Shown piece after piece: positions 1-64,000 of a stretch of 64,000 nucleotides of DNA. The stretch spans positions 37,262,001 to 37,326,000 of the forward strand of contig CM060734.1 in the NCBI GenBank assembly GCA_030704615.1, read 5' to 3'. This DNA is from Takakia lepidozioides (Eukaryota > Plantae > Bryophyta). The position numbers and the translations under genes were made by a program. Under the pieces are notes generated by a model. That model searched no databases. It saw nothing but the letters and a program-made list of their open reading frames with translations, and was not told the DNA's origin. Position 1 is the stretch's first letter. Every line of letters begins with the position of its first letter.

Positions 1-3000
1 CATCTTCAGGTACATCTGAAGGTAGTGTGCATCATGTATTTACCTCTCAGGATATAGGAACTCTGGAAATTGGGGAAATGGAGCACTCTCCAGGAACTGG
101 CCTTGTCGAGAAATTTTCACCAAGGAAGGTTTCTGAAGACTTAGAAGATGCCTTCAGACCTGGTGAGTTTGAAAGGCTGAAGCAATTTGCGGAAGTGGGT
201 GAACCAAGACTACTGCGCTCACCAAGGAAGAACGACTCTGTGGACTTTGAAAATGCCTCTGAATTGGGGGAGTTTGAAGGGCTTGTCAGAAGAACTGAAG
301 GAGAGGCTGATCCCAGACTCCTGCGGCCACAACAGAAAGTCGGGTGTGCAGGATCCGGATGCATTCTGGATATGCTAAAGCTACCACACCGACAACCTGA
401 ATCTCATTCCCGTATATCACCGAGAGCAGGTTTTGGCTTTGATCCTGGTGGAGCCGATGGGCGTGATGCTGCCAGAAGTTTCAGAGAAGAGATCGCAAAG
501 CACGTGGATCCACGGCGTATGACGGAACGGAAAGAGATTCTGTCGTTGCCCAAATCAAGGGATGATCAAAATTCCAGAGATGAGCCGGCTGGGGAGAAAG
601 TTGCAGGCGAAAGAGCTTCTCCTCAAAATGTGGTTACAGATTCTTTAAGCCAGCTTATAAAGCGTGCTGAGGCATTTCGTGAGGCTTTGAAGGGTTCGAA
701 ATCTTCTCTCATAGGCTCAAACATTGTCGGATTCTCGTCAGCGGATGCTGAACATGGTAGTGCATTACATACCTCTGGCAAAGGGTCCCATAATGTTAAA
801 TTCTCGCCAAGAGGTGGTAGCGAACTTCAGCTCGACCGTGGTGACAGCATTGATAGGTTACTCGATGTTCTTCTTGTTGATGACAAATACAAGGGTCATG
901 GTAGGGGTGATGTTCAGGTAGACTCTATAAACCTGTCAATTGTCCACTGATTTTGGAAATCTGTAGACATATCAGTCAGTTGCAAGGAATTGAAGTCAAG
1001 AATTTTTTATGCTCCTTGTTTCTGCACAAGATTGAGGTGCAAGTTAGACTAAACATATTTTTCTTGTATGGAAGATTTCCACCCCCTATTGACATTTATA
1101 GTTTATGGTTCTCAGCAGGTCTTAATCTCATCATTGCTTCATATTCATACTGAAAACATAGCAGTTTTTTATACCAATTTCAGACAGGAAAAATATATTC
1201 AGAGGCAGTCAACGGGGGTGCAACTATTTGTTCGTGTCTGCAGGAAGATATAGAGGAGTCTGAATATATTGACGAGGGAGAGGTGAGGGCAAGTGATGTT
1301 GCCGAAGCAGCTCTTTTGCAAGCACTTTTCTTCCCTGATCAGAATGGAGACACTGTACACCCAAATCTGGAGCCTACCGTCTGCAGTGGCAACATTTCAG
1401 ATGCATTTGTACATGATGAGTTTGGAACCAGAGAATTGTGTGGGTCTATTCACAGCCCCAGAACTAGAGGGTTCGAAAGTGGTGAAATGCACCGGTCTAT
1501 CCAAAGCCCAAGACTAAGCGAGTCTGAGCCAGAAGATGGCTTGTGCTTGAGAGTAACCGTGGGGAAACTTGTTCTTTGTGGACCAGCTGTCAGGGACCTG
1601 GCTGATGTGATGCCCAATGATTTGTCACGGAAGTTGAACTTGCGCCCAGCATGTAAATGTTTGCTGACGGTCTCCTTCCCAGCCATTGTTCAACCATCCC
1701 CAGAGCAGCGGATTTCTGTCTCCCCTGTGAAGTTGGCTACTCGTGAGGCTCTCTTTGACCATCAGTCCCAGCTGTGCTGGAAGTTACCCTCCAGGCAATG
1801 CCTAAAAGCCTGGAGGTCCCAGGCCATGAGGGTGACTTTGGCCCTGAATTGGCACCCAAATGAGGCCCTAGAGTGTGCTGGCAGCATTCTATTGGACAAT
1901 GTGCTTAACTCAATGCCAGATGCTTATCGAACTAGCTTAGCACTCAGTATAGGGACCGAACCACATGGAAGTGAATACTCTTCAACCAGATGTAGTAGTC
2001 CGTTCAGGAGGAGATTGAGACTTTGTGAAAAGAAATGGTTAGAGGGCCTGCATCCGGCCTTCAGTCCTGGAAGGCTTGACAAAGGGGATGGCAAGTTGGG
2101 CCAGAAGACAGGTCCCAAGGATCCATTGGCCAGAATTGAGATTGAGTTGCAACTACTCTATGCTAAATCAACTTTGCTCAAACAGAAGGACAACAGGGTG
2201 ATTCCTCTCCTACCCAATCCTCTCAGTTACATGTACATATGTATAAAGTCCACTAGTTTTTAATGTTAAGATGTGATAAAGAGCTCACGGGCTGTCCCTC
2301 AAACCTAAGGCGCAATGGAATGCAATAAGGGCTTTGCGTCGATTCGTGTGATAGGCACTGTTTTATAAAAAAAAATTACGAGTATACTAGTTTTTGTTGC
2401 AGTGATGCTAATTTCATCTTAGGACCTGAGTTGGCTCACCTGCATAGAACCCTGCTCCTTAGTGCAACAGTTGAGCTTTGAGCTATCCTTTGTTTTGTGT
2501 CATTCTACTGTCTGTTTGTCTGTGGTTTTCTGTTGCTTTACATGTTTTCTGTGGTTTTTCTTTCTTTCTTCATCAATTTTATCCACCTTGACATAAGATC
2601 ATTCACACAAGTGCTATGCTGCAGATTGCCTTCCATCAATCCTGCACAGAAGTCCCCTGGTTGAGAGAACTTTTTTGGCTAGCTAGTGTTTTGCCAATGG
2701 CTGCCGAAAGCAGGTCTGACACCTGGAGTTACCATGAGACATGGAATAGTTGGCATTTCTTTACAGAATGAAGATTCTAGAATTTCCAGTTTGAGTCCAT
2801 AAGGCAGTGTACATGCATGTGTCGATCGCTAACTTCTGTGGATCTTGTCTTTACCACAGCCATCACCAAGGAGAGATGAAAGTGTGAAGAGGATGAAGCC
2901 ATTACCATCCCGCCAGCTACGGTCCTTCCCTTCAGTTCACACTCCAATGGTGAGTAAAAGTCATCGCTTCATTGGTGATTTTCCAGCAGCATACATTCCT

Positions 3001-6000
3001 TGCTGAGCAACTGATGTAGATCTCTTCCTTCCAATAAATCCAGGACCCTGTGGCTATGATTGACACAATTTCAAACTCTTTACAACTATATTCAAACTAT
3101 AGATTCGGATGAACAATGGAGAATCGCACATGCAGCAACGTTCAACTGTATCGTTGGCCATTAGAAACAGTTCAAAAACCTGATAGTTTATACATGGAAG
3201 GACCTTCTGTTTTCACAACTCTGATGGTTATATTTCGATGGAACTGACCACACTTCCCCTGTTCTTTCTCTTTCCAGGACTTGTGGCTGTATGTCAATGT
3301 CCATGATGTTCACAGCTGCTTAACCAAGTCTGCAAAAGTTCCAAAGAAACGAGGCTTGCTTCTGGTGGTGAAGTCTGGTCCGCACTTCGTCTATAAAATT
3401 CCCTTTCCGTTTTTGGGATGGCATCGATCCCACATCTATGGCAAAGGTCGCTCGGATGCAGTGGTGCGAGCCCCTTTGGAACTAGAACGTGCAGTACTGT
3501 TCATAGAGGTGGGTTCATTTGTGTGGTTCCCGATTCAGTGAGAAGCTTACACAAATAGCTCATGTGCCATGTCAATTGTGAACTAAATATCAACCAAACT
3601 TAAGCACCACTCCAGGTCTTTGTGAATTTTCCGTGGTAGTGTTCATCGCTGGACAACTTGGCCTTCGTGAGGGGTGGTAGCCGTTCTCTCGTGGAACAGG
3701 AGGCGTTGACTCTTAGACAGTCCCAACAGTGGCTATTGGGCTGCTTGTGGCCCCTCTCTCTTTCTTGTTTGTGGCTTCCTCGTGTCCCATAAGCTCTTGG
3801 AGGTTTCCACGGACGTTATAAAGTACCATTTCATTTCTCTCTATCTTTCTTCTTTCTTTCTTTTCACGACGTTATAAAGTACCATTTGTCCGGCTTCCAT
3901 AGACTATCTAACTTTCCTCAGGCTTGATAGGTGTGGCGTACTTCAGGAGGTGAGGAAGACAAACCAAAAGAAGGACATGAAGACCTAGTGGGGTTGGTGA
4001 AGGTTCCCTTAAATGTGGCCAACATTCCAGTAACCCATGAAGCTTGCAGTCAAAGTTGGGGTAAATTGGGAGAGGTTGCAGCAAAGGGTCAGTTTTCAGT
4101 ACTGGACCCGTTTAAGAATACTGTTTGTGGGAAGGTGGAGCTTATGGTGATTCTGGGCATGGAATACCGTATGCAAAGATTGCAGAGGGAAAATAGGGCA
4201 GCTATGGTAATCCAATGGCATGTGAGAGAGTTTTTGAAATGGGGACGAGTTTCAGGGTCATATGGAACGAGTAGTCATATCCAACACCTGTGGACTGCGG
4301 GTAAGGGAAAGGGAGAAGAGAAGGTGCACAAGTGGTCTTTGGTAAGACACTGAACTTCTGTCACGGCCTCTTGGATTGTTGGATGGTCTGTTGTCAGATT
4401 CACTGCACAAGGTTGGAGGCAGAGGCAGGAATACAGTCCGACAGGCACAGAGGGTTGCTGGGGTGGGAGCAAAAAGCCGAGAAGCTAATTTTGTAATCCG
4501 AAAGGCTGGAGAATTTTCCTGACAGAATTAGTTTGACTGAATGTAGTAGAATGAGAGAGCCGCTGCTATATTGCAATGGATCATTGATGGACATCAATGT
4601 TCATTGGATGTTGATTAGACTCTGACAGGAGCGTTGTGTTGAATGAAGTGATCTTGGGGAATTAGCAGGCTGGCATGACAGGCCATGTTTTTGAGGTCTC
4701 CGTACTGCATGCACTGGGCCTTCCAGCACTGGACACCTACGCCTCTACTTGTGGTACCCTCTCTGTGTCCTTCCCTTCCTAGTGCCCTCTGCCCATTGTC
4801 TTTCTCTCAAAAAGCACTTCAGATGTACAAGGGTCTCTTTGGAAAAGTTGGAAAGCTCACAGTTTCTGCTGTCTGATCTTATTTTGGGAACAGAGGGGGC
4901 CTTCATCAAGTATCTCTTTCCAGGGGAGGATGAGCCTCTATTTACACAGGTAAGAATCATTGTTTCTTAGCATAGACTCTAGCCATAACTGAATATTTTA
5001 TTTGCTGGAATCCAGTGTTTTTGGCCGGCAGGCAGTCTTCCAAAAGGAGAAAGCAAGAAAGAAACTTTATAGCATGCATTTGAAGCTGAAAGAGGTTATG
5101 GGACAAGAAAGCAGCATTCAAGAAAAAAAAGTTGGATCCCCCCAACAAGCAGCCCAAAACTACCATTCAACTTGGAGAGATTCTCTAAGGTGGAGAAAGG
5201 AAGAATTTCATATGTCCAAAGGGCACCGTGGGTTATAGTAGAACTACAAGAGCCACTGCCCCGGGATGTAGATGTGTACAAGAGAAAATCGAAAAGAATT
5301 TTTCAAAGACCCGAAATGTCACCTGGAGACGTAGTGGATGCAGATAAGCATGTACCATCTCCGAAGCTGAAGGCCTCTGCCAAAGATGGGGATCTCTAAA
5401 AAGACAAGCACTATCTGCTCCTGATCTGATGATTTGTAGGGCCGGAGAAAAAGCAATGCTATTTTGTCCTCACTTCGTGGGGGGGTACACCCCCAGACCA
5501 CTCATTCCCTTCTTCAGCTCCAAGTGTATCCAGACATAGTCAGACTCAAACCAATTCTCGATTCATGACAATCGAAGAAACTCAAAACAATTTGCCAGTT
5601 ACAGCTTGTGAGTTGTAGGCCCTTTCAAGTGAAAAATGTGACAAGCAGCTCCTTCTTGATTGAGTTACACCTTGAATCAACTCAATCTGATCGTCAAAAA
5701 ATCTACCACATATCTGCACAACCTCAAATAGAGCATAGAAGTTGCAGATCAGCTTAAGCACAGATCAACTTGACATCAGCATTCGTAGTGGACATACAAC
5801 ATATGTTTATATGATTACGTTACTTAAAACTTCGATGTTGGATAAACAGCCAAGTGTCTGGGTCTATTATGTGTTCACCTGGAAAAGAAACAAAAAGATA
5901 TGGAGACTGACAGGAAGTCAATAGAGAGGCAGTATGGCCAAGGCGGAGCAAGGGCGGGAAAGGGCACAGAGATGGGCATAGATGATTTTGTAGTTCTTTT

Positions 6001-9000
6001 GTTGGGTACAGTAATGCTGCTCTGAATTTAAGAGACAACATTGCATATTCTTCTTTTACAAGCCAAGGTGTTGCCCATGCAGGAGATGGAGTGGGGCCCC
6101 ACTATTTATTTTGGTGCCTCTGTTCATCATAAAATCTCATTGCCTGTCGGGAAATACCTAGGTGACCATCTTGAGGTGATTGCAGCAGAGGACGATGCAA
6201 ACCTCATCTTTGAGCTTTGGGCTTCCTTTTCTGGTGCATCAAATAGTGAAACAGGATCATATCAATCCTCGCCAACATTCTCTCCCAAAAAAAGAGAAAG
6301 GGATTGGCTGGTCAAAGATCAAAAGAATCTGGAGCCGGGTAGCAAGAGGCAAGAGAGGTACGTGGGGACAGCAGTCTTGCTGCATCGAAGTCTGCTAGAC
6401 TTGCTGTATGAGAGAGACTGCATCTGTTGGACCTCTGAGGTGCCTACTCTTCACTAAACCCTTGCCCTATGAATAAGTAACTTGAATTTTTGTGGGAACC
6501 TCCTACAGGCAGGGAATGTCAATGTACCCTAGCAGCTAGTGTTGAAATCAAAGAGGAAAAGGGTTGTGAGAGTTGAAGCACACTCTAATGATTCATATTT
6601 TCCATATGTTGCACTGTTGGATAGCTGGTGAAAATTGAAGCTCAGGCCATGTTCTGCCAATGTATGCCAACAGCTGAGAAAGACATTCAATCTGCCGATA
6701 ATAATGGTCAGAAAATGGCCAAAAGCATATATCAATGGCCCCGAACTGGTGGTACAAGTGGCATATGGCAGTTCAGAAGTTGGAACAGAGTGTTCACTTG
6801 ACAGCACTATCTTTGATGACCGGGAATGGCATAGTGAGGACATGCCTTTGCAAGCACAGCTGGAAGTCAAGATTATCCGAGCAACTGGATTACAGGTTTG
6901 GAATCTCCTTTCCAATTTTCCTCTGTCGCATAGGCCCTCGACACCTTAGTTGTTAAGTCTCTTATGCTCTTTGGTTTTTTCCAAGTTCCACCATGCAAGA
7001 GGTGGATTATTTATTCTTCTCCTCACAACCTACGCTTGAGCACCTCGTCTTTCAAGCGTCACTTGATGTATTCCAAAGTAGTCTGTGTTTTGTTTACCTG
7101 CCCCATAGTCGCTTTTTGGCCGTCTGTGGATGTGATAAAGTGTATTGCTTTACTTTCCTGTCATTGGTGTTATGAGATGGAGAGTTTACTTAGAGGCTGC
7201 TAATGAGGCATTTCCTGTAAAATACCAGAGATAATTGGCAGATTAACTTCACGACATGCTATGTTTTCATGTAGCAATTTAGGCCCATGGTTTCTCATGA
7301 ACTTTTTCCATGCCATGCGCTCGTCCCATAAACTCTCCTGGGCTCTTGGAGAGTCATGACATTGCTTTGTTTTTAACTCTCTCTCTCTCAAGTACACACC
7401 AAAGCGCACCCCTTGTTTTGATTGACAGGATGCAGCTGCAGCAGTCTCATCTTCACCACAGAGGATGGCTGGCCAACATGGCACATTTGACCCCTATATA
7501 TTCTTCTCTCTGTTCCCTAGAAATCGAGAGCTTCAAATCATCTACACGCCCCTTGTCATGCCTTTGAGGGTCCAGATTCTTCCCACTCTGTTGTTGCTCT
7601 TGAGTCTGAATGTTATGGAATATCAGATTGTCTTAGAACACTTCAGAGCTGATAAGCCATGTCAGGCTTTTGATAATGACATCAACCATGTCTCTAACAA
7701 GTGTAATATTAAGGATGTAGTTTAAATTGCATTCACACCAGAAGTGAAACTTTAAACCCTAATTTGTCTAATGGCAGTGTATGGATGTTCTGTGAAGTCA
7801 GGAAAGGGGCAGCAAGACGATAAAACTACAGATCAAGAGACTTGGCTTCTTAGTCTGAAGTTGAACATTTAAGCTCCTTTGAAGTTAGGCACGAACCTAC
7901 ATAAGAGGTGTTCAAGTCTATTGACAAACACATGACACGATTCACAACAACAGCCAATCCTCTACCAAAGTGCCATATACCACCTTCCTCCTAGTTAGTA
8001 TTGTCTGCCGTTTGAGTTGAGATAGCTCAACCAAACATAGAGACTACATGTTTGTTATTCAGAGGGAACGATATACCAAAATGTTGAAGTTAACTTGTTC
8101 TGGAAATTTGTATACAGCCACAGAAGATGTCCCTTTGTAATGGATGGAGCGACACAATGTTGTTGTCATTGGACTCGTTGGTGCTGACGGAACTGCAAAC
8201 TTCGCACATGACATTTGAAGTCTGGCAACACTCAGAGCGCACCACATGGTCTCCCAGTTCCAGTATTTCTTGGGAATCAACCACCACATCTCCTCCTGAC
8301 CTGTGGCTTGGCACGGTATCGGTACCATGCTCACCATTACTCTCGAAAAAAGAAGGTTGGTGATTTGTACCCTAGAAAATTTACATGCATTGAATCTTGT
8401 CATGGCCAGTGTGATCCATCAACCTTTATCTTTCTCCCAAAGGCTTAGACAAGGCACTGGATAGAGCTGAACATGGCCTTCATGCAGAGAAAGATGTATA
8501 TGCTTTTGCCCGGCATTGGCAGATCCGGGAAAATACTGGGACTGAAACTATAGTCTTACAAGCCATCATGTTCCATGATGGCTTTCAGTAAATTTCCATG
8601 TAATGTAGCCTCTCGGTCACTGATCAATTAGTCTTTGTCTTTTGCTTGTCCCATGGTGGCACCCATGTGCCACAAAGCCAAAGTGTGCAATTTATCAGTA
8701 ACCACATTAGGTATATATCATTTTCTATTTTGGTCCCTTGCCTCCTACCCTCCCTGTACTACCAAGTGTTAGGTTATTAAATTAGTTGCACTGAGAAAGT
8801 AGTAGGCATATGTGGACTTCTTCACAGGGAAAGATCAAAGCAGATCACCATGAATACAAGGACCCATAGTGCACTAAACAGCAAATATTTTTTCATACCC
8901 ATGCAGAAAGATTCTTCATACAAGCTAGGGATCATGAACTTTCCGTGTAGATTTTGAAACAGGTGTTGTGGTATCTAAGATACAGGCCCAACTACTCATC

Positions 9001-9583
9001 ACATTTGACTTAAAACGTTAGTCCAACGGGAGTGATCAACCACTCTTGGATATGTGTGGGATTATTGAGTTGATGAATCACTTCACCACAACCTGCCAGC
9101 TAAGTTAAAAAACAAATAGGTAAATCTGTGTCTGTGAATGCAGGGATCATTGGCTGCTACAGTTTGGTCTCAAGGAATGGTGAAGCTGTTGGATCTCTAG
9201 AAGTGTCTGTACACTTTTCCTGTTGGTATCCGTGCTCATCATCAGTAGCAGAGAGAAGAGAGCGTATCAGGTAGTGTATAGGATTTTATTATAACACTTT
9301 TGGATTATGCCTACAGACTGCGTAGGCCTACTTCCAAAGTTTACACTAACCATGACAATTTCAAGTCTATTCCCAAAGGATGTGGCTATGTGGACCAAAC
9401 GTGCAGGGTACAATGCTTCCTTTATGCACTCGATACTACGAAAAGGATGTAAATTGGATTGTTCCATTGTTTGATAGAAGGCCTGAATTGTCCAGGTCTT
9501 CCACTCTGCAGAAAGTGTTCAAAATTCTTCATAGGCAACAGGATTACCATGTCTGCATAGGGCACCTTAGCAAGGACAGTTGA
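1..9583 (+). CDS. C2CD3: C2CD3-like multi-C2-domain centriole/ciliogenesis protein, multi-exon; 5' end outside the window, 3' end uncertain
   Basis: Chain of + strand exon ORFs (27-950, 1283-2263, 3281-3541, 3931-4353, 4749-4970, 6041-6457, 6635-6949, ~7430-7570, 8127-8363, ~9143-9270) with GT-AG borders at those checked. C2-like segments LEVKIIRATGLQ|DAAAAV..DPYIFFSLFP, GAFIKYLFPG and TFEVWQH..LWLGTVSVPCSPLLSKKEG|IIGCYSL resemble C2CD3 as I recall it. Confidence 0.65.
3780..3890. repeat. Short dispersed repeat (cccataagctctt..ggacgttataaagtaccatttcatttc), copy in C2CD3 intron
   Basis: Same motif recurs at ~46440-46680 (twice) and inverted at ~55128-55215. Confidence 0.6.
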
Positions 9584-9609
9584 AGGGAGCCTTCCAAATA
9601 CCTCCCTAG

Positions 9610-11042
9610 CTGGACTCAGACTGTACTCGGATGCGGATCCCTTATTAAGAGCTGTGCAACCTCACTCGGAGTGAGGGTCGGCTGATGAATCATATACCAG
9701 TCTGCATCACATTCGAGCCGCCGCAAGAATATGTAGTACAGATGCTTGCGGGGGTGTACGGGCCTCGGGCATTCTTCATGGCCACAAAATCAACGCAAGT
9801 ACACTCCTGCATGTCTGAAATGGTGACATTGTAAACTGTGTCATGCTGAATAGAACCCTCTGTGGCAACAGCATACACGCGGCCATATCCTGGATGAGGT
9901 ACACCCTTAAAACTTCGCACCTCGGCCCGAAGCAATTGCGCTGTTCCAATACGGGTATAGTTCTTGGTGGTTGGCCTCTTCCGCTTGTACCGTTTTCCCC
10001 ACCTGGTGGTAGGAAACTTGTCACTGCAGGAGTCAAGGATGCGGGGTTGCGAGCAGAACTGCTCCGAGGAGCATTGAGGTTTGGAGCACTGGCTAGCTCC
10101 TCTCTCTGGATGAGGCGGAAACCTGCCTTGGTTAACTCGTCCACCTCTTCCTGGTTCAGATCCGTGCCCTCTTTCACTGGCCACACAACCGGTGGGTCGG
10201 GTCGGTCCTTCACAGAGGTCGGCGTGTTACTATGCACGCACTGGAAGATGTCGGAGGCACAGAACCAGATGACCTGAACCTTCGGTTTAACAAGTGCAGA
10301 AGTATGAAATCGACCAAGGAAACGGTGCTCGAGTATAACATCTACAACCTGGCCTCCGGATCTCCTTCTTGCAAGGGAGTTTTGTATCACGACGAATGGC
10401 CTGGCATTGACAGCGAGCAGTGGGTCCAGTTCGTGCAATGTGGAACACTCCCTCCGATGGAAGCTGCACCTCAACGACAACTTCATTCTGTTGGGGACAA
10501 GAAATGACATCTCCTGTACCCGTGCCGGTGCCCCTGGCCGCATTCTTGGTAATCTGCCGTCCGTCGTACGGAGGTTGAAATCAGATCGCCATGAGGCCAT
10601 CTCTGCCTCGGCTGCCAAATCAACCTCATTGTCGTTCAGGCACCGCTCACTTTCCTTGTCCTCTTCTCCCCTTTCAACCCATCCTGGCGATTGTGAAGTG
10701 GGGTACCCTGGACAAAATTTCTCGATGCCTCCGCCAGTTTGACTGGATCTTTGGAACGGTCTGCTGCTCGCAGAAACATTTCCGTCCGGGAAGGACCGGC
10801 ACCCCGTGTCCCCCACCGAGGAAACTCTTGTAAGCGCTATTCTGTAAGACCGCTTTGGTGATATCATCAACTGTCGCATGATACAAGTCAGAATAACCTT
10901 TCCTGGTTGTAATTTTCCAACTTGAGTGAACAGCCTCTGACATGTTTGTCGTTGTCATATCAACGTCCTCCCGGAGACTAATCCCCAGCGGACACACACT
11001 TGCGTTAAAATGAGGCAAAGGTCGAGAGACAGAGCACAGCAT
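9610..11042 (-). mobile_element. Degenerate MULE-like transposase C-terminal part with SWIM zinc finger (relic 1)
   Basis: Frameshifted ORFs 10674-11042 (TTNMSEAVHSSWK), 9776-10879 and 9690-10184 (GYGRVY..YNVTISDMQECTCVDF, then CKHLYYIF in the next frame). Confidence 0.6.
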
Positions 11043-11484
11043 CTAATACGATTTAGTATTAGATCTGTAGTTCGTCAAGGGCTCCATCCAAAGCCACACC
11101 ACAAGAAACAAACAAACATCTGCAAATTTAAGATGCTGAACAAACTTGTGCACTGGGCTGCCCCTCTAATCAAGCTCATCAAAATTCGTATTCACTTTCA
11201 TCTTCAGGCTTTGGAGAAGCTCCACCACCCAAACACAGCACTCTGATTTCCATCTACTGTCACCAAAGTCAGTCCAATATCACCCCTTCAGTCAAGTGCA
11301 ATTATGGGCTGACTTCCCACCTATGCCGGGTAGACCCCACTATCATTTCCCGTGGATATGCCACAGGAAATGCACTCAACAGTACATCATGGTCAATACT
11401 CTCAGGAAATGGTGGATGATCTGAGTAGCTACACAGATCACTGAATGAAGCAAGACACTCGCATCTTTCCAAGAAAACATCCTT

Positions 11485-14106
11485 TCACCAGTAATCCCCA
11501 CAAGAACAAATCCCATCTTCAAAGTGGTGAAAGCGGTTAGCGTCCCGTACAACAATTGCTCGGCCAACAATCTTTGAGATGAATTTGGTGGAGGTGTGGC
11601 AATCACCACACACTCGAAGATTCTTGATGAGACGGAGAGGCGTCCTAGGGGTCGTACTGATCAGCCCAAAACCAATGGCCAGCCTCTCACTGTGGTGGCA
11701 AAGAGAAAATTCCTTTTCCTCCTCCCCCACATCATGCAATACAAAGCGCGTGTCAGGCACATACCCCGCCTCCTTCATCTGCCCAGACAATCTTCTCAGC
11801 TCAGCATGGATTTCCTTAATTCTGGGATGCAACTTGTCATCTACAACGAAGGTGTGCACCCTGTTGCCAACCTCAATGCAGCAGCAACCTGGCTCCTTTC
11901 TAACCCCTTTGACCTTCATCATTCTTCTCACCTTTGCAGTATCATCCCACCTGCCAGCTGCAGCATAGATGTTTGAGAGCAACACATAAGTCGCAGCATC
12001 CTGTTCATCCCACATGAGGATAGATGTTGCTGCACGTTCAGCCATCTCCACATTGCCATGGATTCTGCAGGCACCAAGCAAGGCCTTCCACACCAGAGCA
12101 TCTGGATTGATGGGCATTTTATTAATCAGGTCCACTGCCTCATCCAGTTGTCCAGCACGTCCAAGAAGGTCCACCATGCAGCCAAAGTGCTTTAGTGTCG
12201 GAGTGACACCATGATCTTGACTCAGGGAATCGAAGTAGCGTCTTCCTTCATTCAGTAGGCCAGCATGGCTGCATGCAGAGAGAACACATATAAAGGTGAT
12301 GCTGTCCGGCTTCAAGCCGTTCTTTTGCATTCCTTCAAATAGTTGCACGACCTCCCTATGACAACCATGCTGTGCATATCCTGCGATCATCGCGTTCCAC
12401 GACACCACATTACGTTCAGCCATATTGTCAAACACTCCCTTTGCATCCTCGATGCACCCACATTTGGCATACATGTCCACCAGGGCAGTGTTCAGGATGA
12501 CATTTGGTACAATTCCAGCTCTGACGGCGTCGCCATGCACCTCTTTGCCCTTTTCCAGGGCTGCCAGGCTTGCACACGCACTGCAAACACACACAAACGT
12601 GATGTGGTCGGGCTTCACCCCTTCCCCCATCATTTGCTCATACGTCTCCAAAGCCTCCATCCCGCGCCCCTGCTGTGCATACCCTGCGAGCATCGCGTTC
12701 CACGACACCACATCTCGTTCAGCCATATTGTCAAACACTCCCTTTGCATCCTCGATGCTCCCACATTTGGCATACATGTCCACCAGGGCAGTGTTCAGGA
12801 TGACCTCGGGTACGATTCCAGCTCTGACGATGTCGCCATGCACCTCTTTGCCCTTTTCCAGGGCTGCCAGGCTTGCACACGCACTGCAAACGCACACAAA
12901 CGTGATGCGGTTGGGCTTCACCCCTTCCCCCATCATTTGCTCATAGGTCTCCAAAGCCTCCATCCCGCGCCCCTGCTGTGCATATCCTGCGAGCATCGCA
13001 CTCCACGACACCACATTTCGTTCAGCCATATTGTCGAAGACTCCCTTTGCATCCTCGATGCTCCCACATTTGGCATACATGTCCACCAGGGCAGTGTTCA
13101 GGATCACATCTGGTACGATTCCAGCTCTGACGATGTCGCCATGCACCTCTTTGCCCTTTTCCAGGGCTGCCAGGCTTGCACACGCATTGCAAACGGACAC
13201 AAATGTGATGCGGTTGGGCTTCACCCCTTCGTACATCATTTGCTCATACGTCTCCAAAGCCTCCATCCCACGCCCCTGCTGTGCATATCCTGCGAGCATC
13301 GCACTCCACGACACCACATTTCGTTCAGCCATATCGTCGAACACTCCCTTTGCATGCTCGATGCTCCCACATTTGGCATACATGTCCACCAGGGTATTGT
13401 TCAGGATCACATCTGGTACGATTCCAGCTCTGACGATGTCGCCATGCACCTCTTTGCCCTTTTCCAGGGCCGCCAGGCTTGCACACGCACTGCAAATGCA
13501 CACAAATGTGATGCGGTTGGGCTTCACCCCTTCCCCGATCATTTGCTCATAGGTCTCCAAAGCATTCCTACCACACCCATGCTTGGTAAATCCTGCCAAC
13601 ATTATATTCCACGTGGTCAAAGATCGTTGAGGCATTCTGTTGAACACTTGGTGAGCATCCATGATGCTCCCGCACTTAACATACATGTTGACAAGGGTGT
13701 TGAGGAGAAAAACATTTGGCATGAATCCACTTTGGATAATGTGAGTGTGCACCTGCTTTCCAGCTTCCAGGCCTTTCACCTTGATGCACTTATGCAAGAG
13801 ACAGACATACATTTCTGAATCTGCTGAAATGCCTCCTTGGTTTAAAGTCTGTAGAGCCTCTTTCAGTCTGCCTGCCTCACAAAGCATCTTCACATGCCCA
13901 GAAGTGCCAGAAGAGGCATTGTGGACTCCCTCTCTTGATCCTCTTCCAGAAGCTGTGGTCATGGTTGACGTGCCTGATTTTATCAACTGTGCCGCTGCAG
14001 CTGCTGCCTTTAGTTGACCATCTACCCATGAAGGTTTCTTGTAGCTATTGATCCACAGGGAATCATAGGTAATTTTGTGCTTGACATCTGGCCCTCTTGG
14101 ATGAAT
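11485..14106 (-). CDS. PLS-class PPR protein with E1-E2-DYW deaminase domain (organellar C-to-U RNA editing factor); last exon of a chimeric gene
   Basis: Uninterrupted ORF with P-L-S triplets, PG box (KEPGCCCIEV), HSERLA, CGDCH and terminal CSCGDYW. Confidence 0.95.
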   Translation of the reverse strand: MHPRGPDVKHKITYDSLWINSYKKPSWVDGQLKAAAAAAQLIKSGTSTMTTASGRGSREGVHNASSGTSGHVKMLCEAGRLKEALQTLNQGGISADSEMYVCLLHKCIKVKGLEAGKQVHTHIIQSGFMPNVFLLNTLVNMYVKCGSIMDAHQVFNRMPQRSLTTWNIMLAGFTKHGCGRNALETYEQMIGEGVKPNRITFVCICSACASLAALEKGKEVHGDIVRAGIVPDVILNNTLVDMYAKCGSIEHAKGVFDDMAERNVVSWSAMLAGYAQQGRGMEALETYEQMMYEGVKPNRITFVSVCNACASLAALEKGKEVHGDIVRAGIVPDVILNTALVDMYAKCGSIEDAKGVFDNMAERNVVSWSAMLAGYAQQGRGMEALETYEQMMGEGVKPNRITFVCVCSACASLAALEKGKEVHGDIVRAGIVPEVILNTALVDMYAKCGSIEDAKGVFDNMAERDVVSWNAMLAGYAQQGRGMEALETYEQMMGEGVKPDHITFVCVCSACASLAALEKGKEVHGDAVRAGIVPNVILNTALVDMYAKCGCIEDAKGVFDNMAERNVVSWNAMIAGYAQHGCHREVVQLFEGMQKNGLKPDSITFICVLSACSHAGLLNEGRRYFDSLSQDHGVTPTLKHFGCMVDLLGRAGQLDEAVDLINKMPINPDALVWKALLGACRIHGNVEMAERAATSILMWDEQDAATYVLLSNIYAAAGRWDDTAKVRRMMKVKGVRKEPGCCCIEVGNRVHTFVVDDKLHPRIKEIHAELRRLSGQMKEAGYVPDTRFVLHDVGEEEKEFSLCHHSERLAIGFGLISTTPRTPLRLIKNLRVCGDCHTSTKFISKIVGRAIVVRDANRFHHFEDGICSCGDYW
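12340..13560. repeat. Near-identical 303-bp tandem PPR triplet repeats (~4 copies)
   Basis: Repeated ccctttgcatcctcgatgctcccacatttggcatacatgtccaccaggg blocks every 303 bp. Confidence 0.9.
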
Positions 14107-15140
14107 CTGTACCCACACTCTACCCCTGCTCCTTCAGCTATCCATCTACCTCTGCACAAAGCATGCATTCATCCTTGCCTTGCTGCTAGCAGCTGACAAT
14201 GACAGCCTAGATTTGTTCTAGGAAACACCCAACTCAGCTTATCACACTAGTTCCTATGCTCATTCTCTCTGTAATCCAACAGGCATCCACCTTTTTGCCT
14301 CGATTGTCCCACCATTGACTGGGGTCAGAAAAGTATTCTTTCCACGGCTTCTCCTCGTCTCTGTTACCTGTTTCTGGATACTTTCCTGTTGTCACATTGG
14401 CAGTATCATGTCAAAGTCACTCCAAACTATCAAAGGTTCACTCAACCAGCTAACTTGCAGAATTCAACATGAAAATTTAGGGCCCGCTCTGATAAGAGGG
14501 AAGAACAGGGTGAAATGTGTTGAAGAAGGTGCCTTCATTGGCAGTGCCTGATTTTATCAATTGTGCCGCTGCTGCTGCGGCTTCCAGTTGACCATCTACC
14601 CATGCAGGTTTCTTGTAGCTATTGATCCACAGGGAATCATAGGTAATCTTGTGCTTGAAATCGAGCCCTCTTGGATGAATCTGGACCCACACTCCATCCC
14701 TGCTCCTTCAGCTATCCATGCCTCTGCACAAATCATGCATACATCCTTGCCTTGCTGCTAGCAACTGACAATGACAGCCTAGAATTCTTCCAGCAAACAC
14801 CCCAACCATACCTATCACACTAGTTCCTATGCTGACTTGCATCTGCTTCCAACAGGCATTCACCTTTTTGTCTCCATTGTCCCACCATTGACTGGTGTCG
14901 AAGAAGTGTTCATTCCAAAGCTTCTCCTCGTCTCTGTTATCTGTTTTTGGATACTTTCCTGCTGCCACATCGGCACTAACTTGTCAAATTCATTCCAAAC
15001 CACCACAGATCCACTGCAACATATGGCAAATAAAAGGCTACAACTTGGATGCAGACACCATATTCAATATGCAAATTCAGGACCGAGTCTGATGAGAGCG
15101 CAAAACAGGCTGAAATAGGTCGAAGAAGAAGGTGCCCTCA
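13970..15140. repeat. ~574-bp tandem duplication of a two-exon PDF-motif module
   Basis: ORFs starting at 14118 and 14692 are near-identical; exons and introns repeat with period 573-574. Confidence 0.9.
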
Positions 15141-15500
15141 CCACATTGTCCTTGACCTTGTGTCATGACCCATGGAGGATTTGACCGACCATCAACCCAA
15201 AAGGACCTCTTGTGTGTGCTGCTTGTGTCTGTAGTCGGGTAATCTCGGATTGGTCTGTGAGAACCACCACGGTGCAGCTGAGCAGGCAGAGATTGAAACA
15301 CGGCCTGCTAAGACCAAGCTGACTCTCCCAAGAACCTTGTAAACATCAGGAAGAATACCAAATCATGGTACTACCAGGAGCCAAGAGCCCACAAACTTCT
15401 TCACATCGTACATTAAGAAAAAGCCACACCTTGCGATTGCGGTTGTCCCACCATCGTGAAGGATCTTTAAAAAACTCATGCCAGCTCTGCTCCGTGCTCC
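14107..15500 (-). CDS. Upstream exons encoding OSB-type PDF motifs spliced toward the PPR-DYW exon
   Basis: Predicted exons ~15500-15430 (SWHEFFKDPSRWWDNRNRK), 15254-15157 (TNPRLPDYRHK.., one extra T), 14958-14864, 14680-14548 and 14385-14291, then 14106 onward. Splice phases are consistent; the donor at 14547 is GC. Confidence 0.7.
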
Positions 15501-15692
15501 AAGTTAAAGGTTTGTGCTCGAAAACACGACAGCATCAACATGTTGACATGGTCCTTTACTGAGGGGTGCTAGTGAGTTTTCAACAACATTCATGCAAGTT
15601 GTCTTGGGCTCCATTGGGCTCTACACGATGAGGAACAACGAACTCCAAACTCTGCTCAAGAAACGTGTGCTTTTACCGAGTTTATAAGTTTC

Positions 15693-15895
15693 AATAGTTT
15701 AGCTCTCAATCGTAGGATTTATCATTCATCCTCTCGGATGGTTCTCTCTCCGTTAAAAGAACTCTGGGTTCGTCCCTCACCGTCAGGTGTGCATGCCTTA
15801 TGGCCCCACAGGGGTTTTTTTTTTCCCGTTATTAATAAAAGACTGGGGCTTCATCCCCTTTCCAAAAATAAATAAATAAATAAAATAGTTTAGCT
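15693..15895 (+). mobile_element. Short retroposon/SINE-like insertion with 12-bp TSD
   Basis: aatagtttagct at 15693-15704 and 15884-15895; (AAAT)n tail; weak B-box-like gggttcgtccc. Confidence 0.55.
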
Positions 15896-16131
15896 TGCCT
15901 CCCTTTCCTCCCTTCCTTGTTCTTTCCCAGGTTTTGGGGTTTTTCTATCATATGTTAAAATACCTCATGTTTCCTGTAAATAAAGTTGTACAGGTTTATA
16001 TCATATATTTACCGAACTTTCAACAAGGATATATCTGTGCTCTTCCAAGGTGGCAGGGGTCAGGGGCCTACATCGACCACCGGTTCGTCGTCGTGCCGTT
16101 CTGATAACCTAGCGGTTAGCACTTGCATGCA

Positions 16132-16252
16132 ATGTTCCTCGTCAGGTAGAGCCCAAAGGAGCCCAAAACAACTTGCATGAATGTTGTTGAAAGCCCCTCA
16201 ATAAAGGACCATGTCAACATGTTGATGATGTTGTATTTTCGAGCACAAACCT
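16132..16252 (+). pseudogene. Inverted partial duplicate of the 5' part of the PDF-PPR gene (left piece)
   Basis: Diverged reverse complement of 15508-15637. Confidence 0.8.
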
Positions 16253-16454
16253 ATGGTATCAGAGCGATAAGCAGGAACAGGGCATACTAGTGAGCCATGC
16301 TCCTAGTAAGGTCAGGTACTTGTTACCAGACACTTAGTGCGGTGAGCATTGCTCCTGACACCTTTTTTTCTGTTGAGAGAAGCAATAGGGTCTTGGAGCC
16401 GTTTCGAGCTCAACCTGGCAGACTCGATCAAGTGAAGATTTCAGGTTCTATGAC

Positions 16455-16600
16455 AACCGGCATGTAGCCTAGTGGTAATGGGCACATACCACGTTGGATG
16501 TGGTGGTGGGTTCAAACCACGGTCAGGTGTGTCATGAAGGTGTCCACCTTTCAGCTGGAAGGCAGTAGCCCTTGTGGTGAAGAGACACCATAAGTTATGG
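16455..16600 (+). mobile_element. tRNA-derived SINE-like sequence inside the Copia leader/gag region
   Basis: A-box tagcctagtggtaa and B-box ggttcaaacc with tRNA-like spacing; no clean cloverleaf. Confidence 0.5.
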
Positions 16601-19600
16601 TACCTTCGGGAGGCGTCATACTCTCTCTTCAGGTGCTACGTTTGTGGCTCGCCCGATCATGCGGCGCGCTACAGCAACAAGAAATTCTTTGCGAAGAAAG
16701 ACGACACTAGCGTAAATCTTGTAGCCCGGGGAGAGGATAGCGATGAGAAATATTCTGACGCTGCTGAGGTGATCGAGACAGCTCTCACCGAAATTGCAAA
16801 CAGTATAGAAAGGGGTGGAAAGCGCCAGCCCTGGTATCTGGACTCTAGCACCACTCGTCATGTGATGGGCGACAAAAGGGCCCTAGATGATATCAAGGAG
16901 AAAGAGGATGGTACAGTCCGCAGGAGGGGAGAAGCACAAAATCATGGGTACTGGAAGTGCCACCTTCTCTACAGATCATAGAAAAATAAAGCTGAACAAG
17001 GTTCTTTACGTGTCAGGTCTATGTCGAACTCTGATTTCGGTAGGTTGTCTTGCAAAGGATGGAAACATAGTTGCCTTCTCGAATTCCAACAGTTGGATTC
17101 TCGATGGCAAGACTGGTAATGCCTTACTGGCAATAGGGAAGAGAGAATGCAAGAACGGCCTGTACCGTATCCACGGGTCACGTGACTCACCAAGTGTCAA
17201 TACTGTTGAAGAAATGGATGTAATAAGGCTTTGGCATTTGTGGTATGGGCATCTAAACCACATAGGTCTTCGTCACTTATGTCGTGAAAGTAGAGTCACC
17301 GGCATGCCAAGACTTGAGGTTTGCGAACACTATTTGGCTGGTAGACAGCGACGTGAACGGTTTCCCAAAAGTTCCAGTAGCCGTGCATCAAAGCCTTTAC
17401 AACTCCTGCATGCAGATTTAGTGGGGCCGTTCCCAGTCGCTTCCCTACACGGCTCGAAAGACATCTTAGTGTTTACTGACGACTACAACAGGAAGTGTTG
17501 GGTATTTTTCCTCAGAAGCAAATCCGAAGCTTTCCAAAAATTTAGATACTTGAAAGAAATGGCGGAAAGGGAGGTCGGCTGCAAAGTTGGTGCTCTGAGG
17601 ACGGATCGAGGTGGAGAATTCACCTCTGGGGAGTTCAATTATGTGAGTCCCATGGCATTCAAAGACAGCTCACGCATGCACTGACACCGGAGCAAAACGG
17701 AATTGTGGAGCGACGGAACAGGACCATCGTCGAGAGAGCAAGAAGTATGATTTCCAACTGTAAGCTTCCTGGCTATCTGTGGGCTGAAGCCATTAACACT
17801 GCTAATTACATAGTGAATCGTAGCCCTACAGTAGCGAACATGGGAGTAACACCAGACGAACAATATCATAAGAAGAAGCCAGAAGTGAGTCACATGAGAA
17901 TCTTTGGATGCTTGAGTTATATGCACGTTCCAAAGATGAAGAGAAACAAGTTGGGCAGTAAAACTCAAAAGGGATTGCTGATGGGTTACGATGAAAAGTC
18001 AACGACTTACAGGATCTATAATCATGAGACAAAGAAAATTGTGATAACACGAGATGTGGTTTGCGACGAAACCAAGTTAGGAATTGCACACCTAGATGCA
18101 AATGTGGTGTTAGAGAAACTTCACTTCCAAACCATAGACAGTCTAAGGAAAAATGACGTAGCCCAGGAGCATATCGAACCAGCAGCGAATCAACCTGAGG
18201 GAGTTCAAAGTGACAACTCTAGCTCGGATTCGGAAGACGACCCAGCCAAATCACAAGCTCCACCAGTACAGGCCTCCCCTCAGGGAGAGATAATCAACCC
18301 AGATATCCAACAAGGGATCGCAGACCTTCGATCAGGTTTAAGGATCACTTTGCACTCAATCTGGATGCAGGCTTGGAACCTGAAGTCGAGCCATAATGTT
18401 ATCAGCAAGCAATCAGGCACGAGGGATGGAGAGCTGCTATACAAAGCAAAGTTGATTCCATCAAGGCAAATCAAACCTGGAGGTTCATGGACTTACCTCA
18501 TGGAAAGTCCCCAATAAATGCGAAGTGGGTGTTCAAAATTAAGAAAGGCAATGGTGGACAGCCAGACAAATTGAAAGCACGAGTTGTGGCCAGAGGATTC
18601 AAACAAGTGCATGGAGTGGATTATTTCAATACCTACGCTCATGTAGTTCGCTGGAGCACTATCAGAGCCATATTAGGTTTGGCTGCAAAGAAGCAGTGGA
18701 AGCTCCATCAACTTGACGTGAAGACCGCCTTCCTGAATGGGAAGATCTCAAAAGAAATCTACATGCAAATCCCTCCAGGCTTTGAAGAGAATGGAAGCAG
18801 GGGAAAGGTATGTAAACTCGAATGTGCCTTACATGGGCTGAATCAGGCACTTCGCGCCTGGTACGAGAGAATAGACACTCACTTGAAGAACCATGGACTT
18901 AATAAGAGTTCTTCTGACTATAATCTATATTATTCGTTGATAGATGGACGCTACACAATTATTCTCTTGTGCATGGATGATTTAATTGTCACAGGGGACA
19001 ACCAAGAAGAAATTGATCGAATTGTCAGGGAGCTTCAGAAAGAAATTTTCAAAATGACTGAGTTGGGGATTGCCGAACAGTACTTACAAGTAGAGCTGAA
19101 CTACACCAAGGAAGGAACTTGGCTGCATAAGGAGAGATACATTCACAAGATACTTCAGAGGTTCGACATGACGGACTGTAACTATGTGTCTACACCAATA
19201 TGCGGAAGCACGAATTTGCAAGCCGACATGGGAGCCCCGTAGGTAGACCGAGTTCTATAATATCAATCATTGATATGAAGTTTGCTTTACACTACAACTA
19301 TTTCCAAACCTGACATTAGCTTTACGGTAGGAACTCTGAGCCGGTTCACACAAAACCCACAAGAGCCTCATCTCATAGCAGCCAAGAGAATCCCGAGATA
19401 TTGAGCAAAGGAACTCCTTCTCACTGCATTCTATTTCCATGCAAGTGCCCTTTCGAACTTGTGACATTCGCAGATGCAGACTTTGGTAGGGACATGGATA
19501 CTCGAAGATCCATTTCGGGGATTGTCCACAAGCTTGGAGGAGCCCCCATAGAATGGTCAAGTAAATGGCAGCCCACGGTTGCTCTAAGCAGAACGGAAGC

Positions 19601-19653
19601 CGCGTGCTGTACGAATCTGCCAAGAATGTGATATATTTAAGGAGGGTACTTAC

Positions 19654-19810
19654 CTTCCTGCTCTATCAAGATAGAATTGAGCTTCCTCTATCGTCTTAAA
19701 GCTCTTGAATTCAACCATGCTATAACCCTTCACCTAAGCATTGCATTCGGACCAATAAGTAAAGATTCCAGGACGGATTCCTCTTCGAACTACGTAAAAT
19801 TTCTTGACTA
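19654..19810 (-). pseudogene. RNase H1 N-terminal hybrid-binding (Cauli_VI/viroplasmin-like) domain exon, antisense within the Copia
   Basis: KFYVVRRGIRPGIFTYWSECNA*VKGYSMVEFKSFKTIEEAQFYL followed by a GTAAGT donor at 19653-19648. Confidence 0.75.
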
Positions 19811-20179
19811 TAACCCTGGTAGAATCATCGGTCCTAATCTCTCTTGTAGACGAACTACCATGTCGACAATCAGAGGGAGCTAGAGTCAGTTGTTCATCTC
19901 CCCGCCTCAGGAGATCAACAAGCTTCAACAACAAATTCTGCAGCCAAGCGCAACAATGACGAAGTGACCCCCAACAAGAATTAGAGGCCTACACAGAATA
20001 TCTCCCACTATCAAGGCATAGAAAAACTTGTTGCATCAACGTTAAGAGGTTGTGATAGAAAGATTAGAAGTAGAGTATTAGAATACTTACTGCTACGAGT
20101 TGATCGATCGATATTCTTGACAAGTCCATCCTCACCGAACTGAGTAGTAGAATTAGAAAGATGCCAATGCGAGAGGGAG

Positions 20180-20427
20180 TGTTAGAGTTTACGCATTAGC
20201 ATCATCCTATAGCTGACGTCACACTTCGGCTATCAGCAAATGGATAGTTGATGACGTAGGAAGTTAACTTTGGGCTCAACAATTATCGCAGGGTCACTGG
20301 CATTTCGAGGTGACTCTTGGTAAACCTAACGAACAGTAGCAAATAGATAAATAGTTCCTGGAACCAGTGTCTCAGTATCTCTTTGTACGGTTACCCGCTT
20401 CAATTGAATCCGTTGTTAACTTTAACA
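20180..20427 (+). repeat. Copia 3' LTR (TGTTAG...TTAACA)
   Basis: Starts directly after the PPT; host-derived sequence resumes at 20428. Confidence 0.75.
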
Positions 20428-20712
20428 GTTAGTACCATGATTTGGTATTCTTCCTGTTGTTTACAAGGTTTTTGGGGAGAGTCAGTTTGGTCTCAGCAGG
20501 CCGTCAAATCCTCCATGCGTCGTGGCACAAGGTCAAGGACAATGTGGTGAGGGCACCTTCTTCTTTGACCTATTTCAGTGTGTTTTGCCCTTTCATCAGA
20601 CTCGGCCCTGAATTTGCATATTGAATTATGTAAATTAGCTCGTTGGGTGGATCTGTGGTGGTTTTGAGTGAAAGTTACTGCCGATGTGGCAACGGGAAAG
20701 TATCCAAAAAAC
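20428..20712 (+). pseudogene. Inverted partial duplicate of the 5' part of the PDF-PPR gene (right piece)
   Basis: Diverged reverse complement of 15300-15375 and ~14945-15186. Confidence 0.8.
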
Positions 20713-21699
20713 ATATGATGCACCTCAACAACGACAAAATCTTTCTTAACTTCTGTCCCACATGAACATTGGTTGCTAACTCGACTTTGATCATGTCCTC
20801 ATCGCAGTTGTTTCAATCCAAACCTGGAGCAGCAGTCTTTGTGTGCAACTAAACAAAGCAATGAAAGCTTCAAATCTTTGTCGTGAGAAATGGGCCTAGC
20901 TTGCAAGTTTGACTCAGTCAATGCTAACTGGGTGCATCTGGAAGCATGGGATAGCTAGGCACGTTGTTGCTTACACTCTGTTTTGAATCATGTGCATCTG
21001 CTGGGCCGTGAGGCCGGGGCTGTATGGAGGATAGCTTTCTCAACATTTACGTGCGGTGCGGCAAAAGAGACAGAGATAAAGACTTCATATTTCAGAGCCG
21101 AGATTAGAAGAGGGGCCTTCAGGGCTGGCATCATTCCACTAAGAAGACGGTCATGGCAGAGAAGCTTGGTGGTAAGGATACATTTGTGATGATGGAAGCT
21201 TTTAGAAAGTTGGGTGGCAACACGCAGATATTTGACAATGAGCTGGGGTTGTCGATCGGAAAGTTGTGTATGTGGTAGTGCTGACAGTGCTCATTGGCGG
21301 ACGACGCTATCGCATGAGCGTGTGAGTGTACGCTCACGCAATGGTGACGGGGCGTGAGCGTGAAGCTGACGTGGCAGTCAAGAAGATGACGTGGCATTTG
21401 GACAACGTGGCAGACGCCATGCAGCAGAAATGTATTGCGCCTATAGCCGAGGGTATAGCCGTGGCATTCATTCATCAAAACTGGAAACCAAAACGACACA
21501 AATGACAAACCAGATATGACTTGTGAAAACATTTGAATCCATTCCATTTATTTCACAACAATTACACATAAGATATAGCACACATTGCACAACATAATTG
21601 CAAGCTGCACTGGTACCAAATATACTAGGAGACATCAAGTTCAAGATTCATTTCATATGAAATCCAGTAATGAAAATTGCAGAGGACCAAAGTGAACAT

Positions 21700-22830
21700 G
21701 ATGATAGCAGCTATGTGCTTGTATCCCACTGCATAAGTGTGTTGACCTCGTTGAAATTCATAGTGGCCTGAATGAAGATGTCGCACTTGGGATCACAAAC
21801 CATCCTCTTCAAGAATATGAAATACAGATGTTTGCAGGGTATGAATTTGCCTCTCTTTCCCTAACTAGTTGAAAGTATGCCAACAAAATTCGGATAGGTG
21901 CAATTGGGGAAATTCAAAACAGTGATGTCGTATGATTTGTTCTGCAGAGCAGATGTCGATGTCATCATTGTGTAGACCCGACCATACTCCGGATCGGGAA
22001 CTTCTGTAACACTAGCTTGAAGCATTCTTGCGGATTCTATCTTGCCGAAGTATTCTGCGGTTGGAGGGAAACGTCGAACCAGGTTTCCATTCCGTTTAGT
22101 TGGATGTAAATGAGCGTCTGCAGGAGGCACTCGAGAACTGCCAGAACTCGATGCACTTGCACTTACAGTGGGTTGTCGTGCAAAGGAGAAGCCTACATCC
22201 TCAAGCATTACAATCTCCTGAGTTGTGAGATCTGTCCTCACCTTCACAAGCCAAACGCTTGGTGGAGAAGGCTTCACGACCACCAATGGTCGCACAATCC
22301 CACGCACGCATCTAACCACAGTCGTCAGTGCATAACCATAATTTGTGGTTCTTTGTCTCTGGTTTCCTGTATGGGCGAAACAAACCAGAGAAAGTTGGAG
22401 GCAGATCCATGCACTAGCTCTGGATATGAATGACATGCACTTTTTCGAATGTGGTGGCCCGGAGCACCAAACGTTTCATTTGAGACCCAACACTGGTGCG
22501 TTTTATGTGCCAAACGTCATTGGGGCACATGGACTCCACCACATTGGGGAGCATGTTCTTCTCCCATAATACCATTGCATTGACAGTGGGAGATGCAGGG
22601 GTTTGGCGTTGTGACGAAGGTTCCTCCGTAGTGGACGTTTCGAAAAATTGATCTCTGATGGAAGAAAACACGCGGCATTGAGAAGTTGTCCATGTCCGCC
22701 CTGTGCGAACCCGCATCCGAACCAGGAGGGGTGTTCAATTTCCGCTTACAAGAGCCGAATCTCTCTTTGCCTTCCAGATGCAGAACACAAGACATAAGAG
22801 GGGTTACATCGGCACACATGCTGACCGCCC
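21700..22830 (-). mobile_element. Degenerate MULE-like SWIM-domain ORF (relic 2, homologous to relic 1)
   Basis: WHIKRT, WLVKVRTDLTTQEIVMLEDVGF, EYGRVY..YDITVLNFPNCTYPNF..*GKRGKFIPCKHLYFIF; stops and frameshifts present. Confidence 0.6.
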
Positions 22831-23001
22831 CAGCTATAATTTCTTGAAAACCGGGACTCTCAGCTCTAACGGTCCCGATTTATTAAAAAATATTTAATAA
22901 ATCGGTACCGCCAAAGTTGGCGGTTCAGATTAATTAAATATTTTCTCAAAAATCGGGACTGCCAAAGCTAGTGGTTCCGATATAACTAGGGGGGGCTGAA
23001 T

Positions 23002-23253
23002 GTGCATAAAAGTGTGTCTGGATCGGGTGCTGAAAGTACAGGAGTACATGTCAGAACAACAACAATTCTGAATGATTATAGGGATATGTTTTCTGAAGAA
23101 ATCCCTGGAATGCCTGTTGTATGTGATATTGATCATGCTATCGAGTTGGTGGCTGATTCAATACCATTTGCACGAGCACCCTATCGACACTCAATTGCAG
23201 AAAACGAAGAGCTTGAAAAACAATTGAGTGACTTGCTTGAGAAAGAGAAGTAG
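23002..23253 (+). mobile_element. Ty3/Gypsy pol fragment (protease-RT linker), followed by a purine tract and TGTAAC (possible 3' LTR from 23264)
   Basis: ILNDYRDMFSEEIPGMP..IDHAIEL..ARAPYRHS..EELEKQLSDLLEK is typical Gypsy pre-RT sequence. Confidence 0.75.
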
Positions 23254-25910
23254 AAAAGAGGAATGTAACAATTTCCTTCTTGTTAGTCGAACTGAAATTT
23301 AGGCTTCACCGTGAGTGAGATCGTTCTATTTCTGGCATATGATGTTTCAATTGAACTGAACCACACTTGAATTTTCATGTTTCAGTGTGAAGAGTTCAAC
23401 GTACATCTTATGAGCGTAATCTCCAAGGAGGTAGTTAGCTAAAGAACGACAATCTAAATTTCTCTAATTCTAATCTCTCAATATATTCTCTCATTTCTAA
23501 TCTCTCTACTGTAATGGCTAGATTCTCGCTGCCTACCTTTTCGACATTTGGATGGACAGACGCTGGATGATGACCGTTGGAAAAGGGCTTGGATGAAACC
23601 AGCTGGAAACAATCTATTTTTAAACTAAGTATTGTCTTATATTAACAGCTAGCTTATCTCTAAGATAGAATGAGGTGGCGTCCTATCTGGACAGACACCC
23701 GGATGGAATCCAAACAACCAATCAGGGCTTGCCACTTGGTGGGATGAGATTGTGGGCCTTTGTTTATAAAAGAGATCAGCACGACGCTGAAGGCGGCGGT
23801 ATACGTTTGGTGTGAAAACCCTAGTATACCTCTGTGTAAGGTTTGGATGAAGAAAGTGTGAGTGATGATGCACTGCTAACCCATGTGAATGATTCTGACT
23901 CCTCTCCGTTGGATCCTGCCTATCTCGCTAGCCTGCTTTACTGAGCACACATCCCCGTGATAGCTCAATACCCATAGAGAAAGAGGAATAACGGGGTGGG
24001 CGAGAATGTTGGTGGAGAAGGGGTTGCAGAATTTCGTTAATCATTAGCTGCACATTCCTTCTTTGTACATCAGGTAGCTGACACTGTTGTCATGGCGGCG
24101 CTTTACTGTTTCAGTTCTCGCTCGTGTTTTTGCTTGCTCCTAGTTTTCATAGTATCTGCTTACGTTTTTGTAACTTGCGGTAATGGCCTTGTCTTCTAAT
24201 CCTCCAACTGATGCTAAGCTTAACGCGTACAAAGAAACTCCCGCTGGTCATTTTGAGTCAATTTTTGCCAACATCGTGCATGCTTCGGTGGATCCTAGCC
24301 TGGTGGTTGTATTTGATTATCCGCCTCTTGGAGGAGACCCCCGTCGCTTCTTCTCTGCCATCTGAATTGCATAGTCCTCTGCAATGTCAAAAGAGTTCGC
24401 TGAAGAAGCTGGATGAAAAACTGCATAATTCATCCACCATTTCATCCATCCCTCATCCCACCATTTTCCTATTCCTCATTCCACAAAACACGCTCCCTAC
24501 ACTATAGTAAATGATTTGGTGGGTCCACTATTGGTTCCTCCACCTTCCTAAAGTGCATTTTAAGACCTGGTGCCAACGGAAATGATCTCATCTCTCACTC
24601 CAAACCCCCTTCTACCCCTCCCAAAAGCAATGGACTTCTCGTCTTCTTTTCGTGAGCAAGGGTATGGGCCAAGTGGCCGATTCCCTATTTGACTACCTAT
24701 GACATATCAAAAAGATGGTCCCATGTGGCTTGGGCCAGCTTGGGCCGTGTGGGTTAACGCCTTATCTAACGGCTGTGGCAGCAGCCTGCGCTTGTGCTAT
24801 AGCCATTGCATGGCTATTGCCATGCTCCTCCTCTTTTGGCGCCTCATTTAAGGTCAAACCATCATGATAGGCATGATATCTTGCATGGTATCTAGAAACA
24901 CGTCATGGCTAAATCCAATGGGGTTAGCCTATCTAGCCCACACATTAGTTATGGTCCTCCTTAGCTTATATAACCTTGGGAGGCCATATATGACTAGTTC
25001 TTAGGCCTATAAATTAATTTGGGCAACAAATTAGATTATAAGCTTAAAAAAAACACAAAAGACAAGGTTGTTAGCTCTTCTACCTTCCCTCTTCCTTATA
25101 GAGGGGGTGATGCTTTACAAACGATACTCTTGAAGAGCAAAGGTGGTGAGCTTAGTAACAACTAAACCTCACTCAACCATTTTGCTTCACAAAAAAAAAA
25201 AAAACAACAACAAAGGAAAGTTTTCAACCAAACTATGCAAGCATCTACTCAAAGACTCATTGGTTAGCTTCGTGGACATCGCAAACCCTTCCATTTGTAG
25301 GCCATACCAGTAGTTGTGTTAACCCTTAAGCGCCCAGTGCCCAATGTTGACTTTTTGAAAAAAATGGACCCCAACTCAGAAAAATGAGAATATCTCAGCG
25401 CAAAAAAAGTTTTTGGGAAAATTGACCAGGCATTATGCTCATACCTACCCCTTCCAGACACCTGTAAATTTCCAGGCCAATTAGGCGAAAATCAGAGAAA
25501 CGTCACCGTTGAGTGTGGGGCCCATTTTTTGGGCCCCTCCCAAAACAATAAGGGAAATTGGAGGAATTTGCAATTTTCAATGACGGGATGAAATCTGCAG
25601 GACCTCATCCTGCTTACAGGTGTTGTCCAGCACATTGGCATTCTGATGAGCCATGGAATGCAAAAAATGGATTCATATTTTCTGATTTACAACTGGTCAA
25701 AGTAAGGGGGGTCAAAATGCCATAGGCAACAGTAGTTTTGCTGAAGCACAAAGACAGCTGGCATGTGCACATCAGCTTCCACCTGCTCTCATTCTTTTGC
25801 CCAAGTTCCACACAAGCCTAAGGCACACAAAATGGAGTCTAGCAACATGAAGACAAAGGCCAGAATCAAGCACAGCAGCCAACTACTTCATCTCCCATCC
25901 ATAGTGGGAG

Positions 25911-26285
25911 AGCATGGGTGGGATTTGAACCCACAGAGCTGCCCCAGCTGGCAGCCCATGCTGAAGGCTTTTGGCCAAGTTCCACACAATCTGCACACTC
26001 TGAAAGTTTAGAGACAATGAGGCAACCACACAAGCTTGAAGGCCAGCAAAATTCCAACACAATGAGGCAACATACAAACCTGAACACAGATAATTCCATT
26101 GTGTGAGTGGGAATTGAACCCAGTGGCCTGCCCCAACTGGCAGCTCACACAAAGAAAGACCAACATGTGGCCAGCACTAGCATCAAATCAGACTCAGAAA
26201 AACGAGAGATGAATCCACCTTTACACGCCCAATTGTGTGAGTGGGAGTTGAACCCACTAACTTGCCCCAATTGGCAACTCACACA
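25911..26285 (-). ncRNA. Three 52-nt tRNA-like (acceptor + D + T arm) structures at 25911-25962, 26100-26151 and 26234-26285
   Basis: 7-bp acceptor stems, D-like loops AGCTGG/AGTTGG/AATTGG, T loops TTCAAAT/TTCAATT/TTCAACT; compensatory substitutions between copies. Confidence 0.7.
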
Positions 26286-26777
26286 TGAACACAAGGGGGG
26301 AGACTCCTCCCCAGTAGGGAGGGAAGGAGTCTCCACCCTTGTGCGCACCCCCGCTTGATTGGGGGACTACCACATAATTATACTAGACACAAAGAAAATG
26401 GACTCAGTCCTAATTGAAACACAAAATTGTTGCAGCAAAGACCTCGGAGCTACATGAACACTAAGGCAAAAAGCTGGAGTAGCAAACAAACCATTCAGAT
26501 CAGGACTTAGTGAACCCCAATACTGCACAACCACAAAATCATACCTCTCCTTGGACTGTCAAGCGACTCTCTACGGCTGGATTCTCAGTACAAATGTTTC
26601 ATGGCTACCAACAACAAACCAACCCCCAAACACACCACTATGTTTAGAAAAAGACAGAACACCACTACATAGAAAAAGTGCCGTAAGGAGGATACCCCCT
26701 CTTTGGCATCAAAGGTCTCCACGTCTCTGCAGTAAGAAATCAACCGTATCAATTACTGAACATAGAAGTATCTATAA

Positions 26778-28932
26778 TCAGAGAAGGCTATGGCTCTTGA
26801 CAAAGCATCGTCCAAGGCACATATAGACATCTCCACACGCGTGACAAAAATACCTTTGACGCATACCGCACTGAACACACTTCCTCCTCCTACTAGTCTT
26901 GAGGGAGAAATGCACGGACCCCGGGTTGGGCACATCTGCCCCTGGCATTACTGTTCTCCTGGGAGGAACCCACCCCACAATTAGTCCCTTTGCAACCTCC
27001 AAATTGAAAAGCATGTGGCTAAGAGGAATGTGGCCCTTTCCCCTCATAAAACCCAGGTACAATATGTAAGCATTCACCAAAGAAGTGTCAACTCCATGAA
27101 AGTACAAGCGGTGCCACCATTTATGGTCCCTGGTCTGAACAGAGTAGTAACCCCGTAGCTGATCCTGAACATCCCCGCATATGCTGCTAGTAATGAACCA
27201 CAATAGGGGAGGTAGGCACAGCACGTCTTGCCCTTTTGTGCCATCTTTGTATGAAGCAATTAGGACCGACAGGGGAAATGGCAGTGGAAATCATGGTCAC
27301 CAACTTGGCATCCATCCAGGCAATAGCGGCTACTTCGCCACTTATGTGAACACGATATTCCAGCCTACCTCTCTCACCCTTCTTCCCCAAATCAAGGCAC
27401 GTAGGAAAGCCCACTTGGGAGGTTTTTACCGTGCCAGTAGCATAGATCTGTTTTGCTGCCAAATCATAGAACAGGATGGGGCTACTGAAAAAATTATCCA
27501 TCGTTACAATATGGCCCTTACCCTCAAATCCTTCTAGTAACCTTGTGACCACGCCATATCCACTGCCATGGGTCATATCATTCCCATCATCCTTCCCAAG
27601 GTAAACCTCTAACTTCTGAACATATTTGGAACATGCACCACACAAACACCACACCTTCAGACCCCACTTCACAGGCTTCTTGCTCAGGTATTGCTGGATT
27701 CGGGCATTTTTGCCCTTGTACTTCACCATTCGCTCATCCACAGTCAAATTCTGCTCGGGGCTCATGTAGGTGGTATACAAACCATTTAGTGCATCTAGCA
27801 ACCACCTCGTTTTAGCTAACTTATCAAAAGCAGGGTCAGTGTCAATAGTGCATACATCCCTGTTGTCAACAAGGTGGAGGCACCTCAGAATTGCCTCCCA
27901 TCGGTTGCGGGACATAATGCGCATGATGGAAGGGCAATTGAAGAAGACATTGTTGGCTTTCCAATACAATCTAGTACTAGGCAATTTTTTGATTCCCATG
28001 AGCATGTGAACAGCAAGCCAAGCCTTCAATTCACGGATGGTGATAGGGTACCACCATCTACCTCATTTCAGGTTTCCATTCTGGTTTTATGTCCTGGCAT
28101 ACAAGTTGGTCATGCTGCAAATTCGGTGCATGACCGACAGTGGCCAAAACAAATTGAAAAAGTCAACTGGATTTACTGAATCTCCAAAAGGCAAACAAGG
28201 ATCTGAATCCCCACCTAACCATGTAATGTCTGGCAATTCAGTAGTAGAGGAGTTCTACATGTCATCACCAAACAACTCAGCAGGACCCCACTGCTCCCAA
28301 TTGGGCGGCAAATCATATAATCCCACCTCACGCGTTGGACTCCCCGTGTCCACACAGTAGTCCATCAAGTCAGGATTGTCGATGTCAACAAGGTCATCGT
28401 CTTCTGGATTATAGTCACAATCAGAATCTGATTCACTATCATCTACTTCCCCCTCAGGCAATTCAGCTTCAGAATCCAACCCCAAGAGCTCAGGGATAGT
28501 GCACAACATTGAATCATCAAGATTACACACAACACATGACTGTGACGATACCACATGAACACCAAGGACACCAAAAAAAGAGACAGTATAATTCTCTGTA
28601 CCATTCAGGATGTCCCATGTCTTGTCTACCACAGTGCCATATCCAAATTCGTGGGCATTGCTAGACGATGCCACATCCTGAAGGTGCAGCTCAGCCACTG
28701 CCATCTTCACTGTGGATCCCAAAATCCCTATGTCATCCATAGTTTGGGAGTGACCAGCAGGATCACATATAGGATTTTGAGAGTTGCGCAAGGAGTAGGC
28801 CGAATTGCCTATCTCCTCACTCATGAAATCAAAAGAGGGTTCAATACGATTACCTCTCTCCTGGCCAGCTGTTTGAGCCTCATCGTGGCTGGCAGAAGAC
28901 GTCTGGAAGTTAGGCCAAACCTCGAGCCTCAA
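26778..28932 (-). pseudogene. piggyBac (PGBD4-like) transposase, frameshifted
   Basis: Acidic N-terminus; DDD triad LTVDERM, TMDNFFSS, DVQDQL; KKPVKWGLKVW; C-terminal Cys-rich domain CVQC..CHAC..C..C..H; stop at 27187 plus frameshifts. Confidence 0.88.
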
Positions 28933-31900
28933 AATGTCGTTTACCTCTGCGCTGAACCCAAGGGGGTCTCATTCCTCCTTGCGATCTACCCAACCCAAAA
29001 TCTCTGCGCAATGGCGCCTAAACAACTAACGAAAGTTGGAGGGCTATGGAAATCCAGGCCAACGCACACGAGCAGTTCTCTTCAAACACAAGAGGTAGTC
29101 CTCATTCAGGCACCCGACAATCCGCTCGACTTGCTCGGTTGATGCGCCCAGTGAGCGTGCCCACTTGGCAATCGATGCAGCTTGAGTCTCCAAATGCGCA
29201 GGTGCAGGAGGAGACAATACACCCGAACCCATGTTATACTATGTAGCTTCAACCTTCCTCCATCAATTTGCCTATGCACACAAGGATAAACACAAGGATG
29301 AGCTACACGATGCCCTAACTGCGCACAGTCTAGCTCAGGTATCAAACAATGAACACTGCCTTGAATGCGCACCCTGAGTATCAATGCAATGTCGGCCCAT
29401 CATCTCTCACAGCTACGGCTCAATCTCTGGCACTTGCCCACAATTTCCAAGTTTCCTCGACTGAAAGAGAAAGAGATAATGGAAGATGTAAATCGGAGCA
29501 AACCACCAACGACAACCTGTCAAGGCATCTGCAACGGCAACCTGCAACAAAGTATGGAACATGTGCGAACGCCACAACAGACGAGATCACAGCACAAGGC
29601 AAAGCGCGAGAAGGAGAGAGACGACACTCAAAACGTGGGAGCAAGCAAAAATCGCTGCAGAAGCAGATCCCACCTCCTGCGTAGCCAAAAATTGTAATCC
29701 TAACAAAAAAAAAAAAAAAACCTATTCGCGCGTTGGAATCCTGACTGCCATGTGGCTGGCATCCTACCCTCCAAAAATCAGGTTAATCGGTTAAAATCCG
29801 AGAAAATTAGAGCCGAAAAACCAAAACGTTCGGCCGAAAACGGGTCGAATGGGTGCTTAGGGGTTAATGTTTCGTCATTTCTGTAACAAATGGTCATGAT
29901 TCTGCACTATCTACGTACAACTTGACTCTCCTGGACTCAAAAACTCTCAAACAAAAATCATTGTGTTAATTTATGCACCTACAGACTGCCAGTTTTTTAT
30001 GGCACAAATGAGACTGCCAATTCATTCAATAAAAAAAATAGGACCGCGAGCTTTGGTGGTCCCGAATCTAATAAAAAATATATATGTATAATAATTTTAG
30101 AAAATGAGATCGTCAACTCTGGCGGTCACGAATTTATTTTAAAAATAATTAATTAAAAAAATATTTGAGATTGCCAACTCTGACGGTCTCCCATTATCAA
30201 GCTAATTAATTATGATAGCTGAAATGGTATTTTTAATGTTTGTTTTGTCACGTGCTGCATTTTTTTAGCTTATATGAAGATATATATAAGATATTATATA
30301 TATATATATATATATATATTTAAAGCTTACTTATTTCTTTTTTTTTAAATAGAAAATTGACGTGACGCTGACGTACGTGAGTGTCTGATCTGATGTGACC
30401 TGACGTCACGTTAGTGTGCAACCTTGGTCCATAACAGGGCCACACTGTCCTAGTTTTGGTCATTGGAAAACTATACAAGTCGGTTGAACTTATTATGGAT
30501 CAAGGTATAAGTCTATGTATACCCTCTTTCGGATTGATTCCCAAATTGAGTAATGATAGTTAAACATTTGATACCTCTTTACTTCTAGCTGCTCAATATG
30601 ATCCAAGTGTTGGGCTTTCGTGAGATTTTCATATCGCTCTGAGATCAACATTTCTTTGACAAGCCATTTTGAATACAAGAGCAACTTTCCTCGATCAAGA
30701 ACCGAATCTCCATTGAATTTCGTCAGAGAAACTCTCTAAACATATTGTGAATTTTGATTCAGTTGGGAATTCTTATTACGTCATACTATTTGTAATTTAT
30801 GCTCCGGAATATGTTTGCTTAAATCACCATATCTGAGAGCAATCTTATTGTTTCGCTGACTAATCCAGTTTTGAAGTGAGGCCAGTTCAAAGGCACAGCC
30901 GACGATCGCTGATGAAGTTCTTCACAAGTAGGAAGAGAGAATAGTGAATAGTGGAGGCGTCCATGAGGATATTCTCTCCGGTATATTTCATTGATGACAT
31001 TGTTTTATATTGATTCTTCTTAATTTTGTAGGCCGTGATATCCATGTGATTAACTTATGATATTCTACGAAATGCCTAGTAGGTTTGCCGGAGATATCTT
31101 GGTTTTTAATAGTATATTATAGAGGCCGTGCTCTCTTTTCATTTTTTTCGCTGGCGAATCGCTTTGCATTGTCACATTATCCATGTATTTTTCATTCTCC
31201 GGCAATACCCGTAGCAACATCATATTTTCTCGACTGATTTATTTCATTAGTGACACCCATTGTTTGCCTCATTATATTAAATTGTTCAATTATTGTTTGG
31301 TATTTGTGTATTTTGGATGATGTTGGTTATTGTGACTTTATTTTTTCCCTAATGTGTTATTCTTTTGATACTAATTTAGCTGTAAATATTGAAACTTGGA
31401 TCTTATAGATATACATTAGGGATGCCTATTCTCTTGTAGGAACCCTATTTCTATCATTCGGAGCTGTGGGCACATATATATTCATGTTCTACCAACCTCT
31501 GAAAATAATCAGTTGAACACTTACATGTAGTCCATGTCATTTTATAGAGCCAACTTTCTTAAGGGGTAGTAGCTGCAATATGAAGTGACTTAATTTAATT
31601 CAATTTAACGAATTTTGGATTTTTAAACCTAAATTCGGACAAAATTTAATATAATTTAAATTAATTATAAGTATTATAAAGCAATAAATCAATTATCTGT
31701 GTGAAATTACATAATGTTGACATCAAAACTGAATGATATAGTGGATAATGCATAAAATATTAATAAGCAGTGTTTTTTTTTCTGGCGAAAAATCACCAAA
31801 TTTCGATCTGAAAACACATCAGCTACTTGTACAAAAGAATTACGGGAGGTAAAATCTGATTTTTCCGCCAAAAAGCAGCGACTGATAAATTTCAGGGGCC

Positions 31901-34164
31901 TAATCTTGCCGACGTGGACCACTTAAAATGTGCCACCTGGAGTACAACTATTTTTTAACTTTGTCACCTTGATATTCTCGCCATATGGCCCCACCAACGA
32001 TTTTGAAAAACAAAACACTGTTAATAAGCACAAATATCAATGAAATAACAATGTGCAAGAAAAACAAATGTACATAGAACCTCTACAAACTTGTTTTCCT
32101 CCTTCTGTGGTCTCCGATATTTTGTTCAATTATTTTTACTTTGGGATTTTTCTCGTTTTTGTGTCTCACGCTTCATATAATTTCTCGAAAGTCCCAAAGT
32201 ACTCACACATTAGCATAGTTATCAACGAGAGCGACGTCGGAATACATTAGGTCACGTCGGACTTGATGTTGATGCGACCCGCATCACGTCAATTTTAGGT
32301 CATATAATGTGTCACATTTTTCATCCCTCTAAAAATTACATGCAAATTAATTTTAATTTTAATAAAAAAAATTGGACAAGTATTTGGTGATTGCAAGGCC
32401 GTTGCCGTAGCTCAACAGTCGCCCAACTGTCGTCATTGCCTAGCGGTCACCTCAACCAAAAAACATAAGCATAACAAAAAAACAAAATAAAAACAAGCGA
32501 CTATCACGAAAAAGTTATATAAGGCGAGTAAAGAGAGAGGGTTAACAGCCCGAGACCCCGTTGGCCACTACAGTGCCAAACAGTAGCGAAAGTGATTACA
32601 ACAACCATCTACCAAGAAAAAAAAACAAAAAAAACAATTACAACGTGCCATTACAACTTTTCAACTAACACAACATGACAACTTCAAAAATTATTATCTA
32701 AGGATCTTAGGCTCTGATTCTACTGATTTCAGATTCTATTGGGAGTATTAGCTTTATTCTCTGCTATCAACAAGAACTAGCATAGAAGGATGCTAAGAAA
32801 AATATTCTAGAACAGATCAATTTTGCTCGTATCTAATCTAATCTATGATCAGCTGTAGGGTAACCACACTATGACTACATTACAAACCAACCGTATTGCG
32901 ACATAGGATTTTTTTTTTATAGCTCATAACTACATTAATCCAACTATGAATTAAAACAAGCATTCAAGAGATGGTCTGCATAATTCTGCAACATGTAAGT
33001 TCAGCGATAATAATAAGGCTAAGGTATAAGGGACGTTTAGTGTGCTTCTAGTCGGCCTACCAGTCACCTAGAAAAAACTTGGTGGTCAGTTGTAATAAGG
33101 CACTTGGGCCGATTCCGTCCCTTCTTGAAAACAAATAAAACCTATATAATGAGGCACACTGCTGATAATAAGCCCATACGCGTTACTATGATAAAATATA
33201 ATTATATTTCGAAGATGATACTTCAATGTATTTCCTTTCAAAAGGTTATCCAAAACCTTCGAAAAAAAATGAAACGGTTGTAAAAACAAATCTAAATGTA
33301 ATCAATCGGTGAAGTATGATTATATTCTGAAAGGTTGTACTTAAAGGTGTTATCTCATGGATGGATAGTAAACCGCATCATTGATTATTATTACAGTGGT
33401 GTAACCCTAGTTTGGACGTGACGCGATGCACGTTTGGACATGTATTATAGGGTACGCTTCAAGACGTCAATGTTATGGCTATGAGCGGCCCCTCTCACAA
33501 TGTAGCCCTATAAATCAATTTATGAGATATATCAAAAAATTTCAAAAACTTTTATTTTCTCTTGGAGCATCATAATGCATTTGACCATCTTCCACTCATT
33601 TTTTTGCTATGGTTATTTCATAAGAATTGTAGCTTTAAACATTCCCTAGGGCATTGCACAATGATTTAGAGGTTTTTGTGAGGAAATGAACTGCTTCATA
33701 ATTTGTCATGAAGAGGGTTAGTTTAATATAGATTTTGGAAAAATCTTGAAAATACTGTAACATCCACATATGGGCAAAGGGATTCTAGGAGACACTAAAG
33801 AATGTTACCAGTGTCATTTTGGTGAAGAAATGAGAGAGTTTGGAGCTGTCTATGATGAGACGTGGACCGCCATGAAAGCTGCAAGAGAAGTAGCTTGAAG
33901 ACATGAATCTCACACATTCCATGTGCTAGATGACGGATCACCCATCGTCGGGTAGTCTGCCAAGGTACATTTTGAAAATGTGGCTGCATTGGCAACTGAG
34001 GCTCATACACCTGACAATATCGCGTTTTGTTTTCGAACTTGCACTAATGGCGGCCCTAACATTATGTTCTGTCGATGGTCTTTTTCACTTTGAGTGAATG
34101 ATTTGCGGTTAATACTTGATGAAACAATCTTTAAGACCAAATTATAATGCCCATTAAAAAATCC

Positions 34165-34495
34165 GCATTGCCACTATCGTCCGACGGTTGATCAGCGGTC
34201 GCCCCACCATTGCCTGTCGCGCGACGGTTGTCCCACCGTCACTCATGCTTCGGCGATCGTCCGCCCGTTGCCCAAAAAATATATATATTAAAATCAGTAT
34301 AGTCACCATCGCCCGACGGTCGCCCCACCACCGCGCGTCGCAAAAGAGGAAAAAAAAAAAGAAAAAAAAAAGGAAAAAAACGACATAGTCTCGGCGGTCT
34401 GTCGGTGGTCGCCGCCCATCACCCCGTCGTCGCTCAACCATCGCCCAACGGTCTTCATTGTCCGACTGTCGTTCGGTTGTTGTCATGACGGTCTA
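34165..34495. repeat. GC-rich degenerate short-unit repeat (tcgcccgacggtcgccccaccatcg-like) interleaved with A-tracts
   Basis: Repeated units visible; related piece at ~32400-32450. Confidence 0.5.
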
Positions 34496-36999
34496 ACATA
34501 AAAAAAAAACGAAAAAAACATGTAGGCTGCTATCTTGTCAATGGAGTAAATATAGTGATATAAAAATTTAAAAAAAAAAATCCTTAATCTAAGTCAGTTC
34601 TGGACTTGACATGATGCGACATCCGATGTGATGCTGACGTATTTGCACCATGTCACGTCATAATTGACAATCGAACACATTAGATGTCCAATTTACCCAA
34701 TGACATCCCCTTTCTATGGGTGGACTATAATGGGTGACATCCAATAGTATATACTTTTTTACTTTGAACCCACCACCACATATAATTGAGTCTTGTATCT
34801 TAACCACCATAGCATATGTTGAATGTTTTTTAAATGCGATATAATTGAACTATTTGTGACCTACAAACCTCTCAATTAAGTAGCTTGGCGGTTTTTCTAA
34901 CTCCCTTTGTCTCTCTCCCTACATCAAGCTTTATATCTTAAATAATTGATATATTATGTAATATATATTTGACATATATATCTTTTGAGTTCATCCCTAA
35001 AAAATATTTGTCATTAGCTGCAAAAATACGTCACAAATTTACGAGCAACTTTGAGATTATACATATATCAAATGGAAGAGGAAAATATGAATATTATTAA
35101 GTTTTATTTTAATATTGTCATGATCCATGCAATGCTGTCAACAATATTTTATGAAGCGATATCATGTCTGTCCTCACCATAAGTATGATTTGTTTTTAAA
35201 GGTTGTATTAAAAAATAGATAAGAGAAGAATACCCAATTAGTTTTGAAATAGTAATTTATAATTTGAAACAATTCCAAAAGTAGCATTCTCTTGAATATA
35301 ATTCTTTGAATGTTTTAAACAACATCACCTTGAGGACGCAGTTTTCATAATAATAATAATAATAATAATAACATATTAGTATCTATACATATTGATTATT
35401 TTTATTGAAATTCCTTAATGTAAAATATTAAAATACGTCAAGTATTGAATTAGACCATGATAAACATATATGAAATCATGCCAAAGGAAAACAACATGCT
35501 CAATACTCACTTTATAATAGAATGTGATTGACAATATGAAAATGTCAACTCTAAGATACAACTTTAATCTTCAGTAAATATTAGACATGAAGAGATGCGG
35601 CATGGTATTGTTTTTACATTATTACATTCCAATTAGATTTGGCATGATAAATTTTAGCTCTAAAGCTAAATTTTCTTAAATGCAGGTTGAGATTAAACAA
35701 TCCACACAAAAACTTGCATCCATTAATTTGTATGACCTAGTATCTTCAACTTTCAGCATGTGGAAAAAAAATGATTTTAGTGGTAACATATTTCAATTAT
35801 CATCACTTGAAATGAACTGGTCCGATAGTACCTCTTCAAATAAGTAGCATGATGTAGACATATCTAAAAGCTGAATGTTCTAAAATAATTTGCATGATTT
35901 TGAATATACATATACACTATGTAATATGAGCTCTTGTGATGGTTGAACCAATTTGTACTTACAAATTGGAACAACATAATTATATTAATGGGAACATTTT
36001 AATAGGTCTAATAGAGCATATACCTTGCTTTTTGTCCTCTTTTTGTGGAAGATATCCAACAATGGCACATCCCTAAATAATAATCAGCCCAAACACTTCT
36101 ATGATTTGGTTTTAGTTTTACCAAAAAGTTCTTTCACCAACTTTGTGGGTTTTCTCCCCTCTCATATTTATATTCACGAGTAAAATCTTATAGACATTAG
36201 CTTGTAATTAGTGCAGAAATAACATCTTACTGTATGTACTAGTTCATTTTTTAATACTTTTAGTAATTTATCGAGTTGCGCCTCTATGGATTTTTGGATA
36301 ACGAGTTATTTTTCCTGTCTTAATTTGAAGTAAAAGGGCCTCTGTCCCCTTTAAAATAATAACAGATATAATAATAACTTACAACAAACCAATGTTATAG
36401 TGACCATATGGCATGGTCTACGATGATATGGTATAAGATTGATATGTCATAGATTATAATAGACACTTTGTTTTTCCTCTTTCATTTTACAAATTCTAAT
36501 TAATTAATTTTTTCTACATGTAAATAAAGTCTATGAGAACTTAGTCATTAAATATAATGTAATATTATATACGTTTATTATTTTAAGCCATTTATAATAT
36601 GAATATGTTTGAACCATTTCCAATTGGTCTCTGTTCCTAATTGAGATTGCATTGTATTATGATCTAGGAGAGAAGAATGAATTATCTTGGCACAATGAGT
36701 GCTATAACAGAGTACTATTGAGTAATGTTTCCACCGCTGACAAGCAAATATAAAAACTTCAATTGGAATCACTATGCATTGTTTTTAAAATATGTTTAGG
36801 CATTTTTATACATCAAAATTCAAAGAATATTTGAGTATTGGTGACCTATGAAGAACACATGTAACATTAATCCTATACAATGCTATGGTATGTATTGGTT
36901 ATTTGGTAAAACATTTTTGTGACACAACAAGTGTAGATCACTTGTTGATCATCATGTGATGGAAGAAAAGTGAAGTATTTTTTCTCCTCTATAAGAGAG

Positions 37000-38378
37000 A
37001 TGGGTTTGGATTATTATCGTATTTTGAAGGTTGGCAAAGGGGCACGTGATGATGATTTCAAAAAGGCTTATCGAAAATTGGCAATGAAATGGCATCCCGA
37101 TAAAAACCCCAAAGACAAAAAGTCGGCAGAGGCCAAATTCAAAGAAATTTCTGAGTCTTTTGAGGTGTGAGTGTGATCAATATTCTCATTTCATTGGAAT
37201 AAACGGTAAACTAAACATACTCAAACTATGTGTACCTCTCTCCTGATTCCGATCTCTTTAAGTTTATTTTAGAATCAAGTTGGTTTGATCACATGAATAG
37301 TGATTCTCCTCCCTTACATATCTTCCCTAATATGTTATAGGTGTTAACTGATCCTCATATGCGAGCCATTTATGATCAATATGGAGAAGAAGGATTGAAA
37401 GGAAATGTCCCAAACCCAGGTTCGGGAACGCGAGGCTTTTCCAATGGCGGATCAACAAACATGTTTCAATTCAAACCCCGAAAAGCACAAGACATATTTG
37501 CCGAATTTTTTGGTGGTGCATGCCCATTTTCTGGCATGGGAGGCATGGCTTGCATGGATAGTCGGGACGTAGATACCCCAAAGGATGATGCCATGTTGGG
37601 TGGTTTTGGTAGGGCAGGCAATATATTCCGTTCATTCGGAGGAGCTGGACATCATGCTCATGGACCTCCCAAAGCACCACCAATCGAGACCAAGTTGAGA
37701 TGCACTCTTGAGGAATTGTACAATGGGTGCATAAGAAAGATGAAGATTTCAAGAAATATTGCTGATCCGAGTGACCCAAAAAACGGGTATTTTCATTAAT
37801 TTTCCACGTAGTACAATAATTTAATTTTGCCCACTTCCTCTATGCTTACCATTCATTTAGTTGAATGTAATTGAGCTGGTTGAGCTCATTGATGTAGCTA
37901 GTACAATAATTATAAATGGGTTTTTAATTGATTTGTGAGCAGGAAGACATTTCCAATCGAAGAGATCCTCACATTGGAGGTGAAACCTGGTTGGAAGAAA
38001 GGCACAAAGATTTTTTTCCCTAATAAGGGCAACGAACATCCCGGAATGTCGCCTGCGGATTTAGTGTTTATTATAGACGAACGTCCACACGAAACTTACA
38101 AACGTGATGGGAATGACTTGATTGCAATTGTAAAGATATCTCTTAGTGAAGCTCTCATAGGTTCTACGGCCACGTTGAACACTCTTGATGGAAGGGTATT
38201 AAACATTCCTTGCTTTGAGATTATCTATCCTGGATATGAAAAACATGTTCAAAAAGAGGGTATGCCAATTCAAAAGGAGCCTGGGAAGAGAGGAGACCTC
38301 CACCTCGAGTTTGATATCAAGTTTCCACTGAAGTTGACAAATGATCAGAAGACAGGTGTCAAAAAACTTTTTGGATGA
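37000..38378 (+). CDS. Class B (type II) DnaJ/Hsp40, 3 exons (37000-37164, 37341-37786, 37943-38378)
   Basis: J-domain with WHPDKN, G/F-rich linker, C-terminal domain ([20 protein letters not shown]); GT-AG junctions in frame. Confidence 0.93.
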
Positions 38379-40880
38379 TTAGTCCTAACTATCTTTTTGA
38401 AAATTAAATCAGAAAATTAATCAGTTTTATTGAAAGATAATTATATATATATTGGAATTATATTTTATAGAGAATTAACACAAAAGGATAGGCCCTATGA
38501 AAGTTTGAATGTCTAAGGAATTCTTACATCATTAGTTGAATCTGTTGAGCATTTGCACGAATATAACCTCAAGTTGTTTAACAATGTTGGCCTCAATGAT
38601 ATTTCACTTGAGAATATATTTTGAAATATTAATAGTTTTCAGATTGGAACTTATGCTTCGTAGCAGCCTGCTTTTCTCCTACCCATATGAATTATCCAAA
38701 CCGACTAAATTTTGCATTTTATTTTGTTATTTATAAAGGGAAATACCGGGGAGCGACCGACTACAATGGATCAATCGCATTTACTCATAGCTCATCATGG
38801 GGGAGGGTGGGGTTGTGGCCGCCAATGGTCATCCAGCCTACCTCCCCAGGCCTCTACTTACGGCTTCTTGGTATCCTTTGCCTTTCAGGTGGTCTCTCTT
38901 GCAATCGTCTGGGCTCGTCCCTCGTCCATTGGATGTGTATTTGCCTTATGACATCAATGGGATTTTATCTTTTTCCCCTCTAATAAATTTAATGGCCAAC
39001 GCCTTTAATTTAAAAAAAATTGATCAGTCAATGTTGCACTTTTTTTTTCTACAAAAATACTTCTTAGGAAAAGGGGAGGAAGCCCTTGAGAGCTTTACTG
39101 ATGATTATTGAAGTGCACATTGAAGGGCACCCAACCTTTCAGTTTAGACCACCTCCAAAAGCTCTTCAAGCAATCATCCATGAATGGACGGATGAGAAAC
39201 ATCTGTTAGCCTTCCATCTGCTCTCGGCGGGGACCCGAACGTGGCAGCCTGTCAGACTGGCGGACGTCGGCAGCAGCATGTGCTCTCGCCAGACCCGCCG
39301 ACTGTCCGACGGTCGTGCCAGTCCTGCCACTCGTCGGCCACATCGACGATCGTCATCGTCGGCGCTGACGGTGACGCCCTCTGACGGACGTCGTCCATCC
39401 GCATGGGGATGTGGCGTGATCTGGGCCGCCACAACAAGTGTGGATCGCATACGAACAAACAGATTCTTCCACTTGTGTTGAAGAATCTGAGCAAATGTTT
39501 GCTGTGCTTGTCGTGATGGGCAACGCCAAGCGAGCTCGTTACATAATCGTGCCAGTCCGTGGTACCTTTCATCAAACTGTCCCACAGTTGCTGCGTCGTT
39601 CACAGACTTGTACAGCATGAATTTGAGTCTGGCAACCAGTGTCGCGGCCCAGTGTGATGACTTTGATTTGAATCGCTGTGTTGTTGCGATCTACTGTGAT
39701 GTCTGTCAGGTGAGCAGAGAGATAGGAGAGGTGATGATCATTCCATGCCGAGCGGAAACCTCCAAAACTTTGCTCGATCATTGTGTTAAGACTTAAGACA
39801 GAGGAATCATAGTCGGGGAGAGTGCACCTGTTTTGTGTTGCATTAAAGAAGTTGAATGAGCTTGAAGCTTGTCAACTTTGTCCTGCACCTACCCCTCAGT
39901 GTGCGTGGGCCCCCACTGATCACTCACCCGGCCAAAGGCATCAGCAACAGAGAAAGAGAAAAGCCCATGCTCGACTCTTGTCTTTCACAAACAGACACGG
40001 TGCAATCAGTTGTGTCTCGTTACACTAAAATATTTAAGTTTATCCAACAACTTCAAAGTAAAGTTCGAAACTTATCCCTATTTTAAAAAGGGGAAGTTTA
40101 AAAGATAAGGGAAACCCCGAAACTCCCTCCAAAAAAACAGTTGAAGAGCGGGCCAGGCGGAGACCCGGCATTCCTTCGGGGGCGAAAAGGGCGGGGCGCC
40201 CTCCGTTTCATGGCCCGGCGCTTCCTTCTTCGTTTTCGTTTCGGTGGAGGAGTGTCTTGAGAGCTGCCAGTCGCTGCAGACGAAGCTGTTGGGTACTGGA
40301 TCTTCCTCATTATTGTCTTTGTCTTTTCACTCTGCAGCCATGTATGTAGCTGCAGATTGGGAAGTTTTTTGTATCGCCTTTGGCTCTGCTGTTTGTTAAA
40401 AGAACTCTCAGTTAATAGCTAAGAGCTTTCTACATTCCTGGGTTGAGGTGCAAGGCTATTGTTCTCTTCATAATTTTCTGGAGCTCTTGTTCTACTGTGT
40501 TACATTAGGTTCCGTGGGCTGCAGAGGTTTCTGGGGACGTAGAATCGAACAGTGTCTCTATCATCTTAGTATTTCCGGCGGTCCTTCGTGCTGTCAGCGT
40601 GTAGATCTTTTGTTCTCGGTTACTTGCATTCCCCCAGGTGTCACCTGCTAGGTGCCATTTCCTCATTGCTACTAATTCTGCGTATTAATCTTTTTCTTTT
40701 TGACATTTGTCTCTTTCCCCATTCTTCTGTCTCTGCATTGCATATAGCACCAAGGAAATTGATAAGGTAGATGCAGCGAGGTAGTTATTTGCACGCACAC
40801 ACTAAAGCATTGACCACCAATTCCTTCTTGGTGAGAAGGCGGTGGCCAGGTAGTTGCGGGAGGGAGAGTCAGACACAGAC

Positions 40881-43800
40881 ATGGTGACCATGGATATCTG
40901 GCAGGTGGCCATCGTGTTGGGGCTCTCATTCGGGTTATGCCGATTGCTTCTTTTCTTAATTCCGCCGGCGGTTCCTCCCATCGAAGTGGATGCTTCTGAT
41001 GGTATCCTCTCCTTCTTGTCTCCATATCTCCCCCCCCCCCCAGGGTTTCTCTGTCCTCCTTATATGTAAAGCATCTCCCTTCCTCTCATCTTTCTTTCAT
41101 TGCCGCACTATCTCTATCTGTCTATTTCCTACCACTAGTTTGTGATCCTCAAAATTCACAACTTCCTCTCCTGCAGCTGCTTGTTGGGCAGTGATTGTCT
41201 GAGCTGCATTCTTAATTTGGTAACCAGTTTTTTTAATACATACTGATTTAAAGATGTCATTGCCACACGTCAAGAAAAGGGGCAGGGAGTGTCATATGAT
41301 GTTGAGGAAGAGGGGGATATGGGGAGGATAATGGAAGACTTCGATTTTCAGCAAGTGTTGTAGCAAGGAGAAAAGGAAGAAGTATGAATGTAAGATAGTT
41401 GAAAGAAAGTCACTTTCTCTTTTCATACTAATAATGCCAACGGCGCAGATGCGAATGAAATGTGTTGGAGACCTTCTACATCTGTTCTTAGATTACACTT
41501 CAAACTCATTTTGATGAGAGACATATCTTCTATGGTCTGAACTATGGCACTGATACGTTGAAAATGTACTTTAGTAGGGAAAGTCATCCTTTTCCTCACT
41601 TTGAAAATCTCTTGGCTCATGGTTAAGCTTATCGCAACCAGTTGAAGGAGGGAATAGCTCAATCACCAATTGCGGTGATGCATGGAGCTGGCATGAATGC
41701 TCTCAGCCTGAGGGGCCAAGATCTGTGGTATGCAAGTCGTTTTACTTGCACACAAACATTTAGTATACCAGCTTAGGCTGTCTTAAAATCAGAAGCTCTG
41801 GTTGGATCTCTTTAAGACGGAGAAAGGTAAGGTTTGGTTGTTTGCTCAAGTTCAGAGCACATTCGCTTCATAGCAAACAATCTTGCTTGAATGAAATCTA
41901 GCGAGGGAGAGAACAATTTAGGGTTAGGCTTCTGCCTCTATCCAAGGACTGAGGGAGCTGTGATGTCCAGGAAGTAAGCTGACTTTATATACTAGACCAA
42001 AGAACAGATATTTCTAAGCAGTTCAAAGACGGCAAGGTGAATGAGGTGCTGTCAGCACATCAAAAGTCTCAATTTGAGGGCACTTCTGGCGAATTTCCAT
42101 CATATGACTTCTCCATGTGGAATATGGTCATCTGGAGTTACAGCAAAAGTTTGTTTGCTTCTGATTGGACATGTTCTATCCATGTGCAGTAATGGTGAAA
42201 GAGGGCCAACCTTCCGAGGAAAGCTTCATCTACGTATGCTCTTGCACTCTACCCTTTGAAGAACTTCATGTTCCTTAGCTAGGAAAGTTGTACCTCCAAG
42301 CGTTCAGGCAACATGGAGCTCAATTCTAGCAAACCCTCGTTAGAACAATGTGGAGACAAAGTGTCAGTGTCCAGAAGCACAAGCCACAGACAGGTGACCA
42401 GGCAGACAATTTGTAGACATAAATGGAACTTCGACTGTGGGCGGTTTGATTTTGTTCTCTTTGGATGGGTTGTTGAGTGATTTTGAGGAGAAATCGGGGA
42501 GTGGACGTGAAGGGACCCATCCCTCTCCTGGGGCCTCACAAGCCTAGTCCCTGGTGAAGCTCAAAATGTGCCTAAAAGTCTGGTGGAAGTGGTTTCAGGG
42601 GTGTACTACTTCTATCTTGTTCTTTCTGAGCTGGTGCATCGTGATTGCAGATTCCACGGAAAGGAAAGGGTTCGGAAAGAGTGCAGTGCTATGAGCCTGC
42701 CACCATGAAATACTTGGGCTTTTTTCCAGCTCTCAGACCGGAAGATGTAAGTTTTTCTCCATGCCTTTGATTGGTGTCATCTTTAGGATAAGGAAAATTT
42801 GGCGATTTGGTAAAAGAGTATTTATAATATGAAACTCTCGAGGCTTTGGTTTCAGACAGCAAGCAACTTGTATATATCTCTTCCTGCAGAGGAAGGGCAC
42901 CACTTTTTTGTAATGGGAAATGCATCTCACCTGGAGTGTAATATTACCGAACCAAGCTATGCAATCCTCATGGGGCAAAGGGTAAACACAATTGTGGGAG
43001 ACAAGGTAAGGCAACATGTGAAGCAAGCGCGGGAAGCACAGAAAACATGGGCAAAAAGCAGCTTCGGCCAGCGTCGCCATCTTCTGCGAATCATGCTCAA
43101 ATACATTCTGGACCACCAAGAGCTCATCTGCCAGTAGGTACCTCTGTACCTTGTCTTCCCAGGTTCTTTCATAACTGAATCTGGACTGGAACAGTTCCTG
43201 TTTTGTGCATGGGTAGTTTTATTGGATAATTCAGGGTGAAAGTGTGTGGAGGACTGTTGTCATATCCTACTGTGTTGGGGCTTCCTGTTGTCCAATCTTT
43301 AGTAATTGTCTGGAGATTGACTGGGGTGAACTGTCATTTGCCTACATTCATACGTTTCTCTATATAAGTGCACATACAAACCTCAATATCTGCGGGAAGC
43401 AAATGGATTTTGCAAGGGACCTTTTGTCTTGTAGTGTAGTATTGCATCCATAAGTAACGATGAAAATCAGTGGTGTATTCTAAATCAAAACATCAGACGA
43501 AAAATGGAAAGTATGGTTAGTTTCTTTCTTATCGAAGGTTTGTAGCCCTTGATGAAAGAAGATCTCTGGGGGCCTTGTGTTTGGTGATGAACTTGAGCCA
43601 TGCAATTTGTATAGGGTGTCAGCTAGAGATTCAGGAAAGACCATGGTGGACGCGGCCTTAGGTGAAATTTTGACAACATGCGAGAAGATTAACTGGCTGC
43701 TGAAGGACGGTGAGCGCTGGCTCAAACCAGAATACAGGTGCTTCATTTGTTTGGTCCCTTTGTTTAGGTTCTGTTTCATCCTTACCACTGCGGCAATGGA

Positions 43801-46800
43801 AAGACTTCGGATCTGCACAAAACTGTTCAAGTGTTTGCTCTCATTTACCTCTCCCCTTCTTCCCCCGCCCTTTTAGCTTTCCTTCCAAGTTGGTGAGATG
43901 AATTCAGAGATACGGACTGTAAATTCACGGACAAACAGATAGAAGGCAGAGGTATAGGGAGTAAGGCAAAGAGTGAATGTATTAATCAGACTGCTTTGTC
44001 ATAGCTTTGTCGTCTGAGCTCGTTGGTGTGGGCATGGAAGGGAGATAGAAACCTTATGGAGGAAATGGGTAGAAGTGAAAGAGGGCTAGATTTGGAAGAG
44101 GCACTAGTGTGAAACTGGAGAGAGAAGGGGGGAATTTTATTGTGCTATTTATTGCAACAGTCGATATGCTTATACATCCGTGCAACGGCAGGTCATCGGG
44201 AACAGTAATGCCATATAAGTCGAATAGGGTGGAGTACCATCCTTTGGGAGTGATGGGGGCAATTGTGCCATGGAACTATCCCTTCCACAATATCTTCAAC
44301 CCTATGGTAGCAGCTGTCTTCGCCGGTAATGCCATTGTTATCAAGGTAAGCATGAAAAGTGTGAGATTTTCATGATTTGGGTCTTTATCTCTGTTACTTG
44401 GATCTCCATTTACCAACTTTGAAAGTCTCGAGGCTGAGCCAAAAGCCCAGGCCCTCCTGAGGCCTAGTTTTTGGGCAAATCACACACAGCAGATTGATGC
44501 TTGTGTGAAGGGATTTCTAGAGGATATCTGGAAAACCCGGATTAATTCTTTATATGGAGGTAAGTCTTACTACCAACGTCAGCCCCTGACAGAGGTAGGT
44601 TCTGTCCCTTTTGTTCCCGCTCAAACTGGGCGCGGGGTCAATGGCCACAAGGCTACGGCAAACAACGTCTTATGAGTACAATCTGATAGGTTGTTGGGCG
44701 GGCTATTTTGGTGGATCCCACATTTGCATCTAAGACATTGTTCCTTCCATTTTGGGGACATGAAATTGGAAGGTGTCAGAGCATGCAAGTTGGTCAGGGT
44801 GCTTCTACCTTCGCATTATCCAAGCGGCATTAGCGGCAGCTGGAGCTCCTCAAGACCTTGTTCATATAGTCACGGGGTAAGCTCATTACCCATGGTTATT
44901 GAAATGTTTATGAGTGATTACTGGCTTAGTTTTGGCAGTTTCTCGTAAGGGGGCCAAAGAGAAGGGGCCTAGATTGGCACTTGCCAGAATAATCCGTGAG
45001 AATGGCGATGATCAATCTCATCTTTCAATCAGAACAAGTTGATGGTGACTGCCTTGGTGGAAGGACTGGACAAGCTTCTCCTGGTCTTCATTGAAATGTA
45101 ATTCCAAGCACTTATGTTAGGAACTCAAGAAACACACGTACTTCTAAGCAGAAAGCCAGTTGTCTGTTTGGATGATGTAATTAAGTTTTCTGCCCCTATA
45201 CACAAGCAATCTTCTATCGGTTTGTATCTTCTCTGTCTTAAGGGAATGAGATTGTGGACCCTTGCAATTATAAGTGCTGTCAGTATTTTGCAGGAGATTG
45301 AAAGTAACAGCATGTGTCAGTGCACATGCCTGGGCCAGTGCGGCTCACATAACAATAATATTCCAGATTTATTTTGGACTCTGTCATTTAACAGGTTTTA
45401 GTCTCTGTTCATTTGTGGCAGGTTTGCTGAGACAGGAGAAGCTTTGGTGACCTCTGTAGACAAGGTTATTTTTGTTGGGTCTCCTGCTGTGGGCCAGAAG
45501 GTGGGTTGGAGGTTCCATTGCTCCCTTGAACTATTTGCAAAGTTTTGTTTGCAAAAGTTGTTCTCAATATGTACAAAAGTTGAGTCAATCATCGGTGATG
45601 AAAGCGAGTTATGGTGTTCAGCTAGCACTGCTGGTCCATGCTCTAGGATCTACAAGGTTGCAGTCCTGTGGGTTTGTTCGTTTGCTGTCTTGAAAGTCTT
45701 CACTTTTCCCTGTCTTGTTGCCTCTGAGATCTGTCCAAATGTAAGTTGTAAGTTTTACTCTTCATTTGAATGGATATATTGTGAGGCTTCAGATGCACTG
45801 TACTGTTTATTTTCAGGTTATGGAAGCTGCCGCCAAGACATTGACACCTGTTGTCCTGGAACTTGGTGGGAAAGATGCCTTCATTGTCTGTGATGATACA
45901 GATGTCTCTCAGGCATTCCCATAACCAACTTTCCTTTGCTTACTTTTTCTCTTTCAATTCAGGGACTGGAATACAGCCTTGCACGGCCTACTTTGTAAAC
46001 AACCTAGAACTGGTACAGAGATGGGGTCTCTCACTAATGAGTACATCTTTCCTTTCCCTTGCTATTTTTGTCCTGTCCAACGTGGGGTCTATGGAAAGCA
46101 ACATCTTTTGAGTACATCTCTCTCTCCTCTGGCAATCACCAAGACTTTGATTTTTGAGAGACACTAATATACACTTATGATTTATTACACATGCAGATTG
46201 TGCCCATAGCAGTGAGAGGGGCACTACAAGCTAGTGGGCAAAACTGTGCAGGTGCAGAACGTTTTTATGTGCATGCTGCTGTGTATGATAAGTTTGTAAA
46301 GGAAATCAGCAAAGTTGTAAAATCTGTACGCGTGGTAAGGGCCCTTCACTTTTTTTCCTCTTTGCTTTTGCAGTTGGCTTTTACTGCACACTTTTTTTTT
46401 TGCACTTGAAAGGCTTTCAGATGCTATCATCATCATTTCTCTCATTATAAAGTACCATTTCATTTCATTTCATTTCTCTCTCTTGTCCCATAAGCTCTTT
46501 GAGCTTTCTGCGGACGTTATGAAGTTTCATGTCATTATTGTGTGTGTGCCCCCTCATCCTTCTGTCCATTACTGCACGCTTATTTCTTTGCACTTGAAAG
46601 GCTTTCAGATGCTATCATCTTCATTTCTCTCTCTTGTCCCATAAGCTCTTTGAGCTTTCTGCGAACGTTATAAAGTTCTTATTTCATTGCTGTGTGTGTG
46701 TCCCCTCATCTTTTCCATTCTGCTTAGTCCAATGTGGGCGAGCGTGTCTGAACGCTACGGCAAGCACAATCTGTCGAACAGACTTGTGCATTTTATCGTG

Positions 46801-48926
46801 AGACTAGTGTAAATGGAATGTATATTAACACTCCCTTGCATGTAAGCACCTTTTCAGCTATCTATGTTCATTTCAGGTTGAGTCCCATATCTTTGGACTG
46901 GAACCCACAGGTGGGTCTGGGAGGGTTAGTATCCCACAGGATTTTTCCCTTTAAGGGTACATTGTAGTCTATATTCATAGGGAAAGGTTGAGGAGACAGT
47001 CGTCCCCACCTTTCTGCTTACCGGAAAATGATCTATAAATAACTCTTACCTGTGAAAATGTAAACAGGACTTGGTTGTCTACCGTGTCCCCCACTCCTAA
47101 TCTTCTGTCAAATTGTTCATGCAGGGCTTACCGCTAGAAGCTCAGTGCGATATGGGTGCTATCTGCATGCCAGAACATGTGGAAAGACTGCATTCCTTGG
47201 TCAATGAAGCTTTGGAGAAGGGGGCAGAAATTGTTGTTCGTGGAAAACATTTTGTAGGGGGAATAGGAGAGGAGCTTGTAGGTCAGTTCTACCCACCTAC
47301 AGTGCTTGTTAATGTCAACCACTCCATGCGTATCATGCAAGAAGAGGTATCTTCTCCTTCTCCTTCTCCTTCCTCCTCCTCCGTGCCAGAGGCCTTTAGT
47401 GATGACAACTCTGAAGTGCTTGGCAGCCTACCTGCATGACGCTCGCCGTCTTGGAGTTACGTTTGGGATTCTGAGGTTGTGGTTCTACTGTGCCCATAGA
47501 CTCTCCTATGAACATTGTAAACCCCTCGTCTGTCTACTTGTTTCCTGCTTTCTGGGCAGGGTGCAGGGTTGCAACCAGCGAAGTCAGTTGACACATCCTC
47601 TCTTCTGTGGATGTCAGATAATCATTCATTATTCACCTTTCTTTCTCTCTACCCACCTGGCCTTGCTGGCCTCTTTTTCCTCTCATCTCTGCCTCTCTTC
47701 ATTCAAAGGCTTCACTGGCTGTGATGCAGGTTGCTCCCATGACCGAAAGTTTGTTTCAAACTCTTGGTCAAATCCAAAGCAGCAAGTCTGGTTTTATGTT
47801 TTCTTGCTTGAAACATTTGGCCAAGGACACTGCAGCCATCTGCTTGACCGTCTATAGTTTTATTTTTGCAGACTTTTGGGCCAATTATTGCGATTATGAA
47901 GTTTGAAAGTGATAAAGCTGCCATTGATCTGGCCAACGACTCAAATTTTGGGCTTGGTTGTGCCGTTTTCTCTAACAACAAGAAGCGCGCTAATGCTATC
48001 GCTTCCCAAATCTACTGTGGAATGGCAGCAATCAATGACTTTGCCACTACTTACATGTCCCAGGTAAGCTCCTAATCATGACTTGTGTAGTCTTGCAAGG
48101 AGGACATCGATGGATGAGCTCCATTGTTCCAGACAAGCTCGGTGGTCACTGCCAGCCAATCCTAATCGAAGAATGTCCACTGCATAATTCAGTGAATTGG
48201 CTTGGGAGTGCATGGTGACTTATGCCTGGAATTCGCATGTAGGCACTTCCATTTGGAGGGGTGCGGAATAGTGGATTTGGCAGACTCGCGGGTGCAGAGG
48301 GGCTTCGTGGATGCTGCCTGGTGAAGGCAGTGACAGAGGATCGCTGGCCTTTCATCAAAACAGTCATTCCAAAGCTGCTCCAGGTACAAGTATCCGTGAC
48401 TAACATTCTGAAGCCTCATCCCTCACGGCCTCAAGCAAGCATGCAAGAGCACTCTCAGTTAGGAAATTATGACAATGGTTTTCTTAGTCGTACTGCTATT
48501 ATAAGGCAGGTTTGCACCCTTCTTACTCGAAGTCTTGAAAAATGAGTCTAGACAATGGGCCTGGTTCCCACTCTCGGTCCCTCCAGGGTTAACATTTGAG
48601 TTGGGAAGTGACAAAAGGCTTGCAGATCTGCTTTAAATGTCCTTGCCCCTTATGGTATGTGGAGTTGCTGTGCTTTCCCCTGAACTGTTGTGAGGGCCAA
48701 CCAAAACATGAATGTTTTAATTGATCCCTGGCAATCTTGTTGGGTGCAGTATCCAGTGGCAGACGATGCTTTTCAATTTGAGGAGGCCCTCATTCGGATG
48801 CTCTATGGCCTTGGAATTTGGGTTAAATTTGGTGGGTTGAAGGATGTCTTGAGAATCTTGTCTGCATACAAAGATGCAGCAGCCCGAAAGAAAAAAGAGT
48901 TACAGGTCCCATACTATGGTCAATGA
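40881..48926 (+). CDS. ALDH22A1: Aldehyde dehydrogenase family 22 member A1, multi-exon
   Basis: N-terminus [18 protein letters not shown]; [40 protein letters not shown]|TFGP, LPFGG. Confidence 0.93.
46355..46720. repeat. ~200-bp intronic tandem duplication containing the dispersed repeat
   Basis: tgcacttgaaaggctttcagatgctatcatc..cccataagctcttt occurs twice. Confidence 0.8.
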
Positions 48927-49568
48927 TCTTGCTCATCAAAACCTTGTTCATTTCATTATATCTCAATCATATGTGAACACTGTCACCAGATTTCTCATTT
49001 GCAAATACTGATGAGAGTCCACCCAAAAGTTTTGGCTATGAGGCCGTCCAGACGACATTCGAATAATCACTACTGTGTAAATTCTCTACAATGGTAGCTA
49101 GCGCTGACTGAAACATTCACAAATGAGAGTGGGCCCGATGACCATGACAGCATCACTTGCATCCAGAAAAAAGTTGGAAATGCTTTTCCAGAGAATGGAA
49201 GTTAAGTTGTGATGTTAAGTTGTTTGCCATAGCCTTGTGGCCACGTGGAAATGTTTTTGCAGATAGCAGATTAAGAAGGGTCCTCAGGGCTTACCATTGG
49301 TAGGTCAAGTATGGCAGGATTGCAGCATATGGTATGGAAATGGAAGTCATCCTCTAACTCCTACTTCGTGTCCATACTGCACACTTCGTGAGAAACTTGG
49401 GAGTCTGTTCCATTTATACAGGCTGCCTTAAGTCCACCGCAAAATTATCCATCCAGAGAGCTGGGACTAAGTGTTGGTTTGGTTGTTCTTGATCTCATAG
49501 GCCTGGCATCACGTAGGACAGGATGCAGCAGACAATACTCCTTTTGAGAATATATTTTCCTAGCCACT

Positions 49569-49646
49569 TACACATTGCCATGAATTCTGCAGGCAGCAAG
49601 CAAGGCCTTCCACTTAAGAGTAAGGGCATCTGGTTTGATTGGCATT
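49569..49646 (-). pseudogene. Isolated PPR S2/E1-motif fragment
   Basis: Translates MPIKPDALTLKWKALLAACRIHGNV, matching the equivalent region of the two PPR genes. Confidence 0.7.
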
Positions 49647-50625
49647 CACCCTAACGAGGTCTTATGTCCTATGCTTCATCCATTCATTACTATAATTTGA
49701 AATTCACATATCGCACCACACATGAAAATGACGTAGCAGGATTTGAGCCCCAAACCACTGAGGTAACACAAAGTGCACTCTCCAGCTAAAAGTTTAAAAT
49801 GGTCAAAAGGTTCAAAAAGTTCGAAATAAATTCAAAATGGATTTAGGGCTGCGGGATTGCGTTCAGCGCTGAGTCTGGGACTTGATCGTTTTGCTGTTGT
49901 TTGTGTCGTGGGATGATCTGCAGGATATGCATAGCTTGGGTGCGAGATCTGAGAGTAGGTTAAAGGTCAAAGGAGTTTTTTTCTCATGTATTTGAAGAAG
50001 GTCTGTATACTCCCAAGGATGGAAAATTGTACATGAAGGGCTCTAGACCAGTAGATGCCAATTGGACAATGCAGATTCCTGACATTATGGGCTTGACTGT
50101 TCCCTTAAAATTGTTCTGGAGTACCCCTCAATAGTTGCTAGGTGGCTGACAAGACCAACTGTGAAGATAGACGCACCAGCCGGAGGAATGTGGACGAACC
50201 TTTCTACTGCAAACCGATGAATTTTGCTTTCCCGATCACTTACAAGCGATGAGATCATTTCTCGGAAGAGTCTGGAGGGTCGTTGAATGTGGAAACCGTA
50301 GCTCTGATGCTGCTATGTATTGGTGCCCAGTTGTTACATGTCAAGCGCCATCCGGTACATCTCGCGATGTAGCTGCAAGTGCATTTACAGGGTTTCAACA
50401 ATCATGTATGGTAAGCTGAAGGTGTGAATTTCTCGCAAAGTTGAGTAGATCATCTTGACAATCACCATGTCATTTAAGCTACAGCTTCCATCTTTTCCAT
50501 CCCTTTGGCACAGTTACTCTGAACTAGGTGGAAATGGATAATCACTTTTGGGCCTGCCATACTCCTGGTTGCTGGTGATGTCAACTCCAGTCATTGATTA
50601 AAAAAAATGCTGATATTGTTTGACA

Positions 50626-50706
50626 GTGCATGGCAGAGGCAGGTGTTGATGGTGCTCTGATAGTGCAACCTATCAATCACAAGTTTGATCACTCGTATGT
50701 CTCAAG
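50626..50706 (+). pseudogene. Amidohydrolase-family exon remnant
   Basis: CMAEAGVDGALIVQPINHKFDHSYVS with AG/GT borders, typical of the plant amidohydro_2 protein; decayed DNHFWA/GDVN upstream; no downstream amidohydrolase exons seen. Confidence 0.75.
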
Positions 50707-51053
50707 GTCTGTGTACAGGCTATGTGACAAACCCTATTCAGTCATTCATAATTATGGTCAGCACTTAGCAGTCATCCCTTGCCACTCACTGGAGTCTCTT
50801 TCTGCCTTCCTGCTTGTAGCTGTCCCTTGCATCTAGTAGATCCATTTCCACGTAGAGACTCCCAGTTTTCACCAAAGTCTTTCAACTTTGATGACTCAAG
50901 TGCCTGGCAGCCTTCGTGCAAGAGGCACATTTGGTCATTGGGTGTCATTAAATGTTTCTTGAATGGTTTTCTGCTGCATCCACACAGGACGCTCGTTGAG
51001 ATATATTTTTTGTTCCTGTGTCAAGATAATAACTAAATGTTTTGGTCATACAG

Positions 51054-53359
51054 TATGGCAGGGTTGAGTCAGGCACTTTTGGGCATCTCCACCATGACCA
51101 CTACTTTTGAGAGAGGACCACCAAAGGGATTCAGTAAGAATTCTTCTTTCACTGTTGAGGATGTAAAGACACTATGCAAGACTGGACAATGGAAAGAAGC
51201 ACTGCAGATTTTGAACCACCAAGGCATTTCAGCAGACTCCGAGGTGTATGTCTGCCTTCTGCAGGAGTGCAGTAAAATGAAAGACTTGTCAGTGGGAAAG
51301 CAGTTGCATGCCCACATTATCCAGAGTGCACACAAACCAAATATCCTTCTACTGAACACGCTTGTCAACATGTATGCCAAGTGTGGAAGTGTTCTGGATG
51401 CACGCCTAGTGTTTGACAATATGCCTGTACGGAATGTGCTTACATGGAATATAATAATGGCAGGATATGCCAAGCATGGGTGTGGTAGGGAGGCCTTGAA
51501 GCTCTATGAGAAAATGAAATGGGAAGGGGTAATACCCAACAAGGTCACATTCACTTCTGCTGTCAGTGCATGTGCCAGCCTGGCAGCTGTGGACAAGGGC
51601 AGACAAGTCCATACTGACATCTGCAAATCCGGAGTTGCTCCAGATATCATCCTGGACACTGCCCTCGTTGCCATGTATGCCAAATCTGGGAGCATAATGG
51701 ATGCTCGTGAAGTGTTTGACAATATGGCACAACGAAATGTGGTCTCATGGAGTGCAATGATTGCAGGGTATGCTCAGCATGGGTGTGGTAGGGAGGCTTT
51801 CGAGATCTATGAGCAAATGTTACGGACGGGGCTGATGCCCAATAGTGTTACATTCACTTGTGTTCTCAAGGCGTGTGCTAGTATGGCAGCCCTAGAAAAG
51901 GGCATAGAGGTCCATGCTAATATCGTCAAGGCTGGAATTGAGCCAGATATCATTTTGGAGAACATTCTTGTTGACATGTATGTTAAATGCGGAAGTATGA
52001 AGTATGCACATCAAGGCGTTTGACAATATGGCTAAACGAGATGTAGTTTCATGGACCGCAATGATGGCTGGGTATGCTCAGCATGGGTGTGGTAGGGAGG
52101 CCCTGCAACTTTTGAACAAATGCAACAGGGAGGTGTAAAGCCAAATGTGGTCTCATGGAGTGCATTGATTGCAGGGTATGCTCAGCATGGGTTTGGCAGG
52201 GAGGCCTTTGATATTATGAGCAAATAACACGGGAAGGAGTAACACCCAACAAAGTCACATTCATTTGCATTCTCAATGCGTGTGCCACCTTGGCTGCCCT
52301 GGAAAAGGGCATAGAGGTTCATGCTGACATCATCAAAACTGGAATTGAGCCAGATATTATTCTGGAGAACACCCTTGTTGACATGTATGCCAAATGTGGG
52401 AGTGTAAAGGCTGCACGTCAAGTGTTTAACAGTATTTCTGAACGAGATGTGATCTCATGGAACGTGATGATTGCAGGATATGCTCAGAATGGTTGTGGTA
52501 TGGAAGCCCTGCAACTGTTTCAACAAATGCAACAGGAAGGGTTGAAGGCAAATGCTATCACCTTCATATGCCTTCTCTCTGCATGTAGTCACATGGGTCT
52601 AGTGGATGAAGGCTGTCACTACTTCGATTGTATGAGTCGTACCCTTGGCCTGACCCCTAGAGTGGAGCATTTTGGCTGTATGGCAGACCTTCTTGGTCGT
52701 TCAGGGCGATTGTATGAGGCAGAGGACTTCATTAACAAAATGCCAATCAAACCTCAGGCTGCAGTGTGGGGGTCCTTGTTTGCTGCCTGCAGAATCTATG
52801 GCAATGTGGAGGTTGCAGAACGTGCGGCAAAACGACTCCACAGGATCCTGCGACTTATGTGCTACTATCCAACATCTATGCTGCGGCTGGCAGGTGGGAT
52901 GATACCGCGAAGGTGAGAAGAATGATGACAGACAGGTGTGTCAAAAAGGAAGCAGGTCGCTGCTGCATTGAGGTTGACAACTGCCTGCATACATTTGTTG
53001 TAGACGACAAATTGCATCCCCAGATTGAGGAAATCCATGCTGAGCTGAAGAGATTGTCTGGTCATATGAAGGAGGCTGGGTACTTTCCTGACACGCGGTT
53101 TGTATTGCATGATGTTGGGGACGAGCAAAAGGAGTTTTCTCTTTGCCACCACAGTGAGAGGCTGGCCATTGCCTTTGGGCTAATTAACACAGCCCCCGGG
53201 ACACCTCTTCGTGTCATCAAGAACCTTCGGGTGTGTGGTGACTGCCACACAGCAACCAGGTTCATGTCAAAGATTGTTGGGCGAATTATAGTTGTACGCG
53301 ATGCTAACCGCTTTCATCACTTCCAACATGGAGTTTGTCCTTGTGGGGAATACTGGTGA
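51054..53359 (+). pseudogene. PLS-E-DYW(EYW) PPR editing factor with several frameshifts and a stop
   Basis: Split over ORFs 51037-52023, 52290-52916 and 52766-53359; HSERLA, CGDCH, ends CPCGEYW. Confidence 0.85.
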
Positions 53360-54155
53360 AATCAGCAACAGGCATGAAAGAACGATCATCCCTTCAAAGT
53401 GAGGGGAGAACCTCTGCCTGTACGCATCAAAGTTAAGGGAATTTGGCCTACATCTGTAAAAGTTACATCTGATTATGCAACCAATTCGGCCCATTTTGGG
53501 CCTTGCAGGCGCTTAGGAGTTAAAGACGAAAACTACATATACTCCCACTGCTTACATGCATTTCTATACAATGTGTGAGATTCTGGGACACTGCAAGACG
53601 AGAGTCTAGAAGCTGTATAATCTAGAAAATTGAGCAGAATCTCGTTCCGCCCATAGAAGAATATTCTTCATATTTTGGGAATATCCAAAGAATATCTAAT
53701 GGCGAAACGAGATTCTGCTCAGTTTGCGAGACAAACTGGCATCTCCGAAGAATATGACGTTTGATCGTTGGAGCGTTCTAAGTTCTGGCAGGAATTTGTT
53801 GACGTATGTAATCACCAGTGAGAATGTAAATGGGAGGAAGTCGAAGATCTGTGTGAGAAAAAAACAAGAGGAGGTTGTTGGAGGAGTGACAAGTCAGGAA
53901 ACATGGAAAGCCGGAGTTGTTGAATGAGGAGTGAAGCGGAATTTGTAAGATAATTGCTGACATGAGCCTCTGTTGATCTTGGATGGTAGGACACTCGATG
54001 CTCCGGGACTTGATTGTTCTGCTAGATTGCAAAAGAATTCTCAGTCATTTGGATTTGTAGGACAGTTACAATTTGAGCGAATTTTCCACTGTTCATGCAA
54101 GATGCGGGATTGTTCAGTTTTGGTCAATTGCGTCTCTGAAGAGTGTGTTGAGATC

Positions 54156-54158
<3 letters not shown>

Positions 54159-54200
<42 letters not shown>
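54159..54200. repeat. (GA)n microsatellite
   Basis: About 21 GA units. Confidence 0.95.
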
Positions 54201-54205
<5 letters not shown>

Positions 54206-54303
54206 CTCGTAAGACGTTGTTTGCCGTAGCTTGTGGCCATTGTTGAGCGTGTTTGCGTGAAGGTGTTTCTTCACAGTCTCTTCGCAGTGTGTCATCATCA
54301 ACA

Positions 54304-55400
54304 ATGGGCTTGGAGAAGGTAGAACGACCGAATGTGAATGAGGAAGCCGGGGACACAGCGCAGCAGTCCAGTGGTTCCATCACTAGACCACCCCGCCACA
54401 CGTCTTCTAAGTATGACTTTGTTAAGGTAGACACTCTGGCTATCAACTGCGGTTGGGGAAGGGGAAGCTGCCTATTCAGCCATGATATCTGGTGGCAACT
54501 CTGCCGTGAAATGTCGACTGACAGAACATCGATACCTTCGTTTTCAAAATTTGTACAGCAGATGCAATTTTGGATGATGGTTTTCTAATTGCCAGGCTAG
54601 TCGCTGATACCAAGCACCGATAAAGTACAGATGGGCCAAAAACAACTTGGAGGGAGCGGCGCCTTGTTCTGAGCCGAACCTTAGTCCAGTTTGAATCCAG
54701 TGATTAGTTTCCTACAGTTGTGGCCTCAGGGGACCTACAGTGAAGGAAGGCTTGCTCCAGTCTTGGCTCTTATTGAAAATGACATTCACAGTGGTCTTCT
54801 GGATCTTCCCCAGTAAGCTCTTTCCATGGCATCAATTCGAATAAGACCCAAGGAGGGTCGTAGTTGTTGCATAATTTGAAACCTCTAAAACCTGCCGCAG
54901 TTTTTGCTATCTCTCGGAATTGGCCTCACGTGCATCTGCCTCATTTCTGAATAACACCCTTGTTCATCTCTAAGTGCGAGATTAAGTTGACGCAGCCAAA
55001 CAGCCCACCGTAAGCTTCATTTCGGGTTGATTGAGGTTTATTGATACAATGCCAGCCACCAGTGTCAGTTCGACACAAAAAGATCATTACGGGTACACAA
55101 TTAGAAATACCCCTTACATCCGAAGGGGAAATGAAAGGTACTTTATAACGTCCACCCCGAAAGAAAGAGAAAAACTCTATGAGGAGAAAAAGAAGCTTTA
55201 TAACGTCCCCATGGGTCCATGTGACAAAGTAGAACAATAAGAAAGAAAGGTAAGAGAGGTGGGAGGATGGACTTGCGAAGGTAGCATCAAGATTGATGGA
55301 TCTCGACAAAATTAAGGTGTGTGTGGGGTGCAGGTTAGGAGAAAATGTGGACCATTATTATGTACTGTCATGCTTTCTGGTGAGCCGTATGCTCACTGTG
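54304..55400 (+). pseudogene. P-loop NTPase (LPA1/2-phosphoglycerate kinase-related) 5' fragment, truncated at a MITE
   Basis: Exon 1 MGLEK..SSKYDFVK|; exon 2 remnant LGENVDHYYVLSCFLVSRMLTV ends at the MITE; no further exons seen. Confidence 0.7.
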
Positions 55401-55402
55401 TA

Positions 55403-56094
55403 GGGAATTCCAAAAAGGCCTTGATGTGAAATGCATCGCAATTCACTTGATCACCCCCTAAAAGTGTCAACATGATACCTTTGTAAGGGTATCGAAATTT
55501 TTGATAATTCTCAAGATGAACATATTTTTTGTTTTCTTTGTCATGGGCCAGATACTAGTGTTAGGGGACTACATGGTGATGCAGGGGAATCCTTTCATCA
55601 ATTGTCAGGTTTGATTTTGTCTGTTTTTTCCGGAGCCAACCATGTTTCTTTTGCCAATGAATCACAGGAAGCTGCCGATCTGTCTCCGGCTCTGGCTCTC
55701 CCTTTCTGAGGGTGGCTTCACAACTCCACAATTTCCTCAAGGGCACAAGAAAGAGGGCCAGCAAGAATAGACGGGCAACATGTATTTTTAGCTTATACTC
55801 TTATATGTGTATAAATATAATTTGAATATATACATGTACATATATATTATATACAGAAATAAGTTAAAAATTATAGATTACAATTCAATTGAATTGTAGT
55901 CAGCAATTCAATTGAATTGCCAACTAGCGATTCAATTGAATTGCGAATTGAATCGTGTGCCGACAATTCAATTGAATTGCAAATTAGGGTTAGTTCAATT
56001 GAATTGCCCTTGCAATTCAATTGAATTGCGCACTTTTAGGGGGTGATCAAGTGAATTGCGATGCATTTCACATCAAGGCCTTTTTGGAATTCCC
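55403..56094. mobile_element. MITE (692 bp) with perfect 64-bp TIRs and TA target duplication
   Basis: 55403-55466 is the reverse complement of 56031-56094; TA on both flanks. Confidence 0.92.
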
Positions 56095-56514
56095 TAAATG
56101 GCCACAAGTCAATCACCAAGATAGGTGTGTAGCTCTGCTCCTCCCACATGTATCTCTGTCCGTGCTTCCACAGATAGCTGCACCCACGTGTCTTTTCTTC
56201 TTGCTCAGCCAGGAGCGAACGGTTCTTTGGGCTTTGTATATTCTCAATCCTCCAGCCTGGGGAAATTTTCGAAGCTTGGAGCTTGACCTTATGCTTATCT
56301 CATCGTTGAAGCTATGATATCTCTTTTCGCTTAAACTTCCAAGTTTGCCAACAGCTAGGAGGACCTGTTGAAGCCGTCAACAATCCCTTTGCTGGAGCTG
56401 GCGATTTCAAATTCTCTTTTGCTTACCGGCAGGAATTGCAATTTCGTCATCTTTGTTTGTGCTACCCCACCTTGCGATTGTTTGAGAACAGAAGAATTGT
56501 TTTCCCACCAAGTA

Positions 56515-59500
56515 ATGGCGAGAGGGCTGCGTGCGTGCTGTGTGACTGTGGTCGCGAGCATATCACTGTATTTGGCAGCGTGCATCGCTTTGTTCCCGCT
56601 CGTGTTATGGCCACCACGGCCTCGCCATTCATTTGGAGAGGGCGATGAAATTCTCGCTAATTTCTTTCAGTCTACTAGCTGCCCTTCTCACCTTTCTGCG
56701 GAGACAGGTACACACACACACTGCCAGGCTAATCTGTATAATGGTAGGACATTACAGTTTTTTGTACACTTCTCTCCCTCCCTCCTTCTATGAGAGGCCG
56801 ATTGCTGTGGGTGGGGGTACAAAAAACACCATCATGAGTAACATAGGAGGTTGAAGTAGAAGTCACAAGAAGGGGAGGGGCCTGGCAATATTGGTTCAGC
56901 ATTTGCTAGCTCATGGTGTTTTGTCACTTGTTAACTTCAGCATGCCTCTTATTTACCAATACACATTGTATGTCTCTTCTAAAGTCTTGGTGGGATAGTG
57001 TTCTGGAATGGGCTACCTTGTTTATATCATGTTTTTATATTTAAATTACAAGGCTCTATAAATTACCCAAGGGGAAGTTTGGAAAACAAAACTAGCCTGG
57101 CTACATTCTCCTTCTTATTGTGTGTGGCATGTTTTGATGCAGGGGAATGCCAATCTTCAGAGGGAAAATTCTTTTTTGGGTTGGCAACAGCACCGGCACA
57201 TGTAGAGGATAGCTTGAATGATTCATGGCTAGAGTTTGCAAGAGGTAGCAAAGGCAATTACCCGGTAAGTTTTCATCTCCCTGCCCTGCCCTTTCCTGTG
57301 GTTGGGAGCTGTGGTTACTGCTGCAATAGAACCTCACAGTCTCTGCTCCTAATGAGCTGGGCCTGGGAGCTTCCTGCCACTTACTATGAAGGATAGTCTT
57401 ATGATTATCTTTCGTTTGTTTTTTCACAAGGATCCGTTGAATTACATCTTTCTCCACATGAAGGCCGTTTTAAGCTCTGTTCAGTGCCATCTCTAGGGCT
57501 TTGGAGGAAATTTGGAAGGCTGGGACTAGGTAAATAAACCTGTTTAGATCCTAGCACTGGTATGAGCAAACAACAATAACATCAGTCCTCCTAATGCCTT
57601 CTTTTCTCTACCCTGTTCCTCCCCCTTCCTGGAAGTCCAAATATATCGAAATACTTTGTGAAGTTTACTGTGTGCAATCGTCTTTTCCAAGAAGAGCTGC
57701 TGGTCATCTCAAGTGTAAAGAAGAATGGCCTTACTTCGTATTGAGCGAATGGTAAGACCAAACAAAGCCATGTCAAAGGCATACTCCATAGCCATAGGCA
57801 GTTGATAGTGATTGTTGGGCTGAAGGGGGGGAAATCAGGTGAGGGCGTGGCACAATGTTCCACTTCCAGACGAACGTCTGCGTTTTTGGTCAGACCCCAC
57901 GATAGAGCTAGAGCTGGCAAAAGCGGCGGGGTCGACCGTCTTCCGACTGGGGATTGACTGGGGCCGCATTGTCCCCAAGGAGCCTAGCAATGGCATTGAT
58001 GAAGTGGTATGTAGATCCTTCATTGCAGTTCTGTTCTGCTCATGCAATACATACCAAACATTTGTGCTGTCCAGAGTCACTATGTGCCTCTTTTAGAGGA
58101 GTTATGAGGACGATATTGTTTCATGTCTCTCTTCATCTCCCTCTTTCTTTTTCTGGGTGTAAGGTTGGGGTCAGTGTTCTACAGAATGCTATGGCAAACC
58201 TCCAATTGCATTTGACTGGTCGAACTACTCTGTGTGTGTGTGTCTGTGTGTCTGTCTGCATGTGTCTCACCCAGAGACGAGGGGTAAGTTAATGCTTCAA
58301 AAACTATCAATTCAGTGCAAAGCAAATTGAATAGAGGCTCTGTTAAGATGGAGCTTGCGTCAAACAATTTCAACTGTAAAGTACATTCTTCTGACAAGAA
58401 ATGGGTGAAATGTTTGGGGAACAGGTGGACATGGAAGCAGTAGAACACTATAAGTGGATGTTACGAGAGGTGCGTGGCCATGACATGCGTGTGATGCTCA
58501 CCCTCTTCCATCACTCATTGCCGAAATGGGCCTTTTCATTTGGTGGCTGGATCGACCCTCGCATGATCTCTTACTTTACAGACTTCACAAGGTGGGATGC
58601 AACCTCATTTGTTTCACACTTTTGTTGATCTGAACACATTTGGTGTGCATGTCACATGATTATTTGAGAGCAGCTAGCGAAATGCTTAATCTTGCAAATG
58701 AGATGCTGTTGGCTGCGAGAGTGCTCTGGCAATATGATACTGAGATTGTCACCCAGTTGAGAAGGACTATATCCCTTCGGTCTTTGGTTACTAGCCTCCA
58801 GAAGGCACCATCTTCCTGCATCCATTTAGCAGGGCATTTCAGCGGCTTTATTTGATAATTCATTGGCTGGATTTTAAGAACTCTTCCTTCAAGACATACT
58901 GTGACTGGTAGGGAGATCACAGCTAGGGTAGAAGCACCGATCGTGGTGCATGCGCCAATGTACCCCTATTGCGCACCCATTTTTGGAAGGTGTCAGAGCA
59001 TTTTTAGGCTGGGTGCACCACGATTGGCCAATAAACTTCCCCAAAGAGGAATGAACCATCTAACCCTTGTTTTACACTCAATTTTTCCTAAGTAGATGAA
59101 CTCTATTGAAAATTGTTCTAACTACAAAATGATGGGGCACATAAAGAGCTTTCCAATGGTATCTTTATTTTCTGGAATAGTTACAACCCAAGGTGCCAAC
59201 TTGCGATTTAGCAGGTATTATGTAACCTGTGAAAAACTCAAATTACTCCAAGTAGCTGAGGTCTTTTGAAAATTCTTCTAACTACATAAAGATGGGCAGA
59301 TGAAGGGCTTTCCAATCGTATCTTTATCTTCTAAAATGGTCACAATCCCAAGTTCCAGGGAACAAGGTGCACCACAAGAGGAACATGGTGCACCAAAGGA
59401 TCAAGATTTCCTCTACTTCTGATGACTTTTAACCTCGAAAAAAGAAGAATTCCATTATACTTTCAACTAAAGAAATTTGATCCTATATAAAGCCTGTTCT

Positions 59501-62428
59501 CTTAAGGTATTGCATGACCTCAAAGGTGTACAGAAAGTATCTAACATTTCATTAACTTGTTGAGCCATAACCGGTGCTTCTACCCTATGTCTTGTATTGG
59601 TCCAAATTGGTGGCTAGAGCAGAATTGCTGGAGCCAACATTTTGTTTTTCTGACATGATGTCTGTACCAGCCTGTATATCAATATTCAGTGGTTCCATAC
59701 CCTGGTATGTAGAGTCCCCGGGAAGATTGATATGCAGCGGGCACTATGCCCAGACGACCCAAGGGTATTCATGGCCAATGAGTGCACTATTATTATCCAT
59801 TCTGTACTGGAGTGAGCCTTCCCCCATGATTGTGGTGTCCATTCTTCTCTCCTTTCCGTCTGCCTCCCCCTTCTCCACCATTACGCTCAGTCCAAACATG
59901 GTGCATTGGCCTACGTCCACAAAGCTATGGGAATCAAATTCTTTTTTTCCTTCCTTCCTCTCTGTCTGCCTCTCTGCTCCATCTAAAAGTAGGTTCAGGG
60001 AACATGGCCACACGAGTTCTATGGCAAGCAGAAGTCCCATGATCATCACATTCTTTTCTTCAGTTGTTCCCTCCAACCTGTTTCATTTTCTGTTCTTGTA
60101 CAGGTCTGACTTCTTGAATTGATTTCTGTTGATATAACTTCCACTCTTTATGGCAACAAAAGTCCAGCACACGAGGGTTTTTGTTTGTTGCTTCTCCTAG
60201 ATCTTTTACTTTGTCATCAGGTGGCATGAATGCAATACAGGTTTTCCAACGAACAATTTGGTGAGTACGTGGACTTTTGGGTGACATTCAATGAGCCACA
60301 CATTTTTGCCATCCTCACTCACTGCTCTGGGACTTGGCCTCCCGGACACCAGCCATCCACTTTGGCATCACTCTTCTGCTTCACACCCTGGGGAAACTAT
60401 GGCCGAGCTATGGACACCATCACGCGTGCCCACATTGCCGCATACAATGCCCTGCATCAAGGGTAAGTACCAGAAGCTCTCAGTGTGTCAGTTGTGGTGT
60501 CTCCTCTATGATGTTTATCAGCATCGTTGAGTTACTCTATCAATCTCTTTATCTCTCCCATTCTCTTAGACTTCGTTAGCAAATTCTTACGAGTTCACTT
60601 GTTTCTCATTTCTCTGCCTTTCTGCTCTACACAAATTGTGGACATTGGGCAGGTGAAACCTAATCAGCACATTATTTCATATCACTGTAAATATTCTGAC
60701 CTATATTGGCAAGTCTATTAAAGGGAACCGAGTCTTGATAGAGCCTGGATCCGGGTTAAATCCTATTGGCAGGGATAAAAGTACAGTGGTTGGAGTGGCC
60801 CATCATGTGGGTGTGATACAGCCTTATGGCCTGCTCGATCTGCCTGTTGTCTATATCTCACGGTGGTTTACGGAATTTCATTGGACGGACGCCATTCAAG
60901 ATTATCTTGACTTCTGTGGAATTAACTACTATGGACAGGTCTTTTCTCTCCTTTCTGGCTCCTTCTGGTTTGCTCTTTGGCTTGTTGAAGCTGTCTCTGT
61001 CTTATTTCCCCTTCTTCATGTTTCCTGTGTATTCTCTCTTTATCTCCCTTGGTCACTTTGGGCCTTGTGGACAAAATATATTTGTTTGTTCTTTTCTTAC
61101 CCCCTCTCCTTGGCCCACTATGATATTTACATTGTGTCACCATGTGAACTTGCAGGAGGTTTTATCAGCTGCAGGCCTTATGCTGGTGCCAGAAGAGGAA
61201 TATAGTGAAGCAGGGCGAGGGGTCTATCCTGATGGTCTTTTCCAAGTTTTGGTTTCATTTCATGCGCGATATCATACCCGCCGACCAAACCTTCGTTATA
61301 TAATCACAGAAAATGGATTCGCTGATGCACGCGACATCATACGACGGCCATATCTTCTGGAGCACTTGCTTGCAGTTCATGCTGCCATTCAGCAGGTTGG
61401 TGCCCTTTGAAATACCTTGGTCTCATTCCTCTGTCCAGTCATCGTATGCATCTGAATTGTTTGTAACACCATGTTGTAGTGGCGGTTTCTTGCAGGGTGT
61501 GCCTGTGGATGGATACTTGCAATGGACCATTTCAGACAATTGGGAATGGGCAGACGGTTACTGTCCCAAGTTTGGCCTGGTTGATGTGGATCGCGCACGC
61601 AACCTTACCCGCAATCCTCGCCCGTCTTACTACCTCTATCAGAAGGCAAGCTCCCTTGACTAGCAGCTCTGTGTGTTATAGTGTGTATCTGTCAGACGTA
61701 TGTAAATCTGCTGGACAAAATAGTCCATCTATAGCATTGCTGTGGAGTATCAGTCACTACACTGCAATGATTACCTGCACTGATGTGCTCCATCCACTTA
61801 TTTGTGCGCAGGTGTCGAAAACTGGCATTGTGACGCTGGAACAAAGAGAGAGAGAGTGGCAGACACTGCAAAACGAGATAAAGATGGGAGGTGTGCGTCC
61901 ATTCTGCCGTGCAGTTGCTCCAGACAAAAGGATGTGGGCTGGTGAGTTTATCTCCTGTGCAGTGAGTTCAACTTCAAGCTTTAAATCAACTGGCAACTTG
62001 CCCCCCAACACATGCATCTTAATGAACTGGTTACAAATGTCTTCTGAGTGTCAAGTTGTGTGTGGTCAGTTGCAAATGGTCTTTGGCGCCCTCCACAAAA
62101 GTGTATTGAGGTTATAGGTCATACAGAAGAATTAACAGCTGTGACAATTTGGACAACTAACATGAAAATGTGTTCCCATCTGAACAAATCAGTGCTAAAT
62201 GTCTCTGGCTCCTTGCTTGTTTCAGAGAGTCTGGACACGCCAGTTATGCGGGCGATTGCTAACCGGGATTGGCGGTTTAGCAAGTATGTGCCACCCGGGC
62301 TTTTGGTGTATGCATTGCGTTCGGTTGAGGTTGTAGGAATTTTGCTGAAGGAAGCTGTGCGCTTGTTCATGGGTGGCCAGCCTATGGATGTGAGCCTTCC
62401 CCCTGAAATCATCTCTGGAGAGCTATAA
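56515..62428 (+). CDS. SFR2: SFR2-like glycoside hydrolase family 1 (galactolipid galactosyltransferase-like), ~10 exons
   Basis: FFFGLATAPAHVED, ERLRFWSDP, VFRLGIDW, TLFHHSLP, catalytic TFNEP and ITENG, EEYSEAGRGVYPDG, TISDNWEWADGY. Confidence 0.88.
59100..59362. repeat. ~159-bp tandem duplication in SFR2 intron (probable TE remnant)
   Basis: tgaaaatt.ttctaactaca..gctttccaat.gtatctttat.ttct..acaa.ccaag occurs twice. Confidence 0.65.
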
Positions 62429-64000
62429 GTGTTGTACATATGTTTATTTCAATACTTCAGTATGTTCTGGCATACTGTATCCCTGAAGGTAGTAGTTTGC
62501 TAAGGGCCCCACTTACAGTTAGACAACCCAATAGTCTAAATGAAAATCTAGCCCCACTTGTAATCAGTGCATACAGGTTAAACTAGCTAATGGAAGCACT
62601 AACTCGAGGATAGCCTCTTTTAATTTTCATTAAAGATTGAGTCATGTGGTTTTTCTAGGGCGCTCATCTTTCTTGCATTTTGGCCTTTTTTTTGCACTTT
62701 CCATTTTTCCTACTTTCTTGTGACTGAGTGTTGTTCATTTTAGCATGGAGAAGGAACTAACACTGACATTACCAGCCTCCCTACCACATAGGTGTTGAGC
62801 AGATGTGGATGCTCTTGCCATATCCACATCATGTTCAGCGATATGCCCCAAGCCAGCAAGCAGCTCACACCTCCTTGAAAACCCTCTTGCTCATGCCTCC
62901 GAACCCTCCTTACTGCTCAAATTCTTGGCCCTTCCTCACCCTCTCAATCCCGGTCTCATCTCCTCTCCTCTCCCTCATAGTGGAAGCTCACCTGTTTCTA
63001 GTACTTAGTTTAGTGTAGTCTAACTATTGGGTGCCTAATGGCAAGTGCACCCACCCCACCCTCCTTAAATAAGCTGCATGGTATTAATCACCAACTTATT
63101 AGAGTGGCTGAGAAAGTTGAGCATAAGTCACATTGATGGAGATTTTTAAGCAATGGGGCAAGCAGTTAACACTTGGTCACACATAGTTTAGAGCTGGGAA
63201 GAAAAAGAGATGGAAAACAGTTTATCAGGGCAACCTAAAACAGTGTTCATGCTGCAGGCGCCCTACCCTCTTAAAATAGGAGTTGTCGCCGCCCTAATGA
63301 GGTTTAAGAGACTGCAGAATTAGTAAGAGATGGTCTCTTCTAGTTGTGCATGCGGACATGGTATTTCACACATTAGTTTCAAATCCATTCAGTGGATTGT
63401 AAGTGAGAGCAAGAGATAAACTTACAGCAATACCTTATTGATAATACACGTGGTCAAAAGCACCAAATGCACCATGCAGATAGAAGATGAAATGGTAACT
63501 GAGAGGTGGGCAAGCTCATTCCAGGTCCCTATGTAGAGTATGTAGCATTCATAATCTCTATAGCTGGCCTGAAGGCTTAATATCATAATGCTAGCAAACT
63601 AGCTAACCATCCAATTTTTCTTCCAGAATCATGATAGTCGGTGTCCAGTTATTGAAACTTGTTACACAGTGACCCAGAGCAGTACTTAGTAATAGATGAA
63701 GACATGAACTTGCTAGACATGTTAATTTGATGGGGGTCTAGGGGGCAAAGAAGGGAAAAAGAATCTTGGGATGAATCTCATGTTATATATCCAGGTCAGT
63801 TAGATTAATCTCTGCAAGGGATAGCTGCATCTGCTTCCTCAACTAATTTGTGGACTCACTCTTCATTTGACTTCCTTCTTGCTTTGAAAGCTCAACTTTG
63901 CATATCTAATCGTAGTAGTATGCAGGCCAAGGGACAGCAAAACAACAAATCATTCCTTGCACAATAGGAGAAGTAGACAGCTAGTAGCTTATTAAGATCC

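Follow-up and report, generated by a model that had tools for sequence, protein, structure and literature searches.

Anticodon-less tRNA-like units downstream of the transposase in a piggyBac element of Takakia lepidozioides, with counterparts in a second lineage

A piggyBac element and its surroundings

The 64-kb stretch of Takakia lepidozioides DNA analyzed here (the window, in what follows) contains a 4.5-kb element bounded by two inverted ends, each consisting of TTAA and CCCYTAAGCRCCC. These are short terminal inverted repeats starting CCC, as piggyBac requires; the end pattern TTAACCCYTAAGCRCCC has two matches in the window, inverted to each other, with none expected. Inside the element are a broken transposase gene and, past its end on the same strand, three 52-nt units (U3, U2, and U1) with tRNA-like folds. 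The features are listed in 5' to 3' order along the minus strand, with one neighboring gene:

29851-29867, minus strand: piggyBac 5' end, TTAA (29864-29867) plus a 13-nt terminal inverted repeat (29851-29863)
28255-28932, minus strand: upstream ORF of 225 aa, directly 5' of the transposase; no Pfam match
26778-28240, minus strand: piggyBac transposase, broken; ORFs 27187-28029 and 26778-27224, with more stops upstream
26290-26343, minus strand: long GC-rich hairpin, 23-nt arms, 8-nt loop, 91% complementary
26285-26234, minus strand: unit U3 (5'-most), 52 nt, acceptor TGTGTGA/TCACACA, D stem TTGCC/GGCAA; 79.8 bits
26151-26100, minus strand: unit U2 (middle), 52 nt, acceptor TGTGTGA/TCACACA, C-C at the first T-stem pair; 78.3 bits
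25968-25989, minus strand: 22-nt leader motif just 5' of U1; second copy at 25794-25815, 95% identical
25962-25911, minus strand: unit U1 (3'-most), 52 nt, anticodon-less and tRNA-like, acceptor AGCATGG/CCATGCT; 77.8 bits
25892-25910, minus strand: small hairpin beginning right after U1, 6-7 bp stem, 7-nt loop (from a fold of 25885-25965)
25319-25335, minus strand: piggyBac 3' end, TTAA duplication (25319-25322) plus a 13-nt terminal inverted repeat (25323-25335)
11485-14118, minus strand: PPR-E-DYW gene, intron-less, 877 aa, PLS-type PPR, E motif, DYW deaminase domain

The larger transposase ORF (27187-28029) matches the Pfam domain DDE_Tnp_1_7 (PF13843, E = 2.8e-58), which places it in the piggyBac superfamily. 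The reading frame is interrupted by several stops and one frameshift, and its Cys-rich C-terminus stops at 26778. This copy of the element is consequently dead, its transposase being broken. The 225-aa ORF is possibly an accessory gene of the element. All three units are co-oriented with the transposase, i.e., they lie on its sense strand, within the element, past the transposase stop (26778) and short of the 3' end (25323), much as a preliminary description had placed them. The array starts 490 nt past the end of the transposase, the units span the region from 490 to 870 nt after it, and 576 nt separate the end of the last unit from the 3' inverted repeat.

Several other features of the window were noted. 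The presence of the intron-less PPR-E-DYW gene (11485-14118) marks the host as a land plant; the encoded protein has a weak match to Transpos_assoc near its N-terminus (E = 4e-10). A near-perfect palindrome at 22862-22969, with 53-nt arms that are 81% complementary across a 2-nt gap, gives weak matches, all below threshold, to several models of plant MIR precursors (the best at 36 bits, vs. a gathering score of 95) and looks like a foldback of the MITE type. In the region right next to the element's 5' end, from 30001 to 38000, GC content is 0.33-0.36, vs. 0.43-0.52 elsewhere in the window. Finally, the motif TTNGTSTTCATGT has six matches in the 64 kb (1.06 expected), four of them on the sense strand of the piggyBac element (25845-25857, 26283-26295, 26452-26464, and 28553-28565, all on the minus strand). 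The copy at 26283-26295 overlaps the start of U3, and TTCATG-type motifs also border the unit in one of the public contigs discussed below (L007); the motif may be a protein-binding or processing site.

Anatomy of the units

From its 5' end, each unit comprises a 7-bp acceptor stem, one unpaired base, a 5-bp D-like stem, and a 6-nt loop ending in GG; then come a 4-nt linker replacing the anticodon arm, a 5-bp T stem, and a 7-nt loop, TTCAANT. The acceptor and T stems thus add up to a 12-bp stack, and the T loop has a purine at the place of tRNA base 57. The preliminary description had reported three minus-strand units of exactly 52 nt with identical folds, in which the GG of the D loop and a TTCRA T loop are kept and 4 nt stand in for the anticodon arm. 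Coordinates, lengths, and the folds of the single units all proved correct, and parsing of the units bore out the loops and the linker. Folded singly, the units have free energies of -20.3, -22.0, and -27.1 kcal/mol (z = -2.3, -1.7, and -2.7, respectively).

A covariance model built from the three units scores them at 78-80 bits on the minus strand and at 16-25 bits on the plus strand. The T-arm motif GGGTTCAANTCCCAC has three matches in the 64 kb, with 0.04 expected, and all three are the units themselves. Neither the covariance model, run with filters off, nor the motif scan found any further copy in the window. By the usual tools these are not tRNA genes: ARAGORN finds none in the window, and the Rfam tRNA model has no match there, the only hits being T-arm-sized tmRNA fragments. 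No Rfam family reaches threshold with the window units or with those of the public loci described below. When the three window sequences were read for it, no CCA was found to be encoded 3' of the units.

Just upstream of the array is the long GC-rich hairpin (-46.8 kcal/mol, z = -5.7), whose stability was equaled by none of 200 shuffled sequences. It ends 4 nt (UUCA) 5' of U3, and so abuts the first predicted RNase P site.

Within the array, the stems differ from unit to unit in a compensated way. Five pairs, four of the acceptor stem and one of the D stem, are altered on both sides; none is altered on one side only, and a single pair is broken (C-C, pair 29-45 of U2). Overall, 98% of the cells in the stem alignment hold a pair, vs. 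26-61% when the partners are slid. The spacers between units (82 and 137 nt) have only short motifs in common. Both observations agree with the preliminary description, according to which acceptor and D-like stems differ among units yet stay paired, and spacers are diverged. A decayed fourth unit was considered at about 25735-25786, after the second copy of the leader motif, but found no support: its alignment to U1 is near random and its fold is not significant.

The units share with tRNA-derived SINEs a tRNA-related sequence with a B box in repeated DNA. Unlike SINEs, they have no anticodon arm, body, tail, target duplications of their own, or dispersed copies in the window, and they are fixed in position and orientation inside a DNA transposon. 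Insertion of SINE heads, each with its own target duplication, had been named in the preliminary description as the explanation that would count against it. In the flanks of the window units there are no target duplications and no A or simple-repeat tails, and the copy scan of the 64 kb found nothing outside the element; the SINE-head explanation was rejected.

Counterparts in a second lineage

The public collections searched contained no close copies of the window piggyBac family; the best transposase matches are 42-53% identical. Thirteen public contigs encoding transposase relatives were examined. Five of these (L007 and L013-L016), with transposases about 50% identical to that of the window, have one unit of 50-52 nt each, just past the transposase. 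In a transposase tree the window sequence and these five fall in one 13-row clade (SH-aLRT 98). The unit of L007, on the same strand as the transposase and about 80 nt past its end, was weakly positive with the covariance model of the window units (14 bits, E = 0.006). This model is sequence-specific and proved too narrow, missing L013, L014, and L015; a decayed homologue is found in L016, and a BLAST search from this recovered the homologous stretch in the other three.

The second-lineage unit has the same general plan as the first, with a 12-bp acceptor/T stack (6 + 6), a 4-bp D-like stem, a loop containing GG, a linker of 2-3 nt, and the T loop TTCAAYT. A descriptor with the T loop and geometry fixed and the stem sequences free matched the three window units, the units of L007, L013, L014, and L015, and one further site in L012, a bacterial locus, which is a piece of a real bacterial tRNA; on shuffled sequence it gave 0.27 matches per 128.6 kb. 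Searches with the exact pattern of the unit core yielded two matches in metagenome contigs, both without the fold by the covariance model, one bacterial match (in prokaryote genome contigs), and none in viral contigs.

The tRNA-mimic module is not universal in the clade: L010 and L004 have no unit in the 500-730 nt available beyond their transposases. Nor is the array general, since L013-L015 have a single unit only, despite at least 500 nt of sequence beyond the transposase. The second-lineage (family-B) units are AT-rich, and the tRNA-like fold is not their minimum-energy fold in context.

In the second lineage, no hairpin was found on the 5' side of the unit. The place that the GC-rich hairpin has in the window is taken by a conserved G run (GGGGGG, 1-3 nt, GGG), immediately before the unit and where RNase P is predicted to cut (L007 2107-2132, L013 1257-1272, L016 3931-3946). 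On the other side of the unit, L013 (1325-1900), L014, and L016 have a T17 run at +11, followed by several diverged repeat copies ending ...TGCAAGCATCTACATATGT...GTGTGGGTAAAATTTCACCC, which are probably subterminal repeats of that element.

Covariation across the two lineages was assessed with seven distinct units (from the window and four public loci) and the 11 pairs that the two designs share. This is a small set in which some rows are close kin, and the cross-lineage alignment rests on equal length and design, not on sequence identity; within these bounds, 94.8% of stem cells hold a pair, vs. 32-47% with partners slid, 10 of the 11 pairs are altered on both sides (in 27 cells), and the covariation score is reached by none of 500 shuffles. 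A G-C pair closes the T loop in six of the seven units. At four positions in the stems there are U·G wobbles, for which the opposite strand would have A·C mismatches; the wobbles fit the transposase sense strand only, so that a unit RNA would be read on this strand.

The sequences of the window and family-B units cannot be aligned to one another; from their shared design, length, and position we infer that they are homologous. Structure, length, strand, and position after the transposase have evidently been kept while the stems were rewritten, which points to selection, at the level of the transposon, on a sense-strand RNA. These comparisons of sequence support the main proposal of the preliminary description, that of a DNA transposon under selection to keep tRNA mimics: a second lineage has them in the same place and on the same strand, with rewritten yet paired stems and the same kind of T loop. 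The term "mascRNA-like" used there is valid as an analogy only (see below).

A rival explanation is that the units are an inert relic, a fragment of a tRNA or tRNA-derived SINE that an ancestral element captured once, that was tandemly duplicated, and that has no function, or, in a variant of this idea, palindromic stems serving as DNA sites for the transposase. Many transposons contain tandem repeats in internal and subterminal positions, other short motifs are also repeated in the 3' region of the window element, the window copy is dead, and some relatives have no unit. We nevertheless consider a relic quite unlikely. Neutral decay would break stems, yet 10 of 11 pairs are doubly changed and 95% of cells remain paired among elements whose transposases are about 50% identical; unit length has been held at 50-52 nt, whereas the spacers have become unalignable. 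Target duplications and tails are lacking around the single units, and the 64 kb contain no copy beyond the borders of the piggyBac element. Use of the stems as DNA sites would leave both the tRNA-type loops and the sense-strand wobbles unexplained.

Possible processing of the element's transcript

If the units act as RNA, the enzymes most readily suggested by their anatomy are those that mature tRNA ends. The requirements of a plant nuclear protein-only RNase P are known from work on Arabidopsis PRORP3 (PMC4797305). Loss of the anticodon domain is the one tRNA truncation that this enzyme cuts like the wild type, with a kreact of 1.48 vs. 1.72 per min and a KM of 1.7 vs. 1.5 nM for the wild type; loss of the D domain hurts cleavage, and the combined length of acceptor and T stems sets the cut site (PMC4797305). 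The units have the anatomy of a minimal PRORP substrate as defined there: a 12-bp acceptor/T stack, a 7-nt T loop, a purine at 57, and a D domain. They keep everything PRORP3 uses and encode no CCA, and processing by RNase P and RNase Z is favored for these reasons. That the units form a conserved, transposon-encoded tRNA-mimic RNA module cut by PRORP and RNase Z is a reading of the sequences to which we would give an even chance of being right.

As we picture it, the array would most likely be part of the element's own Pol II transcript, in which the units would be recognized as pre-tRNAs. The predicted PRORP site in each unit is the first base of the acceptor stem, and the predicted RNase Z site lies after the base that follows the 3' end of this stem. 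For the window copy, the first cut would yield a transposase RNA whose 3' end consists of the very stable hairpin and 4 nt more (UUCA). Further cuts would release three tRNA-like RNAs of about 52 nt, to which CCA might be added, together with spacer RNAs of about 82 nt and about 137 nt. The element might benefit by forming 3' ends independently of poly(A), by being uncoupled from read-through, or by producing small RNAs. Transcription through the array, the cleavages, and any such benefit are inferred. There are points against processing as well. Given its broken transposase, the window copy need not be expressed. An mRNA that lacks poly(A) and has a plain hairpin at its end is not known to be translated efficiently, and in plants, silencing can be set off by RNAs that are not polyadenylated.

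A more far-reaching version is that this plant piggyBac lineage has built a natural tRNA-spacer cassette that imitates the minimal substrate of the host enzymes trimming tRNAs, giving the transposase RNA a hairpin-capped, poly(A)-independent end and releasing small RNAs that serve the element. The small RNAs would be the tRNA-like units, the hairpin, and the spacers, and might for example act in evading or tuning silencing. From what the sequences suggest, we regard this as conceivable, if rather doubtful.

The main rival to processing of a longer transcript is transcription by Pol III. Each unit could be a small Pol III gene, whose short tRNA-like transcript would afterwards be trimmed, or a site for TFIIIC, which by itself could act as a barrier in chromatin and hold the end of the transposon open. 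The T arm is close to a B box: in every unit, 10 of the 11 positions of GGTTCAANTCC agree with the consensus (GGTTCGANTCC). Past the units of L013-L016, runs of T (up to T17) begin after 11-21 nt, as would fit Pol III termination; and independent units in an array would need no common transcript. The A box is a poorer fit. Only the AGYTGG half of the consensus TRGCNNAGTGG is matched, its 5' half being unmatched, and the distance from A to B box is some 20 nt shorter than in tRNA genes. The first runs of four or more T in the window come 32, 49, and 79 nt after the units, which is background (one per 86 nt), and in L007 at +66. What lies 5' of the first unit is a GC-rich hairpin, not an upstream region of the tRNA type. 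Binding of TFIIIC alone would leave the compensated acceptor and D stems and the U·G wobbles unexplained. On balance we consider Pol III transcription or TFIIIC binding unlikely.

The same structural evidence that speaks for processing could also be claimed for a tRNA-like fold that works uncut, or cut on one side only, as a 3'-terminal shield replacing poly(A) or as a tag for transport or mobility. Tail structures of this kind, tRNA-like and 3'-terminal, occur in plant RNA viruses, and dicistronic tRNA-mRNA transcripts and tRNA-like mobility signals have reportedly been found in plants. As far as can be told from its title, the paper on dicistronic transcripts ties them to vascular plants (10.1101/2020.04.13.039131). 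Moreover, RNase P should cleave a design with acceptor, T, and D parts all present on the 5' side (PMC4797305), and this would detach the unit from the coding part of the RNA. A role for the uncut fold thus appears very unlikely.

Processing by RNase P and RNase Z would have parallels in several known systems. Among them are mascRNA and MEN-beta RNA of the MALAT1 and NEAT1 transcripts, in which RNase P makes the protected upstream 3' end of a Pol II transcript and RNase Z frees a tRNA-like RNA. They resemble the window element in having a tRNA-like fold with a hairpin or other structure upstream, to the extent that a transcript of the window array may be assumed. As an analogy, the label "mascRNA-like" in the preliminary description is apt; membership is another matter. 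The Rfam mascRNA-menRNA model (RF01684) gives the best Rfam match, on U1, with 21.7 bits, E = 0.94, vs. a gathering score of 42.5, while U2 and U3 were not listed and the public-locus units gave no match. A reduced anticodon stem is kept in mascRNA, where the piggyBac units have 2-4 nt. The MALAT1-type upstream protector is a triple helix of U-rich and A-rich strands; no such element was found upstream of U3, where the window has a plain GC-rich hairpin with neither internal loops rich in U nor a tract rich in A. Also unlike mascRNA, the window units are arrayed, are carried by a DNA transposon with a coding gene, and have a plant as host.

Plant genome editing makes use of synthetic polycistronic tRNA-guide RNA arrays, in which tRNAs alternate with spacers and RNase P and RNase Z release each spacer with exact ends. 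Those arrays are engineered and use full tRNAs, whereas that of the window would be natural, with minimal, anticodon-less units. Among natural systems, the t-elements of plant mitochondria, folds of acceptor stem and T arm, are described as setting 5' and 3' ends of mRNAs via RNase P and RNase Z (PMC1920247). The t-elements are organellar and sit beside host genes; the window units are in a nuclear-type, TTAA-flanked piggyBac near a nuclear-type PPR-DYW gene. The TMERs of murine gammaherpesvirus 68 (MHV68) are another case of a parasitic genome with tRNA-like folds joined to hairpins, reportedly split by the host tRNase Z (PMC4838037, PMC3534370). TMERs are Pol III genes with their hairpins after the tRNA-like part, whereas the window hairpin comes before the first unit. 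By analogy, the window module would work like mascRNA, t-elements, TMERs, and tRNA-guide arrays while being a member of none of these groups.

The preliminary description knew of no account of such units in piggyBac, and our full-text literature searches found no description of tRNA mimics in any DNA transposon. Few other settings are known to have processing signals of the tRNA-like type, namely two lncRNAs of mammals, mitochondrial mRNAs of plants, one herpesvirus, and, among engineered constructs, guide-RNA arrays. If the processing explanation is correct, the piggyBac described here would be the first cut-and-paste element to exploit the tRNA-maturation machinery, with mimics kept through deep divergence. 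The units would then be available as a natural processing signal for plants, very compact at 52 nt, with which several RNAs could be expressed in multiplex, and because piggyBac is a widely used gene-transfer tool, accessory RNA modules of its natural relatives are of practical interest. For the biology of the elements themselves, it would raise the testable question of what influence transposons have on their own transcripts, be it on the 3' ends, the stability, or the silencing of these.
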